From positions 30,298-94,297 of the forward strand of contig JAYVLO010000029.1 of assembly GCA_043759455.1 (NCBI GenBank): a DNA stretch of 64,000 bases, given 5' to 3'. Shown here in pieces: positions 1 to 64,000 of this stretch (position 1 is its first letter; every line of letters begins with the position of its first letter). The notes under the pieces are model-generated. The model was given only the letters and a program-made list of their open reading frames with translations. It ran no database searches and was not told the DNA's origin. Origin of the DNA: Pseudolysobacter sp. Lineage in GTDB: Bacteria > Pseudomonadota > Gammaproteobacteria > Xanthomonadales > Rhodanobacteraceae. Made by a program: the position numbers and the translations under genes.

Positions 1-1
1 C

Positions 2-388
2 ATCTACATGATCCCTTATTGCAGCTCCGGGTCGCTGAAAAATCCCGAGACGCAGGAAAAGTTCAAGTAGGGTCCGGTCGGCACGATTTTCCTGCGCCAG
101 CCCGGCCCGATGAAGATGGGCGGATCGTTGGCGCAATGGTTCTTTTTCTGCCTTTTTGTGTCGTTCTCGTGCGCTTGTATTGCTTGCCCCGTACTAGCTG
201 CGGGGGCGCCGTATCGCTTTGTGTTCCACACCATCGCCGTGGCTGCGTTCATGGCGCATGCGCTCGGCTCGTTGCCGAACGGCATCTGGTGGGGCCACCC
301 GTGGCGCAGCGTGTTCAAGTACGTGATCGACGGCCTGATCTATGCGCTGATCGTCGGCGCCACATTCGCCTGGCTGTGGCCGCAATAA
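2..388 (+). pseudogene. 3' part of a membrane protein of unknown function, 5'-truncated by the window edge, with an in-frame TAG at 68-70
   Basis: The frame from position 2 reads IYMIPYCSSGSLKNPETQEKFK*GPVGTIFLRQPGPMKMGGSLAQWFFFCLFVSF...WWGHPW...DGLIYALIVGATFAWLWP. It is continuous and protein-like on both sides of the stop, with hydrophobic helices. Confidence 0.55.
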
Positions 389-508
389 ACGATAGCGTTA
401 GTCTTTTTTCGGATTCGGCGCGGCCTGAAATGCACTGGCGTCTGGCGCGGTCACACAGAAGACCCGCCAGACGTTATCATTCGCCAACCCCGTCGATTCG
501 GAAAACCC

Positions 509-1015
509 ATGTTGAAAAGATTGTCGCTGTTATCCCTGTTCGCATTGGCGCTGGTCGGCTGCGGATTCCAGTTGCGCGGCGAGGCTCAGTTGCCGCCGGG
601 CATGCAGCGCGTCATCGTGGTATCGGCGGATCCGTTCAGTCCGCTCAAGCGTAATCTCGAAGATGCGTTGCGCCGCTCGGGCGCCACGGTCGAAGAAAAG
701 CCCGGCGACGGCATCGCCGAACTCAAGCTGCCGGTGGTCACGATCAGTCCGGAAGTTTCATCGGTCGGCATCGCCCAGCATGTGCGCGAATTCATCATGC
801 TTTATCACGTCGAGCTCGAAGTGGTGAATTCCGAAGGCAAGATCATCGTGGCGAAGCAGATTGTCGAACTCACGCGCGATTTCACTTTCAACGACACCCA
901 GGCGCTCGGCATCGGCGTCGAACAGGATGAACTCAAACGGCAGATGCAGCGCGACATGGTGCAGTCGGTGATGCGTCGCATCGAAGCCGTCGGCAAGGCC
1001 GCTGCCGCGCATTGA
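509..1015 (+). CDS. lptE: LPS assembly lipoprotein LptE
   Basis: Lipobox LVGC followed by GFQLRG, the typical LptE start; immediately upstream of holA. Confidence 0.9.
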   Translation: MLKRLSLLSLFALALVGCGFQLRGEAQLPPGMQRVIVVSADPFSPLKRNLEDALRRSGATVEEKPGDGIAELKLPVVTISPEVSSVGIAQHVREFIMLYHVELEVVNSEGKIIVAKQIVELTRDFTFNDTQALGIGVEQDELKRQMQRDMVQSVMRRIEAVGKAAAAH

Positions 1016-1053
1016 TGCGATAGCTCCGGCATCGTAGTCACCGCTTCCGCCGC

Positions 1054-2073
1054 ATGTCGATCACGCTCGCGCAACTGCATAAACACCTCGCCGGCGACAC
1101 ATTGCGCCCGGTTTATCTGCTTGCCGGCGAAGAGCACCTGCTGTTGCTCGAAGCCGCCGATGCGATTCGCTTACGCGCCCGCGCGCTCGGATTCACCGAG
1201 CGCGAGGTGATCGATCTCGAAGCCAATGGCGACTGGAACGAGCTCAGCATGGCGGCCTCGGCGATGTCATTGTTCGCCACACGCAAGGTCATTGATTTGC
1301 GTCTGCCCAGCGGCAAGCCCGGCAAGGATGGCGCCGCCGCGATCATCGAATATTGCGAAAATCCGCCGCCCGATACTGTATTGCTGATCACCAGCACGCA
1401 GTGGAGCAAGGCGCATGAAACGGCGTGGGTGGCGGCGCTCGAAAAGGTCGGATTATTTGTACCGTGCTGGCCGATCAAGCTCGGTGAATTGCCGGCGTGG
1501 ATCGAGCAGCGTTTGGCTGCGCGTGGCCTCAAGGCGAATCGCGATGCAGCGGCGTTATTGGCCGAGCGCGTGGAAGGCAATCTGCTCGCGGCGGCACAGG
1601 AAATCGACAAGCTCGTCCTGCTGCGCGGGCCGGGCACGATCGATGTCGCGGCGATGGAAGATCTCGTCGCCGACAGCGCGCGTTTCGATGCGTTCAAGCT
1701 CACCGATGCGGCGTGCAGCGGCGATGGCGAACGTTGCCTGCGCATTCTCGCCGGCCTGCGTGCCGAAGGCGAACAAGTACCGCCGTTGCTCGGCTGGATC
1801 CTGAATCAACTGCAATTGCTCGCGCGCTTGTCGGCGCAATCGGCCAATCTCGCCGCGGCGTTGCGCAGCGAGCGTGTCTGGCCCGCGCGCGAGGCTATGT
1901 ATCGCCGCGCGCTCGGTCGCAGCGATCGCAGTCATTGGGAACGTTGCCTGCGTCAGGCCACGCGCATCGACCGCATCAGCAAGGGCCGCGGCGCGGGTGA
2001 TGCGTGGCTCGAACTCGAACGTCTGCTCGTGGCGATGGCGCAGCCACGTGCCGCACGCCTGCTTGCGAGCTGA
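1054..2073 (+). CDS. holA: DNA polymerase III subunit delta
   Basis: 339 aa; LRPVYLLAGEE, SLFATRKVIDL and EGNLLAAAQEIDKL motifs; lptE-holA-nadD synteny. Confidence 0.95.
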   Translation: MSITLAQLHKHLAGDTLRPVYLLAGEEHLLLLEAADAIRLRARALGFTEREVIDLEANGDWNELSMAASAMSLFATRKVIDLRLPSGKPGKDGAAAIIEYCENPPPDTVLLITSTQWSKAHETAWVAALEKVGLFVPCWPIKLGELPAWIEQRLAARGLKANRDAAALLAERVEGNLLAAAQEIDKLVLLRGPGTIDVAAMEDLVADSARFDAFKLTDAACSGDGERCLRILAGLRAEGEQVPPLLGWILNQLQLLARLSAQSANLAAALRSERVWPAREAMYRRALGRSDRSHWERCLRQATRIDRISKGRGAGDAWLELERLLVAMAQPRAARLLAS

Positions 2074-2081
2074 GGAATCTC

Positions 2082-2738
2082 GTGAGCGCGCAGCGGCCTC
2101 TCGCCTTGCTCGGCGGCACCTTCGATCCGATCCATCTCGGTCACTTGCGCGTGGCGTGGGAAGCCGCCGAGGCGCTCGATGCCGACGTGCATCTGCTGCT
2201 CGCCAATCAGCCGCCACATCGTCCCGCGCCCGTGGCGAATGTTGCGCAGCGCGTCGCCGTGTTGCGCGCCGCGCTGGCCGGACAACAACGCTTGCACCTC
2301 GACCTGCGTGAGCTAACTCGTACCGGGCCGTCTTATAGCGTCGATACGCTGATCGAAGTGCGCGCCGAGATCGGCCCGCAACGGTCGTTGATCTTGTTGC
2401 TCGGCGCCGATGCGTTTGCCGGATTGCCGGGTTGGCATCGCTGGCAGGAATTATTCGATCTTGCGCATATCGTCGTGCTCACGCGTCCGGGTTTGGTCGC
2501 AGCGCTCGGCGCAGAGTTGCAAGCGCAGGTAAGGGCGCGCGAGGTGGCTGAGGTGGAAATCCTCGCGACGCGAGCGGCCGGTGGGGTGTTCCATCTGCCA
2601 GTCACACCGCTGGATATTTCCGCGACGCAGATCCGCCAACTGCTGCGCGATGGCCGTGAACCGCGTTATTTGCTGCCCGATGCCGTGCTTGCCGATCCGG
2701 GCTTGCTCGATGCCTATCGACTCGGCACTGGCAATTGA
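2082..2738 (+). CDS. nadD: Nicotinate-nucleotide adenylyltransferase
   Basis: [11 protein letters not shown] (HxGH), [14 protein letters not shown] and ISATQIR motifs. GTG start at 2082 chosen after GAGGA. Confidence 0.95.
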
Positions 2739-2931
2739 CTGGTATCGACAGACCGCGCCAAACACGCGTGATTTTGCTGAACCGCACGCGAAAATCCGTT
2801 CATTCACGCAGGTCGTAACAGCCGGATTTAAGCCGTCGTCACTTCCGCCACCGCCAAATCAGCGTATATTGGTGCCGCCCGGCCAGCCGAGTTCTGCGGC
2901 CGGTTTATCAAAACACAGAGGTAATACCCGC

Positions 2932-3348
2932 TTGGCAACTGCAGCGAAAGCCAGTCCGAAAACAAAAGCCCGCCCCCGAATCAAAGCGCCTGTCGATCAG
3001 GCCGAGCATCTGCGCTTGCAGGTCATCAAGGCGGTGGAAGATCTCAAAGCAAAAGACGTGCGCGAGATCGATGTGCGCGGCAAGACATCCGTCACCGATC
3101 TGATGGTGATCGCGAGCGGCACATCCTCACGTCACGTCAGATCCATCGCCGATGAAGTCCTCAAGCTCGCCAAGCAGATTGGCGTGGTACCGATCGGTGT
3201 CGAAGGCCAGCGCGAAGCCGAGTGGGTGCTCGTCGATCTCGGTGACATCGTGGTGCATGTGATGCTGCCGCGCGTGCGCGAGTTCTATGCGCTCGAACGC
3301 CTGTGGACTGTTGGCGACGATATGCCGGAATCTGCTGCGCTGAATTGA
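2932..3348 (+). CDS. rsfS: Ribosome silencing factor RsfS
   Basis: [24 protein letters not shown] and [22 protein letters not shown] motifs. TTG start at 2932 follows GAGGT. Confidence 0.93.
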
Positions 3349-3369
3349 GCGCCTTCAACAGGATGTTAG

Positions 3370-3732
3370 ATGGCCGAGCATGTTACCCGTCAAATCTCCC
3401 CTGATCTTTTGCTTGCAGAGTTTTCGGTTGTATGTGAGGCACTAATCGCTTCCGGAAGCTCTTGCGTGACGCTTATGTTTGGTTGGGGAAGTGAGCTTGA
3501 TATTGACGAAATGTGGAAAAAGCAGTTTGTCGCTATGAGCGATGTTAGGGGTGTGGTTGCCGAAGCAGTGAGCCAAGGGATTTTGACAATTGGTCAAGCT
3601 GATATACACATTCAAGTTCCGGACTTCGAATTTAAGCTTTGCCATGAGAGCGACATGCACATTAGCGGTAGCTTACCGCTAGTCGAGCAGCTGTCGCGAC
3701 GGTGGGCTTCGCTAGGTTACTCCCGAAACTAG
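3370..3732 (+). CDS. Hypothetical protein, 120 aa, AT-richer than its flanks
   Basis: Clean ATG..TAG ORF filling the rsfS-rlmH gap, with visibly different base composition. No family recognised. Confidence 0.6.
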   Translation: MAEHVTRQISPDLLLAEFSVVCEALIASGSSCVTLMFGWGSELDIDEMWKKQFVAMSDVRGVVAEAVSQGILTIGQADIHIQVPDFEFKLCHESDMHISGSLPLVEQLSRRWASLGYSRN

Positions 3733-3801
3733 TTCGTAATATGTGTGGCGTTTTTCTGAGCCATAGGGATCGCTGCTACTTCGCTGGCTTATATTGTAAA
3801 A

Positions 3802-4275
3802 ATGCGCGCCCGCCTGATCTCCATCGGTGAACGCATGCCCGCGTGGGTTTCCGCGGGCGTTGCCGAATACAGCAAACGCCTCAGCCATGACTTGCCGCTC
3901 GATGTGGTCGAGATTGCACTCGGTGCGCGTGGCAAGGGTCGCGACCTCGCACGCGCGATCAGTGACGAAGGTACGGCGATGCTTGCAGCGATTCCCAAAG
4001 GCGCGCACGTCGTCGCGCTCGATGGTCGCGGCAGCGTATGGAGCAGCGAGCAGCTCGCCGAACAACTCGCGCGCTGGCGCATGCTAGGCCAGGATCTCGC
4101 ATTTTTGATCGGCGGCCCGGATGGCCTTGCGCCCGATGCGCTCGCGCGTGCGAATCAGCGCTGGTCGCTCGGTCCGCTGACCTTGCCGCATCCGACCGTG
4201 CGCATCGTGCTCGCCGAGCAGCTCTATCGCGCCGTGAGCCAGCTCGGTAATCATCCGTACCATCGCGGCGGCTGA
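3802..4275 (+). CDS. rlmH: 23S rRNA m3-pseudouridine1915 methyltransferase RlmH
   Basis: SPOUT motifs [29 protein letters not shown] and HPYHR. Confidence 0.96.
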
Positions 4276-4311
4276 GCACGCCGCGTTCGCCTTGCACGCA
4301 TACAATAGCGA

Positions 4312-5196
4312 TTAGACCAGCGGATCTTCCTTGATCTTCAGCGCGATGCCGTCCTTGCCGCGATTCGTCGCGACTTCGCGATAACCGAGATCCTTGAACG
4401 GCTGTGCCGCATCCCATGGAATCGCGGCTTTTTTCGGCACCGATCCTGCGACCGGCAGCGGCCACATCAACGACTCGGCAGCATAGTGCTTGATGTGCCC
4501 CGTCGTGTGTTCGTGCAGCTGATGGATGTGACCGTAGAACACGGTGACGTTGGCGAACGGCATGAGCATGTCGATCACTTTGTCGCCGTTGCGCGTGGCC
4601 CAATCCCACGATGGCATGAGGTCAAACAGCGGGCGGTGCGTGAGCACGACGAGCGGCGTATTTTTCGGATGTTTGGCAAGATCGGCTGCCAGCCATTCGA
4701 GCTGCGCCGGAGCGATGCCGAGCGCCGCATTGGTAACGTTGTCGATCACGACAAAATGGATGCCCTTGTGATCGAAACTGTAATGCAGCTCGCCGAAAAA
4801 TTCCTGGTAGGCCTCGCCCTTGTCGGCGGTTGCATCGTGCTCACCTGGCAGGTAGCGCACGCCCTTGCACTTCAGCGTGCGCGCGATCTCGCGGAACTCG
4901 CGCATGCGTCGCCGTCGCTCGACCGGATCCTCGGTCGTCTGCGTCAGATCGCCGGTGAATACGACAAAATCCGGTCCGGGCTTGAGTTTATTCACCGCGG
5001 CGATCGAGCGCTGCAGGCTGATCGCGAATTCGGGATTGATCTTCGCATCGGTAAAACCCCAATGCACATCCGACAACTGCACGAACTAAAAATCCTGCGA
5101 CGCGGCGCACGCGATGCCGGTCAGGCCGGACGCGAATACCACAACGCCGAGTGCGGCGATTTCGAGAAACTGGCGACGATTGATCGGGTGATTCAT
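4312..5196 (-). pseudogene. Exported calcineurin-like metallophosphoesterase with an in-frame TAG at 5086-5088
   Basis: Twin-Arg-like leader MNHPINRRQFLEIAALG, then SQDF*FVQLSDVHWG in one frame. Metal-binding motifs DVH, GDL, GEHD, HRP and GHIH are present. Confidence 0.8.
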
Positions 5197-5206
5197 GGTG
5201 CTGCTT

Positions 5207-5724
5207 CGTTGTACTGCCGCATTTCGATGCGGCGTACAACCTCGCGCGCTGGTTGACCGAAAATGTGAGCGATGCGCAGGACGTGGCGCAGGAAGCGTTG
5301 TTGCGCGCGTTTCGTTTCGTCGACGGTTTTCATGGCAGCCGCGCGCGCGTGGTTGCGCACGATCGTGGGGCATGCGGCATATAGCTGGCTCGAACGGCAT
5401 CGTCCGCAACAACTTGCGGCAGTGCCGGAAACCGCGCTAGATGCTGCCGAGCAGAGTGGCGCGATTGAACCTGCGCCGAGTCCGGAAAAAGTGCTCAACG
5501 ATCAGCATACGCATGCGCTGCTGCTCGCGTTGATGAATGAATTGCCGTTGCCGTTTCGCGAGGTGCTGGTGTTGCGCGAGCTGGAAGAACTGAGTTATCG
5601 CGAGATCGCCGCGATCACTGATTTGCCGATCGGCACGGTGATGTCGCGGCTCGCACGCGCGCGCCTGCAACTGCGCGCAGCATGGGCGCAACGCGGACTC
5701 GAGGCGACAAACCATGGACTGTGA
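5207..5724 (+). pseudogene. ECF RNA polymerase sigma factor, N-terminus missing and frameshifted near 5340
   Basis: One frame gives VVLPHFDAAYNLARWLTENVSDAQDVAQEALLRAFRF (region 2). Another continues ARAWLRTIV...[41 protein letters not shown] (region 4). Confidence 0.8.
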
Positions 5725-6124
5725 AACGCTGGCGCCATTGCTGGATCTGTATGTCGATGGCGAAACCGACCTCACGCAGACGTTGTCGATCGAGCAGCAT
5801 CTCGCCAGTCCTGAAATGGTATCTGCGTAAGCCGAGTGCCGAAACTCGCCTCGCCACCGAACGGGTCGCCGCGCATGTACGCTCGCAGCTCGCGGCGCAT
5901 CTGACGGATGTCGTGTCGTCGGATCAGCACACGGTGCGACCGTGGTTCAACGGTCGCATCGATTGGGTTCCGTGCCGGCCGATGCCAAGCCGCAGGCGTC
6001 GTCATTGCAGGGTTTTCACCTGTTGCGCTGGATGCAATCCGGGCGGGTGTTGTGGGTGATTTCGGATGCGAGCGAAGGCACCTTGCAGGGTTTTGCCGAG
6101 GCGTTCAAACAAACCACGTCCTGA
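5714..6124 (+). pseudogene. Anti-sigma factor remnant with internal deletions and frameshifts
   Basis: Three frames hold consecutive pieces: zinc-type N-terminus [23 protein letters not shown], then [30 protein letters not shown], then [18 protein letters not shown]. The start overlaps the sigma gene end. Confidence 0.75.
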
Positions 6125-6200
6125 GTCTTGCGCTTGATCCGCGGATGATTTCCGCGTGTTATTTTATCGACCTTGATTCAGCCATGCGGATTCGGAAACC

Positions 6201-6758
6201 ATGCTTTATCTCGCTTCGCAATCGCCGCGTCGGCGCCAGTTGCTGGAACAGCTCGGGATGTCGTTCAACGTGCTCGATGTCGACGTGCCGGAGGTTCGCG
6301 CAGAGGGCGAACCCACACACGACTACATCAGCCGCGTTGCGCGCGAGAAAGCCGGCGCGGGCCTGCTGCAGGTGATCGGCAATGCCGGCGCGCGCGTGCT
6401 TGGTGCAGATACCGAAGTCGTGCTCGTCGATCGTGTGTTCGGCAAACCCGAGGATGCGGCGCAGGCCAGCGCGATGTTGCGCGAACTGGCCGGGCGCATG
6501 CACTACGCCGTCACCGCAGTGTGGCTGGTCGATGGCGGCCACGAAGCCCGCGCGATCAGTGTCTCCGAAGTTACATTCGCCGATCTCGATGACGCCGAAA
6601 TCGACGCCTACGTCGCCACGGGCGAGCCGTTCGGCCGGGCCGGCGGCTACGCAATCCAGGGTCATGCGGGCGCATTCGTGCGCCATCTGAGCGGCAGTTA
6701 TTCGGGCGTGATGGGCCTGCCGCTATACGAGACGGCACGGTTGCTGCGCGAGTTTTAA
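6201..6758 (+). CDS. maf: Maf family nucleoside triphosphate pyrophosphatase
   Basis: LYLASQSPRRRQLL, LGADTEV and RAGGYAIQG motifs; maf-rng synteny. Confidence 0.93.
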   Translation: MLYLASQSPRRRQLLEQLGMSFNVLDVDVPEVRAEGEPTHDYISRVAREKAGAGLLQVIGNAGARVLGADTEVVLVDRVFGKPEDAAQASAMLRELAGRMHYAVTAVWLVDGGHEARAISVSEVTFADLDDAEIDAYVATGEPFGRAGGYAIQGHAGAFVRHLSGSYSGVMGLPLYETARLLREF

Positions 6759-6862
6759 TCAGTATCCAGCTACACCGCTGAGTCCAGTAATTCCGCGGTA
6801 TTCGACAAGTTCAGCCAGTCCCGGCTATAAACCATCCATTGAAGCTTTATTGATGGCGAATC

Positions 6863-8347
6863 GTGTCTGAGGAAATCCTGATCAACGTCACCCCGCGCGA
6901 AACGCGCGTCGCGGTGGTCGAAAACGGCATGCTGCAGGAAATGCATGTCGAACGTGCGCTGAAACGCGGTTATGTCGGCAATGTCTACAAAGGTCGGGTG
7001 TCGCGCGTAATGCCCGGCATGCAGGCGGCGTTTGTCGAAATCGGCCTCGGTCGCGCGGCGTTTTTGCATGCGTCGGATATTTTTCGCGCGCCGACGGCGT
7101 TGCCGGTCGATGGCGCCGAAAACGGTTCGGCGGCGACGCTGGTGCCGCCGATCAACGAGCTGCTGCACGAAGGCCAGGAAGTGGTCGTCCAAGTAGTGAA
7201 AGATCCGATCGGCAGCAAGGGCGCGCGGCTCACGACACACCTGTCGATTCCGTCGCGTTACCTGGTGCTATTGCCGTACAGCAAGGTGCTCGGCGTATCG
7301 GTGCGCATCGAGGACGAAACCGAACGCGCGCGGCTCAAGGAAATGCTCGTCGCGCTCGCGGCCGATGGCGGCATCGGTTACATCGTGCGCACCAATGCCG
7401 AGGGCCAGACCAGCGAAGCACTGGCTGAGGATATCGATTATCTGGGCAAGCTGTGGATCGCCTTGCGCGAGAATATCAAGCGCACCCAGGTCGGTCAGTG
7501 CATCTATGAGGATCTCGCATTGCCGCTGCGCGCGTTGCGCGACCTGATGCGCAAGGATGTAGAGAAAGTACGCGTCGATTCGCACGAAACCTACGACAAG
7601 ACGATTCGTTTCGCGCAGCAGTTCATGCCCGAACTGGTCGATCGTATCGAGCATTATCCGGGCGAGCGCCCGATCTTCGATCTGTACGGCGTCGAGGACG
7701 AAATCCAGCGCGCGTTGAAGAAGGATGTGCCGTTGAAGTCCGGCGGTTATCTGATCATCGACCAGACCGAAGCGATGACCACGGTCGATGTCAATACCGG
7801 CGCGTTTCTCGGTCATCGCAATCTCGAGGAAACCGTCTACAAGACCAATCTCGAAGCGGCGCAATCGACCGCACGACAACTGCGACTGCGCAATCTCGGC
7901 GGCATCATCATCATCGATTTTATCGACATGATCGATGAGGAGCACAAGCGCCAGGTGTTGCGCATGCTCGAAAAATCGCTGCTGCGCGATCACGCCAAAA
8001 CCACCGTGTATGACATCTCGCCGCTCGGCCTGGTCGAGATGACGCGCAAGCGCACCACCGAAAGTCTCGAGCGCCAATTATGCGAACCGTGCCCGACCTG
8101 CAACGGTCGCGGCAGTCTCAAGACTTCGGAAACCGTGACTTACGAAATCTTCCGCGAGATCACGCGCGCGGTGCGCCAGTTCGAAGCCGCCACGCTGCTT
8201 GTGCTGGCCTCGACCAAGGTGGTCAGCAAGATTCTCGAAGAGGAATCCGCTGCGGTCGCCGAGCTCGAGGAATTCATCGGCAAGACGATTCGTTTCCAGC
8301 CCGAAGAAAATTATTCGCAGGAGCAATACGATGTGGTGCTGCTGTAA
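6863..8347 (+). CDS. rng: Ribonuclease G
   Basis: 494 aa; GNVYKGRV.RV.PGMQAAFV (S1), DVNTG, RLRNLGGIIIIDFIDM and GLVEMTRKR motifs. Confidence 0.96.
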   Translation: MSEEILINVTPRETRVAVVENGMLQEMHVERALKRGYVGNVYKGRVSRVMPGMQAAFVEIGLGRAAFLHASDIFRAPTALPVDGAENGSAATLVPPINELLHEGQEVVVQVVKDPIGSKGARLTTHLSIPSRYLVLLPYSKVLGVSVRIEDETERARLKEMLVALAADGGIGYIVRTNAEGQTSEALAEDIDYLGKLWIALRENIKRTQVGQCIYEDLALPLRALRDLMRKDVEKVRVDSHETYDKTIRFAQQFMPELVDRIEHYPGERPIFDLYGVEDEIQRALKKDVPLKSGGYLIIDQTEAMTTVDVNTGAFLGHRNLEETVYKTNLEAAQSTARQLRLRNLGGIIIIDFIDMIDEEHKRQVLRMLEKSLLRDHAKTTVYDISPLGLVEMTRKRTTESLERQLCEPCPTCNGRGSLKTSETVTYEIFREITRAVRQFEAATLLVLASTKVVSKILEEESAAVAELEEFIGKTIRFQPEENYSQEQYDVVLL

Positions 8348-8398
8348 TTTTCGCGGCATCGCGTGTTGCGACAGGATGATCGTGCGAGGAGAACTTCG

Positions 8399-11300
8399 AT
8401 GACGCCGTGGCGTCGCCACTTGCGCCGTCTGCGCCTGTGGCTGGTGCGCTTGTTGGCACTCGCGCTGATCGCGATGGCACTGGTGATGGGGCTCGGCCAG
8501 CTGGCGTTGCCGTGGGTGATCAGCCATCCGGAAAAAATTACCGCGTTTCTCAGCGACAAGCTGCATCGCCCGATCAGCATCGACAAGATCGACGGCACCT
8601 GGGAGCGCAGCGGGCCGGTGCTGTCCCTGCACGGTTTGCATCTCGGCGCCGCCGATGCGAGCCAGCAGGCGATGCTGATTCCGCAGGCCGAAATCGCGCT
8701 GAATTTTTTCGCGTGGCTGCACCAGAATCAACGCTGGAACGAGTTTCGCCTGAGCGGTCTGGATCTGGTTTTGAGCCATGATGCGCCGGATGGTTCGTGG
8801 CGCATCCACGGTTTTGTCGCCGACAACAACGATCAGCAGGACGATGGCGACAATCCATTGTTCCAGCTCGGTTCGCTGGTGCTGCGCGACCTGCATCTGC
8901 GCGTCGATGACACGCCGCATCAACGCCAGTTGCGGCTCGACATTTCGGAGCTGCGCCTGATCAATCAGGGCAGTGCGCATCGTTTGCTTGCACGTGCGCA
9001 ATGCGTCGAAATGCAATCGCCGCCGATGGCGCTCGTGGCCGAATACGATACCTATTCGCGCAACGGCCGGCTTTATCTCGGCGCGACTCAGCTCGATCTC
9101 GCCGGATTGCTGCGGCTGTTTCCGTTGCGTGGTCTGGCGCTCGCGAGTGGCGGCGGCGATGCGCAATTCTGGGTCGACTGGCGTGCCGGTGCGCTCTACG
9201 CGGTGCGTGCCGAAATCGATCTTCGCAAATTGGTATTGCAGACCACCGCGCCGATCGATACCGGCAGCGTCGGCGACATCGTGCCCCGTATCGGTCTCGA
9301 TCGTTTCGCGTTTGGCGCGCGGCTGCAGCGTAATGCTCAGGGTTGGCGTGCCGATGTCGCGGACCTGCGCATGGACCGCGACGGCCAGGCCGGCGTGCCC
9401 GGACGTTTCAGTATCGAGCAGCGTACTGCGCCAGCGCCGCCGATAACGCCGATGTTGCCGGAAGGTCTGCTGTTATCGCCGCTCGACGAAACCGCCGACA
9501 AGATGGTGCTGGCCGCGGCCGACGACAACGGCGCGAGCATGACTAATGCCACCGTCGAATATGTCGGTTCGGCCAGTGATCTCGATTTGAGCGCACTCGC
9601 CAGCTTGTCGATGCTCAGTGACGCGTTGCCGGCCGGTTTGCGGCAGTGGTTGTACAACGCGAGTCCGCACGGTGTCGCGCACAACGTGAGCCTGCGGTAT
9701 CACGATGGCCACGATTACGACGTTGCCGCAAACATCGGCTCTGTCGCATGGATGCCGGTCGGCAAACTTCCGGGCGTGGAAGGTTTGAACTTCGAAGCGC
9801 TGGCCGACGCGCAAGCGCTCAGCATTAGTTTGCCGACGCGCACGCCGTTGCGCTTGCCGATGCCGCAGGTGTTCCGCTCGACCATCGAGCTCGCCGAATT
9901 CAGCGGCAAGGTCGCGGCGTATCGCACCGACAAGGCATGGCGCATCGAAATCCCCGGTATGCGGTTCGAAGGCCAGCCGGTGGCCGGGCTCGGCTACGGC
10001 GGCGAGTTGCGCGGTAGCATTGATCTGAATGTCGACGGCTCGCGGCCGTTCATCGACATGTACGCGGCGATCACGCACGCCGACATGCTGGCGACACATC
10101 CGTTCTGGCCGTACAACAACATGCCGAAGCAGGGCGTGGCGTGGCTTGATCGCGGCCTCGCCGGCGGTCGCTTGAGCGGGCGCGCGGCTTTTCGCGGCAA
10201 CCTCGGCGACTGGCCGTTCCGCAATCAACTCGGCCAGTTCACTGCACACATCGATCTCGACGATGCGATCCTCGACTACAACCCGGAGTGGCCGCGTATC
10301 GAGCATCTGCGAGCGACCGCCGATTTCCTCAACACCAGTCTGCATGTCGTGACGAGCGCGGGCCAGACGCTCGGCAATAAACTGATTAGCGGCAGCGCAG
10401 ACATTTCGGATTTTGCGCACGCCATCATCGAGATCCAGCTCGCGGGCGAAGGCAGCGGCAAGACCCTGCTGGATTTTCTGCATGCCAGCCCGATCGGCAA
10501 ACGTTATGCCGAGCAATTGCGCGGCGTCGGTATTTCCGGCGTCGGCAAACTCGCGCTGCAATTGCATCTGCCGCTCGGCAACGACCAAGGCCCGCTGAAG
10601 CTCGACGGCAGCGTCAACATAAGCGATGCCGATCTGTCGGCTAGCGGACCGAACTTGCGCCTGACCCAGGCCAACGGCAAGGTGGTTTTCAGCGAGCGCG
10701 GTTTCGGCATCGACGACATGGCCGTGCGCTACGAAGATCAGCCTGCACGTTTTGCATTGCGCGTTGGCAGCGCCTACATGCGCGATCCGCAGCATCAGGC
10801 CGAAGCCAGTCTGCACAGCAACTTGCCGGCAGCGATCCTGCTCAAACGCGTGCCGGTATTGTTGCCGTATCAGAAATTCATCGCCGGCAGCGCCGACTGG
10901 ACCGTCGACTACAGCGTCGATGACAACCAAGGCAAGGGCGATTCCGCACAGCGCCTGATCGTCGGCTCCGATTTGAAGGGCGTCGCGATCAGCTTGCCCG
11001 CGCCGATGCACAAGGACAGCAACGAAGTGCAGGCGCTACGTGTGATCGTGCCGCTGCCATTTGAAGGCGGCGATTTGCAGGCGCGGCTCGGCGATATTGC
11101 GCAGATGCGCGCACGGCTGGAGAAAGACACGACACCATTCGCCGGTCATCTCGCTTTTGGCGCCGGTATGCCAGATGCGTTGCCGAAGCGCGGCCTGCGC
11201 GTGAGCGGTGGTGTGGTCGAAGCGGATATCAGCGGCTGGATGGATTTTGTCGTCGGCAACAGTAGCAGCGGCAGCGGCAGTTTTATCGAGAGCGTCGATC

Positions 11301-12421
11301 TGCGCGTGGCGCAGCTGACGTTTTTCGGCCGCGCGTTTCCCGACACTTCGTTCAAGCTCAGTTTCAGTTCGGACGAAAGTACGATCAATCTCAGCGGAAC
11401 GCAGGTCGAAGGCACCGTCCATATTCCCGCAGGCGAGCTGATCAAGCGCGGCGTCACCGCCGAACTCGCGCGTTTGTACATGCCGTCGGATAACGATGGT
11501 GCGCCGCTGTCCGCTGCGAACGGACCCGTCGCAGCGGACAGCGACACGCTGTCCGGTGTCAATCCGGCGGCCATTCCACCACTGCATATCTCGGTCGGCG
11601 ATTTGCATCTCGGCCATGCCAGTTTCGGCGCGGCGCGCGTCGAAAGTTATCCGATCGAAGGCGGCATGCACCTGGAGCAGGTGCAGAGCGATTCGCCGAA
11701 CATCGACATGAGCGCACGCGGCGACTGGCTCGGTACGGGCGGCAAGGATTATTCGACGTTTTCGATTCATTTCACCGCAAAAAACCTCGGCCACATGCTC
11801 GACGCGCTGGGTTACGCCGGCGTGATCGACGGCGGCGAAACCGTGGTCGGCATCGATGCGAGCTGGCCCGGTGCACCGTCGAGCTTTGCCCTCGCCAAGC
11901 TCGACGGCAGTTTGAATCTGTCGGTCGCGGACGGGCGCATTCTCGAAGTCGATCCGGGCGCCGGACGCATCATCGGCCTGGTTGGCATCACCGAAATTCC
12001 GCGCCGACTGACTTTGGATTTTAGCGACTTTTTCAAATCCGGCCTCGCGTTCAATTCGATCAAGGGCAAGTTCGCGCTGGGCAAGGGCAATGCCGCGACG
12101 GACGACCTGCAGATCAAAGGCCCCGCAGCCGATATCGCGATCAGCGGACACACCGACCTGCGCAAGCGCGAATACGACCAGGTCATGATCGTCGTGCCGC
12201 ACCTGAGCAATACCTTGCCGATCGTCGGCGCGATTGCTGGTGGCCCGGTTGGTGCGGCGGCAGGGTTTGTGGTGCAGACCATCCTGCGCAAGCCGCTCAA
12301 TCAGGCCGGCGAAACCACATATCGCGTGACCGGAAGTTGGGACAAACCGGTCATCGTCACCGTCGCCAAGGGCCTCAAACCGCGCGCCAAGGATGAGACA
12401 AAAGCCGGCAAAACCAACTAG
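8399..12421 (+). CDS. yhdP: YhdP family AsmA-like phospholipid transport protein
   Basis: ~1340 aa with an N-terminal TM helix and C-terminal IPRRLTLDFSDFF..GLAFNSI.G motif; lies between rng and tldD. ATG at 8399 follows GAGGAG. Confidence 0.9.
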   Translation: MTPWRRHLRRLRLWLVRLLALALIAMALVMGLGQLALPWVISHPEKITAFLSDKLHRPISIDKIDGTWERSGPVLSLHGLHLGAADASQQAMLIPQAEIALNFFAWLHQNQRWNEFRLSGLDLVLSHDAPDGSWRIHGFVADNNDQQDDGDNPLFQLGSLVLRDLHLRVDDTPHQRQLRLDISELRLINQGSAHRLLARAQCVEMQSPPMALVAEYDTYSRNGRLYLGATQLDLAGLLRLFPLRGLALASGGGDAQFWVDWRAGALYAVRAEIDLRKLVLQTTAPIDTGSVGDIVPRIGLDRFAFGARLQRNAQGWRADVADLRMDRDGQAGVPGRFSIEQRTAPAPPITPMLPEGLLLSPLDETADKMVLAAADDNGASMTNATVEYVGSASDLDLSALASLSMLSDALPAGLRQWLYNASPHGVAHNVSLRYHDGHDYDVAANIGSVAWMPVGKLPGVEGLNFEALADAQALSISLPTRTPLRLPMPQVFRSTIELAEFSGKVAAYRTDKAWRIEIPGMRFEGQPVAGLGYGGELRGSIDLNVDGSRPFIDMYAAITHADMLATHPFWPYNNMPKQGVAWLDRGLAGGRLSGRAAFRGNLGDWPFRNQLGQFTAHIDLDDAILDYNPEWPRIEHLRATADFLNTSLHVVTSAGQTLGNKLISGSADISDFAHAIIEIQLAGEGSGKTLLDFLHASPIGKRYAEQLRGVGISGVGKLALQLHLPLGNDQGPLKLDGSVNISDADLSASGPNLRLTQANGKVVFSERGFGIDDMAVRYEDQPARFALRVGSAYMRDPQHQAEASLHSNLPAAILLKRVPVLLPYQKFIAGSADWTVDYSVDDNQGKGDSAQRLIVGSDLKGVAISLPAPMHKDSNEVQALRVIVPLPFEGGDLQARLGDIAQMRARLEKDTTPFAGHLAFGAGMPDALPKRGLRVSGGVVEADISGWMDFVVGNSSSGSGSFIESVDLRVAQLTFFGRAFPDTSFKLSFSSDESTINLSGTQVEGTVHIPAGELIKRGVTAELARLYMPSDNDGAPLSAANGPVAADSDTLSGVNPAAIPPLHISVGDLHLGHASFGAARVESYPIEGGMHLEQVQSDSPNIDMSARGDWLGTGGKDYSTFSIHFTAKNLGHMLDALGYAGVIDGGETVVGIDASWPGAPSSFALAKLDGSLNLSVADGRILEVDPGAGRIIGLVGITEIPRRLTLDFSDFFKSGLAFNSIKGKFALGKGNAATDDLQIKGPAADIAISGHTDLRKREYDQVMIVVPHLSNTLPIVGAIAGGPVGAAAGFVVQTILRKPLNQAGETTYRVTGSWDKPVIVTVAKGLKPRAKDETKAGKTN

Positions 12422-12547
12422 CGGGTGGTTTTTTCTTGCGACTATCATCGGCGTGGTTAGCGCGTGTCGCCTCTCGCCCACCTTGTGAGCGCCATACGCG
12501 CCCATACCTTTATGTGCTGAACCCGCCCAACCTGCGATAATCTCCGT

Positions 12548-14002
12548 ATGAATTCATTAATAGCGCTTGCCGAAACCCGGCTACTGCGCCCTGGCGGTTT
12601 GGCCAGCGGCGATCTCGATCAGGTTTTCTCGCAGCTGATGGGCCCGTCCATCGATGCGGCCGATCTGTATTTTCAGCATTCGCGTAGCGAATCGTGGGTG
12701 CTCGAAGACGGCATCGTCAAGGAAGGCAACCACTCGATCGAACAAGGCGTCGGCGTGCGCGCGATGTCCGGCGAAAAAACAGGATTCGCCTATTCCGACG
12801 AGATCGTGCTACCGGAACTACTGACCGCAGCTCGCTCGGCGCGCGCAATCGCGCAGGCCGGCAGCAAAGGTGTCGGCAAGCCACTGGCGATCGGCAGCGG
12901 ACGTGGTTTGTATCCGGCGATCGACCCGATCGATAGTTTGAGCAACGATGCCAAGATCAGCCTGCTGCGCGAAGTCGACGGTTGGTGTCGCGCCGAAGAT
13001 CCGCGCGTCACGCAGGTGGTCGTGAGCCTTGCTGCCGCACTCGATACCGTGCTGATCGCGGCATCGGATGGCACGCTGGCCGCCGATGTGCGCCCGCTGG
13101 TGCGTTTGAACGTGCAGGTGATCGTCGAGCAGAACGGACGTCGCGAGCAGGGCCATTCCGGTGGCGGAGGACGTTACAGCTACGTTGATCTGCTCGCCAA
13201 CGGTCGTGCACATGGATTTGCACGCGAAGCGGTACGTCAGGCTCTGGTGAACCTCGAAGCGATCGACGCACCGGCTGGCAGCATGACCGTTGTGCTCGGC
13301 CCCGGCTGGCCCGGCGTGCTGTTGCACGAGGCGATCGGCCACGGTTTCGAAGGTGACTTCAACCGCAAGGGTACGTCGGCGTTTGCCGGCATGATGGGCC
13401 AGCGTGTGGCTTCGGATCTCGTCACCGTGGTCGATGACGGTACCTTGCCGAACCGGCGCGGCTCGCTGAGCATCGACGATGAAGGTGTGCCTAGCGAATG
13501 CACTACCTTGATCGAAAACGGCAAGATGACCGGCTTCATGCAGGACAAGCACAACGCGCGTCTGATGGGCACGCGCTCGACCGGCAACGGCCGTCGTGAA
13601 TCGTTTGCGCATCTACCGATGCCGCGCATGACCAACACCTACATGCGGCCCGGCCAGAGTGATCCGGGCGAGATCATCGCCTCGGTCAAACGCGGTTTGT
13701 ACGCGGTGAATTTCGGCGGCGGCCAGGTCGACATCACCAATGGCAAGTTCGTGTTCTCGGCCAGCGAGGCGTATCTGATCGAGAATGGAAAAATCACGCG
13801 TCCGGTCAAGGGCGCGACCCTCGTCGGCGCCGGCCCGGAAGTGCTGACGCGCGTGAGCATGGTCGGCAACGATCTCGCGCTCGATGAAGGCGTCGGCGTC
13901 TGCGGCAAGGAAGGCCAGAGTGTACCGGTCGGCGTCGGCCAGCCGACCTTGCGCGTGGACGCCATGACGGTCGGTGGCACCAACGCCGGTGAAGCGGCCT
14001 GA
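12548..14002 (+). CDS. tldD: Metalloprotease TldD
   Basis: [20 protein letters not shown] (HExxxH), STGNGRRES...PRMTNT and [16 protein letters not shown] motifs. Confidence 0.96.
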
Positions 14003-14070
14003 AAAACTACTCGGCAATTGCGCCCTCATTGCTTTACCTCTGGGCATCCACGCCATCGTGCGCTCGGTAT

Positions 14071-14145
14071 TTTGTGCGAGGGCGGTACTCGGAATCGTCA
14101 TGTACATGAGTACACTCCGGTTCCTCCGCTCCGTCCTCGCACAAA
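14071..14145. repeat. Palindromic intergenic element (REP/MITE-like)
   Basis: TTTGTGCGAGGGCGG (14071-14085) pairs with CCGTCCTCGCACAAA (14131-14145), 14/15. A perfect palindrome CATGTACATG lies at 14099-14108. Sits between convergent tldD and darP. Confidence 0.6.
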
Positions 14146-14180
14146 CTCCGTTCGCTTGCTACGTTTTTGAGGCCACTTCA

Positions 14181-14744
14181 CTAGCTCGTTTCGTCGTCCG
14201 AATTGCCAGATTCGATGTCGCTCCCGAGGGAATCGCCATCGCCCGAAAACAGCGCACGCAATTCCTTGAACAGGGCGCGACTTGCGGTCGCTGGCTTGTT
14301 CGCATTCGCATCGTCCCGCGCCTGGCGCACAAGCGTGCGCAGATGCTGGCGATCGGCGTGCGGAAAATGTTGCAGCAGGTCGGACAGCGCGCTGTCGCCA
14401 TCGTGGATCAGGCGTTCGCGCCAGCCTTCAAGGCGATGCAGTTCGGCGGTTTCGCGACGCATGCTGTCGCGATCCTGCGTCAGCGCCTGGCGCAATGGTT
14501 CGAGCTCTTCCTCGCGGCGGCGCATCTGCTTGGCGAGAAACTGAATCTGGCGTTTGCGCGCAATCTGCTGGGTGATGCGGCGCGCGCGCTGGACTTCTTC
14601 GCGCAGTTCGTCGGACAGCGGCAACTTGCCGAGCTGCGATTCGGGTAACGCAACGATGGCTTCGGCCAGCTTGAACACATCCAGCGCCTCGCGGCGTAGC
14701 TGGCTGCGACTCGGTTCTTCGAACTCTTGATCTTCGGTATGCAT
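14181..14744 (-). CDS. darP: Ribosome biogenesis factor YjgA/DarP
   Basis: PSRSQLRRE, ARKRQIQFLAKQMR, LEGWRERLI..GD and DRQHLRTLVRQA motifs; divergent from pmbA. Confidence 0.93.
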   Translation of the reverse strand: MHTEDQEFEEPSRSQLRREALDVFKLAEAIVALPESQLGKLPLSDELREEVQRARRITQQIARKRQIQFLAKQMRRREEELEPLRQALTQDRDSMRRETAELHRLEGWRERLIHDGDSALSDLLQHFPHADRQHLRTLVRQARDDANANKPATASRALFKELRALFSGDGDSLGSDIESGNSDDETS

Positions 14745-14777
14745 GATTTGTCAGTGTAAGAATTCAGCAAAGGATAC

Positions 14778-16133
14778 GTGGTGAACGAACTATCAGCAAA
14801 AACCGACACCAGCGAGGCCCAGCTCGACCGCCTCGCGCAGGTGTGCGAAGACGTATTGCAACGCTGCCGTGCGGCCGGTGCGAGCCAGGCCGAAGTCGGC
14901 GCCAGCATCGATAGCGGACTCAACGTCGGTGTGCGTCTCGGCGAAGTCGAAACCATCGAACACACGCGCGATCGATCGCTCGCGATCACGGTGTATTTCG
15001 GCAAACGCAAAGGTTCGGCCAGCACCGCCGACCTGCAGCCCGAATCGATCGCGACCACGGTCGAACAAGCGTGTGCGATCGCGCGCTACACCGAGGACGA
15101 TGAATGTTCTGGTCTCGCCGATGCCGATCGTATGGCGCGCGAGCAGCCAGATCTCGACCTGTGGCATCCGTGGAATATTTCGCCGGAACAGGCGATCACG
15201 CTTGGTCTGGAAATCGAAGACGCCGGTCGGGCCCACAAGGGCATCAGCAATTCCGAGGGCGCGTCGGTGCAGGCCGGTGAAATCCTTGCGGTGACCGGAA
15301 ATTCGCACGGTTTTCTTGCGCGCGAACGCGTTACGCGTCACATGCTGTCGTGCGCGTTGCTGGCCGAAGACGAGAATGGCATGCAGCGCGATTACTGGTA
15401 CGAATCGGTGCGCGCCGCCGAGGATTTTCCCGATGCAAAATTGATCGGCAATAACGCCGCGCGCCGCACCCTGGAACGACTCGGCGCGCGCCAGCTTTCC
15501 ACGCGCAGTTGTCCGGTCTTGTTTGCGCCGGAAGTCGCGCGCGGCCTGATCGGACATTTGTTGTCGGCGGTCAGCGGCGGTGCGCTGTATCGTAAATCGA
15601 CCTTCCTGCTCGATCATGTCGGCAAGAAAATCCTGCCGGATTTCATGGAAATCGTCGAACGCCCATTTATCAAACGCGGCCACGGATCGAGCAGTTTCGA
15701 TGCCGAAGGCGTGGCGACGGTGGACAGCGATCTGATCCGCGATGGCGTCTTGACGCGCTACATCCTGTCGAGTTATTCGGCACGCAAACTCGGGCTTTCG
15801 AGCACGGGCAATGCTGGCGGCGTGCACAATATTCTGGTCAAGCCGGGTCAGGATGATTTGCGCACGATGCTCAAGAATCTCGGCACGGGTTTGTTCATCA
15901 CCGACGTGATGGGGCAGGGCGTATCGATCATCACCGGCGATTATTCGCGCGGCGCGTCGGGTTTCTGGGTCGAGAACGGCGAGATCGTCTATCCGGTCGA
16001 GGAGATCACGATCGCCTCGAACTTGCGTGAGATGTATACGAACATCCGCGCGATCGGCAGCGATGTCGATCCGCGTTCGCATATTCTCTGCGGTTCGATC
16101 CTGGTCGACAAGATGACCTTGGCGGGGAGTTAA
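14778..16133 (+). CDS. pmbA: Metalloprotease PmbA/TldE
   Basis: V.VRLGEVETIE, RKGSASTAD, FDAEGVAT and ITGDYSRGASGFW motifs. Confidence 0.95.
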   Translation: MVNELSAKTDTSEAQLDRLAQVCEDVLQRCRAAGASQAEVGASIDSGLNVGVRLGEVETIEHTRDRSLAITVYFGKRKGSASTADLQPESIATTVEQACAIARYTEDDECSGLADADRMAREQPDLDLWHPWNISPEQAITLGLEIEDAGRAHKGISNSEGASVQAGEILAVTGNSHGFLARERVTRHMLSCALLAEDENGMQRDYWYESVRAAEDFPDAKLIGNNAARRTLERLGARQLSTRSCPVLFAPEVARGLIGHLLSAVSGGALYRKSTFLLDHVGKKILPDFMEIVERPFIKRGHGSSSFDAEGVATVDSDLIRDGVLTRYILSSYSARKLGLSSTGNAGGVHNILVKPGQDDLRTMLKNLGTGLFITDVMGQGVSIITGDYSRGASGFWVENGEIVYPVEEITIASNLREMYTNIRAIGSDVDPRSHILCGSILVDKMTLAGS

Positions 16134-16377
16134 AATTGCTGCGCAAACGATTCTTTTGCGTACCAGTGCGCCAGCGAGTGATCGCACGGCAACCATCAAA
16201 CGGTCTGGATGGAACCTAAGCAAAGTCGCGGCGTAAAGCTTTGCAATTCACGCAGCGTGCATCCGAGCGTTGCGTAAAATCAGAGTCATACCAGCATGAT
16301 GGTCACGCCATCGCGACGCGTATGTTTCAGTCGGCTTCTCGACCGCTTCAAACCCACTTCATCACAAGGAATTCGCC

Positions 16378-16914
16378 ATGCGTTTTTTTGCAATTTTGCT
16401 CGTAGTCTCGCTTGCGTTTTGCGGCGTAGCTTTCGCCGAAGACGGCCCTGCCGACGGCCAGCCTGCGCCGGGTTTCAAGTTGCAGGATCAGCATGGCAAG
16501 ACCCAGGAGCTTGACCATTACAGAGGCAAATGGGTGGTGCTGTATTTTTATCCGAAGGACGATACACCGGGCTGCACTGCCGAGGCCTGCACGTTTCGCG
16601 ATGACGTGATCAAGTTGCACAAGGCCGGCGCCGAGGTGCTGGGCGTGAGTCTGGATGATGTCAAATCACACGCGGCGTTCGCCGAAAAGTATCATCTGCC
16701 GTTTCCGATCCTGTCGGACAATACACAGGCAGTGGCGAAGACCTACGGCGTGTTGACGACGGCGAAATCCGGCATGGTATACGCGCGTCGCGAAACCTTC
16801 CTGGTCAATCCGAACGGCGTGGTCGTGAAGCATTACAAGGATGTTGATCCGAAAGAAAACTCAGCCCAGGTATTGGCCGATCTGGCCACGCTGCAGGAAA
16901 AATCGAAGAACTGA
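16378..16914 (+). CDS. bcp: Peroxiredoxin, Bcp/PrxQ family, with signal peptide
   Basis: VVLYFYPKDDTPGCTAEAC active site; hydrophobic leader ending AFA. Confidence 0.88.
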   Translation: MRFFAILLVVSLAFCGVAFAEDGPADGQPAPGFKLQDQHGKTQELDHYRGKWVVLYFYPKDDTPGCTAEACTFRDDVIKLHKAGAEVLGVSLDDVKSHAAFAEKYHLPFPILSDNTQAVAKTYGVLTTAKSGMVYARRETFLVNPNGVVVKHYKDVDPKENSAQVLADLATLQEKSKN

Positions 16915-16989
16915 TCTCGCTCGCGACCGTTTTTCTGCTAAGAAAATCACCCAGCGCGATGAGGGTCCGCGCGCTGGGTGATGCGCGAA

Positions 16990-17949
16990 TCAGCCGCAGA
17001 GTCCGTTCAGCCACTCGTCATCCGAACCTTCGTTGACACCCTCGAATAGGAACGTACTCAGGTAACGTTCGCCGGTGTCCGGCAGCATCGACAGGATCAC
17101 TGAGCCTTGTGGCGCTTTCTCCGCGACCTTCAGCGCGGCGGCTAATGTTGCGCCCGACGAAATGCCAGCGAAGATACCTTCCTCGCGCGCGAGGCGTAGC
17201 GAGGTGTCGCGCGCCAGTACATCGTCGACCAGCACGATTTCATCGGCGATGTGTCGATTCAGCACGTCCGGCAGAAAGTCCGGATTCCAGCCCTGGATCT
17301 TGTGCGGTTTCCACTCCTGTCCGCTCAATAGTGCGGCGCCCGCCGGTTCGGTGGCGATGATCTTGATGTCCGGTCGCGCCAGTTTCAGCATTTCGCCAGC
17401 GCCGGAAATGGTACCGCCGGTGCCCCAGCCACTGACGAAATAGTCCAGTCGTTTGCCGGCAAAATCACTGAGGATTTCCGGCCCGGTGGTATTGCGATGC
17501 CACGCCGGATTGGCCGGATTCTGGAATTGCAGCGTCTGGAACCAGCCGTGTTTGGTAGCGAGTTCGGCCGCCTTGCGGACCATGCCGCTGCCGCGTTCTG
17601 CAGCAGGCGTGAGTATGACCTTGCCGCCGAAAGCGCGGATCAGTTTGCGTCGTTCTATCGAAAACGATTCGGCCATGACCGCGACAAACGGATAACCGCG
17701 CGCCGCCGCGACCATCGCTAGCGCGACACCGGTATTGCCGGAAGTGGCCTCGATAATGGTCTGGCCGGGCTTCAGCGCGCCGGATTTTTCGGCATCGAGC
17801 ACCACCGCGAGCGCGAGACGATCTTTCACCGACGCCGCCGGATTGAAGGATTCGACCTTGACGTAGACATCCACACCCGGCGGCGCCAGGCGATGCAGTT
17901 TGACGACGGGCGTATTGCCGATCGTGTCAAGAATATTCTGATAGATCAT
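16990..17949 (-). CDS. cysK: Cysteine synthase A
   Basis: IGNTPVV, FNP.ASVKDR (PLP lysine), EATSGNTG, HKIQG and PDTGERYLST motifs. Confidence 0.95.
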   Translation of the reverse strand: MIYQNILDTIGNTPVVKLHRLAPPGVDVYVKVESFNPAASVKDRLALAVVLDAEKSGALKPGQTIIEATSGNTGVALAMVAAARGYPFVAVMAESFSIERRKLIRAFGGKVILTPAAERGSGMVRKAAELATKHGWFQTLQFQNPANPAWHRNTTGPEILSDFAGKRLDYFVSGWGTGGTISGAGEMLKLARPDIKIIATEPAGAALLSGQEWKPHKIQGWNPDFLPDVLNRHIADEIVLVDDVLARDTSLRLAREEGIFAGISSGATLAAALKVAEKAPQGSVILSMLPDTGERYLSTFLFEGVNEGSDDEWLNGLCG

Positions 17950-18057
17950 GGCGGTCTCCGAGTGGTTCGAGTTGAGCGGCGATCAAGCGGGCTGGCGAAT
18001 GGGTTGGCTGCAGCGGCAGTGTCGATCCAGGTTGACGATTCCGGCAAGCTTTTGTTC

Positions 18058-18164
18058 GTCATTCCAGCGCAGGCTGGACTCCATCTGGACCTTAAATCTA
18101 CCCGCATGAAGATAATGCTGCGGATAGCGAAATCAAAATGAATGCCAGTCTGCGCTGGAATGAC
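18058..18164. repeat. Inverted REP doublet (REPIN-like)
   Basis: GTCATTCCAGCGCAGGCTGG (18058-18077) and CCAGTCTGCGCTGGAATGAC (18145-18164) match 19/20 as reverse complements. Each arm is itself a short palindrome of the GTCATTCC.GCG.AGGC.GG type. Confidence 0.75.
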
Positions 18165-18201
18165 GGACGTTAGTGCAGAACGTCGCACGTATTGCGTAAG
18201 T

Positions 18202-19641
18202 CTACGCAGCATGCGCCAGCAACGTTACGCTTTCCGCTGCGGCATCGCCATCGATCACCGGCGCACCAAACCACGCGAGCTGCGTGGCGAATGCGGCGAC
18301 TTCGCCGATGATCAACATCGCTGGCGAGCGCAGCTGGTGCTGAATCGCGATGCGATCGAGCTGACCGAGGCTGCCGCTGATCACGCGTTGCTCGGGCCGG
18401 CTGCCGTTTTCGACCAGCACGAACGGTGTGTCAGCGCTGCGTCCGTGGGCGATTAGTTTTTCGCGCAACGTATCGAGACGCGCCACGCCCATGTACACCG
18501 CGAGGGTTTGTTTTTCTTGCGCGAGCGCGCGCCAGTCCAGCGTGTCCAGCGAACTCTGGCAATGCGCGGTGACCAGTCGCAACGATTGCGCATGATCGCG
18601 ATGCGTCAGCGGAATGCCGGCGTACGCTGCACACGCCACCGCTGCGGTAATGCCGGGCACGACTTCATAATCAATGCCGTGGGCGCGCAAATATTCGAGT
18701 TCTTCGCCGCCGCGACCGAAGATAAACGAGTCGCCGCCCTTGAGCCGCACCACACGTTTGCCGGCGCGCGCGTGCTCGACGAGCAGTGCGTTGATGCGCT
18801 CCTGCGTGGTGTGGTGTGTACCGGATTCCTTGCCGGTTTCGATGCGCTCGGCATCGCGTCGCGCGAGATCGAGCACCTCGTGGCTGACCAGCCGGTCATG
18901 CAAAATCACGTCGGCTTCCTGCAGGCAACGCAGTGCGCGTATCGTCAGCAGCCCCGGATCGCCGGGCCCGGCGCCGACCAGCGCGACATGTCCGACATTG
19001 CTTGCCGCATCGGCATGTTCCAATGCGGCATCGAGCAACTGTTCGGCACGCTGATCGCGTCCGGCCGCGACCGCCGTAGCGACCGGACCGATCAGCAGTG
19101 CCTCCCAGAAGCGGCGGCGCTGCGTCACGGTTTTAAAGCGCGCGCGCACGGCGACTCGCGCGCGCTCAGCGAGCAGCGCAAGCCTTCCCACAGAATGATC
19201 CAGCAGCATTTCAAAACGTTCGCGCAACATGCGCGCGAGCACCGGCGCGGCGCCGCCGCTGGAGATCGCCACAATAATCGGCGAGCGATCGACGATCGCC
19301 GGTACGATGAAATTGCACAGTTGCGGATTGTCGACCACGTTCACCAGCATTCCGCGTGCCTGTGCATCGAGCGAAACTTGGCGATTGACGCTGACATCAT
19401 TGCTCGCGGCGATCACCAGAATACGATCATCGAGCCAACTCGATTGGTAGTTTCCGGACAGATATCGCAGGCGTCCTTGCTGTTCGAGCGCGCGCAATTC
19501 AGCATTCAATTCGGGCGCGCCAATACTGACGTCCGCCCCCGCCGCGAGCAACGTTTCGGCCTTGCGCGCAGCCACGCTACCACCGCCGACGATAAGGACG
19601 GGGCGTTTTTGCAAGTCGGCGAACAGCGGGTAAAACCTCAT
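18202..19641 (-). CDS. cysG: Siroheme synthase CysG
   Basis: N-terminal dehydrogenase ([30 protein letters not shown]) plus methyltransferase ([28 protein letters not shown]). ATG start at 19641. Confidence 0.95.
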
Positions 19642-19857
19642 CTCGATCCTGTGCTGTGCCCACGCGTTTATCGCATGCCGCGGGCGAGTGGATGTTCGAA
19701 AATTTCCAATGGGCACACGCTAGTCCGCTGTGGCATCGGCGAGAAATGACATCTGCATCGCTGCTTATGCCGGCAGGTTATGGGCGACGACGAAATCGTT
19801 TGGACGTCTATACGTCCGATGTTGGACGGCATCCGAGGCATAAGTTAGGATGCCGGC

Positions 19858-20853
19858 ATGACACTCAACCAACTTCGTTTTTTTGTGGCGATCGCCGATT
19901 CCGGCCTGAACATCACGCTCGCTGCCGAACGCGTACACGCCACCCAGCCGGGCCTTTCCAAGCAGCTCAAGCAACTGGAAGACGAACTCGGTTTTGCGTT
20001 GTTCACGCGCAAGGGCAAAAGCCTCAACAGCATTACCCAGACCGGCGAGGATGTGCTGACGCGCGCGCGCGTGATTCTCGAAGAGGCGCGCAATATCCGC
20101 GCGCTCGCGGCGAACTTGCGCAACGAGGCCGAAGGCGCATTGCGTATCGCTACCGTGCACACCCAGGCGCGATTTGTGCTGCCGCACATCATTGCCGAAT
20201 TGCGCCGGCGTTATCCGGGCGTCAGCATGCATCTCGACCCCGGCAGCCAGGATGAAATTCTCGAACGCCTGCGCGCCGGTTCGGTTGATGTCGCAGTTTT
20301 TAGTAGCTCGGGAAGTACGCCGTCCGGTGTGTTTGCGCTCGCGGCGTATCGCTGGGATCGTGTCGTGGTCGTGCCGCGCGCGCATGCGCTGGCCAAGCTC
20401 GATCGACCGCTCAGGCTCGCTGATATTGCGGCGTTTCCGCTGGTCAGTTACGAATCGTCATTGAATCCGGATTCGTCGTTGCCGCGCGCATTTTCCGCCG
20501 CCGGCCTGGCGCCACAACTCGCGTTCACCGCGCGCGACGCCGACCTGATCAAGACCTATGTGCGCGCCGGGCTTGGTGTCGGTATTCTCGCGAGCATGGC
20601 GATCGAGCCGGTCGATCATGCGGATCTTGCGGTGCTGTCTGCGGCAGGTTTGTTCGAGCGCTGCACGACGTGGATTGCGCTGCGCCGCGAGAGTGTGGTC
20701 AAGCGTTATCTGCTCGAATTCATCGCGCTGTTTGCGCCGCATCTCGGCGCGACCACGGTACGTGATGCGCTGGTGGACGACGCGGTTGCGCAAAGCATCG
20801 TGGCGCCGCTATGGGGTGAAAACGCATCGCCCAAAGCCGCAGCAAAAGTCTGA
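19858..20853 (+). CDS. cysB: CysB-like LysR family regulator
   Basis: HTH region LNITLAAERVHATQPGLSKQLKQLEDELG, plus HTQARFVLP and ARDADLIKTYVRAGLGVGI, which are CysB-type motifs; inside the cys cluster. Confidence 0.88.
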   Translation: MTLNQLRFFVAIADSGLNITLAAERVHATQPGLSKQLKQLEDELGFALFTRKGKSLNSITQTGEDVLTRARVILEEARNIRALAANLRNEAEGALRIATVHTQARFVLPHIIAELRRRYPGVSMHLDPGSQDEILERLRAGSVDVAVFSSSGSTPSGVFALAAYRWDRVVVVPRAHALAKLDRPLRLADIAAFPLVSYESSLNPDSSLPRAFSAAGLAPQLAFTARDADLIKTYVRAGLGVGILASMAIEPVDHADLAVLSAAGLFERCTTWIALRRESVVKRYLLEFIALFAPHLGATTVRDALVDDAVAQSIVAPLWGENASPKAAAKV

Positions 20854-20922
20854 AGCATGACGATGTGCGGAAGGAGCCGAGGTGAATAAATTATCCATCT
20901 ATCCATCTGCTCGTTCCCCTAT

Positions 20923-21648
20923 CTAGCCTTCCAGGCCGTGAATTCCGCATTCGCGACGCAGGCCGAAAAAACGCGTGTCTTCTTCGCGCATGCCGGGTTC
21001 CCACGGGCGCGTGGTGTGGGTGTCGCCGATCGAGATGTAGCCTGATTCCCATAGCGGGTGATACGGCAAGTCGTGCTGTTTCAGGTACTGCCAGATATCG
21101 CGATCGGTCCAGTCCACCAGCGGGTGCAGTTTCCAGCGATCGTCGCGCAGTTCGAGTACATCGAGTTGTCGCCGCGTTTTGCTCTGCGTGCGGCGCAGTC
21201 CGGCAATCCACGTGCGCGCGCCGAGCTCGGTCAATGCGCGATGCATCGGTTCGACCTTGCGCAGGCGGTTGTATTGCTTGATGCCTTCTTCGCCTTTTTC
21301 CCAGAGTCGGCCGAAACGCGCTTCCATCCACGCGATGCTGAGGCTGCCGCGATACACCTTGAGATTGAGCCTGAGGCGTTCGGTGAGTTGGTCGGCAAAC
21401 TGATAGGTTTGCGGAAACAGATAACCGGTATCGATCAGCACCACCGGTATATTCGGTTGCTGCCGCGTGACCAGATGCAAGGCTACCGCCGATTGCGCGC
21501 CGAAACTCGACGACACGGCATAATTGCCCGGCAGGTTTTCCAGCGCCCAGGCGACGCGATCTGCGGCGTCGAGTTTTTCCAGCGCCGTATTCAATTCGGC
21601 CCGCGCGCGCAAATCGTCAGCGGCGCTGACCAGATCGGGAACGTTCAT
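20923..21648 (-). CDS. cysH: Phosphoadenylyl-sulfate (PAPS) reductase
   Basis: SSFGAQS, IDTGYLF, RKVEPM, GLRRTQS..R, GYISIGD and ECGIH motifs. No CC..CxxC Fe-S motif. Confidence 0.93.
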
Positions 21649-23366
21649 GTTGTTGTTGTCTCCACGGGGATACGCAGGGCAGGGTGCGGTGCGGCGACGA
21701 GGCCGGCGCGCAATAAAAAATCACCAAAACGTTCAGTGCTTTCGCGTTCGCCGGCGTAGCGTGCGAATAGTGGATCGAGCACGTTGAGAATTTCGTTTTC
21801 GTCGATGTTCTCGCGATACATCTGGTTCAAGCGCTGGCCACGCGTATCGGCGCCGAGCATGAGGTTGTAACGTCCCGGCGCCTTGCCGATCAGGCCGATC
21901 TCGGCCAGATACGGACGCGCGCAACCGTTCGGGCAGCCGGTAATACGCAGGCGGATATCGGCTTCGCGCAAGCCGTGGATATCGAGTTGCGCTTCGAGCT
22001 TGGTCACGAGTTCGTCCAGGTAACGTTCGGCCTCGGCCATCGCCAGTGCGCACGTCGGCATCGCGACACACGCCAGCGCGTTCAGGCGCAGCGGCGTGGC
22101 CTCGCGATAACCATCAAGGCCGTGTTGCGCGAGCAATGCCTCGATGTTTTTGCGTTCGTTTTCGGCGATGCCGGCAATGATCAAATTCTGGTTCGCGGTC
22201 AGGCGAAAATCGCCCTGATGAATCTTCGCGATTGCGTTCAATCCGGTCAGCCACGCACGGCCGGGCTTGTCGGCGATGCGTCCGGCTTCGATACGCAAAG
22301 TGAGATGCCAGCGTCCGTCGTGGCCCTGCACCCAGCCGAAGCGATCGCCGCTATGGATAAATTCAAAATCGCGTGGCGGCGCCAAAACAAACCCGAGGCG
22401 TTGTTCGAGTTCGCTGCGAAACCAGTCGATGCCGCGATCCTCGATCGTGTATTTCAGCCGCGCGTGTTTGCGCAGCGTGCGATCGCCAAAATCACGCTGC
22501 ACCTTGACCACGGTTTCGGCAACGTGCAGTAATTTTTCCGGCGCAATAAAGCCGATCAGATCAGCCAGTCGCGGGAACGTCGCCGCGTCGCCGTGCGTCG
22601 CACCCATGCCGCCACCGACCGTGACATTGAATCCGCTCAGCACGCCGTTTTCGATGATCGCGATGAAACCGAGATCGTGCGCGTAAACGTCAACATCGTT
22701 GTAAGGCGGTACCGCGATCGCAGCCTTGAACTTGCGCGGCAAATAGGTATCGCCGTAGATCGGTTCGACCTCGATACTGCCCGCGACTTTTTCGCCGTCG
22801 AGCCAGATCTCGTGGTAGGCGCGTGTTTTCGGCAGCAAGTGTTCCGACAGTTTTACTGCCCAGTCATAAACCTGCGCATGCAGTTCTGTTTCGACCGGGT
22901 TGGCATTGGCGAGCACGTTACGATTGACGTCGCCGCACGCGGCGATGGTGTCGATCAGACTCGCATTCATTGCCGCGATCGTGGCTTTGAGATCACGCTT
23001 GATCACGCCGTGCACCTGGAATGCCTGGCGTGTGGTCAGGCGCAACGTGCCATTCGCATACGTGCGCGCGATCGCGTCCAGCGCCAGCCATTGCTGCGGC
23101 GTGCAGACACCGCCGGGCAGGCGCGTGCGGATCATGAAACTGTAGGCAGGTTCGAGTTTCTGCGCGCGACGTTCCTCGCGGACATCACGATCGTCCTGCT
23201 GATAGCTACCATGGAACTTGATGAGCTGGGTATCGTCATCGGCGATTGCGCCAGTGACCGGATCGGCCAGGCTTTCGACCAGCGAGCCGCGCAGATGGCG
23301 ACTTTTGCGCTTGATGATTTCGACGGCAGACAGCGGTGTGGGCGATGGTATTTTGGGGGTGCTCAT
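21645..23366 (-). CDS. cysI: Assimilatory sulfite reductase (NADPH) hemoprotein subunit
   Basis: [37 protein letters not shown] and [10 protein letters not shown] (siroheme/Fe-S cysteines). Confidence 0.96.
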
Positions 23367-23373
23367 TCTGCTC

Positions 23374-25182
23374 TCAATACACGTCGCGGACGTAGCGGTT
23401 TTCCTGCGAAAGCCGCGCCAGATAATCGTCGGCGACTTCGCTCGATTTGCCGCCGTGTTCGATCACGATCTCGCGCAGCGCCGCATGGACATCTGGCGCC
23501 ATACGCGTGGCGTCGCCGCACACGTACAGATATGCACCGTTTTCGAGCCAGCTCCAGACCTCCCGACCTTGCTCACGCAAGCGTTGCTGAACGTAGATTT
23601 TCTGCGCTTGGTCGCGCGAGAAAGCAAGGTCCAGCCGATGCAGCTGGCCGTTCTTCAGCGCGTCCTGCCATTCGAGCTGATACAGGAATTGACTGGCAAA
23701 ATATTGCTCGCCGAAGAACAGCCAGTTGCGACCGCTCGCGCCGATTGCGGTGCGTTCCTGGACGAACGCGCGGAACGGCGCGATACCGGTGCCGGGCCCG
23801 ATCATGAGGATGTCGCGACTCGCATCCGCAGGCAGGCGGAAGCGCTCGTTGGCTTCGACATACACCGGTGCGCGACCATCGTCGGCGAGCGTCGCGAGAA
23901 AATGCGATGCGGCACCGAAATGGCGACTGCCGAACGCCCGATAGTCGATCGTGGCCAGGGTCAGATGCACTTCGTCGCCGACCAGTTTCTGGCTCGATGC
24001 GATCGAATACAGGCGTGGCGTGAGGCGGCGCAAACTCGCGACCAGTTCCTCGCCGCTCCAAAACGTCGGCCATTCGCGCAGTACATCGATCACTTGATAG
24101 TCGCGCAGCAACGGCGCGAGTTCATCCCGCGACGCCGGTGCCAGCAAGCGATTAAGTTCACTGCAACCCACATGCGCGGCGTGGGTAGCGAGGAACGGAC
24201 GCGCGAGTCGCGTGATCTCGCGTTCGCTACCGAGCCAGCGCGACAGCGGCAAGCGCCGGCCTTCGAATTCGACCTCGCTCGTAGCATCGAGCTTCAACGT
24301 CTGCAGCAATTCGTTGACGAGCTGCGGCGGGTTCTGCGGCCACACGCCGAGCGCATCGCCGGGCGAATAAGTCAGGCCGGAATCGGCCAGCGACAACTCG
24401 ATATGGCGCACGTCTTTTTGCGCGTCGCGACCGGTGATGCGCTGGCTTGCGAGCACTTCGGCGCGGAACGGATTATCGCGGCCAAACACCGCGGTGCCGG
24501 TAACGCTGCGCAGTGTCTTGATGCTTGCGACCGCGGCAATCGGTTTGAGTTGTTCGCGCGCCGCGTTCAACGCACGAAGCAGCCACGGTTTGCCGTCGCG
24601 TTCGAAATCCAGATCGCAATCGATACGCGGCAATACACGTGTGGCGCCGAGTGCGGCAAGGCGCTCGTCAAGCAGGCGTCCGGTCTCGCAGAATTTGGGG
24701 TAACTCGAATCGCCGAGTGCGAGCACGGCAAAACTCAGTTGCTTGAGTTCCGGCGCGCGTTTCGACAGCACATGCTCGACCAGGCCACGTGCATCATCCG
24801 GCGGATCGCCGTCGCCCTGGGTGCTAATGATGAGATACAGCAACCGTTCGTTTTTCAGCTCGCGCAACGGATATTCACCCGCACGCAGCAATCGTACGCC
24901 GAGTCCGCTGGCTTCCGCTTCGCGCTTGAGCTGCTCGGCCAGATGCCGGCTGTTGCCGGTTTGCGAGCCGTAGACGATGCTCAGGATCGGCGCATTCTGT
25001 CCGGCGGTGGCGGGTGTCGGCAGTACATGCAGTTCGGCCGGGCGGCGCACCGCGAGGCCAGCAGCGTAGCCCGAAAGCCAATGCAGTGCAGCTGCATCGA
25101 GGCCGTCGAGCAGCGAGGTCAGCAGGCTCGATTTCTCTTCCGAAAGCGGCAGCAGCGCGTGAATGGCGGGGGTCAAACTCAT
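23374..25182 (-). CDS. cysJ: Assimilatory sulfite reductase (NADPH) flavoprotein subunit
   Basis: Flavodoxin motifs [17 protein letters not shown] and LGDSSY..FC; FNR motifs [21 protein letters not shown] and RYVRDVY. Start may be 25182 or 25200. Confidence 0.95.
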
Positions 25183-25350
25183 GGCCGTATAGACGTCCAA
25201 ACATCGAGGATGACGAATTTTGCTCGCGCGCGCGCGGCGCCGGAAACAATATGTTGTTATGCGCTTATGACGTGGAGAGATGAGGCCTAGTGCTGCGGAG
25301 ACGTATGGATGGGCCGACGAGTAGACGGAAAAACGGAACCAGGCGCGGGT

Positions 25351-26577
25351 TCAGGTTTTGCGCAGGGTCAGCCAGGCTGCGGTCAACGCAGCGGATACCA
25401 GTAATGCGGCCAGCACAAACGGTGCGCCGGGGAAATGCAAGGCGCTGTTTTCGCGGATCGCCATGGCAAACGTTTGCGTGAACAGCAGCGGTCCGATCAT
25501 GCCGGCCACGCCCATCAGGCTGGCCTGCGCGCCTTGTAGCTGACCTTGCTCGGACGGTTCGACGTGGCGTGTCATCAGGCCTTGCAGCGCCGGTCCGCAA
25601 AGGCCCCACATCGCCAGCAGCGGCAAGCCGATAATGAAGACGAGACTGTTCGGCGCGATACCGTACAACGCAAATCCCAGCGCGCCGAACGCCAGGCCGA
25701 TGTACAAGGCCTGACGTTCGCCGACGCGTTTGACGACCGGCCCGACCAGCAGTGCCGAGACCACCATCGAAGCCAAGCCGATCGCTGCCAGAAACAGGCC
25801 GGTGGTCGCGCTGTTCCACGCAAAACGATATTCGGTATTTAGCACAAATACGCTCGGCAACGACTCGTGTGCGATACGTTGCAGGAAACCCGCAGCGGCG
25901 AGACCGAGTAGGAGTGGATGGCGACGGAGGAATGCCATCGCCCCGATTGGATTGGCGCTGCGCCAATGAAACCGCGCGCGTTTTTCACGTGGCAGCGATT
26001 CCGGCAGGACGAAAAATCCGTAGGCCGCATTCGCCAGACTCAAACCTGCCGCCACCCAGAACGGCAGGCGCAGATCGACCCCGCCGAGCACGCCGCCGAG
26101 CGCCGGACCGATCACAAATCCCAAGCCGAAGGCCGCGCCGAGCAAGCCGAATTTTGCCGCACGCTGTTCGGGCGGTGTGACGTCGGCGATATACGCACTC
26201 GCCGTGGAAAACGTGGCCGCAGTGACGCCGGAAATCAGGCGGCCGACGAACAACCACCACAACGATGGCGCCATCGCCATGAATAGATAATCCAGGCCCA
26301 TGCCGAGATTCGACAGCACGATGACCGGGCGGCGTCCGAAATGATCCGAGAGCGAACCCAATACCGGCGAGAAGAAGAACTGCATCGCCGCCCACGCAAA
26401 GCCGAATATACCGACTACGACGCTGGCCTGCGCGACGTTGCCACCGCTGAATTCGGTCACGAGTTTCGGCAGCACCGGCACCATCACGCCGAGCGCGAGC
26501 ATGTCGAGCGCAACGGTGATGAAAACGAAGATGAACGCAGCGGAACGTGGCTTGGGTGAGGCGGAAATGGTGTTCAT
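25351..26577 (-). CDS. MFS transporter, TCR/Tet (DHA1) family
   Basis: 12-TM pattern with [12 protein letters not shown] (motif A), GRLISG and [10 protein letters not shown] (motif C). Confidence 0.88.
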
Positions 26578-26630
26578 CGGATTGCCGCAGGAGAGAAATC
26601 GATCAGTGTTTTGGCGCGCTGATCTTCGCC

Positions 26631-27014
26631 TTAGCTGGAGTGAAACACCACCTCGATATTGTGTCCGTCCGGGTCAAGCACGAATGCGGCGTAATAACCG
26701 ACGTGGTAATGCGCGCGCGCTCCGGGTGCGCCGTTGTCGCGACCGCCGGCCTTGATCGCCGCTGCGTAAAACGCATCCACCATCGTCTGACTGCTCGCAC
26801 GAAACGCGACGTGCACGCGCGGATAATTCGGCTCGGCGCCATGCAGCCAGAATTCCGGTTGCGGCGGCTCGCCAAAACCCGCGACATCATCACCGCCGGT
26901 CAGTGCTGCGGGAAATTTCTTGAGCAGCGCAAAACCGATCGGCGCCAATGCGGTGGCATAAAATTTCTTGCTCGCGGTAACGTCGCTGATGCGCACACCG
27001 GTATGATCGATCAT
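26631..27014 (-). CDS. VOC/glyoxalase family protein
   Basis: MIDHTGVR.SD...FY..AL, VHVAF.A, GGRDNGAPG.R..YH.GYYAAFVLDPDGHNIEVV. Confidence 0.9.
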   Translation of the reverse strand: MIDHTGVRISDVTASKKFYATALAPIGFALLKKFPAALTGGDDVAGFGEPPQPEFWLHGAEPNYPRVHVAFRASSQTMVDAFYAAAIKAGGRDNGAPGARAHYHVGYYAAFVLDPDGHNIEVVFHSS

Positions 27015-27067
27015 GAAATTCTCCGACAGAAAATAAAGATGCGGCGCGCAATTCGGATTTGTATTTG

Positions 27068-28468
27068 CTAAAACTCCGCGCTGCCCGGAACACGCGGATA
27101 CGGATTCGCATCGCGGATATTCGCCAGCCCGCAGATATACACCACGAGCCGCTCGAAGCCGAGACCGAAACCCGCGTGCGGCACCGTACCGTAGCGACGC
27201 AGATCGCGATACCACTGGTAATGCGCGGGATCGAGCTTGAACTGCGCCATGCGCGCATCGAGCACGTCGAGACGTTCCTCGCGCTGCGAACCGCCGATGA
27301 TTTCACCGATGCCGGGCGCGAGCACGTCCATCGCCGCGACGGTTTTGCCGTCATCATTCAGGCGCATGTAAAACGCCTTGATGTGCTCGGGATAATTCAT
27401 CACCACGACAGGCCGACCGACGTGATTTTCGACGAGGAAACGTTCGTGTTCGGTTTGCAGATCGAGGCCCCACTCGACCGGGTAATCGAATTTCTTGCCG
27501 GACTTCTGCAGGATGCTGATCGCCTCACCGTAGTCGATGCGCTCGAACGGCGCCGCAATGAAAGTTTCCAGGCGCGAGATCGCGGTTTTTTCCTGACGTT
27601 CGACAAAAAAACGCATATCGTCGCCGCGTTCATCGAGCACCGCCTTGAAAATATACTTGAGGAAATCCTCGGCCAGATCGGCATCGTCGTTCAGATCGGC
27701 GAACGCGATTTCCGGTTCGATCATCCAGAACTCGGCGAGATGGCGCGTGGTGTTGGAGTTCTCGGCGCGAAAGGTCGGACCGAACGTGTAAACCTTGCTC
27801 AGGCTCAGGCAATACGCTTCGACATTGAGCTGGCCGGAAACGGTAAGAAAGGTTTCGCGACCGAAAAAATCCTTGCTAAAATCGATTTGGCCCTTGCCAT
27901 CGCGCGGCATGTTGGCGAGATCAAGCGTCGAGACGCGGAACATTTGCCCGGCGCCTTCGGCATCCGACGCGGTGATGATCGGTGTATTGATCCAGAAGAA
28001 ATCGCGCTCGTGGAAATATCGATGAATGGCTTGGGCGATGCAATGCCGCACGCGCGCGACGGCGCCAAAGGTATTGGTACGCGGGCGCAGGTGGGCGACT
28101 TCGCGCAGGAATTCCATCGTATGCGCTTTCGGCTGGATCGGGTAGGTTTCCGGATCGTCGACCCAGCCGATCACTTCGATTGCGCTCGCCTGAAGCTCGA
28201 AGGCTTGGCCCTTGCCTTGCGATGGCGTCAGAATGCCGGTGCCGATAACGGCGCAGCCGGCGGTGAGGCGTGTCACTTCGCTGGCGTAATTCGCCAACGT
28301 AGCGGGAGCGATGATCTGGATCGGATCGAAACACGAACCGTCGCCGACGTTGACGAACGACAAGCCGGCCTTGGAATCGCGGCGCGTGCGTACCCAGCCG
28401 CGAATCGTCACCTCATTGCCGGCAGCGACTCCGCCCGCTAACGCGTGTTTTACGCTGACTACCGCCAT
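27068..28468 (-). CDS. asnS: Asparagine--tRNA ligase
   Basis: [42 protein letters not shown] and [12 protein letters not shown] motifs. Confidence 0.96.
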
Positions 28469-28678
28469 CTCGAAACTCCCGCTGGACTGCAACAATGAAA
28501 GGCCGCAAATGATAGCGGAAGATGCTGCGCCACGGCAGCGTCGGCGCGATGGCTACAGCAAAAAACAGACGCATCGCTGACGCCGACGCTTGAACTCGGC
28601 AGCGGCGACGCCATTTCGAAGACACAGCGCGAGATCGATAGGTCGGTGCTAGAATCGTGACTCGACTCGGATAAATAC

Positions 28679-29005
28679 ATGACTATTCAAATCACGGTTG
28701 CGGCGCGCGAGCGCATGCAGAATTTTCTCGCCAGTCAGAGCGCGGCGCGCGCGGTGCGGTTCGGTGTGCGCAAAACCGGCTGCTCGGGTTTCGCCTATAC
28801 CGTGGACCTCACCGACAGCATCGCCGAGAGCGATCATGTATTCGAGCAGGATGGCGTCACCGTCGTGGTCGATGCGAAAAGCCTGCCGCTGGTCGACGGC
28901 ACCGAAATCGATTTCGCGCGCCAAGGCCTGAATTCAATGTTCGTATTCCACAACCCGAACGTGGTCGGCGAATGCGGTTGTGGCGAGAGTTTTTCGGTCG
29001 GCTAG
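28679..29005 (+). CDS. iscA: A-type Fe-S carrier (IscA/HesB family)
   Basis: GCSGFAY and F.NPN....CGCGESF motifs. Confidence 0.9.
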   Translation: MTIQITVAARERMQNFLASQSAARAVRFGVRKTGCSGFAYTVDLTDSIAESDHVFEQDGVTVVVDAKSLPLVDGTEIDFARQGLNSMFVFHNPNVVGECGCGESFSVG

Positions 29006-29017
29006 CTTGGTGATTGT

Positions 29018-29592
29018 TTGCCGTGCGGTGCGGGCGTGAATGCCCCGCGCAGTGCGCCGGCGACGATAACAGCGACCGATTCTGCAGCGGTCGCACCGAC
29101 CTCCGCACTGCATTACGCCCTGCTACATGTATTGCGCACGTTGCGTCGCGAGCCGGCGGTGGCGATCGCCCTCGGTTATCGCTCGGTCGCGCTGGCAGGA
29201 ATCTCTTTCAACTTCAATGGTTGACGGTGTTTGCGTATTTGGTGCTCGCGGTGTTCGATGGCGGGATCCTCATCACCGTGTATGCCAATCACAGCGTGGC
29301 GCGCGTGCTAGCTGGCGAAGCGCCGCTGGTGCATGTGCAGATGAGCAGCGATCGGGGCGATATTCCCGCGCTCGAACAGGATGCCGCATGGACCTATCTC
29401 GGCGCGGTTTCCAACTATGTGTTTGTCTAGGATCACGCCAGCAAACGCGCGATGATTCTGCCGGTTAACAATATCGTGCGGATCGAGCCGGTGCCTGATC
29501 GGCGCGCTGAGAATGCTGCTGCAAAACGGGTGCAAATCCCAACGGAATGGTGCTGCCATTCGCGGTTTCGTGGCGCAAAAGCAAATCGATAA
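29018..29592 (+). pseudogene. Degraded membrane protein of unknown function
   Basis: Hydrophobic piece LRREPAVAIALGY..ALAGI, a frame change near 29210, then ...WTYLGAVSNYVFV*DHASKRAMILPVNNIVRIEP with an in-frame TAG at 29428-29430. Confidence 0.5.
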
Positions 29593-29686
29593 ACATTGAT
29601 TCTTGCTTGCGCTATCGATAACATCACGGGCAATGGGTGGCTGCGTCGCATTGGCTTGGCCTGAGAGTTTTTTACAGGGGAATTTC

Positions 29687-31072
29687 ATGTCGATCTTTTA
29701 TCGCGCTTTTGCGCACTTGTTTGTGGCCTTGCTATTTGTCTGCGTCAGCGTTGGTAACGTTTGTGCCGAGCCGGTGACCTGGACGCTGAGCGGGGTGACC
29801 TTCACCGATGGCGGCACGGCATCGGGCTCCTTCGTTTACGACGCCGACAATCCTATTCCATATGCGGTGTCGAACTGGTCGATATCGGTCGCGGGCGGTG
29901 ACACCGCAACGTTTCCAGTCCTTACCTACGACCAGAGTAGCTCCTCCGGTTTCTATGCCAACAATAATCCAACGGCCACCGGTGCGTCCTTTTCGTTGAA
30001 CGGTTCGACGCGCCAAATCCGCATTCCCGGAACATCGGGTCTTACTGACGCGGGCGGCACCGTTCCAGTCAATATTGCGGGCGCTGGTGCGGCCGAGTGT
30101 TTCAACTGCGGTCCATATCGGAAATACACCGCTGGGAATTTGATCGGCACCGCGCCTCCCGCGGTTACGAGTGCGGCGAGCACCAGCTTTAGTCTCAACA
30201 CCGCCGGCAGTTTCACCATTACCGCTACCGGTGCGCCGGTACCGGGGATTGCCGTGACCGGCACATTGCCGACTGGCGTTACCTATGTCGACAACGGCAA
30301 TGGCACCGGCACGCTTGCAGGCACGCCGACCAGTGCCGGCTCGTATCCGCTCTCTGTCACCGCATCGAATACGACCGGACCGAACGCGCCGCAAAGTTTT
30401 ATCCTGACAGTGAACCAGTCGCCGGGCATCACCAGCGCCGCCGCCGCGGTACTTACCAGTGGCGTTGCAGGGAGTTTCACCGTTAGCACAAGCGGTTTTC
30501 CGGCGCCGGTAATCACTGCCACGGGCGCTTTGCCTGCGGGCGTTAGTTTTGTCGATAACGGTGACGGTACCGGCACATTTAGCGGGACTCCTGGACCGAA
30601 TGCCGGTGGCGTCTATGCGCTGCTTCTTACCGCGAGCAATGGTAGCGGCACCGATGCAACACAAAACTTCAGCTTGACGGTGAATCAGGCGTCGCAGATC
30701 ACCAGCGCCGCATTGACCACGTTCCTGGTGGGCAACCACGGCACCTTCACCATTACCAGCAGCGGATATCCGCTATCGGCACTCACTCTCCTCTCTGGCA
30801 CGTTGCCAGCCGGAGTCACCTTCGTCGACAATGGCAATGGCACCGCGACGTTGGCCGGGACACCGGGTGCCAACACCGCCGGATCCTATATGTTGACCAT
30901 CGGCGTGGACAACGGCGTCGGCATCGGCTTCGGATCGCAGAGTTTCATTCTGAGTGTGGTGAATCCGATTCAGATACCGACACTAGGCGATTTTGGTCTG
31001 TTGATCTTCGCACTGTTGCTGGTCTGCGCGGGTCTGGCGTATCGACGTCGGCATGATGTGGCCAACGTGTAA
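29687..31072 (+). CDS. Secreted/surface protein with three tandem putative-Ig (He_PIG-like) repeats and an IPTL-CTERM-like sorting tail
   Basis: Signal peptide; three ~90-aa repeats each with LP.GV.(Y/F)VDNG.GT.T..GTP; C-terminus IPTLGDFGLLIFALLLVCAGLAYRRRH (IPTL + TM + basic). Confidence 0.8.
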   Translation: MSIFYRAFAHLFVALLFVCVSVGNVCAEPVTWTLSGVTFTDGGTASGSFVYDADNPIPYAVSNWSISVAGGDTATFPVLTYDQSSSSGFYANNNPTATGASFSLNGSTRQIRIPGTSGLTDAGGTVPVNIAGAGAAECFNCGPYRKYTAGNLIGTAPPAVTSAASTSFSLNTAGSFTITATGAPVPGIAVTGTLPTGVTYVDNGNGTGTLAGTPTSAGSYPLSVTASNTTGPNAPQSFILTVNQSPGITSAAAAVLTSGVAGSFTVSTSGFPAPVITATGALPAGVSFVDNGDGTGTFSGTPGPNAGGVYALLLTASNGSGTDATQNFSLTVNQASQITSAALTTFLVGNHGTFTITSSGYPLSALTLLSGTLPAGVTFVDNGNGTATLAGTPGANTAGSYMLTIGVDNGVGIGFGSQSFILSVVNPIQIPTLGDFGLLIFALLLVCAGLAYRRRHDVANV

Positions 31073-31110
31073 CGGATTGATCCCGGGGGATTGAAACCGA
31101 ATCCCGGAAC

Positions 31111-31149
31111 CCATGGCTGTCGCGTATCTTTGTTTCGCGACAGCCATGG
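31111..31149. terminator. Perfect 14-bp hairpin downstream of the IPTL protein gene
   Basis: CCATGGCTGTCGCG (31111-31124) and CGCGACAGCCATGG (31136-31149). No clear U-tract, so terminator function is uncertain. Confidence 0.45.
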
Positions 31150-31236
31150 CTCTGCTACTGCGAAGAAGCCTGATTTTGCCTGATCGACCGCCGTGCGCTC
31201 AGCGCCCGCGAATTGCGCCCATCCGCTGAATCCTCT

Positions 31237-31334
31237 ACACTACGCGGCTCTTCGCTTAGCGAAGGACTTGCCTCACTGCGCCGCAGGAGGCTTTTACGGC
31301 GGGTTTTCCGTCGTGATATCCACAAGGAGATACC
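31237..31334 (+). promoter_or_regulatory. rpsF promoter -10 and 5' leader, likely S6:S18-binding autoregulatory RNA
   Basis: TACACT -10-like hexamer at 31237. The leader has CTTGCCTC..GAGGC and ACGGCGG..CCGTCGT stems, and a 5' CTTG that can pair with CAAG in the SD region CAAGGAG. Assignment is by analogy to the known leader. Confidence 0.4.
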
Positions 31335-31799
31335 ATGCGTCACTACGAAGTCGTGTTTATGGTCCACCCGGACCAAAGCGAGCAAGTACCTGCCATGATC
31401 GAGCGCTACAAGTCGCTGATCGAAGGCGATTCCGGCAAGATTCACCGTCTCGAAGACTGGGGCCGCCGTCAACTGGCTTACCCGATCGAGAACCTGGCCA
31501 AAGCGCATTACGTGATGTTGAACATCGAGTGCAGCCAGCCGGTGTTGAAGGAGCTGGAGTCCGGTTTCCGTTTCAATGACGCTGTGTTGCGTCATCTGAT
31601 TATCAGCCGCCCCGGCCCGGATACCGAACAGTCGTTTATCCTCAAGGCCAAAGACGAGAAGCCAGATCGTCGTCGTCGCGACGATGAAGGCATCGGTTTT
31701 GGTGGTGAAGATTTCGATGAGCCACGCGAACGCACCCCGCGCCCACCGCGCGTGACCGCTGCAGCCGCAGCTGCACCTGCTGAGCCGGCCGCTGAATAA
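31335..31799 (+). CDS. rpsF: 30S ribosomal protein S6
   Basis: [23 protein letters not shown] and [13 protein letters not shown]; long charged/Ala-rich C-terminal tail. Confidence 0.97.
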
Positions 31800-31828
31800 G
31801 CGCCGCGTCCTGGATCCCGGAGAACATC

Positions 31829-32053
31829 ATGTCCAAGTTTTTTCGTCGTAAAAAGTTTTGCCGTTTCACCGCCGAAGACGTTGTAGAGATCGACTACAAG
31901 GATCTCAACACGCTGCGTCAGTACCTCAGTGAAACCGGCAAGATCGTGCCAAGCCGCATCACCGGCACCAAGGCACGTTATCAGCGTCAACTCGCGACCG
32001 CGATCAAGCGCGCGCGTTTCCTGTCGTTGCTGCCGTACTGCGATAATCATTAA
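31829..32053 (+). CDS. rpsR: 30S ribosomal protein S18
   Basis: IDYKD...[16 protein letters not shown]...[20 protein letters not shown]. Confidence 0.97.
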
Positions 32054-32113
32054 GCAATACCGGCGAATCGGCGTTGTCATGCACGCCAATTTGTCATGAA
32101 ATATTTGTGTCCT

Positions 32114-32137
32114 CGTTCAGCGCTTCGGCGCTGAACG
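32114..32137 (+). other. C(UUCG)G tetraloop hairpin in the rpsR-rplI spacer
   Basis: CGTTCAGCGC-TTCG-GCGCTGAACG, a perfect 10-bp stem. Confidence 0.6.
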
Positions 32138-32196
32138 TCGATTCGGACAGCGACACGCTGCGTCGGGCTTTCCGGCGCTAACGAATTGGAAATCCC

Positions 32197-32646
32197 ATGG
32201 AACTCATTCTGCTGCAAAACGTAAAAAACCTCGGCAAGCTTGGTGACAAAGTCAACGTCAAGCCGGGTTACGGTCGCAACTTCCTCGTGCCGCACGGCAA
32301 GGCTGTTTCTGCCACTGTGCACAACCTCGCCGACTTCGAATCGCGTCGTGCCGAGTTCGAGGCCAAGGCCAACTCCAGCCTCGGCAATGCCGAAGCCCGC
32401 AAGACCGCGCTCGAAGGCGCCAGTGTTGTGCTCAAGGCCAACGCCGGTCCCGAAGGCAAGCTGTTCGGTTCGGTCAGTCCACGCGATGTCGCCGAAGCGT
32501 TCACCGCTGCCGGTCATCCGCTGTCGAAGAGCGAAGTGATCATGAGCGAAGGCCCGCTGCGTCACACCGGCGAATTCGAGATTCCGGTGCATCTGCACGC
32601 CGATGTCCACACCGTCGTCAAGATCACGATCCAGCCAGAAGCGTAA
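32197..32646 (+). CDS. rplI: 50S ribosomal protein L9
   Basis: [21 protein letters not shown] and GKLFGSV motifs. Confidence 0.97.
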
Positions 32647-32658
32647 GCAACAACACCG

Positions 32659-32700
32659 ACGCCGCCTGTCCTCAACAAGGGCAGGCGGCGTTTTTGTTTG
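32659..32700 (+). terminator. Intrinsic terminator of the rpsF-rpsR-rplI operon
   Basis: ACGCCGCCTGTCCT-caaca-AGGGCAGGCGGCGT stem followed by TTTTGTTTG. Confidence 0.8.
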
Positions 32701-32746
32701 TGCGCGTTGCGTTTTTTTCGATGCAAAAAATAGCGATGCGCGACGT

Positions 32747-33052
32747 TTAATAAGACCGTGGAATCGGCCCGAGTTGCGGCGTCCGATCCGGCAGATTGAT
32801 CATCGGCCCCTCGACAAAATACCCGCCCCAGCCTTTCGGCGGATCCTAGCCTCCGATGATCGGATGTGTGCGGGACGGGTAATGCCTGGTCGTATGCCGG
32901 CCCGACGATTGATCGCAACAGCCGACATGGCCGCAGGTTCGACACACACGCAGATGAAACCATTCCGCACCGGTCTTGAGGCACTCCTCGCAACCGCGCG
33001 CACTCGGTGTGACCTGTTGAATCGTGGCGGGGTGACTGCAGTTTCTGCTCAT
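32747..33052 (-). pseudogene. UBP-type zinc finger protein with an in-frame TAG at 32846-32848
   Basis: MSRNCSH...GCEECLKTGAEWFHLRVCRTCGHVGCCDQS..RH..RH..HPIIGG*DPPKGWG...GPIPRSY*. Confidence 0.8.
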
Positions 33053-34388
33053 CCGGCCCACCCCTTTTCTGGCTCAGAATCGAGTGGATGGCGGCGACCG
33101 TCCGGGCGCCTTCGCTGACCGCGGACGCAACCCGCGTGGTCTTGCCGGCGCGCACGTCGCCGATCGCGAATACCCCCGGCACGGTCGTTTACAGCGGCAG
33201 CGGTGCTCGCTCGCTCGCGCACCACGAATCGCGATTCCGCACGTCACCGGTGCGCACAAAATCGTGCGCATCAAGCGCGATCAAACAATTCCTCAGCCAG
33301 TCGGTATTCGGATCGGCGCCGATGAACAGAGACAGATGCCGTGGCGGGACGGTCGACACGAGGCCGCTGTCACGATTGCGAAAACTCGCGCCTTGCAGGC
33401 CGTTGTCGGCATCGCTGCTCAGTGCGATCACCTCGGTGCGCAGATGCACCTTGACGTTCGGCAAGGCGCGAATGCGATCGACCAGATATTGCGACAGCGA
33501 TGCACCAAGATCGGAGCCGCGCACCATCAGATGCAGCGTTTTGACCTTGTCGGCGAAAAACACCACGGCCTGGCCGGCGGAGTTTCCGGCACCGACCAGC
33601 GCGACATGTTCGCCTGCGCACAAGGTCGCCTCGATCGGCGAGGCCCAGTAGGAAACGCCGGCGCCTTCGAACATCGGGAGGTTGGCAATCGCGGGGCGGC
33701 GATAATGTACACCCGAGGCGATCACCAGCGTGCGCGCCTGTGCGCTGCGATCGCCCGCGAGTTGAAAGCCGAATCCGGCATGCGGGCGCAGTACTTTTTT
33801 GCCGCAATGCAAATTTTCCGCGGCGAACGGTATCGCGATTTCCGCGCCGAATTTTGCGCCTGAGTAAACGCGCGCCGGGCCAATGCCTCGTCCTAAATGC
33901 CGGTCGGACAACCGAGAAAATTTCGATCTACGATGACGCGCCGGCCTGACCACCGAGCGCATGCGCGTCGAGCACGAGCACGGACAATCCTTCCGATGCC
34001 CACGTACACGGCAGTCGCGAGTGCGGCCGGTCCGGCGCCGACCACGGCAACGTCGTAAACATGTTCGGGATTGATTTCCTGCGTGATGCCGAGGCACGCG
34101 CCGATCTGAGTATCGCTCGGGCGCTTGAGCACCGTACCCTTCGGGCACAGTACGATCGGCCTGTCTTCGTTGCGCAGGCCAGGCCGCTCGATCAGCGCGC
34201 GGGCGTCGAATTTCGAGTTCGCCATCGAGTATGAGAAACGCCGGGGCCGCATGTTCGCCGACCGCAAAAAGCGTTTCGCCCGTGGTAAAACGTCACGGCG
34301 CGGATGATGCAAAACGCCGTGCGATAGCAATCTGCGCGGCGCTGAGAATCGGCAAAATCTGGTGACGCCGGGCTTCGCTGAGGCGCAT
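33049..34388 (-). pseudogene. Cyclic nucleotide-binding domain / thioredoxin-reductase-like FAD oxidoreductase, heavily degraded
   Basis: Fragments across frames: EARRHQILPILSAAQ..GETLFAVGE (cNMP start, mostly deleted), YDVAVVGAGPAALATAVY, GGQAGASS*IE, GVSYWASPIEATLC, VGAGNSAGQA and PGVFAIGDVRAG. Stops at 34293, 33928, 33893 and 33189 plus frameshifts. Confidence 0.8.
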
Positions 34389-34464
34389 GGGTTTTGACGG
34401 TGATTGACTCGAATTACCTTAGCCATTTTTTATCGCCACGGCGAGGTGCATCGACGATTTCGCG

Positions 34465-36618
34465 CTAGGGCGAGTCGAAGCCGTTCGCGAAAATCGAATC
34501 GCTTTCGGGCAGAACCAGCAAACTCGCGGACATCGCCGGCAGCGCGCTCAAGGTCAGGCGGTTGCCCATGATCGTGCCGCCCGGAAGTTGCGCGAGCGCG
34601 TGCAGCGGGTCGAACTGGTAAAGTTTCCAGCTGCCGGAAGTTGCCTGCTGAAAGCTCACGTTGACGTCGTGCGAAATGCTGTCCTTGTTGGTCAGCAGGA
34701 TCATCAGGCGTTGGCCGGTGAGGTTGAAGGCGTAGCTGCCGACCTGATCGATGTTCGATGAAAGCGCGTGCACGCTGTTGCCGCCGACCTTGCTGCCGGC
34801 GCCATCGTAATTGAGGAAAATCTGGAAACCGCGTTCCGCCTTGCTGTTCGCCGCGGGCGCGATCCAGCGCGCGGCCATGCTGACGCCTTCGCGTGCGAAA
34901 ATTGCCAGCAATTCGGCTTGCGCAACCGCGCCGCTGTCGGTGTCGTCCGGCCCCCAGTTGTATTCGGTTATCGCAATGCCGATGTCGGGGCACGCTGCCG
35001 GCAACCACGCGCGCACGCGCGGAATGAAATTCGGAATTGGCTTGGCAGTGCCGCCGATCCACGACTCGGAAGCCCAGGTCGGGTTGTACAGTTCCTTGAG
35101 CGAGCGCAAGCGCGTGGTTGCACCCGCAGCGGAATCGTCTTCGCCTGGATCATTCTGCGGGTAGTAGTGCAGGTCGGCCATGTCGACCAGGGTTTTGCCG
35201 CTCGCGAGTTTGTTGCTGCACACCTGCTGCAAGTACCACTGCAGGAATGGCGTGCCGCCGTGCGCATTCTGATCGGGTCCGCCGTAGCAATTTCCGAGCG
35301 CCGAATCCGCCGCCGAACTCCACACATCGCACCAGCCCCAGGTGACCGGGCCGGTGATGATCGCGTTGCCATCCTGCGCCTTGATCGCGGCGCCGTACTG
35401 TTGCGCTTTCTGCCAGATTTCGTCGTAGGTCGACGCGACCGGATGGACATCGCGATGGGTCGAATCCCACAACATCGGCTCGTTGTCGAGCGCGTAATAT
35501 TCCACGCCGCCGCTCGCCGCCGTGCCGAACGTCGCTTGCAGATGCGCGATCCATGCGGCCTCAAAAACCGGCGTCACTGCCTTCGAGGTATCGAGCGGAT
35601 CGTTGTTGACGATCTGGCCGTTGACACAGTGTCCGGTGGTGTTGCTGGCGGAATTGCACAGGCCGTTGCCGGCGTCCTGATTAGCCCAGACTTGCCCGCC
35701 ACTCTGGGTGTATTCGGTCGCATTTTGCGTGCCGTATTTGGCCACCGAATAACCCCAGCCCACCGTGGCGGCGCTGTCCGGCGTCCAGCCGATGGTCGGG
35801 ATCGTGATCAGCGGCTGCGCGCCCGCACTGTGCGCCGCGGTGACGAAAGTATCGGCGCTATCGGTCTGGGTCGAGTTGTAGTTTATATAGAAATAATCGC
35901 TCGCGGAATTATGCGAAATCGCCTGCCAGTTGTAGCGTGTGACTGAATTTCCGCCCCAGCGCTGTAGCGTGTAGCCCATCTGCTGGTTGCGCATTGCATC
36001 GCCGGCGCTGATACCGAAGATCAGCGGATTGACCGCACGCACTTCGAGACTGCTGTCCACGTTCACGCTGACTGTCGCACCGACCGCCACCGCAGTGGTG
36101 CGCTGATTGCAGACGAAGTCATCGAAATACACGGTCGGCTGGAACGCACTTGCGCTGTTGTTCGACTGCAAGGTAAATCCGTCGAAGGCGCCATAGGTGA
36201 GATGCGCCGTATTGAAATCGATCGTGGTCTGATGCCAGGTATGGGCGACGATACCGTCGCTGGTATTACTGCCGATATCGAACGATCCGACGGTGACGCC
36301 GCCGCGGGTCAAATACAGCGTGATCATCTGGCCGCTAGCGCTATCGCCATTCACCCAGAAGGTCAGATTCTGGTAATCGGAAAACGCAAACAACGAGGTC
36401 GATTTAATCCGCACCCCGCCCCCGTTTTCGGGCGTCATGCTGATCGACTTGCCGCTGCCGCCATGTACCGGACTGGGATTGCTGAAGCTGTAGCTGGCGG
36501 CCCGACTGTTGTTGTCGGCAAAGCCGTTTTGCAGCGTATTGTCATAGATCGTCAGCGACGCGGCGTGCAATGCGGCGGTCGCGAGAAAACCGAGAATCAC
36601 AAACAGGATAACGCGCAT
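34465..36618 (-). CDS. Secreted glycoside hydrolase family 44 (endoglucanase/xyloglucanase-like) with an N-terminal beta-sandwich (CBM-like) domain
   Basis: Signal peptide; RWGGNS.TRYNW, YALDNEPMLWDSTHRDVHP (acid/base Glu), ITEYNWG (nucleophile Glu) and QAELLAIFAREGV..AARW. The 717-aa ORF is intact and ends DSIFANGFDSP. Confidence 0.85.
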   Translation of the reverse strand: MRVILFVILGFLATAALHAASLTIYDNTLQNGFADNNSRAASYSFSNPSPVHGGSGKSISMTPENGGGVRIKSTSLFAFSDYQNLTFWVNGDSASGQMITLYLTRGGVTVGSFDIGSNTSDGIVAHTWHQTTIDFNTAHLTYGAFDGFTLQSNNSASAFQPTVYFDDFVCNQRTTAVAVGATVSVNVDSSLEVRAVNPLIFGISAGDAMRNQQMGYTLQRWGGNSVTRYNWQAISHNSASDYFYINYNSTQTDSADTFVTAAHSAGAQPLITIPTIGWTPDSAATVGWGYSVAKYGTQNATEYTQSGGQVWANQDAGNGLCNSASNTTGHCVNGQIVNNDPLDTSKAVTPVFEAAWIAHLQATFGTAASGGVEYYALDNEPMLWDSTHRDVHPVASTYDEIWQKAQQYGAAIKAQDGNAIITGPVTWGWCDVWSSAADSALGNCYGGPDQNAHGGTPFLQWYLQQVCSNKLASGKTLVDMADLHYYPQNDPGEDDSAAGATTRLRSLKELYNPTWASESWIGGTAKPIPNFIPRVRAWLPAACPDIGIAITEYNWGPDDTDSGAVAQAELLAIFAREGVSMAARWIAPAANSKAERGFQIFLNYDGAGSKVGGNSVHALSSNIDQVGSYAFNLTGQRLMILLTNKDSISHDVNVSFQQATSGSWKLYQFDPLHALAQLPGGTIMGNRLTLSALPAMSASLLVLPESDSIFANGFDSP

Positions 36619-36855
36619 GGCATCACTCCGCGTGGTGTTTCGCTTATCCCCCCGCGGCGGATTTTACCAGCATCACGCTAGGCATGCGCGGCCACGTTCC
36701 TTGGTTGCGCACGCATGGTGCGGTCACCGTTGTGGGCGACCAGCCATGCTGCAAAACATCGATGCTTGCGAAGTTGCGCGGGTGCCCAGCAATACGAGGC
36801 ACACGCGCTTTTTTTGCGATCAAAATTCGGCGCGATGCACTTGCCGTCTTGCGCT

Positions 36856-38362
36856 TTAGTGATGGCCTTGCGACAAACCACCGCCGCCGTCGTTGAGCAT
36901 CACGCTGACGTTCTGCATCATGCCCTGATCCTCGTGATCGAGAATGTGGCAATGCAGGACAAAATCACCGATGTAACGCTCGTAACGCGTGCGGATCACT
37001 ACGGTGTAGATGCCGTTCGGGTAGACGATCTTCGGTGGTGAAATCAGGCTCTTCACCCACAACGTGTCTTTCCACACGCCTTTGAGGCCGGCGTATTCGG
37101 GATCGACCGTGCCACCCGCGTCATCGATCGCGCCGGGAGCACTGACATCCTTGCCGTTCGGATCGAGAATCTTTACCACTTGGAATGGATTCACGTGGAT
37201 ATGAAACGGATGGCCGGCGAGGCGCGAAGTCAGCGTCCATGCTTCGGCCGTGCCAAGCATCAGCTTGCGATCGATGCGCTTGGGATCGTAACGCTGCGGA
37301 CTGCAGCGCGATCGTGTCGTGCACGCCGGCATGGATCACGCGCCAGCGTTCGACTTCGCCCGCCTTCGCGACAAACGTCGGCAATACCTGACTATTTATG
37401 CTGGTGTAACGACCCGACTGGCCCCGGCTCGACGAACCGAATAGCGAATTATTGGCCGCATCGACATAACCCTCGACGCCACCGACATCGTTCGGATCGC
37501 AAATCCATTCGACGATCTTGTCGCCGACTTTTCGTGACTTCAACACGCCCTTGTCGCGGCACGCGTACTGGATCTGCTGCAGCACCAGCAGGCGCTCGGT
37601 GAACGCGCTGCCATCGGCATTTTTCAGTAACGTATCGATATCGCCGTGACTATCTGCGGAAGGCAGGCGATCGCCGCGCACCACGAGCGCACCGACCATA
37701 CCGCTGGCCACCTGCAACGCGGTCGAGCCGTGGCGATGGGTGTGATACCAGAATGTGCCGGCCGGATGATCCGGCGGAATATTGTATTCTTACTGGAAAT
37801 CCACGCCGGGATTGATCGACAGCAGCACGTTGTCGCTGCTGCCCGACGGACTGACCCACAGCCCGTGCGCATGCAGGTTGGTGCCGTTGAAACAATGCGG
37901 TGTATTTATTGCACCGACCACCTGGTCGGGCGTGGGATCGGTCTCGTGCGCAGTGCAACTCGGATCGCGCGGCAGTTTGTTGTGCAGGCTGATGCGCATG
38001 GTATCGCCCGGATAAACCTCGATCGTCGGCGCGACGTGCGGCGCTTTCGGATCGACCGACGCGCCGGTGTAACTGCGCAAACGCACGGTGTCGTAGCGGC
38101 CGCTGGCCGGGTTGTAGATTTTGCTCTCGGTGAACTCGATATTCAGATCGAGTTGTTTTTCGCTGGCCATGCGCGGCGCGCCGAGCGGCAACGCCATCAA
38201 CGTGGTGCGCGGCGCCGTACCTTTTTTGACATCGAGCAACGGCGGATCGCTGACGATGCGCTGCTGCGCCCATGCTGATGAGATCGAAGCGGTAACCAGA
38301 GTCAGGATTGCCGCGCAATACAGCAATCCGCGAGAGTCGCGGAAATCATCGTGCGAGTTCAT
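36856..38362 (-). pseudogene. Exported multicopper oxidase with an in-frame TAA at 37790-37792 and an internal deletion/frameshift near 37300
   Basis: All four Cu motifs are present: TNLHAHG, FWYHTHRHG, HPFHIHVN and HCHILDHEDQGMM. The sequence reads GVDFQ*EYNIPPDHPAG across the stop. Confidence 0.85.
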
Positions 38363-38549
38363 TATCAGCATCATCGATGCGAGCAACAACACGGTCGCGA
38401 CGACACACACGAATTTCTGCACCAATCCATCGTGGGTGACGATCACGCCGGATGGCAGCGAGATCTGGGTGCGCTGGTCGATTTGCCCGTCGGCGCGAGC
38501 GTGAGTTTTTTGCTCAGTGAACTGCTCGCACCGCGGCCAAGAACACCGA

Positions 38550-39097
38550 TCAGCAATATCGCGACGGTGACGCTGCCGACCGGTTGCGCCAAGTGGCTCA
38601 CCCTGCGCATTACCGCTGGCGCGATGAATCCTGCAGCGGATCGCGCCACGATCATGCGTATCCATGCCGATGGCTGCACCGAACTGCATCGTCCGAAGTT
38701 CCTGCGCGCGACCGGCGGCTATCGGCTGAGTTTGCCGGCCGCCGAAATCGCCGTCTTGTGCACACAGGTATAGAGTGATGTTTTGCGCGGTTTCGACGAG
38801 CGCCAGATACGTGCCGCGATCGATACCAAACCACAGCCGCAAGGCGCGTCGCAAGTCGCGTTCAAGCCGCAATTCGCCGGCCAGCCGCAGCGTGTTGCGG
38901 TGCGCGATGGCGATCGTTATGAACTGAGCTAGAACCATGCCGGCATCTCGATCAGCGCACGCTGGGTTAGCTTGCCCGATGATGCGCAGGCCTATCCGGA
39001 CATCGCTGCGCTGCAGGTATTCGACCGCGTTTCGGCATCGCTGCGAACATTCGTCACGCGCAGCGATGCAACAAAAGTTGCGGCAGGTGTGCCATGA
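38550..39097 (+). pseudogene. Degraded hypothetical protein (start approximate)
   Basis: A single frame reads protein-like through TAGs at 38771 and 38930 (..TIMRIHADGCTELHRPKFLRATGGYRL..V*SDVL..YELS*NHAG..). Its TGA overlaps the ATG of the next gene (ATGA at 39094-39097). Confidence 0.4.
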
Positions 39098-39465
39098 ATA
39101 GCGTTTGGTGCAAGATCGCGATGATCGCCGGCGGCACGATGCTTACTGGTATCGCGCACGCTGGCAGATTCATCAACCGCGATATGGGCAATCCCGATCT
39201 GATCCTGCATCCGCTCGGCTACAACGGTCGTTATGTGGCCTTTGCATCGAGCGCTGATCAACTGGTAGGTGGCGACAGGAACGGTGTTGCCGACATCTTC
39301 GTGCGCGAGATGCAGACCGGCAATATTCGTCGTGCCAGCACAAGTACGTTCGGCCTGCAGGCGCGTAGCGCGAGCGCCGATTCGGCGATCAGTGCGAATG
39401 GGCGTTACGTCGCTTTTACATCGCTTGCCGGCAATCTCGTCGAAGGCGATACGAATCAGGTGTGC
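39094..39465 (+). pseudogene. Truncated secreted TolB/PD40-like beta-propeller protein
   Basis: Signal peptide followed by two blades, NGRYVAFASSADQLVGGDRNGVADIFVRE and SANGRYVAFTSLAGNLVEGDTN, then an abrupt end. Confidence 0.7.
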
Positions 39466-40060
39466 GACCGGATTGATCCATGAAGTAGGGCGCTGGGCTT
39501 TGCGTCAAGCCACGGATGACTTCTTGCGCTGGCGTGGCAAAGGCTTGGTGGCCGTACGCATCGCGGTAAATGTCTCGCCATCGCAATTGCGTCATCGCAG
39601 TTTCATCGACGAAATCAAACAGATGATAAGTCTCGATGAACAGGCGTCCAATGGCCTGGAGCTGAAAATTGCCGAAAGTGTGATCATGGCACACGTCAAG
39701 CTCAGCATATCGAGCCTGCTTGCGATACGCGCGATGGGGATTCGCATTGCTATTGACGACTTCGGCACCGGTTTCTCGTTGCTCGGTTATCTGTCCAAGT
39801 TCCCCGTGGACACCTTGAAGATCGACCGCTCGTTTGTAAACGATATGACGGTCACCCCGGAAGGACTCGCGTTGGTGTCCACCATCATCAATCTGGCGCA
39901 CTCGTTGAAGCGCAAGGTGGTGGCGGAAGGTGTCGAAACCGAAGAACAATCACGCCTGTTGCGGTTGCTTGGCTGCGATAAAATGCAGGGTTATCTGTTC
40001 AGCAAGCCCAAACCCGTGACCGTCTTCGGAGCAAAAGTTTTGCTCGCAACTGCGCGCTGA
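39466..40060 (+). pseudogene. C-terminal fragment of an EAL c-di-GMP phosphodiesterase domain
   Basis: GLIHEVGRW.L, IAVNVSP.QL, IAIDDFGTGFS, LKIDRSFV, VVAEGVET and QGYLFSKP are present. The ExL motif and start are absent, and conserved ELEI.E reads ELKIAE. Confidence 0.8.
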
Positions 40061-40078
40061 TAACAAGCCACCACCATG

Positions 40079-40148
40079 CTTTGCACAACTTATCCACAGC
40101 TTGGACACAGACTTTTCCCATGTCATGAGACGCCGCGGTGCGTATGAT
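40079..40148 (+). promoter_or_regulatory. DnaA-box array and putative sigma70 promoter of dnaB
   Basis: Perfect TTATCCACA at 40090, with degenerate CTTTGCACA (40079), TTGGACACA (40101) and CTTTTCCCA (40112) at an 11-bp period. ATGTCA-17bp-TATGAT at 40120-40148. Confidence 0.6.
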
Positions 40149-40183
40149 GGCGCGCTCCCCGCCGCAGTTAGTCCGGATCGTCC

Positions 40184-41578
40184 ATGGCCGCGTTTTCTGA
40201 TCGTATTCCCAGCAACAATCCGCGCATCGAATCGCTGCGCGTGCCGCCGCATTCGGTCGATGCCGAACAGGCCGTACTCGGCGGGCTGATGCTCGCGCGC
40301 GAGGCGTGGGACAAGGTCGCCGATCGCATCACCGACGAGGATTTTTATCGCAAGGATCACCGCCTGATTTTTCGCGGCATCGGCGAGCTCTCGAACAAGG
40401 GCATGCCGTGCGATGCGGTCACGCTCGGCGAGTGGTTCGAGACGCAGGGCATCGCCGAACTGGTCGGCGGTTCGGGCTACATCATCCAGCTTGCGAACAC
40501 GACACCGAGTGCGGCGAACATCGTCGCGTATGCCGACATCGTGCGCGAGAAATCGGTGCTGCGCCAGCTGATCGATGCCGGCACTGAAATCGCGACGGAC
40601 GGTTTCCAGCCGGAGGGTCGCTCGACCCAGGAAATTCTCGAAAGCGCCGAGCAGCGTGTGTTTCGTATCGCCGAAGCCGGTTCGCGCGGCAAGCAGGGTT
40701 TTGTCTCAATGCGCGGTGCGGTCACGGATGCGTTCAAGATTCTGCAGGCGCGTTACGAAAACCAGGGCAGCATCACGGGCATGCCGACCGGCTTCACCGA
40801 TTTCGACGAGATGACCACCGGGCTGCAGCCGTCCGACCTGATCATCGTCGCGGCGCGTCCGTCGATGGGCAAGACCGCGCTGGCGATGAACATGGCCGAA
40901 TACGCCGCGCTGAAAACCAAAAAAGCGGTGGCGATTTTCTCGATGGAAATGTCCGCCTCGCAGCTCGCGTTGCGTCTGATTTCATCGCTCGGTCGCATCA
41001 ACCAGCAGCACCTGCGCACCGGCGATATCCAGGAAGAGGAATGGCCGCGCGTGACTTCTGCGATCACCTTGCTTTCCGAGGCGAAAATTTTCATCGACGA
41101 TACGCCGGCGCTGTCGCCGATCGAGTTGCGTGCGCGTGCACGGCGTCTCGCGCGCGAGCACGATCTCGGCATGATCGTGATCGATTACCTGCAGCTCATG
41201 CAGGTGCCCGGAAACAAGGAGAATCGCGCCACGGAAATTTCAGAAATCTCGCGTGGAATGAAGGCCCTCGCCAAGGAGCTCAACGTGCCCGTCGTCGCCC
41301 TCTCCCAGCTCAACCGTTCGCTCGAACAACGCGCCGACAAGCGCCCGATGATGTCCGACTTGCGCGAATCCGGCGCGATCGAGCAGGACGCCGACGTGAT
41401 CGTTTTCATCTATCGCGACGAGTATTACAACAAGGATTCGGCCGAAAAAGGCGTGGCCGAAATCATCATCGGCAAACAGCGTAACGGCCCGACCGGCTCG
41501 GTCAAACTGACCTTCCTCGGCCAATATACAAAGTTCGAAAACTACGCCAGCGATTCGTACGCCGGCAGCTTTGAGTAA
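40184..41578 (+). CDS. dnaB: Replicative DNA helicase DnaB
   Basis: PPHS.DAEQAVLGGL, AARPSMGKT, IVIDYLQLM, LSQLNR and SDLRESGAIEQDAD motifs. Confidence 0.97.
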   Translation: MAAFSDRIPSNNPRIESLRVPPHSVDAEQAVLGGLMLAREAWDKVADRITDEDFYRKDHRLIFRGIGELSNKGMPCDAVTLGEWFETQGIAELVGGSGYIIQLANTTPSAANIVAYADIVREKSVLRQLIDAGTEIATDGFQPEGRSTQEILESAEQRVFRIAEAGSRGKQGFVSMRGAVTDAFKILQARYENQGSITGMPTGFTDFDEMTTGLQPSDLIIVAARPSMGKTALAMNMAEYAALKTKKAVAIFSMEMSASQLALRLISSLGRINQQHLRTGDIQEEEWPRVTSAITLLSEAKIFIDDTPALSPIELRARARRLAREHDLGMIVIDYLQLMQVPGNKENRATEISEISRGMKALAKELNVPVVALSQLNRSLEQRADKRPMMSDLRESGAIEQDADVIVFIYRDEYYNKDSAEKGVAEIIIGKQRNGPTGSVKLTFLGQYTKFENYASDSYAGSFE

Positions 41579-41584
41579 GCGCGC

Positions 41585-42667
41585 GTGAGCCGTGCGGCGT
41601 TCGCCACGATTCACCTCGCCAGCCTTAAACACAACCTGCGGCGCGTGCGTGAAATCGGCGGCGGCGGCAAGCTCATGGCGGTGGTCAAGGCCGACGGTTA
41701 CGGCCACGGACTGGAACGTGTTGCACGCGCACTGGCGAGTGCGGATGCGTTCGGCGTTGCCGCGATTGCCGATGGATTGCGTCTGCGTGCGGCGGGGTTT
41801 CGCCAGCGTATCGTCGTACTTTCCGGACCCGATGAAGCCGCTGATCTGGCCGAACTGCGCCGGCTCGATCTCGACGCGGTGATCCATCACGACAGCCAGG
41901 TTGCGTGGCTCGAAGCCGATCGTGATGCGCGCCCGATTCGCGTCTGGCTGAAGATCGACAGCGGTATGCATCGGCTCGGTTTCGCACCGCAACGTGCTGC
42001 CGAGATGTACCAGCGATTGCGGGCGTTGCCGTCGATCCGCACCGACATCACCTTGATGACACACTTCGCCGCATCGGATAAATTCGACCAGCTACTCACT
42101 GCCGCACAGATTGGCGTTTTCGGTGCGGCAGTGAGCGATCTTGCGGGCGAACATTCGCTCGCCAATTCTGCCGCGGTACTCGGCTGGCCCGCCGCACGCG
42201 GACAGTGGCTGCGCAGCGGTGGCCTGTTGTACGGGTTGTCGGTGGTCGATGGAAAAACCGGCGCGGATTTTGGTTTCCAACCGGCGATGACCTTGTCCAG
42301 CAAACTGATCGCCGTGAACGATGTACGCAAGGGCGAGCACGTTGGCTACGCGGCAACGTGGCAATGCCCCGAAGATATGCGCATCGGCGTCGCCGCGATT
42401 GGCTACGGCGACGGTTATCCGCGTAGCGCCGCATCCGGCACGCCCGTTCTGGTCAACGGTCAGCGCGCCGCACTGGTCGGACGAGTTTCGATGGATCTGA
42501 TCACAATCGATTTGCGCAACGTACCGAACGCGCAAGTTGGTCATGCCGTGGTGTTGTGGGGTCGAGATTTGCCGGTCGAGGAAATCGCTACACACGCCGG
42601 CACGATTCCCTACGATCTCACCTGCGGCATGACCAAGCGCGTTTTGTTTGTCGAGGATGAATCGTGA
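41585..42667 (+). CDS. alr: Alanine racemase
   Basis: AVVKADGYGHG (PLP lysine), KIDSGMHRLG, IGYGDGYPR and GRVSMD motifs. Confidence 0.96.
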   Translation: MSRAAFATIHLASLKHNLRRVREIGGGGKLMAVVKADGYGHGLERVARALASADAFGVAAIADGLRLRAAGFRQRIVVLSGPDEAADLAELRRLDLDAVIHHDSQVAWLEADRDARPIRVWLKIDSGMHRLGFAPQRAAEMYQRLRALPSIRTDITLMTHFAASDKFDQLLTAAQIGVFGAAVSDLAGEHSLANSAAVLGWPAARGQWLRSGGLLYGLSVVDGKTGADFGFQPAMTLSSKLIAVNDVRKGEHVGYAATWQCPEDMRIGVAAIGYGDGYPRSAASGTPVLVNGQRAALVGRVSMDLITIDLRNVPNAQVGHAVVLWGRDLPVEEIATHAGTIPYDLTCGMTKRVLFVEDES

Positions 42668-43178
42668 GCACTCCTTGGCAGAGGTGCCGGCGGTGGTTAT
42701 GCACCGCGAACCAATCCCGATCGAGATGTTCGAATTTACACCGTGTGCAAACTGCCGGGATGGTTTCAAAGTTAAACACTCCCGACACCATGAAATTGAT
42801 GGCATCGACTTCATCCACCTGCCGCCAACCATCCGACAAAAGATCTACGTCGAAAAGCACTCAAAGCTTTCGGTAGGTCCAATCAATGTCCTTGTCCGGC
42901 CCAGCCACCTTTCTGGCATGGACGTGAATACCGCGATCCATCGGACGAGACGTCGTATCGTAGACCGCTGGCACGGAACCCCAGAGTGCCACTCTGCCCG
43001 GATAGTCGCGCCAATCCAGATTCAAGCACTGCTCTGGAGGAATTTCGGCATCATGGGCCGCCACACAGTAGGGAGCGGCAACGCCGTATTTCGCAGTGGC
43101 ATTCGCTTTATGCGCCAGGCACCAATACCTGTTGCCGCCGTCGCGGCGCCGCCCAACATTCACAATTTCGCAGGTCAT
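42668..43178 (-). pseudogene. Cys/His-rich hypothetical protein with an in-frame TGA at 42861-42863, 3'-truncated against alr
   Basis: MTCEIVNVGRRRDGGNRYWCLAH...GIHVHAR...YRKL*VLF...CTRCKFEHLDRDWFAVHNHRRHLCQG, which then runs into the alr 3' end. Confidence 0.6.
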
Positions 43179-43303
43179 GATGGAAGTTTATCAAACGGGA
43201 GGAGGCACGCATGTAGCCGCCCCGCACGGCATTGCAAAATCTCTCTTTGCAGCAAGACCATTAAAGAACTATATTCAGTCTCTTTATCATGTGGACTAGA
43301 GCC

Positions 43304-43579
43304 ATGCGCTACTCATCTCAAGTCAAGCCGATCAGTTATTTGAAAGCGAACGCGGCCGAAGTTCTGCTTGATCTGGCCGAACGCCGCGAACCACTGGTGA
43401 TTACCCAGAACGGCGAAGCCAAGGCGGTTATCCAGGATATCGCCTCGTATGAGCAGACTCGCGAAACTCTGGCCCTGTTGAAAATTCTCGCACTCGGCAA
43501 TCAGGAAATCGAGGCGGGACGCGTGATGCCTGCGGCAGATGTGATCTCGCGCCTGCGCGCAAAGCGGGCCGTGCGCTGA
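43304..43579 (+). CDS. Type II antitoxin, Phd/YefM family
   Basis: VKPISYLKANAAEVL....REPLVITQNGEAKAVIQD; TGATG overlap with the toxin gene. Confidence 0.9.
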   Translation: MRYSSQVKPISYLKANAAEVLLDLAERREPLVITQNGEAKAVIQDIASYEQTRETLALLKILALGNQEIEAGRVMPAADVISRLRAKRAVR

Positions 43580-43905
43580 TGCGCTACAAGGTGCTGCTGA
43601 CTGCTGGCGCAGAGCGTGACCTTGAGGCAATCCACGACTACATTGCCGAGTACGATTCGCTATCCGCCGCAGACCGCGTGCTGGATCGTTTGGTGAAAGT
43701 GGTGGAGATGCTCGCGACCGTGCCGCAGCGCGGCAGTCATCCGCGAGAATTGCTTGCTCTTGGCATTCACGAATACCGGCAAGTGATATTCAAGCCGTGG
43801 CGTGTGGTTTATCGCGTGATGGGCCGGCAGGTATATGTTTTTTTGATCGCCGACGGGCGCCGTGACTTGCACGGTTTGCTGACCCAGCGCCTGCTCGGCG
43901 CGTGA
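43579..43905 (+). CDS. Type II toxin, RelE/ParE family
   Basis: VLLT..AERDLEAIHDYIA, P.RG..P.EL..LG..EYRQ and WRVVYRV....VYVFLIADGRRD. Confidence 0.9.
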   Translation: MRYKVLLTAGAERDLEAIHDYIAEYDSLSAADRVLDRLVKVVEMLATVPQRGSHPRELLALGIHEYRQVIFKPWRVVYRVMGRQVYVFLIADGRRDLHGLLTQRLLGA

Positions 43906-43941
43906 GTGCGTTGTCCATTCAATAGCCAAGGAAGTATTTCG

Positions 43942-45318
43942 ATGGCCAAAGACAAAACGGTTTACGTATGCAAGGAATGCGGCGCCGAGCACAACAAGTG
44001 GCAGGGCCAGTGCGAGGCGTGCGGCCTGTGGAATACGCTGACCGAATTCGTTGTTACGCAATCGCGACCGGGTGCCGCGCCGCGTGCTGCGGGATATTCC
44101 GGCAGCGCTGCCGGCGCGCCGCAAATCACCGACCTTTCCGACGTCGCGCATAGCGAAGAAGTACGCACGCAAGTCGGCATCGGCGAGCTCGATCGTGTGC
44201 TCGGTGGTGGCTTGGTCGAAGGGTCGGTGGTGCTGATCGGTGGTGATCCGGGCATCGGCAAATCGACCTTGCTGCTGCAGATGCTCGGCGCGGTCGGCAC
44301 GCGCATGCGTGGTTTGTACGTGACCGGCGAGGAATCGCTGGGCCAGGTCGCGGCACGCGCGCAACGGCTCGGCTTGCCGCTGGAACCTTTGCGTTGCCTG
44401 ACCGAAACCTGCGTCGAAAAAATTCTCGCACTCGCGGCGAAAGACAAACCGCAACTGATGATCATCGATTCGATCCAGACGATCTGGACCGAATCACTCA
44501 CTGCTGCGCCGGGTTCGGTCAGCCAGGTGCGCGAAGCCGCGGCGCGACTCGTGCGCTTCGCCAAGGAAAGCGGCACGAGCGTATTTCTCGTCGGCCACGT
44601 GACCAAGGAAGGCGGCATCGCCGGGCCGCGGGTGCTCGAGCACATGGTCGATGCGGTGTTGTATTTCGAAGGCGAAGCCGGCAGCCGGTTTCGGGTGTTG
44701 CGCGCGTTCAAGAATCGCTTCGGCGCGGTCAACGAACTCGGCGTGTTCGGCATGTCGGAAAAAGGCCTCAAGGAAGTGCCGAATCCGTCGGCGATTTTCC
44801 TCGCGACGCACAGCGCGCCGACACCGGGCAGTGCGGTGATGGTCACACGCGAAGGCACACGTCCGCTGCTGGTCGAGGTGCAGGCGCTGGTCGATCAATC
44901 CTCGCTCGGCAATCCGCGGCGCGTTACGCTCGGGCTGGAGCAGAATCGTCTCGCGATGTTGCTCGCGGTGTTGCATCGTCACGGCGGTGTCGCGGTGTAC
45001 GATCAGGATGTGTTCGTCAACGTGGTCGGCGGCATTCGCGTGCAGGAAACCGCAGCGGATTTGCCGGTATTGCTGGCGGTGTTGTCGAGCCTGCGCGATC
45101 GACCGTTGCCGGAACAGATGGTGGCGTTTGGCGAGGTAGGATTGTCCGGCGAAATCCGTCCGGTGCCGAACGGTGAGGAGCGCCTGCGCGAAGCGGCGAC
45201 GCATGGTTTTCGCAAGGCGATCGTGCCACGCCAGAACGCGCCGAAAAAAGGCAAGTTCGGCGATCTCGAAATTATTGCGGTGGATCGATTGAGCGAGGCG
45301 TTGGCGGCGGCGCAGTGA
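43942..45318 (+). CDS. radA: DNA repair protein RadA/Sms
   Basis: CxxC..CxxC zinc finger, GDPGIGKSTLL, KNRFG and Lon-like C-terminus. Confidence 0.97.
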   Translation: MAKDKTVYVCKECGAEHNKWQGQCEACGLWNTLTEFVVTQSRPGAAPRAAGYSGSAAGAPQITDLSDVAHSEEVRTQVGIGELDRVLGGGLVEGSVVLIGGDPGIGKSTLLLQMLGAVGTRMRGLYVTGEESLGQVAARAQRLGLPLEPLRCLTETCVEKILALAAKDKPQLMIIDSIQTIWTESLTAAPGSVSQVREAAARLVRFAKESGTSVFLVGHVTKEGGIAGPRVLEHMVDAVLYFEGEAGSRFRVLRAFKNRFGAVNELGVFGMSEKGLKEVPNPSAIFLATHSAPTPGSAVMVTREGTRPLLVEVQALVDQSSLGNPRRVTLGLEQNRLAMLLAVLHRHGGVAVYDQDVFVNVVGGIRVQETAADLPVLLAVLSSLRDRPLPEQMVAFGEVGLSGEIRPVPNGEERLREAATHGFRKAIVPRQNAPKKGKFGDLEIIAVDRLSEALAAAQ

Positions 45319-45574
45319 GCGGATCGGCATTTGGTTTGTCTGGCGTCACGCATACGCCGACAAATGCTAATACAAGCACGGCATTGAATATCCAAAACGG
45401 CCAATCTGCGCCGGACATTATCCAGTCCCATGTCTGCGCCGGGGTACAGAAATGATGCAGGTTCAGCGAAAAACCGCAATCTTTCATGAAGCGCGTCGGA
45501 AAGTACGCAACGCAGAAAATCGAAACGCCGATAATCAGATAAGAATGGTAGCTGTGGATGTTGGGAAATCTCAC
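45272..45574 (-). CDS. Possible small membrane protein (uncertain)
   Basis: 100-aa ORF with two hydrophobic stretches filling the radA-ypjD gap. It overlaps the radA end by ~47 bp and no family is recognised. Confidence 0.3.
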   Translation of the reverse strand: MRFPNIHSYHSYLIIGVSIFCVAYFPTRFMKDCGFSLNLHHFCTPAQTWDWIMSGADWPFWIFNAVLVLAFVGVCVTPDKPNADPLTAPPPTPRSIDPPQ

Positions 45575-45608
45575 GCTTCACTGCTCCAAAAATTCAAAGT
45601 GACGGCGC

Positions 45609-46406
45609 TCACGCCACGCGCTTCAACACCACTTCCAGCACAAACTGGCTGCCGAAAAACGCCAGCAGCAGCAACGCCATGCCCCATAACGTGAGCTGCA
45701 CCGCGCGACGTCCGCGCCAGCCGTAACGCCAGCGTCCCCACAGCAAGGTACCGAATACCAGCCACGCCGCAATCGACAGCACGGTCTTGTGCACGAGGTG
45801 CTGATCGAACAGGTTGTGCACAAACAGGATGCCGCTGAGCAAGGTCAGGCTGAGCAGCACAAAACCCGCGCGTATCAGCTGAAACATCAGCGCTTCGGTC
45901 AAAGTGAGCGGCGGAAGGATGCGCAACAGTCCGCTGAACTGGCGTCGGCGCAACGCGCGCTCCTGTAACGCCAGTCCGATCGCGAGCAATGCCGCAAAAC
46001 ACAAAACGCTATAACCGAGCAGCGCAAAAATCACATGCAGTTTGATTTGCCATTCGATCGGTAGCGGCATGTGCGGCGCGGTCAATGCGGTCAACAGCAG
46101 CAACGCTGCGAGCGGGAACACAATCACGCCAAGTGCCGCCACCGGACGCATCAGATTTACGACCACGCACAACCCGGCGACGCCGACCGCCATGAGTGAT
46201 AACGCAGCAAAAAAATGCAGGTCGAGGCCACCCTCATGCAGAAAATTGCCGAGCACCACGACGATATGCAGCAGTACCGCCGGCCATGCCAGCGCCAGGC
46301 CGAGCAGACGCGGCGGCTGCGCACGACTCAGTAAAGGCAGCGCCAAAACCACTGCGGCGCTGACATACAGAACGGCGGCAAGCCATGAGAGCAGGACAAT
46401 CGACAT
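45609..46406 (-). CDS. ypjD: CcsA-like inner membrane protein YpjD
   Basis: Multi-TM; LHVIFALLGYS, LPPLTLTE..MF, HKTVLSIAAWLVF..LLWGR.RYGWRG and FFGSQFVLE; normally divergent from ffh. Confidence 0.88.
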   Translation of the reverse strand: MSIVLLSWLAAVLYVSAAVVLALPLLSRAQPPRLLGLALAWPAVLLHIVVVLGNFLHEGGLDLHFFAALSLMAVGVAGLCVVVNLMRPVAALGVIVFPLAALLLLTALTAPHMPLPIEWQIKLHVIFALLGYSVLCFAALLAIGLALQERALRRRQFSGLLRILPPLTLTEALMFQLIRAGFVLLSLTLLSGILFVHNLFDQHLVHKTVLSIAAWLVFGTLLWGRWRYGWRGRRAVQLTLWGMALLLLAFFGSQFVLEVVLKRVA

Positions 46407-46646
46407 GCCGCGAAGTGTGGCATACCGCGCGCGCTTCGCAAACGCTCGAGCGTGCTGCGTGTATACAAGGGGCGCGCTATCCTTGCAGCGTCCGGTATCA
46501 GGTTATACATTGCTACCAACGTGCCCGAAGCTTCTCACGCAGGCACTCAAAGATTTTTAGCAGCTGCAAGACAAGACACACAACATACGGGCCAAGCATG
46601 GAAGTCACCATCGCTGCATCTGGATATGGTCTGCGAGCCGAATGAT

Positions 46647-49526
46647 ATGAAGGCTCCCGAAATTAACGTGGCGGCGTTGACCGATTATCACGCCAAGTAC
46701 ATAGCCTACGAACTCACTCGCCGCTTCCCGCCGGGGAGTGCAGAAAAACTGGCAGGCGCCGTCGCCAGTGCACAAGTCGATCTGAATCCGCATCAGGTGG
46801 ATGCTGCGTTGTTCGCGTTCAATTCGCCCCTATCGAAGGGAGCGCTGCTCGCTGATGAGGTGGGCTTGGGCAAGACGATCGAAGCTGGTCTCGTGCTTTC
46901 ACAAAAGTGGGCCGAGAAAAAGCGCCGCATACTTATCATCACTCCATCCAACTTGCGCAAGCAGTGGTTTCAGGAAATGGGCGAAAAGTTTTTTTTGCCC
47001 TGCCGCATTCTTGAGGCAAAGTCCTACAACGCGGCGATCCGGCAAGGCCAGGTCCGTCCTTTTGAAGCACATGAGATTATTCTGTGCTCGTACCAGTTCG
47101 CGCGAAGCAAGGCATCCGATGTGCATGCCATACCGTGGGATCTGGTGGTCATCGACGAAGCGCACAGGCTGCGCAACGTATACAAGCCCGGCAACGTCAT
47201 CGCCAATACGCTCAAACTGGCATTGGCGGATCGGGACAAGTTGCTGCTGACCGCGACGCCGCTACAGAATTCGCTGCTTGAATTGTATGGGCTGGTCAGT
47301 TTCATCGACGAACATATCTTCGGCGATGTCAAAAGCTTCCGCGAGCAATTCGCGAACTTGAGTCAGGCGCAAACGTTCGAGACGCTGAAGGCGCGTCTCA
47401 GGCCGATCTGTCATCGCACCTTGCGCAGACAAGTCGTTGCTTACATCCCATACACCAAGCGTTTGCCGTTGGTCGAAGAATTCACGCCGGAAGAAAGCGA
47501 AGATCGCCTTTACGCATTGGTTTCGGAGTATCTGCAACGCGAAAATCTGCGCGCGCTGCCGGCAAGCCAACGCTCGCTGATGACGCTGGTATTGCGCAAG
47601 TTGCTGGCCTCGTCCACGTTTGCGATTGCTGGTGCCTTGCAATCCATCGCGACACGACTGAAGGCAGAGCTCGCTGCGCAGAGTCCGGTCATAACGCTGA
47701 CTGAAGATCTCGATCGTGACTACGAGGCGCTCGACGAAACCGCCGAAGAGTGGTCGGACGATAAAAGCGTCGAGCCACTGAGCGAGCAAGACCGAAAAGC
47801 CATTGCCGGTGAGATTGTCGAGCTCGAAGCGTTCGCCACGCTGGCCTCATCCATCAGCGCCAACGCCAAGGGCGCTGCGTTATTGAAAGCACTCACGGTT
47901 GCTTTCGCCAGAACGCGGGAATTGGGTGCGGAAGAAAAAGCCATCATCTTCACCGAGTCCCGCCGCACGCAGGATTACCTGCTACGCGTATTGGCCGACA
48001 GCCCGTTCAAGGACGGCATCGTGTTGTTCAACGGTTCCAACACCGACGAGCGCTCCAGGAAAATATATACCGAGTGGTTGCAGCGCCACGAGGGCAGCGA
48101 CCGTATCACCGGTTCTCGCAGCGCCGACATGCGCTCGGCGCTCGTCGAATATTTTCGCGATTGCGGTCGCATCATGATCGCCACCGAAGCTGGCGCCGAA
48201 GGCATCAACCTGCAGTTCTGTTCGCTGGTGGTCAATTACGACCTGCCGTGGAATCCTCAGCGCATCGAGCAGCGCATTGGGCGCTGCCATCGTTATGGAC
48301 AAAAGCACGATGTCGTCGTGGTCAATTTCCTCAACCGCAAGAATGCCGCCGATCAACGTGTGTTCGAGTTGCTGTCGGAAAAATTCCATTTATTCGAAGG
48401 CGTTTTTGGTGCCAGCGACGAAGTGCTGGGCGCGATTGAATCCGGTGTGGATTTCGAGAAGCGCATCGCCGCGATCTACCAAGGCTGCCGCAAGCAAGAG
48501 GAGATCAAGTCGGCCTTCGACCAGCTCCAGCTCGAACTGAGCCTGGAGATCGACGAATCCATGACACGCACCCGACAGAAACTGCTTGAACACTTCGACG
48601 ACGAAGTGCGCGAGAAATTGAAAGTGCGCAAGACGGCCTCCGAGGAACAACTCGGGCGCTACGATCATTTGCTGATGCAGCTCACCCGGCACGAATTGCA
48701 CGGACATGCCGATTTTTTCGGTGACGCAGGCTTTCGCCTGAATACATCGCCTTTCCCGGGACGTGAAACTGACATTCCATGTGGGCTGTACGAGTTGCCG
48801 CGCCGCACTGGCGACGCGCACCTGTATCGACTCAACCATCCATTGGCCGAAGCGCTCGTCGATCGGGCCAAGGCGCGCGAACTGCCGTCGGCAGAAATCC
48901 ATTTTGACTACAGCCAACATGTTGGCAAGGTTAGCTCGCTCGAGCCCCTGATCGGCAAATCGGGTCAGCTTGCCGTGTCGCTGTTCAGTGTGGAATCCCT
49001 CGATCAGGGTGAAGACCATTTGATTGTTGCGGCCACCACCGATGATGGCCGGGCCTTGGATTATGAAACTGCTCGCCGGATGCTCACGTTGCCCGGCAGC
49101 ATTTCCCGTCAAGGTGTATCAGTCGATGAGACGGCGCTGAGTCAGATTGCAGCCGAACAACGGACTCTTATCCAACGCAATATCTCAGAGCGCAACGCAC
49201 AGTTTTTCGAAGCTGAGGCGAACAAGCTCGACGGCTGGGCTGATGATCTCAAGTTGGGTCTGGAGCGCGAGATCAAGGAGCTGGATAGGCAGATCAGGGA
49301 AGTGCGGCGCGCGGCCACTGTTGCCCTGAGTCTGGATGACAAGCTGGTTATGCAGAAGCAGATCAAAAGTCTGGAAGGGCAGAGAAACCAAAAACGACGC
49401 TCGTTGTTTGATGCCCAGGATCAGGTTGATGCGCAGCGTGATACGTTGATCGCGCACATCGAAGGCAAACTGCAACAATATTCGCGAAGTGAAGCCTTGT
49501 TCAGCGCACGATGGAATGTCCTATGA
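46647..49526 (+). CDS. SNF2/RapA-like superfamily 2 helicase
   Basis: LNPHQ (Q motif), LADEVGLGKT, VIDEAH, TATP, and TEAGAEGINLQ..VVNYDLPWNPQRIEQRIGRCHRYGQ; coiled-coil-like C-terminus. Start is uncertain (46647-46677). Confidence 0.9.
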   Translation: MKAPEINVAALTDYHAKYIAYELTRRFPPGSAEKLAGAVASAQVDLNPHQVDAALFAFNSPLSKGALLADEVGLGKTIEAGLVLSQKWAEKKRRILIITPSNLRKQWFQEMGEKFFLPCRILEAKSYNAAIRQGQVRPFEAHEIILCSYQFARSKASDVHAIPWDLVVIDEAHRLRNVYKPGNVIANTLKLALADRDKLLLTATPLQNSLLELYGLVSFIDEHIFGDVKSFREQFANLSQAQTFETLKARLRPICHRTLRRQVVAYIPYTKRLPLVEEFTPEESEDRLYALVSEYLQRENLRALPASQRSLMTLVLRKLLASSTFAIAGALQSIATRLKAELAAQSPVITLTEDLDRDYEALDETAEEWSDDKSVEPLSEQDRKAIAGEIVELEAFATLASSISANAKGAALLKALTVAFARTRELGAEEKAIIFTESRRTQDYLLRVLADSPFKDGIVLFNGSNTDERSRKIYTEWLQRHEGSDRITGSRSADMRSALVEYFRDCGRIMIATEAGAEGINLQFCSLVVNYDLPWNPQRIEQRIGRCHRYGQKHDVVVVNFLNRKNAADQRVFELLSEKFHLFEGVFGASDEVLGAIESGVDFEKRIAAIYQGCRKQEEIKSAFDQLQLELSLEIDESMTRTRQKLLEHFDDEVREKLKVRKTASEEQLGRYDHLLMQLTRHELHGHADFFGDAGFRLNTSPFPGRETDIPCGLYELPRRTGDAHLYRLNHPLAEALVDRAKARELPSAEIHFDYSQHVGKVSSLEPLIGKSGQLAVSLFSVESLDQGEDHLIVAATTDDGRALDYETARRMLTLPGSISRQGVSVDETALSQIAAEQRTLIQRNISERNAQFFEAEANKLDGWADDLKLGLEREIKELDRQIREVRRAATVALSLDDKLVMQKQIKSLEGQRNQKRRSLFDAQDQVDAQRDTLIAHIEGKLQQYSRSEALFSARWNVL

Positions 49527-49695
49527 ATCTCTCAACAAGCAATAGCAATTTTAGGCTATGTAATATTGTCTGCAGTGAATTCTTGGCCGCCCTTATTCCG
49601 CAATTTGGCTATCTACTGCGCGCAGCGCGTACACCGCTGCAGTTTAGAACCATGAAGCAACGTGCCTTTAGTAGCGATTATCCAGGGGAATCCGT

Positions 49696-51153
49696 GTGAC
49701 CAAGCACTGGATTTCCTTCGCAGTAGAGTTACTAAAATCAAGTCTGGCGCCAATTCCGCATGAGACAAATGAACTGGATTGGAAAGCGGGGCTTTCTCCA
49801 AATCGTGAGCGTCTCGTCGAACATCTAATAGCCTTTGCCAACCTTCCAGGTGGTGGCTATCTTGTCTTCGGCATTGATAATGCTGACGCGCATCTTATCG
49901 GCGTTACGCAAGAGGATGTCGCGGCAATCATAGGCACCGTTGCCAATCTCGGGCGCGATGCACTGCAGCCGCCGCTCGCAGTCGATCATGGCGTCGTCGA
50001 GTTGGAGGGAGTGGCGCTGTTATGTGTGCATGTCCCGGAGCACAAGAATCGACCAGTACACCGACGTGGCAAATCCATCGAGGAGTGTTGGGTTCGCTCA
50101 GGTGGCACTACCCGTAAAGCGTCGCGGCAGGAAGTGGCGGGTCTGATGCTCGGCAGTCCACCTCCGCGTTGGGAAGAGTTGCGGGCATCCGCCGTATTGG
50201 ATGCTGAGGCCACGATCGCCTCTTTGGACTTGGCAAGCGTCGCCAAATTGCGCGAACGGCCCTTGCCCGACGATCAGCCAGCGCTGCTGCGTTGGTTGGC
50301 CGACGAAAAGATGATCACTTTTGAGGGCAGCGGATATTGCATCACGCACTTCGGCGCGATAGCAGCTGCGCGCCGACTCGAACAGTTCGATAGCCTCGCG
50401 CGCAAGCGGGTTCGGGTGATCCGCTATCGCGGCAGCAACAAAGTGGACACGATCGATGAACTGGTCGGTCAGCGTGGTTATGCGGTGGGATTCGAGGGGC
50501 TCATAGGTCATCTCAAACGCAGCCTTCCACATAGCGAGGTCATACAGAAGGCACTCCGCGTCGAGGTTAGCGTCTACCCCGAGATCGCACTGCGTGAACT
50601 GATCGCAAATACATTGATTCATCAGGATTTCAGTGTCACTGGCGCCGGGCCGATGATCGAGATTTTCGACGACCGCATCGAGTTCACCAACCCAGGCGCG
50701 TTGCTGCCGACCAAGCAGGTCGATCGCTTGATCGGGACGACACCGGAGTCGCGCAACGAAGTGTTGGCCTCGGCGTTCCGGCTATATCGGATTTGCGAGG
50801 AGCGCGGCACCGGCTTTCAGAAGGTCGTTGCCGCCATCGAATTGTTTGGTCTGCCGCCGGTTGCATTTGCAGTCCTCGACGGTGCATTTCGGGTAACGTT
50901 GTATGCGCCACGCAAGTTCACCGACATGGGCAAGACGGAGCGGATTGAGGCTTGCTACCAGCATGCCGTGCTGCGCTACCTGTCTGGTACCGCCTTGACG
51001 AACACGTCGCTGCGCGAGCGGTTGAAGCTCAGCGAAAAGCAACGCAATCTGGTCACCAACCTGATTGCCGATGCCGTCCATGCTGGACGCGTCAAACGCA
51101 AGGATCCGGACTCGGGCAACAAGTTCGCTGAATACCTCCCGTACTGGACATGA
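49696..51153 (+). CDS. Schlafen/AlbA_2 domain + HATPase_c_4 (RecG-C-like) + probable wHTH protein
   Basis: ETNELDWK...IAFAN..GGYLVFGIDN (AlbA_2) and YPEIALRELIANTLIHQDF....PMIEIFDDRIEFTNPG..RNEVLA..F....CEERGTG (HATPase_c_4). Confidence 0.85.
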   Translation: MTKHWISFAVELLKSSLAPIPHETNELDWKAGLSPNRERLVEHLIAFANLPGGGYLVFGIDNADAHLIGVTQEDVAAIIGTVANLGRDALQPPLAVDHGVVELEGVALLCVHVPEHKNRPVHRRGKSIEECWVRSGGTTRKASRQEVAGLMLGSPPPRWEELRASAVLDAEATIASLDLASVAKLRERPLPDDQPALLRWLADEKMITFEGSGYCITHFGAIAAARRLEQFDSLARKRVRVIRYRGSNKVDTIDELVGQRGYAVGFEGLIGHLKRSLPHSEVIQKALRVEVSVYPEIALRELIANTLIHQDFSVTGAGPMIEIFDDRIEFTNPGALLPTKQVDRLIGTTPESRNEVLASAFRLYRICEERGTGFQKVVAAIELFGLPPVAFAVLDGAFRVTLYAPRKFTDMGKTERIEACYQHAVLRYLSGTALTNTSLRERLKLSEKQRNLVTNLIADAVHAGRVKRKDPDSGNKFAEYLPYWT

Positions 51154-51214
51154 TGTTTGTATCACACGCGAAACCGGACAGAGCTGTAAATATCAATATA
51201 AACAATAATTTGCC

Positions 51215-52948
51215 ATGACTTATCGAAAACAAAAACTTGAACTCACCTGGATTGGCAAGGAGACGCGACCGAAGCTGGAGCCGCGGATTCTGCTGGAGGA
51301 CAAGGCCAAGAGTTATCACGCGAAGCATCGTGTCGGTGAGAATGATCTGTTCGACAATCGCTTGATCTTTGGCGACAACCTGCTGGCGTTGAAGGCGCTG
51401 GAGCAGGAGTTTGCGGGTAAAGTGAAGTGCGCGTACGTTGATCCGCCTTTCAATACTGGCGAAATGTTCGATCACTACGAAGACGGTATTGAGCATTCGA
51501 TATGGCTTTCGCAGATCCGGCACCGATTCGAGATTATCAATCACCTACTTGCTGAAGACGGAACTCTTTTCGTTCATATCGATGACAACGAGCTGGGTTA
51601 TCTCATCGTTCTACTTGACGAGATTTTCGGGCGACCTAATCGTCTCTACATCACGACGTTCAAGCAAGGGTCGGCGACTGGTCACAAGTCAATCAATCCG
51701 GGATGTGTGAGTACGACTAATTAAATACTGATTTATGCGAAAAGGAAATCTGCATGGAAGCCTAATCGTGTTTTTACCGGACGTGATCGAGACAAACGAT
51801 ATGGTCAGTTCATAGTCAATCGAAATGAGCTGTGTGAACAATGGCGGATAATTACACTAACGAAGGCATTCGCTATTTACATTAACGAGGATGAAAAATC
51901 TGCCCGAAAAATATTAAAAGGCGATCCGGGTGTGCTTGAGGAATTCGTTTTGGCAAATGCTCGAAGTGTTATCCGTACCGCGAGGCCAGATTACGATAGC
52001 GTCAGCGAGGCCGCGAGAGCGATGATTGATGAATCGAAGCGTGCGTCAGAAGCCATCTTGAGATTGGAGCGTGCGAATCATTCAGATATGTATTTCAAAG
52101 GAGGGGAGCGCATTCTCTTCTATGCTGACAAGCTAAAGATGGTGGATGGGAAGTTTGTGGCGGGAGAGCCGCTGACCACGCTATGGGACGATATTTTATC
52201 TAACAACCTGCATAACGAAGGTGGCGTTCAATTTCCGAAAGGAAAAAAGCCAGAGGCGTTGATAAAAAGATGTTTTGATCTAACAACAAACCCGGGCGAT
52301 CTAGTACTCGACTCCTTCGCCGGCTCCGGCACGACCGGCGCGGTCGCCCACAAAATGGGGCGGCGCTGGATCATGGTCGAGCTCGGCGAGCACATCCACA
52401 CACACATCATTCCGCGCTTGCAGAAAGTCATCGACGGTGATGACAAGGGCGGCATTACCGAGGCGGTAGGCTGGACGGGCGGCGGCGGATTTCGTTATTA
52501 CCGTCTAGCGCCGTCACTGCTGGAAAAAGACCGTTGGGATAACTGGGTCATCCACCGCGACTACAACGCGGCAATGCTGGCCGAGGCGCTGTGCAAGCTG
52601 GAAGGCTTCACCTATGCGCCCAGCGACACGGTGTATTGGCAACAGGGCTATTCCACCGAGCGCGACTTTTTATATGTCACCACGGCTACACTGAGCCATG
52701 AGCAACTGCAGCAACTCGCTGACGAAGTGGGCAGTGAACGCACTTTGCTGGTGCTGTGCCCGGCGTTTCGCGGCAAAGGCGATTATTCCAACCTGACCGT
52801 GCGCAAGATTCCGAAGCAGGTATTGTCGCGCTGCGAATGGGGCCACGATGATTATTCGTTGCAGGTTGAAAATCTGCCGCAAGCACCCGAGCCACCAGTC
52901 AAGGCGAATGTGCAGTCCAGCTTGTTTGGCGAGGATGTTGAGGCATGA
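51215..52948 (+). pseudogene. mod: Type III R-M methyltransferase Mod (beta-class N6-adenine) interrupted by one in-frame TAA at 51722-51724
   Basis: LIFGDNLLALKAL, YVDPPFNTG (motif IV), STTN*ILIYAK, GKKPEALIKR and VLDSFAGSGTTGAVA (motif I). Both ORF-track pieces (51215 and 51932) are in the same frame. Confidence 0.85.
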
Positions 52949-54018
52949 GCACGGACGGCAACGATACGCTGCCGACTTCCGAGTTGATCCTGTATCGCAC
53001 CGAGGATGCACGAATGCGCATCGAGGTGCAGTTGGAAGGCGGAACGGTTTGGCTGACCCAGGCGCAGATGGCCGAGTTGTTTCAGACCACGCCGCAGAAC
53101 ATCACCTTGCATCTCAAGGCGATTTATCAGGAAGGCGAACTACTGCAGGAGGCAACCTGTAAGGATTACTTACAAGTTCGATCCGAAGGCGGGCGCGCGG
53201 TACAGCGCAGCCTCAAGTATTACAACCTTGATGCGATTCTGGCGGTGGGTTATCGCGTGCGTTCTGCGCGCGGCACGCAGTTCCGCCAATGGGCGACCGA
53301 GCGCTTGAAAGAGTTCCTGGTCAAGGGTTTCACACTGGATGACGAGCGTCTGAAGCGGGGGCCGGACGATGGCTACTTTGAAGAGTTGTTGTCGCGCATT
53401 CGCGATATTCGTTCTTCGGAACGCATGTTCTGGCGCAAGGTGCTGGACATCTATGCCACCAGCGTGGACTACGACGCCAGTGCAGAAGCCAGCCAGCGTT
53501 TTTTCAAGACCATGCAGAACAAGATGCATTGGGCGGCGCATGGTCATACTGCGGCCGAAGTTATCAAGACGCGCGCCGATGCGGCCAAGCCGCATATGGG
53601 CATGACGAGTTGGAGCGCCGCAAAGCCGCGCAAGATGGATGCGGGCATCGCCAAGAATTACCTGGTTGCCGAAGAGCTCGATGCGCTCAATCGTATCGTT
53701 AGCGCTTATCTCGAATTTGCCGAGGTGCAGGCGCTCAATCGGCGCGCGATGACGATGACGAACTGGATAACGAAGCTCGATGATTTTCTGCGGTTGAGTG
53801 AGCGAGAAGTGCTTGCGCACGCGGGTCGCATCAGTCACGAATCGGCAATCGCCTACGCGGAAGCGCAATTCGATCTTTACCGTCAGCAACAATCAAAAGA
53901 GATCACAACGGTAGAACGTGACTTCGATGCGGTGACAAAAACGCTCAAGCGCATGAAGGGCGAAAAGCCAAACTCGATTCGAAAAAAAGCGGATAAAAAA
54001 ACAGGGAGCAAGGAATGA
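52945..54018 (+). CDS. rhuM: Virulence RhuM family protein
   Basis: TVWLTQAQMAELF, YYNLDAILAVGYRVRS.RGTQFRQWAT.RLKEFLVKGF.LDDERLK, QNKMHWA and AKNYL motifs. Confidence 0.9.
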   Translation: MSTDGNDTLPTSELILYRTEDARMRIEVQLEGGTVWLTQAQMAELFQTTPQNITLHLKAIYQEGELLQEATCKDYLQVRSEGGRAVQRSLKYYNLDAILAVGYRVRSARGTQFRQWATERLKEFLVKGFTLDDERLKRGPDDGYFEELLSRIRDIRSSERMFWRKVLDIYATSVDYDASAEASQRFFKTMQNKMHWAAHGHTAAEVIKTRADAAKPHMGMTSWSAAKPRKMDAGIAKNYLVAEELDALNRIVSAYLEFAEVQALNRRAMTMTNWITKLDDFLRLSEREVLAHAGRISHESAIAYAEAQFDLYRQQQSKEITTVERDFDAVTKTLKRMKGEKPNSIRKKADKKTGSKE

Positions 54019-56699
54019 ATCGACACGTCAACGCCATCGCCGGCAGGTTGAGTTTGCGTCCGCCACAAAGGCACTCGCTGGAGCTGCTGGATCGCATTAC
54101 CGAAATCGTGCCGCCCAGAAAAAGCACTGATTCCGCGGCTGCGCTGGACGTGATCCGCAGCGAATTTCCTTCCGTCACCGATTTCGAGCGCGAGTTTCCA
54201 TCGTTGTGTTTTGCATTGGCAACTGGCGTCGGAAAAACGCGCTTGATGGGCGCCTTTGTGACGTATCTGCACCTGGCGCACGGCATCAATAATTTTTTCG
54301 TGCTGGCGCCCAACTTGACCATCTACAACAAGTTGATTGCGGACTTCACACCGAACACGCCGAAGTATGTGTTTAAGGGTATTGCGGAATTTGCCATCAA
54401 TGCGCCGTCGATCATCACTGGCGACAATTACGACCAGCATGATCCGGTCAGCGGTAGTCTGTTTGGTGGTGTGCGTATCAATATCTTCAATATTTCGAAG
54501 ATCAACTCCGAGGTGCGTGGTGGTCGCAGCCCACGTATCAAGCGACTTTCGGAATACATCGGCGAGAGTTATTTTGCTTACCTTGCCGGGTTGCCCGATC
54601 TCGTACTGCTAATGGACGAATCGCATCGTTATCGTGCCAGCGCCGGCTTGCGTGCGATCAATGAACTCAAGCCTGTGCTTGGGCTTGAGCTCACAGCAAC
54701 GCCGTATGTAGAAACCAGCAAAGGCGCGATTGCCTTCCGAAATGTAATTTTTCACTACCCGCTTGCTCAAGCGATGGCCGATGGTTTCGTCAAGGAACCC
54801 GCCGTGGTTACGCGCAAGGATTTCAATCCTGCCGCGATGTCGGTCGAGGAGCTGGAGTTGCTGAAGCTAGAAGATGGCGTGCGTTTGCACGAGAGCGTGA
54901 AAGTCGATCTGGAAACTTACGCGCGCGAAACCAACAATACGATCATCAAGCCTTTCGTGCTGGTGATTGCACGCGACACCACGCATGCCGCGCAATTGCT
55001 CCAGTTGATCCAGTCCAGTGCGTTTTTTGACGGGCGTTATCAGGGCAAGGCGATTCAGGTTGACTCCAGCCGAAGCGGTGTCGAAGAAGAGGAAATGATC
55101 GAACGGCTATTGCGCGTTGAGCATAGCGATGAACCGACCGAAATCGTCATCCATGTGAATATGCTCAAGGAAGGTTGGGATGTGACCAACCTCTATACCA
55201 TCGTGCCATTGCGCGCGGCCAACGCACGTATTCTCATCGAACAATCGATCGGGCGCGGTTTGCGTCTGCCGTATGGCAAACGTACCGGCGTTAGTTCAGT
55301 GGATCGGCTGAATATCATCGCGCACGACAAATTCCAGGAAATTGTTGACGAGGCGAATAAGCCAAGCTCATCAATCCGTATGGCGTCCATCCTGCTCGAC
55401 GAAACTACGTTGGTAAACCGAACGGTAACGGTGGTGTCGCAACCAAGAGTAACTACCGCGCTTGGATTTCAGCCGGCACAAATGACGGCGAACACGACAC
55501 TTGCCGGGGCGGATAACGCGAAATTATTTGCTGATCCCCAAGAGCAGCGATTGGCGCAGATTGCATACGACGTAATTTGTAGCCTGGGAAATCAGCCGCA
55601 AAACGTACCGACGATCGAACACCTGAAGCGACCGGAAATACAGGCTGCGATCGTCAAAGCAGTGGAAGAGCGTCAACTAGCAGTGCAGGCTGAGCTAGAT
55701 GGCTGCGGAGAAAAGCCGGATATCGCCGGCGTGGTAGCGAAAACAGTCGAGCTCTTGACGCTGCAAAGCATCGATATTCCACGCATTCTTGTGGTGCCGA
55801 AAGGTGAGGTGAAGTCGGGCTTCATGCCTTTCGTTTTAATGCTGGATTCGTTGAAATACCCTCCCGTATCGGAGGAAATCTGGGTGCGATATCTTCGCAC
55901 TGGCGAAAGCCTGACCATCAATCCTGTGCGCGGTCACGCCGAGGAGCCGAGGCTTGAAAACTATATCGTACGTGGCCTTATCGATTGCGACGATATTTCC
56001 TACGATGTGCACGCGGACCTGCTATATGACCTGGCATCTCAGGTCGTCAGACATTTCGCGAGCTATCTGAAAATCGATGAGGTTTGCGATGTCTTGCGTT
56101 GTCATCATCGTGATATCGCAAAGTTCGTACACGCTCAAATGCAGGAGCATTATTGGGAAGAATCAGTAGGAACCGAGACGAGGGTAAGCAAAGGATTCAC
56201 CGAGCTGAAGGCGAGCGCTTACACCTACGCCGTGAAAGAGCCGCCAATGGATTACCGCGTTGCGCCGATGGATAAAAGCAACATGGCGAAATATGTTTTC
56301 GGCGGGTTCCAGCGTTGTCTTTATCCTTTGCAAAAATTTGCCTCGGACGCGGAGCGCAAGGTGGCGGTGATTCTGGAGCGTGATGCGATCAAATGGTTCA
56401 AGCCGGCGAAAGGGCAGTTCCAGATTTTCTACAAGCAAGGTGCCGACCATCTTGAATATCAGCCTGATTTCGTGGCTGAAACATCAGATTTCATTTACAT
56501 GCTGGAGCCCAAGGCACGCAACGAAATGGATGCTGTGGATGTGCTGGCAAAAGAAGAATCGGCGATTGAGTGGTGCGCCAAGGCATCGGAATACTCCCTA
56601 GAAAATAACGGGAAACCATGGAGATATGTTCTGATTCCCCACGACGAGATCGCTGAAAATATAACGTTATCAGGACTGGCGAATCGATTTTCGAAGTGA
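54015..56699 (+). CDS. res: Type III R-M restriction subunit Res (SF2 helicase + PD-(D/E)XK nuclease)
   Basis: LATGVGKT, MDESHRY, LTATP, VNMLKEGWDV and EQSIGRGLR; C-terminal YQPDFVAET...MLEPK. Confidence 0.88.
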   Translation: MNRHVNAIAGRLSLRPPQRHSLELLDRITEIVPPRKSTDSAAALDVIRSEFPSVTDFEREFPSLCFALATGVGKTRLMGAFVTYLHLAHGINNFFVLAPNLTIYNKLIADFTPNTPKYVFKGIAEFAINAPSIITGDNYDQHDPVSGSLFGGVRINIFNISKINSEVRGGRSPRIKRLSEYIGESYFAYLAGLPDLVLLMDESHRYRASAGLRAINELKPVLGLELTATPYVETSKGAIAFRNVIFHYPLAQAMADGFVKEPAVVTRKDFNPAAMSVEELELLKLEDGVRLHESVKVDLETYARETNNTIIKPFVLVIARDTTHAAQLLQLIQSSAFFDGRYQGKAIQVDSSRSGVEEEEMIERLLRVEHSDEPTEIVIHVNMLKEGWDVTNLYTIVPLRAANARILIEQSIGRGLRLPYGKRTGVSSVDRLNIIAHDKFQEIVDEANKPSSSIRMASILLDETTLVNRTVTVVSQPRVTTALGFQPAQMTANTTLAGADNAKLFADPQEQRLAQIAYDVICSLGNQPQNVPTIEHLKRPEIQAAIVKAVEERQLAVQAELDGCGEKPDIAGVVAKTVELLTLQSIDIPRILVVPKGEVKSGFMPFVLMLDSLKYPPVSEEIWVRYLRTGESLTINPVRGHAEEPRLENYIVRGLIDCDDISYDVHADLLYDLASQVVRHFASYLKIDEVCDVLRCHHRDIAKFVHAQMQEHYWEESVGTETRVSKGFTELKASAYTYAVKEPPMDYRVAPMDKSNMAKYVFGGFQRCLYPLQKFASDAERKVAVILERDAIKWFKPAKGQFQIFYKQGADHLEYQPDFVAETSDFIYMLEPKARNEMDAVDVLAKEESAIEWCAKASEYSLENNGKPWRYVLIPHDEIAENITLSGLANRFSK

Positions 56700-56817
56700 C
56701 CGGTCGTTTTCAGTCACGCAATATCTCCTTAGCCGCAGGATAAGTTTCTCGCGGGCCAGCAACGAGCGCGGCTGCTATACTGCGCGCCTTCGTTTTTTCT
56801 GCCGTTAGAGTCAAGCC

Positions 56818-58194
56818 ATGTTCGAGTCACTCAGCCAACGCCTGTCCGGCACCATCGAGCGCTTGCGCGGTCGTGCGCGCCTGACCGAAGAAAATATTCG
56901 CGAATCACTGCGCGACGTGCGCATCGCCTTGCTCGAAGCCGATGTCGCGTTGCCGGTGGTGCAGGCGCTGATCCAGCGCGTGAAGGTTCGCGCGGTCGGC
57001 CAGGATGTCTTGAAAAGCCTGACGCCGGGGCAGGCGCTGGTCAAGGTCGTGCGCGACGAACTCACCGCAGTGATGGGTTCGGTGAATACCGATCTGAATC
57101 TGAATTGTCCCGCGCCGGCGGTGGTGCTGATGGCCGGACTGCAGGGGGCCGGCAAGACCACGACGGTGGCGAAACTTGCGCGTTTCCTGCGCGAGCGCAA
57201 GAAGAAAAAAGTCATGGTGGTGAGTTGCGACGTGTATCGTCCCGCCGCTATCGAGCAATTGCAGACGCTGGCTGAACAGGTCGAGGTTTTGTTTTTCCCA
57301 TCGACCGGCGAGCAGGATCCCGTAGCGATTGCGCACGCTGCGATCGATGCGGCGCGCAAGCAATACGTCGATGTATTGCTGATCGATACCGCGGGCCGTC
57401 TCGCGATCGATGCGGCGATGATGGCCGAGATCAAGGCGCTGCACGCTGCGGTCAATCCGATCGAAACATTGTTTGTCGTCGATGCGATGACCGGCCAGGA
57501 TGCGGCGAATACTGCCAAGGCATTCAGCGAAGCGTTGCCTTTGACCGGCGTGATCCTGACCAAGACGGATGGCGATGCGCGCGGTGGCGCGGCGTTGTCG
57601 GTGCGCTATATCACGGGTCGCCCGATCAAGTTCATCGGCTCGGGCGAGAAACCCGATGCGCTGGAACCGTTCCATCCTGATCGTCTCGCGCAACGCATTC
57701 TCGGCATGGGCGATGTGCTGTCGCTGGTCGAGCAGGTCGAGCAGAACGTCGACAAAGAAAAAGCGCAGAAGCTTGCCGAGAAGATCGTCAAGGGCAAGCG
57801 CTTCGACATGAACGATATGCGCGATCAACTGCAGCAGATGCTCAGCATGGGCGGGCTCGCCAGCTTGATGGACAAACTGCCGGGCGTGAGCAATCTGCCG
57901 GATCAGGTCAAGTCGCGCATCAACGACAAGGAAGTGCATCGCATGATCGCGGTCATCAACTCGATGACCAAGAAAGAACGCCGCCATCCCGATCTGCTCA
58001 ACGGCTCGCGCAAGGTGCGGGTTGCCAAGGGCTCGGGCATGCAGCCGCAGGACGTCAACAAGCTGCTCAAGCAATATCAGCAGATGGAAAAAATGATGTC
58101 GAAGCTGTCGTCGGGCGGCATCAAGGGTCTGATGCGACAGATGAAGGGCGCGATGGGCGGCGGCGGGGCAGGCGGCAACTTCATGCAACGTTGA
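56818..58194 (+). CDS. ffh: Signal recognition particle protein
   Basis: GLQGAGKTTT, DTAGR, TKTDGDARGG and Met-rich M domain; TATACT -10-like hexamer at 56776. Confidence 0.97.
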   Translation: MFESLSQRLSGTIERLRGRARLTEENIRESLRDVRIALLEADVALPVVQALIQRVKVRAVGQDVLKSLTPGQALVKVVRDELTAVMGSVNTDLNLNCPAPAVVLMAGLQGAGKTTTVAKLARFLRERKKKKVMVVSCDVYRPAAIEQLQTLAEQVEVLFFPSTGEQDPVAIAHAAIDAARKQYVDVLLIDTAGRLAIDAAMMAEIKALHAAVNPIETLFVVDAMTGQDAANTAKAFSEALPLTGVILTKTDGDARGGAALSVRYITGRPIKFIGSGEKPDALEPFHPDRLAQRILGMGDVLSLVEQVEQNVDKEKAQKLAEKIVKGKRFDMNDMRDQLQQMLSMGGLASLMDKLPGVSNLPDQVKSRINDKEVHRMIAVINSMTKKERRHPDLLNGSRKVRVAKGSGMQPQDVNKLLKQYQQMEKMMSKLSSGGIKGLMRQMKGAMGGGGAGGNFMQR

Positions 58195-58334
58195 TTGCGC
58201 GGAAATCAGCACTAAAGTGCTCTTAACGCTTTATTTTTTCCCATAACCCGCTAGAATAGGCGGTTCCCGGTAATGCGGCGGGTCGTTCTGACACCCTGTG
58301 CTGCCTTCTGATTCACGAATTTCGAGTAAAAACA

Positions 58335-58595
58335 ATGGTTAAGATTCGCCTGTCTCGTGGTGGCGCCAAGGGGCGTCCGTTCTATCACATCGTCGTTACC
58401 GATTCGCGCAGCCCGCGCGACGGTCGCAGTATCGAGCGCGTCGGCTTTTATAATCCGATTGCAGCCGGCAAGGATGTGAAGCTCAAGCTCGATGCGGAGC
58501 GCGTCAATCATTGGGTCGGCACGGGTGCGCAGTTGTCCGACAAGGTGCGTTTCCTCGTGAAGGAAGCCGCCAAGCAAGAGAAAGTTGCTGCTTAA
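58335..58595 (+). CDS. rpsP: 30S ribosomal protein S16
   Basis: [38 protein letters not shown]. Confidence 0.97.
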
Positions 58596-58603
58596 GACCG
58601 GCC

Positions 58604-59119
58604 TTGGCTATTGAAGGCGACCGGCGTCTCCTGCTCGGCAGGATCGTCGGGGTGTACGGTGTCGCGGGCTGGGTAAAACTGGAATCGCACAGTGAACCGC
58701 GATTGCGGATTTTCAACTACCAGCCCTGGTTGTTGAAGACCGTGCAAGCCGAGTACGAAGTTGAAGGTTGTCATGGGCGTGCCCAGGGCAAAGGCATCGT
58801 CGCCACGCTGCCAGGCGTGACCGACCGCGATCAGGCGGCGGCGCTGGTAGGGGCAGAGATCTGGGTTTGGCGCTCGGCGCTGCCCAGGATCAAAAATGAC
58901 GAAGTGTATTGGACCGATCTCGAAGGATTGGAGGTTGTGACGACGCTGGGCATCAGCCTGGGCAGTGTCAGCCATATTTTCGCGACCGGTGCGAATGATG
59001 TGATCGTAGTGCGGGATGCCGCGCGCGAGCGTTTGATTCCGTTCGTCAGCGGGCAATTCGTACACGATATAAATCTGGATACGCGGCGGATCACGGTAGA
59101 TTGGGATCCCGAGTTTTAA
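58604..59119 (+). CDS. rimM: Ribosome maturation factor RimM
   Basis: [28 protein letters not shown] and LIPFV motifs. TTG start at 58604 is inferred. Confidence 0.92.
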
Positions 59120-59150
59120 GTGTTGGATATTGGGTCAAGGATTAGCGCTG

Positions 59151-59912
59151 GTGCGGGTTGACGTCATCACGCTGTTCCCGGAGTTTGTCGACGGCTGTGC
59201 CAGAGTTGGTGTGGTCGGGCGGGCGCAGGAGCGCGGTCTGATTTCGGTGACAAGCTGGAATCCGCGCGAATTTGCGACCGACAATTACCACACCGTGGAT
59301 GGTCGCCCGTACGGTGGCGGTCCCGGCATGTTGATGTTGATTGGCCCGTTACGCGACACGATCGCGGCGGCCAAGGCGGCGGCGGAAGCGCCGGCGAAAG
59401 TGATTTATCTGAGTCCGCAGGGAGTGCGACTCACGCAACGCAAGGTGCAGGAGCTGAGCGTTTTGCCAAGGCTGGTGTTGTTGTGCGGCAGGTACGAAGG
59501 CGTGGACGAGCGGTTGCTCGATCACGAAGTGGATGAAGAATTGTCGATCGGTGATTACGTGCTGTCCGGCGGGGAACTCGCTGCAGCGGTGTTGATCGAT
59601 GCGATCGGGCGGTTGCAGGAAGGTGCGTTGAACGACGCGCAATCGGCGGCGCAGGATTCGTTCTCCGACGGATTGCTCGATTGTCCGCATTACACGCGGC
59701 CCGAGCAGCATGAATTGGGAACACTGCCAGCGGTACTGATATCGGGTGACCATGCAGCGATCAAGCGCTGGCGCCTGAAACAGTCACTGGGACGAACATG
59801 GTTGCGGCGCCCGGATTTGCTGGCGCGGCTGCAACTGGACAAGCCGGCGCGTGCGCTGCTTGAGGAATTCCGCCACGAATATTTCGCGGCGCAAGACAAG
59901 AACACCGGCTAA
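59151..59912 (+). CDS. trmD: tRNA (guanine37-N1)-methyltransferase
   Basis: [37 protein letters not shown] and [10 protein letters not shown] motifs. Confidence 0.96.
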
Positions 59913-59958
59913 TGCCGGATGACGATCCAACCAAATCCAACAAGTAGTGGTGAGTGTT

Positions 59959-60324
59959 ATGAACATCCTTCAGCAGTTCGAAGCCGAGCAGATGACCCGC
60001 AAGTTGCCGGACTTCGGCCCTGGCGACACGGTAGTCGTGAATGTCAAAGTCAAAGAAGGCGCGCGTGAGCGCGTGCAGGCTTACGAAGGCGTGGTTATCG
60101 CCAAGCGTAATCGCGGCCTCAACTCCGCTTTCACCGTGCGCAAGATTTCGCACGGCACCGGCGTCGAGCGCGTATTCCAGTCACACAGCCCATCTATTGA
60201 TTCGGTACTGGTCAAGCGTCGCGGCAAAGTGCGCGGTGCGAAGCTGTATTACCTGCGTGGTCTGGAAGGCAAGGCCGCCCGCATCAAGGAAGATCTGTCG
60301 CAGAATTCGCGTCCGCGCGACTGA
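59959..60324 (+). CDS. rplS: 50S ribosomal protein L19
   Basis: [27 protein letters not shown] and RGKVR.AKLYYLR. Confidence 0.97.
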
Positions 60325-60380
60325 GATCTTTCGCAAAGAATTGTCTTGGAGCATCGAGTCGCGTCTATGCTCCTTGTCGG

Positions 60381-60413
60381 CAAAACGGCCACCATTTGGT
60401 GGCCGTTTTGTTC
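60381..60413 (+). terminator. Intrinsic (possibly bidirectional) terminator after rplS
   Basis: CAAAACGGCCACC-attt-GGTGGCCGTTTTG, a perfect 13-bp stem with A/T-rich base. Confidence 0.7.
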
Positions 60414-60573
60414 TCCGGCGACCAAAACCGCGGCGCGTTTTCAACGGGTTCTTCTGTTGTCGACGTGGGCGACAGTTCTCTTCGCCACGCCGTTCTGTCG
60501 CTGAAATAAATGTAATGTTTTGTGCATTGATTTTGCGGTAGAGTTCGGACACGGGGGGCCAAGGAGCAGGTCA

Positions 60574-62517
60574 ATGTTCAAAATAAAGACTGCGCCGTTG
60601 CGCATTCACTCATGGTTTGCTGTCGTAATTGGCATGCTGTCGAGTTTTTTCGTCGGCGCGCAAAGCCTGAGCCATCGCCCGGACCTGATGTTCCATGACG
60701 GGTTTCAAGGCATCACGTCGGGTCCGTTTACCGATTCCGATGCGTCGCGCTTTCTCGCGCAGGCCACGTTCGGTCCGACCGCAGCTGATATCGCGCATCT
60801 GCGCAGCGTCGGTTACCAGGCGTGGCTCACCGAGCAGTTCGCGGCAGCCCCGACCCACGAAATGACCTATTTGAATTGGGTCGGAGTGACTCTGGGGGAG
60901 CGTACTGGGCAGCAGAATCGCTATGAAGCGTGGTTTCTCGGCGCGCTTGGTGGCCCAGATCCGCAGAATAATACCGTCCTCCACACCGATCAGTTGCGTC
61001 AGCGTGTTGCGTTTGCGCTGAGCGAAATTCTGGTCGCATCCGATCAGAATCCGTTGCTCGCGAGTTTCCCGGAAGGTATTGCGTATTATTACGACATCCT
61101 GACCGACAACGCCTTCGGTAACTATCGAACTCTGCTTGAAAAAGTAACCCTCAGTCCGGCCATGGGCACGTATCTGAACATGCTCGGCAGTCAGCGTGCC
61201 AACCTTACGTCAAACCTGCATCCCGATGAAAACTATGGACGCGAGATCAACCAGCTTTTCAGCATAGGCTTGATCATGCTGAATCTCGATGGCACGCCAA
61301 AAGTGCCCGCTGCGGCGACCTACACCCAGCCTACAGTAACCGCATTTGCTCACGTATTCACCGGCTGGAACTGGTTCGACTGTGATGGTACGGGCGCCAC
61401 CCTCGGTGACGATTTCAACGGTTGTGGGTATCCTAGGAGCGCTGGTGCAAGTTTTGTGCAGCCAATGGTGGCGTATGACGTGGTGGACAAGCCCAATCCG
61501 GGCGATCCCAGCTATCACGATAATGGCACCGACATGAACAATGATTTGCTCAACAAGCAGCTGCTGCTCTATCCCGGCGCGGTTAATGGCGGCATGCTCG
61601 CCAACGGCGGTAGTGCTGCTACAGACCTCAAATTTGCACTCGACAATATCTTCAACCACCCGAATCTCGGGCCGTTTGTCAGCAAGCAACTGATCCAGCG
61701 TTTGGTGACGAGCAATCCCAGTCCGGCCTACGTACAACGCATCGCAACCGTGTTCAACGATGACGGCAGTATTCAGCATGTGCGCGGCAATCTCGGTGCT
61801 GTAATCCAGAAGATCGTGCTCGATCCCGAAGCGCGTTATGGCCAATGGCAGCAGCCTGATACGTTTGGCAAATTGCGTGAACCACTATTGCGCCTCACTC
61901 ATTTTTGGCGAGCCATGCATGCGGTGCATCATTGCGGCACGGATTATGCGGACAACAGCACGCCGCCCAACAGCTATCACTATGCGAGCCAGCCCTATCG
62001 TTATGCCGGTTATCTGAGCTGGAACGTGGCCGATCAGGACTATGCCAACGGCGTTGGCCAGGCACCGGGTGATGCCGACACCGTGTTCAATTTTTTCAAG
62101 CCAGGCTTCATGCCATCCGGTGAAATGACAACACAGAACTTGCTTGGTCCGGAATTTCAGATCAATACCGATTCCACCATCACCAATCTGATCAACAATA
62201 CCCGGACACGCGCCTTCGACTACAGCACCGGCGATACTTGTAATTCCGGGGATCAAAATGGCGAGGTGATGTTCGATCATTTTCAGGATGCGGCACTGGC
62301 AGGCACGGATGGCCATGTGGGCGACCCGTCTAATCGGCTGGTTGACGCCTACAACATACGTTTCATGTCGGGCCAGATGTCGCCATTCATGCGTCAGACC
62401 CTGATTACCTATCTGAATACGATCGACGCGACGACGGATACGGATTGGCAAGCCCAGCGGATTGATCGTGCGCTGTATCTGATTTCCACTTCACCCGAAT
62501 ACGTGATCCAGAAATAA
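60574..62517 (+). CDS. DUF1800 family exported protein
   Basis: Signal peptide; ASRFLAQATFGPT, QLRQRVAFALSEILV, LSPAMG.YLNM, HPDENYGREINQLFSIGL, KQLIQRLVTSNPSPAYVQRIA and GKLREP. Confidence 0.88.
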   Translation: MFKIKTAPLRIHSWFAVVIGMLSSFFVGAQSLSHRPDLMFHDGFQGITSGPFTDSDASRFLAQATFGPTAADIAHLRSVGYQAWLTEQFAAAPTHEMTYLNWVGVTLGERTGQQNRYEAWFLGALGGPDPQNNTVLHTDQLRQRVAFALSEILVASDQNPLLASFPEGIAYYYDILTDNAFGNYRTLLEKVTLSPAMGTYLNMLGSQRANLTSNLHPDENYGREINQLFSIGLIMLNLDGTPKVPAAATYTQPTVTAFAHVFTGWNWFDCDGTGATLGDDFNGCGYPRSAGASFVQPMVAYDVVDKPNPGDPSYHDNGTDMNNDLLNKQLLLYPGAVNGGMLANGGSAATDLKFALDNIFNHPNLGPFVSKQLIQRLVTSNPSPAYVQRIATVFNDDGSIQHVRGNLGAVIQKIVLDPEARYGQWQQPDTFGKLREPLLRLTHFWRAMHAVHHCGTDYADNSTPPNSYHYASQPYRYAGYLSWNVADQDYANGVGQAPGDADTVFNFFKPGFMPSGEMTTQNLLGPEFQINTDSTITNLINNTRTRAFDYSTGDTCNSGDQNGEVMFDHFQDAALAGTDGHVGDPSNRLVDAYNIRFMSGQMSPFMRQTLITYLNTIDATTDTDWQAQRIDRALYLISTSPEYVIQK

Positions 62518-62526
62518 GAGGCCGCC

Positions 62527-64000
62527 ATGCGCATAGATCGCCGCAAATTTATCCGACAAACACTCGCTGCCGCACTCGGCGGCGCCAGCGTGTATTCGGC
62601 ACTTGGCAATCTGCAGTTATTGCAGGCCGCCACGCGCGCCAGCAATTACGCCTTTACCGATTATAAGGCGCTGGTCTGCATCTTCTTGTATGGCGGCAAC
62701 GACAGTTTCAACATGGTCGTACCGTATACCCAATCCGCGTTCGATGGATTTTATAGCCCCGCTACCGGCGTGCGCCCCGGTCTTGCGCTTGATCGCACCC
62801 AATTGCATCCGCTCGCTGACGGCAGCAACTCCTCCGCGGATGGAATCCAGTATGCATTGCATCCATCGATGCCAGAATTGGCTGCGCTATTCAACAACAG
62901 TGCCAAGGCGGCGATCATCGCCAATGTCGGGACGCTGGTTGGCCCGGTGACGCAAAACCAATACCAGTTCAATAATCCGAGCGTGCCAGAGCAACTTTTT
63001 TCGCATTCCGATCAATCCGCGTACTGGCAGTCGTCGCCGCCCTCGAACACGCCGACCTCGGGCTGGGGCGGACGTATTTGCGATATGGTTGCTGCCGCGA
63101 ATCCAGCGGCGATTCCGATCATGACCTCACTCAGCGGCCAGGACATTTTCATCCGTGGCGAAAGCGTGAACGGCTACATCATGAATTCCAACGGTGCGCT
63201 AACCGTGGATTATCCGAATGATTCGAGTGGCGGATTGAAAGCCGCATTCGATGCATTGCGTGTTTCGGGTACGCAACAGCATGTGCTGGAACGCACCTAT
63301 GCGAATACCCTGAATCATTCCATCGGTGCCGCTGATATCATCGGGGCGGCACTCGGCGCCTCTGGATTGCCGGCAGATTTCGGTTCGCATTTTACGGGCG
63401 GTGGCGATCTTGGCACACAGCTACAAACCGTCGCACGTTTGATCTGGGCCGCGCAGACCAATCAGCCCGGCTACAGCGGGTTGACGCGCCAGGTATTCTT
63501 CGTGAATGCCGGTGGCTATGACACGCATAGCGGTGAACTCGGACTGCATGTTGATCTGTTTTCGCAGTTGTCGAAATCGATGGCCGGTTTCTACAACGCG
63601 CTCAATTCCGTCAGCATCGGCGGCGGCAAGACGTTGGCGAGTGTCGCAACCACATTCACTGCATCGGACTTCGGTCGTACCATGACCAGCAATGCAGGCG
63701 GCAGCGACCACGGTTGGGGCTCGCATCACCTGGTACTCGGCGGCGCGGTCAATGGCGGCAAGTTCTATGGCAACGGCTGCGGTTTCTCGGCGCAATCCAA
63801 TTTCGGCCAGGTAATGCCGAGCATGGTGAACCCGACCTCGGATGTGTATCAGGTCTCGCCAAATCTCAACGATTCCGGTGATGGCATTGGACGTATTATT
63901 CCGACCACTTCGGTCGATCAGTATGCGGCTACGCTGGCGCAATGGTTCGGTCTTTCAGCTACCGACATCGCGACGATCTTCCCGAACCTGAGCTTGCTTC
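62527..64000 (+). CDS. DUF1501 family Tat-exported protein (runs off the window end; absent from the ORF track)
   Basis: MRIDRRKFIRQTL twin-Arg leader; DYKALVCIFLYGGNDSFN, ANVGTL, LFSHSDQ, GGYDTH, SDFGRT...G.DHGWGSH and IPTTSVDQYAATLAQWFG. Confidence 0.88.
   Translation, partial: MRIDRRKFIRQTLAAALGGASVYSALGNLQLLQAATRASNYAFTDYKALVCIFLYGGNDSFNMVVPYTQSAFDGFYSPATGVRPGLALDRTQLHPLADGSNSSADGIQYALHPSMPELAALFNNSAKAAIIANVGTLVGPVTQNQYQFNNPSVPEQLFSHSDQSAYWQSSPPSNTPTSGWGGRICDMVAAANPAAIPIMTSLSGQDIFIRGESVNGYIMNSNGALTVDYPNDSSGGLKAAFDALRVSGTQQHVLERTYANTLNHSIGAADIIGAALGASGLPADFGSHFTGGGDLGTQLQTVARLIWAAQTNQPGYSGLTRQVFFVNAGGYDTHSGELGLHVDLFSQLSKSMAGFYNALNSVSIGGGKTLASVATTFTASDFGRTMTSNAGGSDHGWGSHHLVLGGAVNGGKFYGNGCGFSAQSNFGQVMPSMVNPTSDVYQVSPNLNDSGDGIGRIIPTTSVDQYAATLAQWFGLSATDIATIFPNLSLL

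Follow-up and report, generated by a model that had tools for sequence, protein, structure and literature searches.

A conserved operon frame of SNF2, Type III mod and Type III res genes with slots for interchangeable defence genes, in Pseudolysobacter sp. and other bacteria

Background

The genome of Pseudolysobacter sp. contains a horizontally acquired defence islet in which the gene of an SNF2 ATPase, a motor resembling chromatin remodellers, stands ahead of Type III mod and res genes. The islet lies within a 64,000-nucleotide stretch of DNA, here called the window. Its genes follow a conserved operon frame, consisting of SNF2, a major slot, a Type III mod gene, a minor slot and a Type III res gene. 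The slots of this copy hold an AlbA_2/HATPase_c_4 gene and a RhuM family gene, which are interchangeable defence cargo. Sequence comparison indicates that SNF2, Mod and Res have been inherited together across many phyla. Taken whole, the explanation in which we have moderate confidence is that of an acquired SNF2-Mod-Res frame with swappable cargo, in which SNF2 is an auxiliary partner both of Mod-Res and of the genes in the slots.

Classical Type III restriction-modification (R-M) systems have two genes, mod and res. They act by hemimethylation of an asymmetric site, and cleavage needs ATP and two inversely oriented unmethylated sites. Single sites, or sites that all have one orientation, are normally spared by these enzymes. 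Is the SNF2 protein a partner of such an enzyme, of the genes in the slots, of both, or merely a neighbour? Literature searches for SNF2 with Type III R-M returned no paper naming an SNF2-Mod-Res system; their coverage was incomplete and the result is absence of evidence only. This kind of operon is widespread and apparently without a name. Here we describe the genes of the island, their linkage in other genomes and their likeness to known defence systems.

Results and discussion

The island and its borders

A preliminary description of this DNA had placed five co-oriented genes at 46647-56699, comprising a gene for an SNF2 ATPase of about 960 aa with intact motifs, an AlbA_2-HATPase gene and a mod-rhuM-res block. 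Closer analysis upheld this reading of the locus. The five genes are present, all on the + strand, and Pfam and PADLOC assign the AlbA_2/HATPase_c_4, mod, rhuM and res genes as described (Table 1).

Table 1. Features of the island and of its flanks, in positions of the window
Feature	Position	Strand	Basis or remark
Inserted island, ~10.3 kb	46446..56751	.	ypjD-ffh intergenic region
ypjD/ccsA-like cytochrome c assembly gene, host core, left flank	45609..46406	-	Pfam Cytochrom_C_asm
DrmD/RapA-like SNF2 ATPase, first gene of frame	46647..49526	+	Pfam SNF2-rel_dom + Helicase_C
AlbA_2 (Schlafen-type) + HATPase_c_4 protein, slot 1 cargo	49696..51153	+	Pfam SLFN_AlbA_2, HATPase_c_4
Type III mod (beta-class N6/N4 methyltransferase), pseudogene	51215..52948	+	PF01555 + PADLOC MTase_III PDLC03636
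In-frame TAA stop within mod	51722..51724	+	Sole stop in frame
RhuM family, slot 2 cargo	52945..54018	+	PF13310 372 bits, PADLOC candidate PDC-S05
Type III res (SF2 ATPase + C-terminal PD-(D/E)xK nuclease), intact	54015..56699	+	ResIII, PADLOC REase_III
ffh (SRP54), host core, right flank	56818..58194	+	Pfam SRP54 domains

In a genome of the same genus (G401, locus L174) ypjD and ffh are divergent neighbours with ~130 bp between them. Both flanks in the window can be aligned to this genome, up to ~46445 and from ~56752, with 94% identity for ypjD and 98% for ffh. The GC content is 0.48-0.57 within the island and ~0.60 outside it. The SNF2 gene of the island was not found in 18 related genomes, 4 of the same genus and 14 of the same family. 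This absence, together with the same-genus alignment of the flanks, shows that acquisition of the island is recent. tRNA genes and integrase genes were sought at its borders; there is no tRNA gene anywhere in the window, no integrase gene at the borders and no mobility gene inside the island.

Two small open reading frames were considered and set aside. One of 58 aa (49523-49699) bridges the SNF2 and AlbA_2 genes; none of the loci contains a homologue of it, and it probably does not represent a gene. The other, of 86 aa (46385-46645), was a candidate upstream HTH regulator and is not HTH-like. A small HTH regulator does occur 5' of SNF2 in one subclade and on plasmids.

The mod and res genes

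The mod gene is a single reading frame with one in-frame stop. Its two halves match opposite ends of the PADLOC MTase_III model PDLC03636 (234 and 378 bits), and PF01555 is matched over profile positions 1-82 by the N-terminal half and 133-218 by the C-terminal half. DPPF comes before FAGSGTTG, so that motif IV precedes motif I, which is the order of a Type III Mod. An alignment of Mod sequences has conserved ends and variable residues at ~150-350, as expected of a target-recognition domain. The closest solved relative of an intact Mod orthologue is EcoP15I Mod.

The TAA replaces a conserved aromatic residue or histidine in the motif N-[FYH]-(I/V)-L-x-Y-(A/S)-K, this position being F in the closest relatives and Y or H in others. 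The same TAA is present in an ENA metagenome contig and in the Logan assembly of run SRR23617291, and this agreement between independent assemblies rules out an artefact of a single assembler. This copy of mod is a pseudogene and the system in this window is probably inactive, so that its activity cannot be read from this genome.

The product of res scores 709 bits against PADLOC REase_III PDLC03648. It has helicase motifs GVGKT (71-75), DESH (201-204), TATP (227-230) and QxxGRGLR (410-417), and a C-terminal nuclease motif, PD (817-818) followed by E831-x-K833. All of these are invariant across 27 sequences and identify the product as a Type III Res. Its closest solved relative is EcoP15I Res, which is distant (E=1.4e-5). 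The mod gene comes first and res is on the same strand, linked to it through rhuM by overlaps of 4 nt at both mod/rhuM and rhuM/res, as in co-transcribed Type III genes.

The SNF2 gene

The SNF2 product is 959 aa long. Its motifs GLGKT (73-77), DEAH (170-173) and QRIGR (542-546) are invariant across a 38-sequence alignment. The best PADLOC match is the DrmD model PDLC02619 at 679 bits, compared with a weak 173 bits for the HmaA model. Scores against the NCBIfam models were 685 bits for DISARM_DrmD_b (NF038318, cut-off 950) and 254 bits for NF038317 (cut-off 610). RapA is the closest solved relative both by sequence and by fold. The C-terminal 295 aa are confidently predicted (pLDDT 90) to form an alpha+beta domain with a ~115-aa coiled-coil hairpin, and the model of this domain matched no PDB fold below E=0.07. 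Neither Pfam nor the model gives the SNF2 product a nuclease domain of its own.

The genes in the slots

The slot between SNF2 and mod holds 0-5 variable defence genes in related loci, and that between mod and res sometimes 1-2. Homologues of the AlbA_2/HATPase_c_4 gene are found in slot 1 (L001, L011, L073, L074, L111 and L153) and also in the mod-res slot (L037 and L072). AlbA_2 occurs in 7 of 80 genome loci and RhuM in 5 of 80, in several of them between mod and res, among more than 15 other cargo families, which bears out an earlier suggestion that these genes are exchangeable. Among 80 metagenome loci anchored on Res, 15 also contained a RhuM match, counted without regard to its position. 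The other families include AIPR/AbiU-like proteins, an SMC-like ATPase, DUF2130, Septu PtuAB, GmrSD/HEC-06, a HEC-01A-like ATPase, YhcG/PDC-S02, IetAS, AbiEi and a Multi_ubiq-domain protein. Ten open reading frames directly 3' of SNF2 in related loci were likewise diverse cargo; none of them encodes DUF4391, a domain that is also absent from the island products. Naturally intact homologues in cultured, non-pathogenic strains include that of Prosthecobacter fluviatilis KACC 12649 (L046), with the order SNF2-AIPR-Mod-RhuM-Res and a Mod of the same specificity type as in the window, and that of Zoogloea oryzae NBRC 102407 (L061), in which SNF2 is followed by an AAA-ATPase gene and a 782-aa gene, a pair that may be IetAS, and then by further genes, Mod and Res. 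The cargo consists of known or candidate defence genes. Both slots could be mined for new ones.

Linkage of SNF2 with mod and res

Among loci with at least 9 kb of sequence after the SNF2 gene, Mod and Res are encoded downstream of SNF2 on the same strand in 49 of 52, from more than 10 phyla. The preliminary description had proposed linkage of SNF2 homologues to mod and res as the test of an SNF2-Mod-Res unit, and the outcome is clearly positive. There are no conserved genes upstream of SNF2 across related loci, and gene content on both sides of the frame differs between loci. Of 64 loci in which 3 kb or more follow SNF2, at most three (L017, L048 and L073) show neither mod nor res, and all three are cut 3-9 kb after SNF2. 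In 56 loci the median gap was 2.6 kb from SNF2 to mod and 105 bp from mod to res. SNF2 directly abuts mod, without cargo, in 9 of these, and the gap exceeds 1 kb, leaving room for cargo, in 45.

The pairwise distances of SNF2 and of Res are strongly correlated (Mantel r=0.90, p<=5e-4), a value that common vertical descent inside clades could have raised. Their mean distances are 0.38 and 0.40 respectively, which are near-equal divergence rates.

The linkage was also examined in reverse. Of the 28 Res-anchored metagenome loci that extend upstream by at least 8 kb, 20 include SNF2, and 3 more are cut at a contig edge. Of 400 genomes sampled from the class, 22 have Res, the window's own among them. 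A family-level SNF2 is encoded in 15 of the remaining 21; nine of those 15 have it upstream of Res, co-oriented and on the same contig. Approximately 10-20% of related Mod-Res pairs are without SNF2. Close Mod-Res relatives of this kind were found in one closed genome (G012) and about five metagenome loci (among them L083, L094, L111 and L140). Because such pairs exist, SNF2 is not strictly obligatory, and restriction and modification are probably workable without it. The proposed unit therefore stands as regards linkage and co-variation, but not as one in which SNF2 is obligatory.

A Mod/Res family distinct from that of the window (PDLC03646/PDLC03654) is paired with this SNF2 family too, on plasmids and chromosomes of E. 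coli and Klebsiella. Conjugative plasmids of the IncF type in Salmonella, Klebsiella and E. coli carry related copies. Among complete E. coli genomes ~5% have an SNF2 relative, and all three E. coli chromosomal contexts examined have mod and res behind SNF2. With copies on IncF plasmids and in E. coli, the arrangement bears on phage susceptibility and on plasmid traffic in bacteria that are well studied.

A link to IetH of E. coli

IetH is an E. coli SNF2 helicase of the system ietHAS, or Liu-DS4 (Liu et al., Nucleic Acids Res 2026, PMC13069673). In that paper the system is the helicase with IetA and IetS, and a methyltransferase or Res is never mentioned. The Walker A and DEAH residues of IetH, mutated as K65A and D165A, are needed for IetAS defence. 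When IetH is ATPase-dead, IetAS becomes toxic, so IetH keeps the pair from toxicity. The construct was without Mod-Res and had one cargo only (PMC13069673).

In E. coli 042 the gene order is SNF2, IetA, IetS, methyltransferase, Res. The SNF2 protein of this strain has its Walker lysine at 65 and its DEAH aspartate at ~165, the residues of the published mutants, and over the full length it has 44% identity to the window's SNF2; the Res proteins have 45% identity. From the residue numbering, gene order and species, IetH is by our reading an orthologue of the window's SNF2 and belongs to the same operon family. This link between IetH and the SNF2-Mod-Res family is new. It recasts ietHAS, published with three genes, as part of a larger operon and is a direct experimental entry point in E. 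coli. The preliminary description knew of no characterised role for SNF2 in this arrangement; for the embedded cargo there is now one, as the IetH orthologue is required for it. IetA and IetS were both sought among the island products and neither was found, and the island is not itself an ietHAS system.

What does SNF2 do?

In the frame with swappable cargo that we favour, intact copies of Mod-Res would, by analogy with established Type III biology, methylate an asymmetric site and, once ATP has set Res in motion, cleave invader DNA that is unmethylated. As Res needs Mod to find DNA, the stop in this mod most likely silences both methylation and restriction and leaves the host unharmed. More tentatively, SNF2 may be an active dsDNA translocase on the same DNA as Mod-Res, and could belong to the complex as an auxiliary third subunit or be closely partnered with it. 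It may clear or remodel DNA that is bound by protein or otherwise inaccessible. It may also communicate with the genes in the slots, as the need of embedded IetAS for IetH suggests. Since a minority of close Mod-Res pairs are without SNF2, it would add to Mod-Res and not be indispensable.

Could SNF2 instead be concerned with restriction alone, as the integral third subunit of a distinct Type III-like enzyme class, with cargo that hitch-hikes without interacting with it? SNF2 would then load Mod-Res, or supply active translocation or a collision partner, such that targets normally spared are cut. The fixed order with SNF2 first, the matched divergence of SNF2 and Res, the nine loci in which SNF2 abuts mod and the use of the same SNF2 family with a second Mod/Res family are all in keeping with this, as is the recurrence of RapA-like SNF2 and methylase pairs in DISARM class 1, BREX type 3 and ARMADA. 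However, SNF2-less Mod-Res pairs persist, and IetH is needed for IetAS without Mod-Res and causes toxicity in its ATPase-dead form. A bystander relation predicts neither of the IetH results, and we consider this restriction-only role unlikely.

Conversely, SNF2 could be a hub or guard of the cargo, which senses invader DNA or attack by anti-restriction factors of phages and restrains or licenses the abortive-infection genes of the slot, Mod-Res being the first line of defence and the cargo the back-up. This we regard as quite improbable. The IetH data combined with the E. coli 042 operon point towards it, as do the long SNF2-to-mod gaps in 45 of 56 loci and the nature of the identified cargo, which is mostly ATPase, nuclease or toxin-type defence or candidate genes. 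Yet the cargo families are structurally unrelated, so that it is difficult to see how all could bind SNF2 through a common physical interface, and nine loci have no cargo at all. In addition, IetAS, Septu, GmrSD and RhuM work or occur elsewhere without SNF2, and the SNF2-less loci L083, L111 and L140 keep their cargo.

A last reading, already disfavoured and very hard to credit, is that SNF2 works independently in defence or repair as a single gene and stands beside Type III R-M only by the clustering of defence genes. Some Mod-Res pairs are indeed without SNF2, and single-protein SNF2-type defences such as HmaA exist. Against this reading, 49 of 52 loci, in more than 10 phyla and in differing surroundings, agree in the order, strand and position of the genes; SNF2 and Res distances co-vary; the few loci with neither mod nor res all end shortly after SNF2; and the SNF2 protein itself lacks a nuclease domain.

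The SNF2-Mod-Res frame with swappable cargo might also be a general immune chassis, in which SNF2 would survey DNA alongside the Type III enzyme and, through its state of activity, license or restrain whichever abortive-infection module is slotted in. This broader claim is doubtful. If true, restriction would be coupled to back-up defence in the manner of a guard, and dozens of defence genes with no relation to one another (IetAS, Septu, GmrSD, AIPR, RhuM, AlbA_2 and others) would share one upstream sensor. A phylum-spanning Type III lineage nearly always has a highly conserved third component, an SNF2 motor, which suggests an unstudied mode of long-range DNA communication or access.

Comparison with known systems

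Like the classical Type III systems EcoP15I and EcoP1I (Mod2Res), the operon has a beta-class Mod with a central variable region, mod before res, and a Res that joins an SF2 ATPase to a C-terminal PD-(D/E)xK nuclease; PADLOC files both proteins as Type III. Unlike these systems, it is headed by a conserved SNF2 gene of 950 aa and has two slots for unrelated defence genes. It shares with ietHAS the putatively orthologous SNF2, which in E. coli 042 heads the same SNF2-[cargo]-Mod-Res operon. The cargo is different, being AlbA_2/HATPase_c_4 and RhuM in the window, without IetA or IetS.

Several other systems pair an SNF2 protein with a methylase. The island belongs to none of DISARM, ARMADA, BREX, Hma and MADS because core genes are missing. 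In relation to DISARM class 1 (DrmD, DrmMI, DrmA, DrmB and DrmC), the SNF2 protein is closest to the DrmD models, canonical DrmD aligns with it over the full length and SNF2 adjoins an adenine-type methylase. It is nevertheless below the NCBIfam cut-offs for DrmD, the methylase is a Type III Mod and not PglX-like, and the effector is Res. The absence of DISARM (DUF1998, PLD) and BREX (PglZ) markers, remarked on earlier from the sequence, was borne out by Pfam, which found none of these domains in the six island products. DUF1998 (PF09369) was matched nowhere in the genome, which is 94% complete, and control genomes do match. DISARM class 1 was rejected, with DrmA/DrmB (DUF1998) absent from island and genome and the PLD domain of DrmC absent from the island.

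ARMADA I/II and BREX type 3, with a RapA/BrxHII-like SNF2 and a PglX-like methylase, resemble the island in having an SNF2 motor beside a methylase. In ARMADA II the corresponding gene, armA, which encodes a RapA-like SNF2 beside a methylase, is required for defence. The island differs from these systems in its class of methylase and in having no YprA/DUF1998 helicase-nuclease, UvrD-like ArmD, PglZ or BrxC. ARMADA was rejected on the absence of ArmC, the YprA-family helicase-nuclease with DUF1998, and BREX on the absence of the PglZ phosphatase and BrxC among the island products. MADS was rejected since its mad6-mad8 core of kinase, ATPase and nuclease is missing. The only protein that PGAP labels MAD1 is a small HTH protein upstream of some SNF2 homologues, and the window is without it.

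In Hma (Payne et al. 2021) the methylase, HmaB, is of the m5C type, and the ATPase HmaC does not have the architecture of Res. Unlike Hma, the island has a Type III Mod and not an m5C methylase, and the HmaA model matches only weakly. No HmaB or HmaC is among the PADLOC matches listed for Mod and Res (for the C-terminal half of Mod, the best 25 of 53), and Hma was rejected. In its organisation, the island is like Hma and other "host" systems with embedded defence genes: an SNF2 helicase, a methylase and an ATPase-type third gene are combined with nested, co-oriented defence genes, and its family shares Septu, GmrSD/HEC-06 and HEC-01-type ATPases with their cargo. A study of such embedding covered Hma, BREX, DISARM and Type I R-M, and not Type III (2024 bioRxiv 10.1101/2024.01.29.577857). 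The SNF2-Mod-Res operons extend "guilt by embedding" to Type III systems.

The defence island and its acquisition

The island lies between ypjD (ccsA-like, minus strand) and ffh, with dnaB, alr, a Phd/ParE pair and radA upstream and rimM and trmD downstream. In one genome of the same genus, ypjD and ffh are direct divergent neighbours. The G+C of the insert is lower than that of its surroundings, and the SNF2 gene is absent from 4/4 same-genus and 14/14 same-family genomes checked. Together with the bounds set by alignment to a same-genus genome, these features indicate that the island is a recent horizontal acquisition. No integrase, transposase or tRNA gene was found at the island.

Features of the window and of compared loci (L numbers; genomes or metagenome contigs with SNF2 or Res homologues)
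Feature	Location	Strand	Description
Phd/YefM antitoxin and ParE toxin pair	43289-43905		Outside the island, with radA on one side and, on the other, an unannotated ORF that follows alr
Insert	~46446-56751		Bounds from flank alignment
Five genes	46647-56699	+	Genes 1-5
Gene 1		+	SNF2 ATPase, 959 aa; Pfam SNF2-rel_dom, Helicase_C
Gene 2		+	AlbA_2 (Schlafen-type) and HATPase_c_4 protein
Gene 3		+	Type III mod, one reading frame; single TAA at 51722-51724
Gene 4		+	RhuM family; PADLOC candidate PDC-S05
Gene 5		+	Type III res, intact; PADLOC REase_III PDLC03648
58-aa ORF	49523-49699		Spans SNF2 stop to AlbA_2 start, 4-nt overlaps
SNF2 without mod/res within reach	L048 5194-9000		Multi_ubiq-domain gene, then three co-oriented genes
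E. coli 042 island at tRNA-Phe	L170 9514-20275		SNF2-IetA-IetS-Mod-Res
Cargo-free variant, E. coli AR_0069 chromosome	L169 9500-18899		SNF2, Mod ~1035 aa (PDLC03646), Res ~1125 aa (PDLC03654)
Cargo-free variant, E. coli IncF plasmid	L167 11995-21515		SNF2, Mod ~1035 aa (PDLC03646), Res ~1125 aa (PDLC03654)
Small HTH gene	L166 6232-6432		Immediately 5' of SNF2
Small HTH gene	L167 11763-12008		Immediately 5' of SNF2
Small HTH gene	L171 9554-9754		Immediately 5' of SNF2
Small HTH gene	L029, L061, L069, L075, L077, L078		Immediately 5' of SNF2

The preliminary description had read five co-oriented genes here (SNF2, AlbA_2-HATPase, mod, RhuM and res) and no DISARM or BREX markers. Domain and PADLOC matches confirm the gene content, and the markers are indeed absent: membership of DISARM, ARMADA, BREX, Hma or MADS was rejected because the defining partners are missing at the locus, and DUF1998 was not found anywhere in the genome. 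The SNF2 motifs GLGKT, DEAH and QRIGR are present and are invariant across 38 aligned homologues. For Mod and Res alike, the EcoP15I subunit is the best solved relative, and all helicase motifs of Res, with its C-terminal PD...ExK nuclease motif, are invariant among relatives. There are 4-base overlaps between mod and rhuM and between rhuM and res. The 58-aa ORF, called in other assemblies, is probably not a gene; a homologue was found in none of the fetched loci.

The best family matches of the SNF2 protein are models of DrmD, the SNF2 protein of DISARM class 1, with scores under the NCBIfam cut-offs, and the canonical DrmD model aligns along its entire length. RapA is the best solved relative both by sequence (E about 1e-50) and by fold. 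The last 295 residues (pLDDT 90) are modelled as an alpha+beta domain with a protruding coiled-coil hairpin of ~115 residues, and no solved structure matched this domain. The protein lacks a nuclease domain.

Linkage of SNF2 to mod and res

SNF2 relatives number in the thousands, the best 120 being 76-85% identical and belonging to several gamma- and betaproteobacterial genera. At least 587 turned up among species-representative genomes, and the best 80 of them (54-78% identical over full length) formed the locus sample. These 80 span Proteobacteria, Verrucomicrobia, Acidobacteria, Planctomycetes, Nitrospirota, Chloroflexi, Bacteroidetes, Firmicutes, Actinobacteria and Spirochaetes. Where 9 kb or more follow SNF2, Mod and Res are downstream on the same strand in 49/52 loci, and the remaining three have Mod or Res, not both. 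No conserved gene was found ahead of SNF2 or beyond Res in the genome loci compared. The result is a tripartite frame, SNF2 then mod then res, with two slots: median gap sizes are 2.6 kb from SNF2 to mod (>1 kb in 45/56 loci) and 105 bp from mod to res (>600 bp in 15/56). SNF2 and Res are co-inherited, with correlated pairwise distances (r=0.90, Mantel p<=5e-4) and nearly equal mean divergence. Mod distances correlate less well (0.41-0.46), which we attribute to swapping of its central specificity region.

The slot genes differ from locus to locus, are mutually unrelated, and count for the most part as established or candidate defence genes. They include AIPR/AbiU-like proteins (18 loci), an SMC-like ATPase (12), DUF2130 (8), AlbA_2/HATPase_c_4 (7 genome loci), RhuM (5 genome loci and 15/80 metagenome loci), a HEC-01A-like ATPase (with a DUF4276 protein next in one locus), Ppl-like ATPase, Septu PtuAB, GmrSD/HEC-06, YhcG/PDC-S02, AbiEi, DUF3800, a Multi_ubiq-domain protein and IetAS. 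Since slot contents swap between loci, the AlbA_2 and RhuM genes of the window are cargo. Both the proposed tie of SNF2 to mod and res and the proposed exchangeability of these two genes are thus borne out.

JGI labels some full-length SNF2 homologues 'adenine-specific DNA-methyltransferase' despite their having helicase domains only, probably a carry-over from the adjoining mod. At L048, where neither mod nor res lies within reach of SNF2, the Multi_ubiq-domain gene and the three behind it could form a ubiquitin-like conjugation cassette for defence.

Is SNF2 found as regularly when the search starts from Res? Of the 28 Res-anchored metagenome loci that extend 8 kb or more upstream, 20 have SNF2 there; co-oriented cargo runs to the contig edge in three, and in five the expected SNF2 position holds genes on the opposite strand. 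Of 400 genomes sampled evenly from the window's class, 22 carry Res, the window's own genome among them. Family-level SNF2 is present in 15 of the other 21, in nine of these upstream, co-oriented and on the same contig, and one of these pairs shares just 44-45% identity with that of the window. A close relative of this Mod-Res pair occurs in one closed genome in which SNF2 is absent throughout. The link is therefore strong but not absolute, with roughly 10-20% of these Mod-Res pairs lacking SNF2. Three metagenome Mod-Res loci without SNF2 (L083, L111, L140) retain a DUF2130 cargo gene, which is usually directly 3' of SNF2 where SNF2 is present; this suggests that SNF2 was lost secondarily from them.

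Apparently recurrent inactivation of mod

The halves of the window's mod match opposite ends of PADLOC MTase_III model PDLC03636. The TAA occupies the conserved aromatic/His position of the motif N-[FYH]-(I/V)-L-x-Y-(A/S)-K; at this position relatives that share the specificity type have F, and others have Y or H. The exact truncated product, with 4-6.5 kb of identical DNA, is present in an ENA metagenome assembly and in the Logan assembly of SRR23617291, so the TAA is not one assembler's artefact. Elsewhere mod is split at differing positions (loci L021, L031, L165 and L170; genome G061), and its inactivation appears recurrent among independent loci. In the window and these four loci res remains intact despite the split mod. 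Type III Res relies on Mod for target recognition, so loss of Mod should silence restriction without self-damage. The window's copy is most likely an inactive frame, its SNF2, cargo and res genes still intact.

Frame variants and the probable link to IetH

In five loci the same SNF2 family accompanies a different, larger Mod and Res (PDLC03646/PDLC03654), a variant that IncF plasmids of E. coli and Klebsiella carry too, as do E. coli chromosomes. In the two cargo-free examples SNF2 directly adjoins Mod. In one subclade, including Salmonella, E. coli and Klebsiella IncF plasmid copies, a small excisionase-type or Xre-type HTH gene (one copy called MAD1 by PGAP) overlaps the SNF2 start. It looks like a controller protein gene, and is absent upstream of the window's SNF2. 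A decayed HTH-SNF2-GmrSD-Mod-Res island lies between yicC and dinD in CP061233.1 (L168), a 1.0 Mb sequence that bears the label of an E. coli plasmid. The genes around the island (coaBC, slmA, pyrE, rph, gmk, rpoZ) are core chromosomal ones, and the sequence appears to be a misfiled piece of chromosome.

The ietHAS system comprises IetA, IetS and the DrmD-like SNF2 helicase IetH (Liu et al., Nucleic Acids Res 2026, PMC13069673). Mutations K65A (Walker A) and D165A (DEAH) of IetH abolished T7 defence, and mutant ietH made the system toxic; that paper makes no mention of a methyltransferase or Res. In E. coli 042 the gene order is SNF2, IetA, IetS, methyltransferase and DEAD/DEAH helicase. The middle genes match PADLOC IetA and IetS, and the last matches REase_III PDLC03648 end to end. 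The Walker lysine of this SNF2 is residue 65 and the DEAH aspartate ~165, and over full length its SNF2 and Res are 44% and 45% identical to those of the window. Residue numbering, gene order and identity suggest that IetH is very probably the frame SNF2 of the SNF2-Mod-Res operon family. If so, the sole experimental data on this SNF2 show it to be an active ATPase of importance to the embedded cargo. The 042 island is another decayed frame surrounding live cargo: SNF2 is frameshifted and mod split, with IetAS and Res intact.

Possible roles of SNF2 and comparison with known systems

We think it fairly probable, taken as a whole, that a Type III Mod-Res is combined with a SNF2 protein that may serve as its auxiliary partner and may also communicate with the slot genes; the genomic part of this reading is close to certain. 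Mod-Res would act as a Type III enzyme, as its family suggests; SNF2 might translocate on the same dsDNA as a partner of Mod-Res, and might perhaps also signal to the cargo. Were SNF2 purely a restriction accessory of Mod-Res, the cargo-free variants would be readily explained and the IetH mutant phenotypes would not; we consider this unlikely. Less likely still is a cargo hub or guard, which would suit the toxicity of mutant ietH. That SNF2 and Mod-Res are mere neighbours is highly improbable, given how SNF2 and Res distances co-vary.

No paper naming or testing SNF2-Mod-Res as a unit was found in the literature available for search. None of the individual parts is of a new kind, and embedding too is familiar: Payne et al. 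reported the 'embedded defence gene' pattern in Hma, BREX, DISARM and Type I R-M systems, and the layout here is the same, but the host frame is Type III. DISARM class 1, BREX type 3 and ARMADA likewise encode a RapA-like SNF2 motor beside a methylase, and armA is needed for ARMADA II defence.
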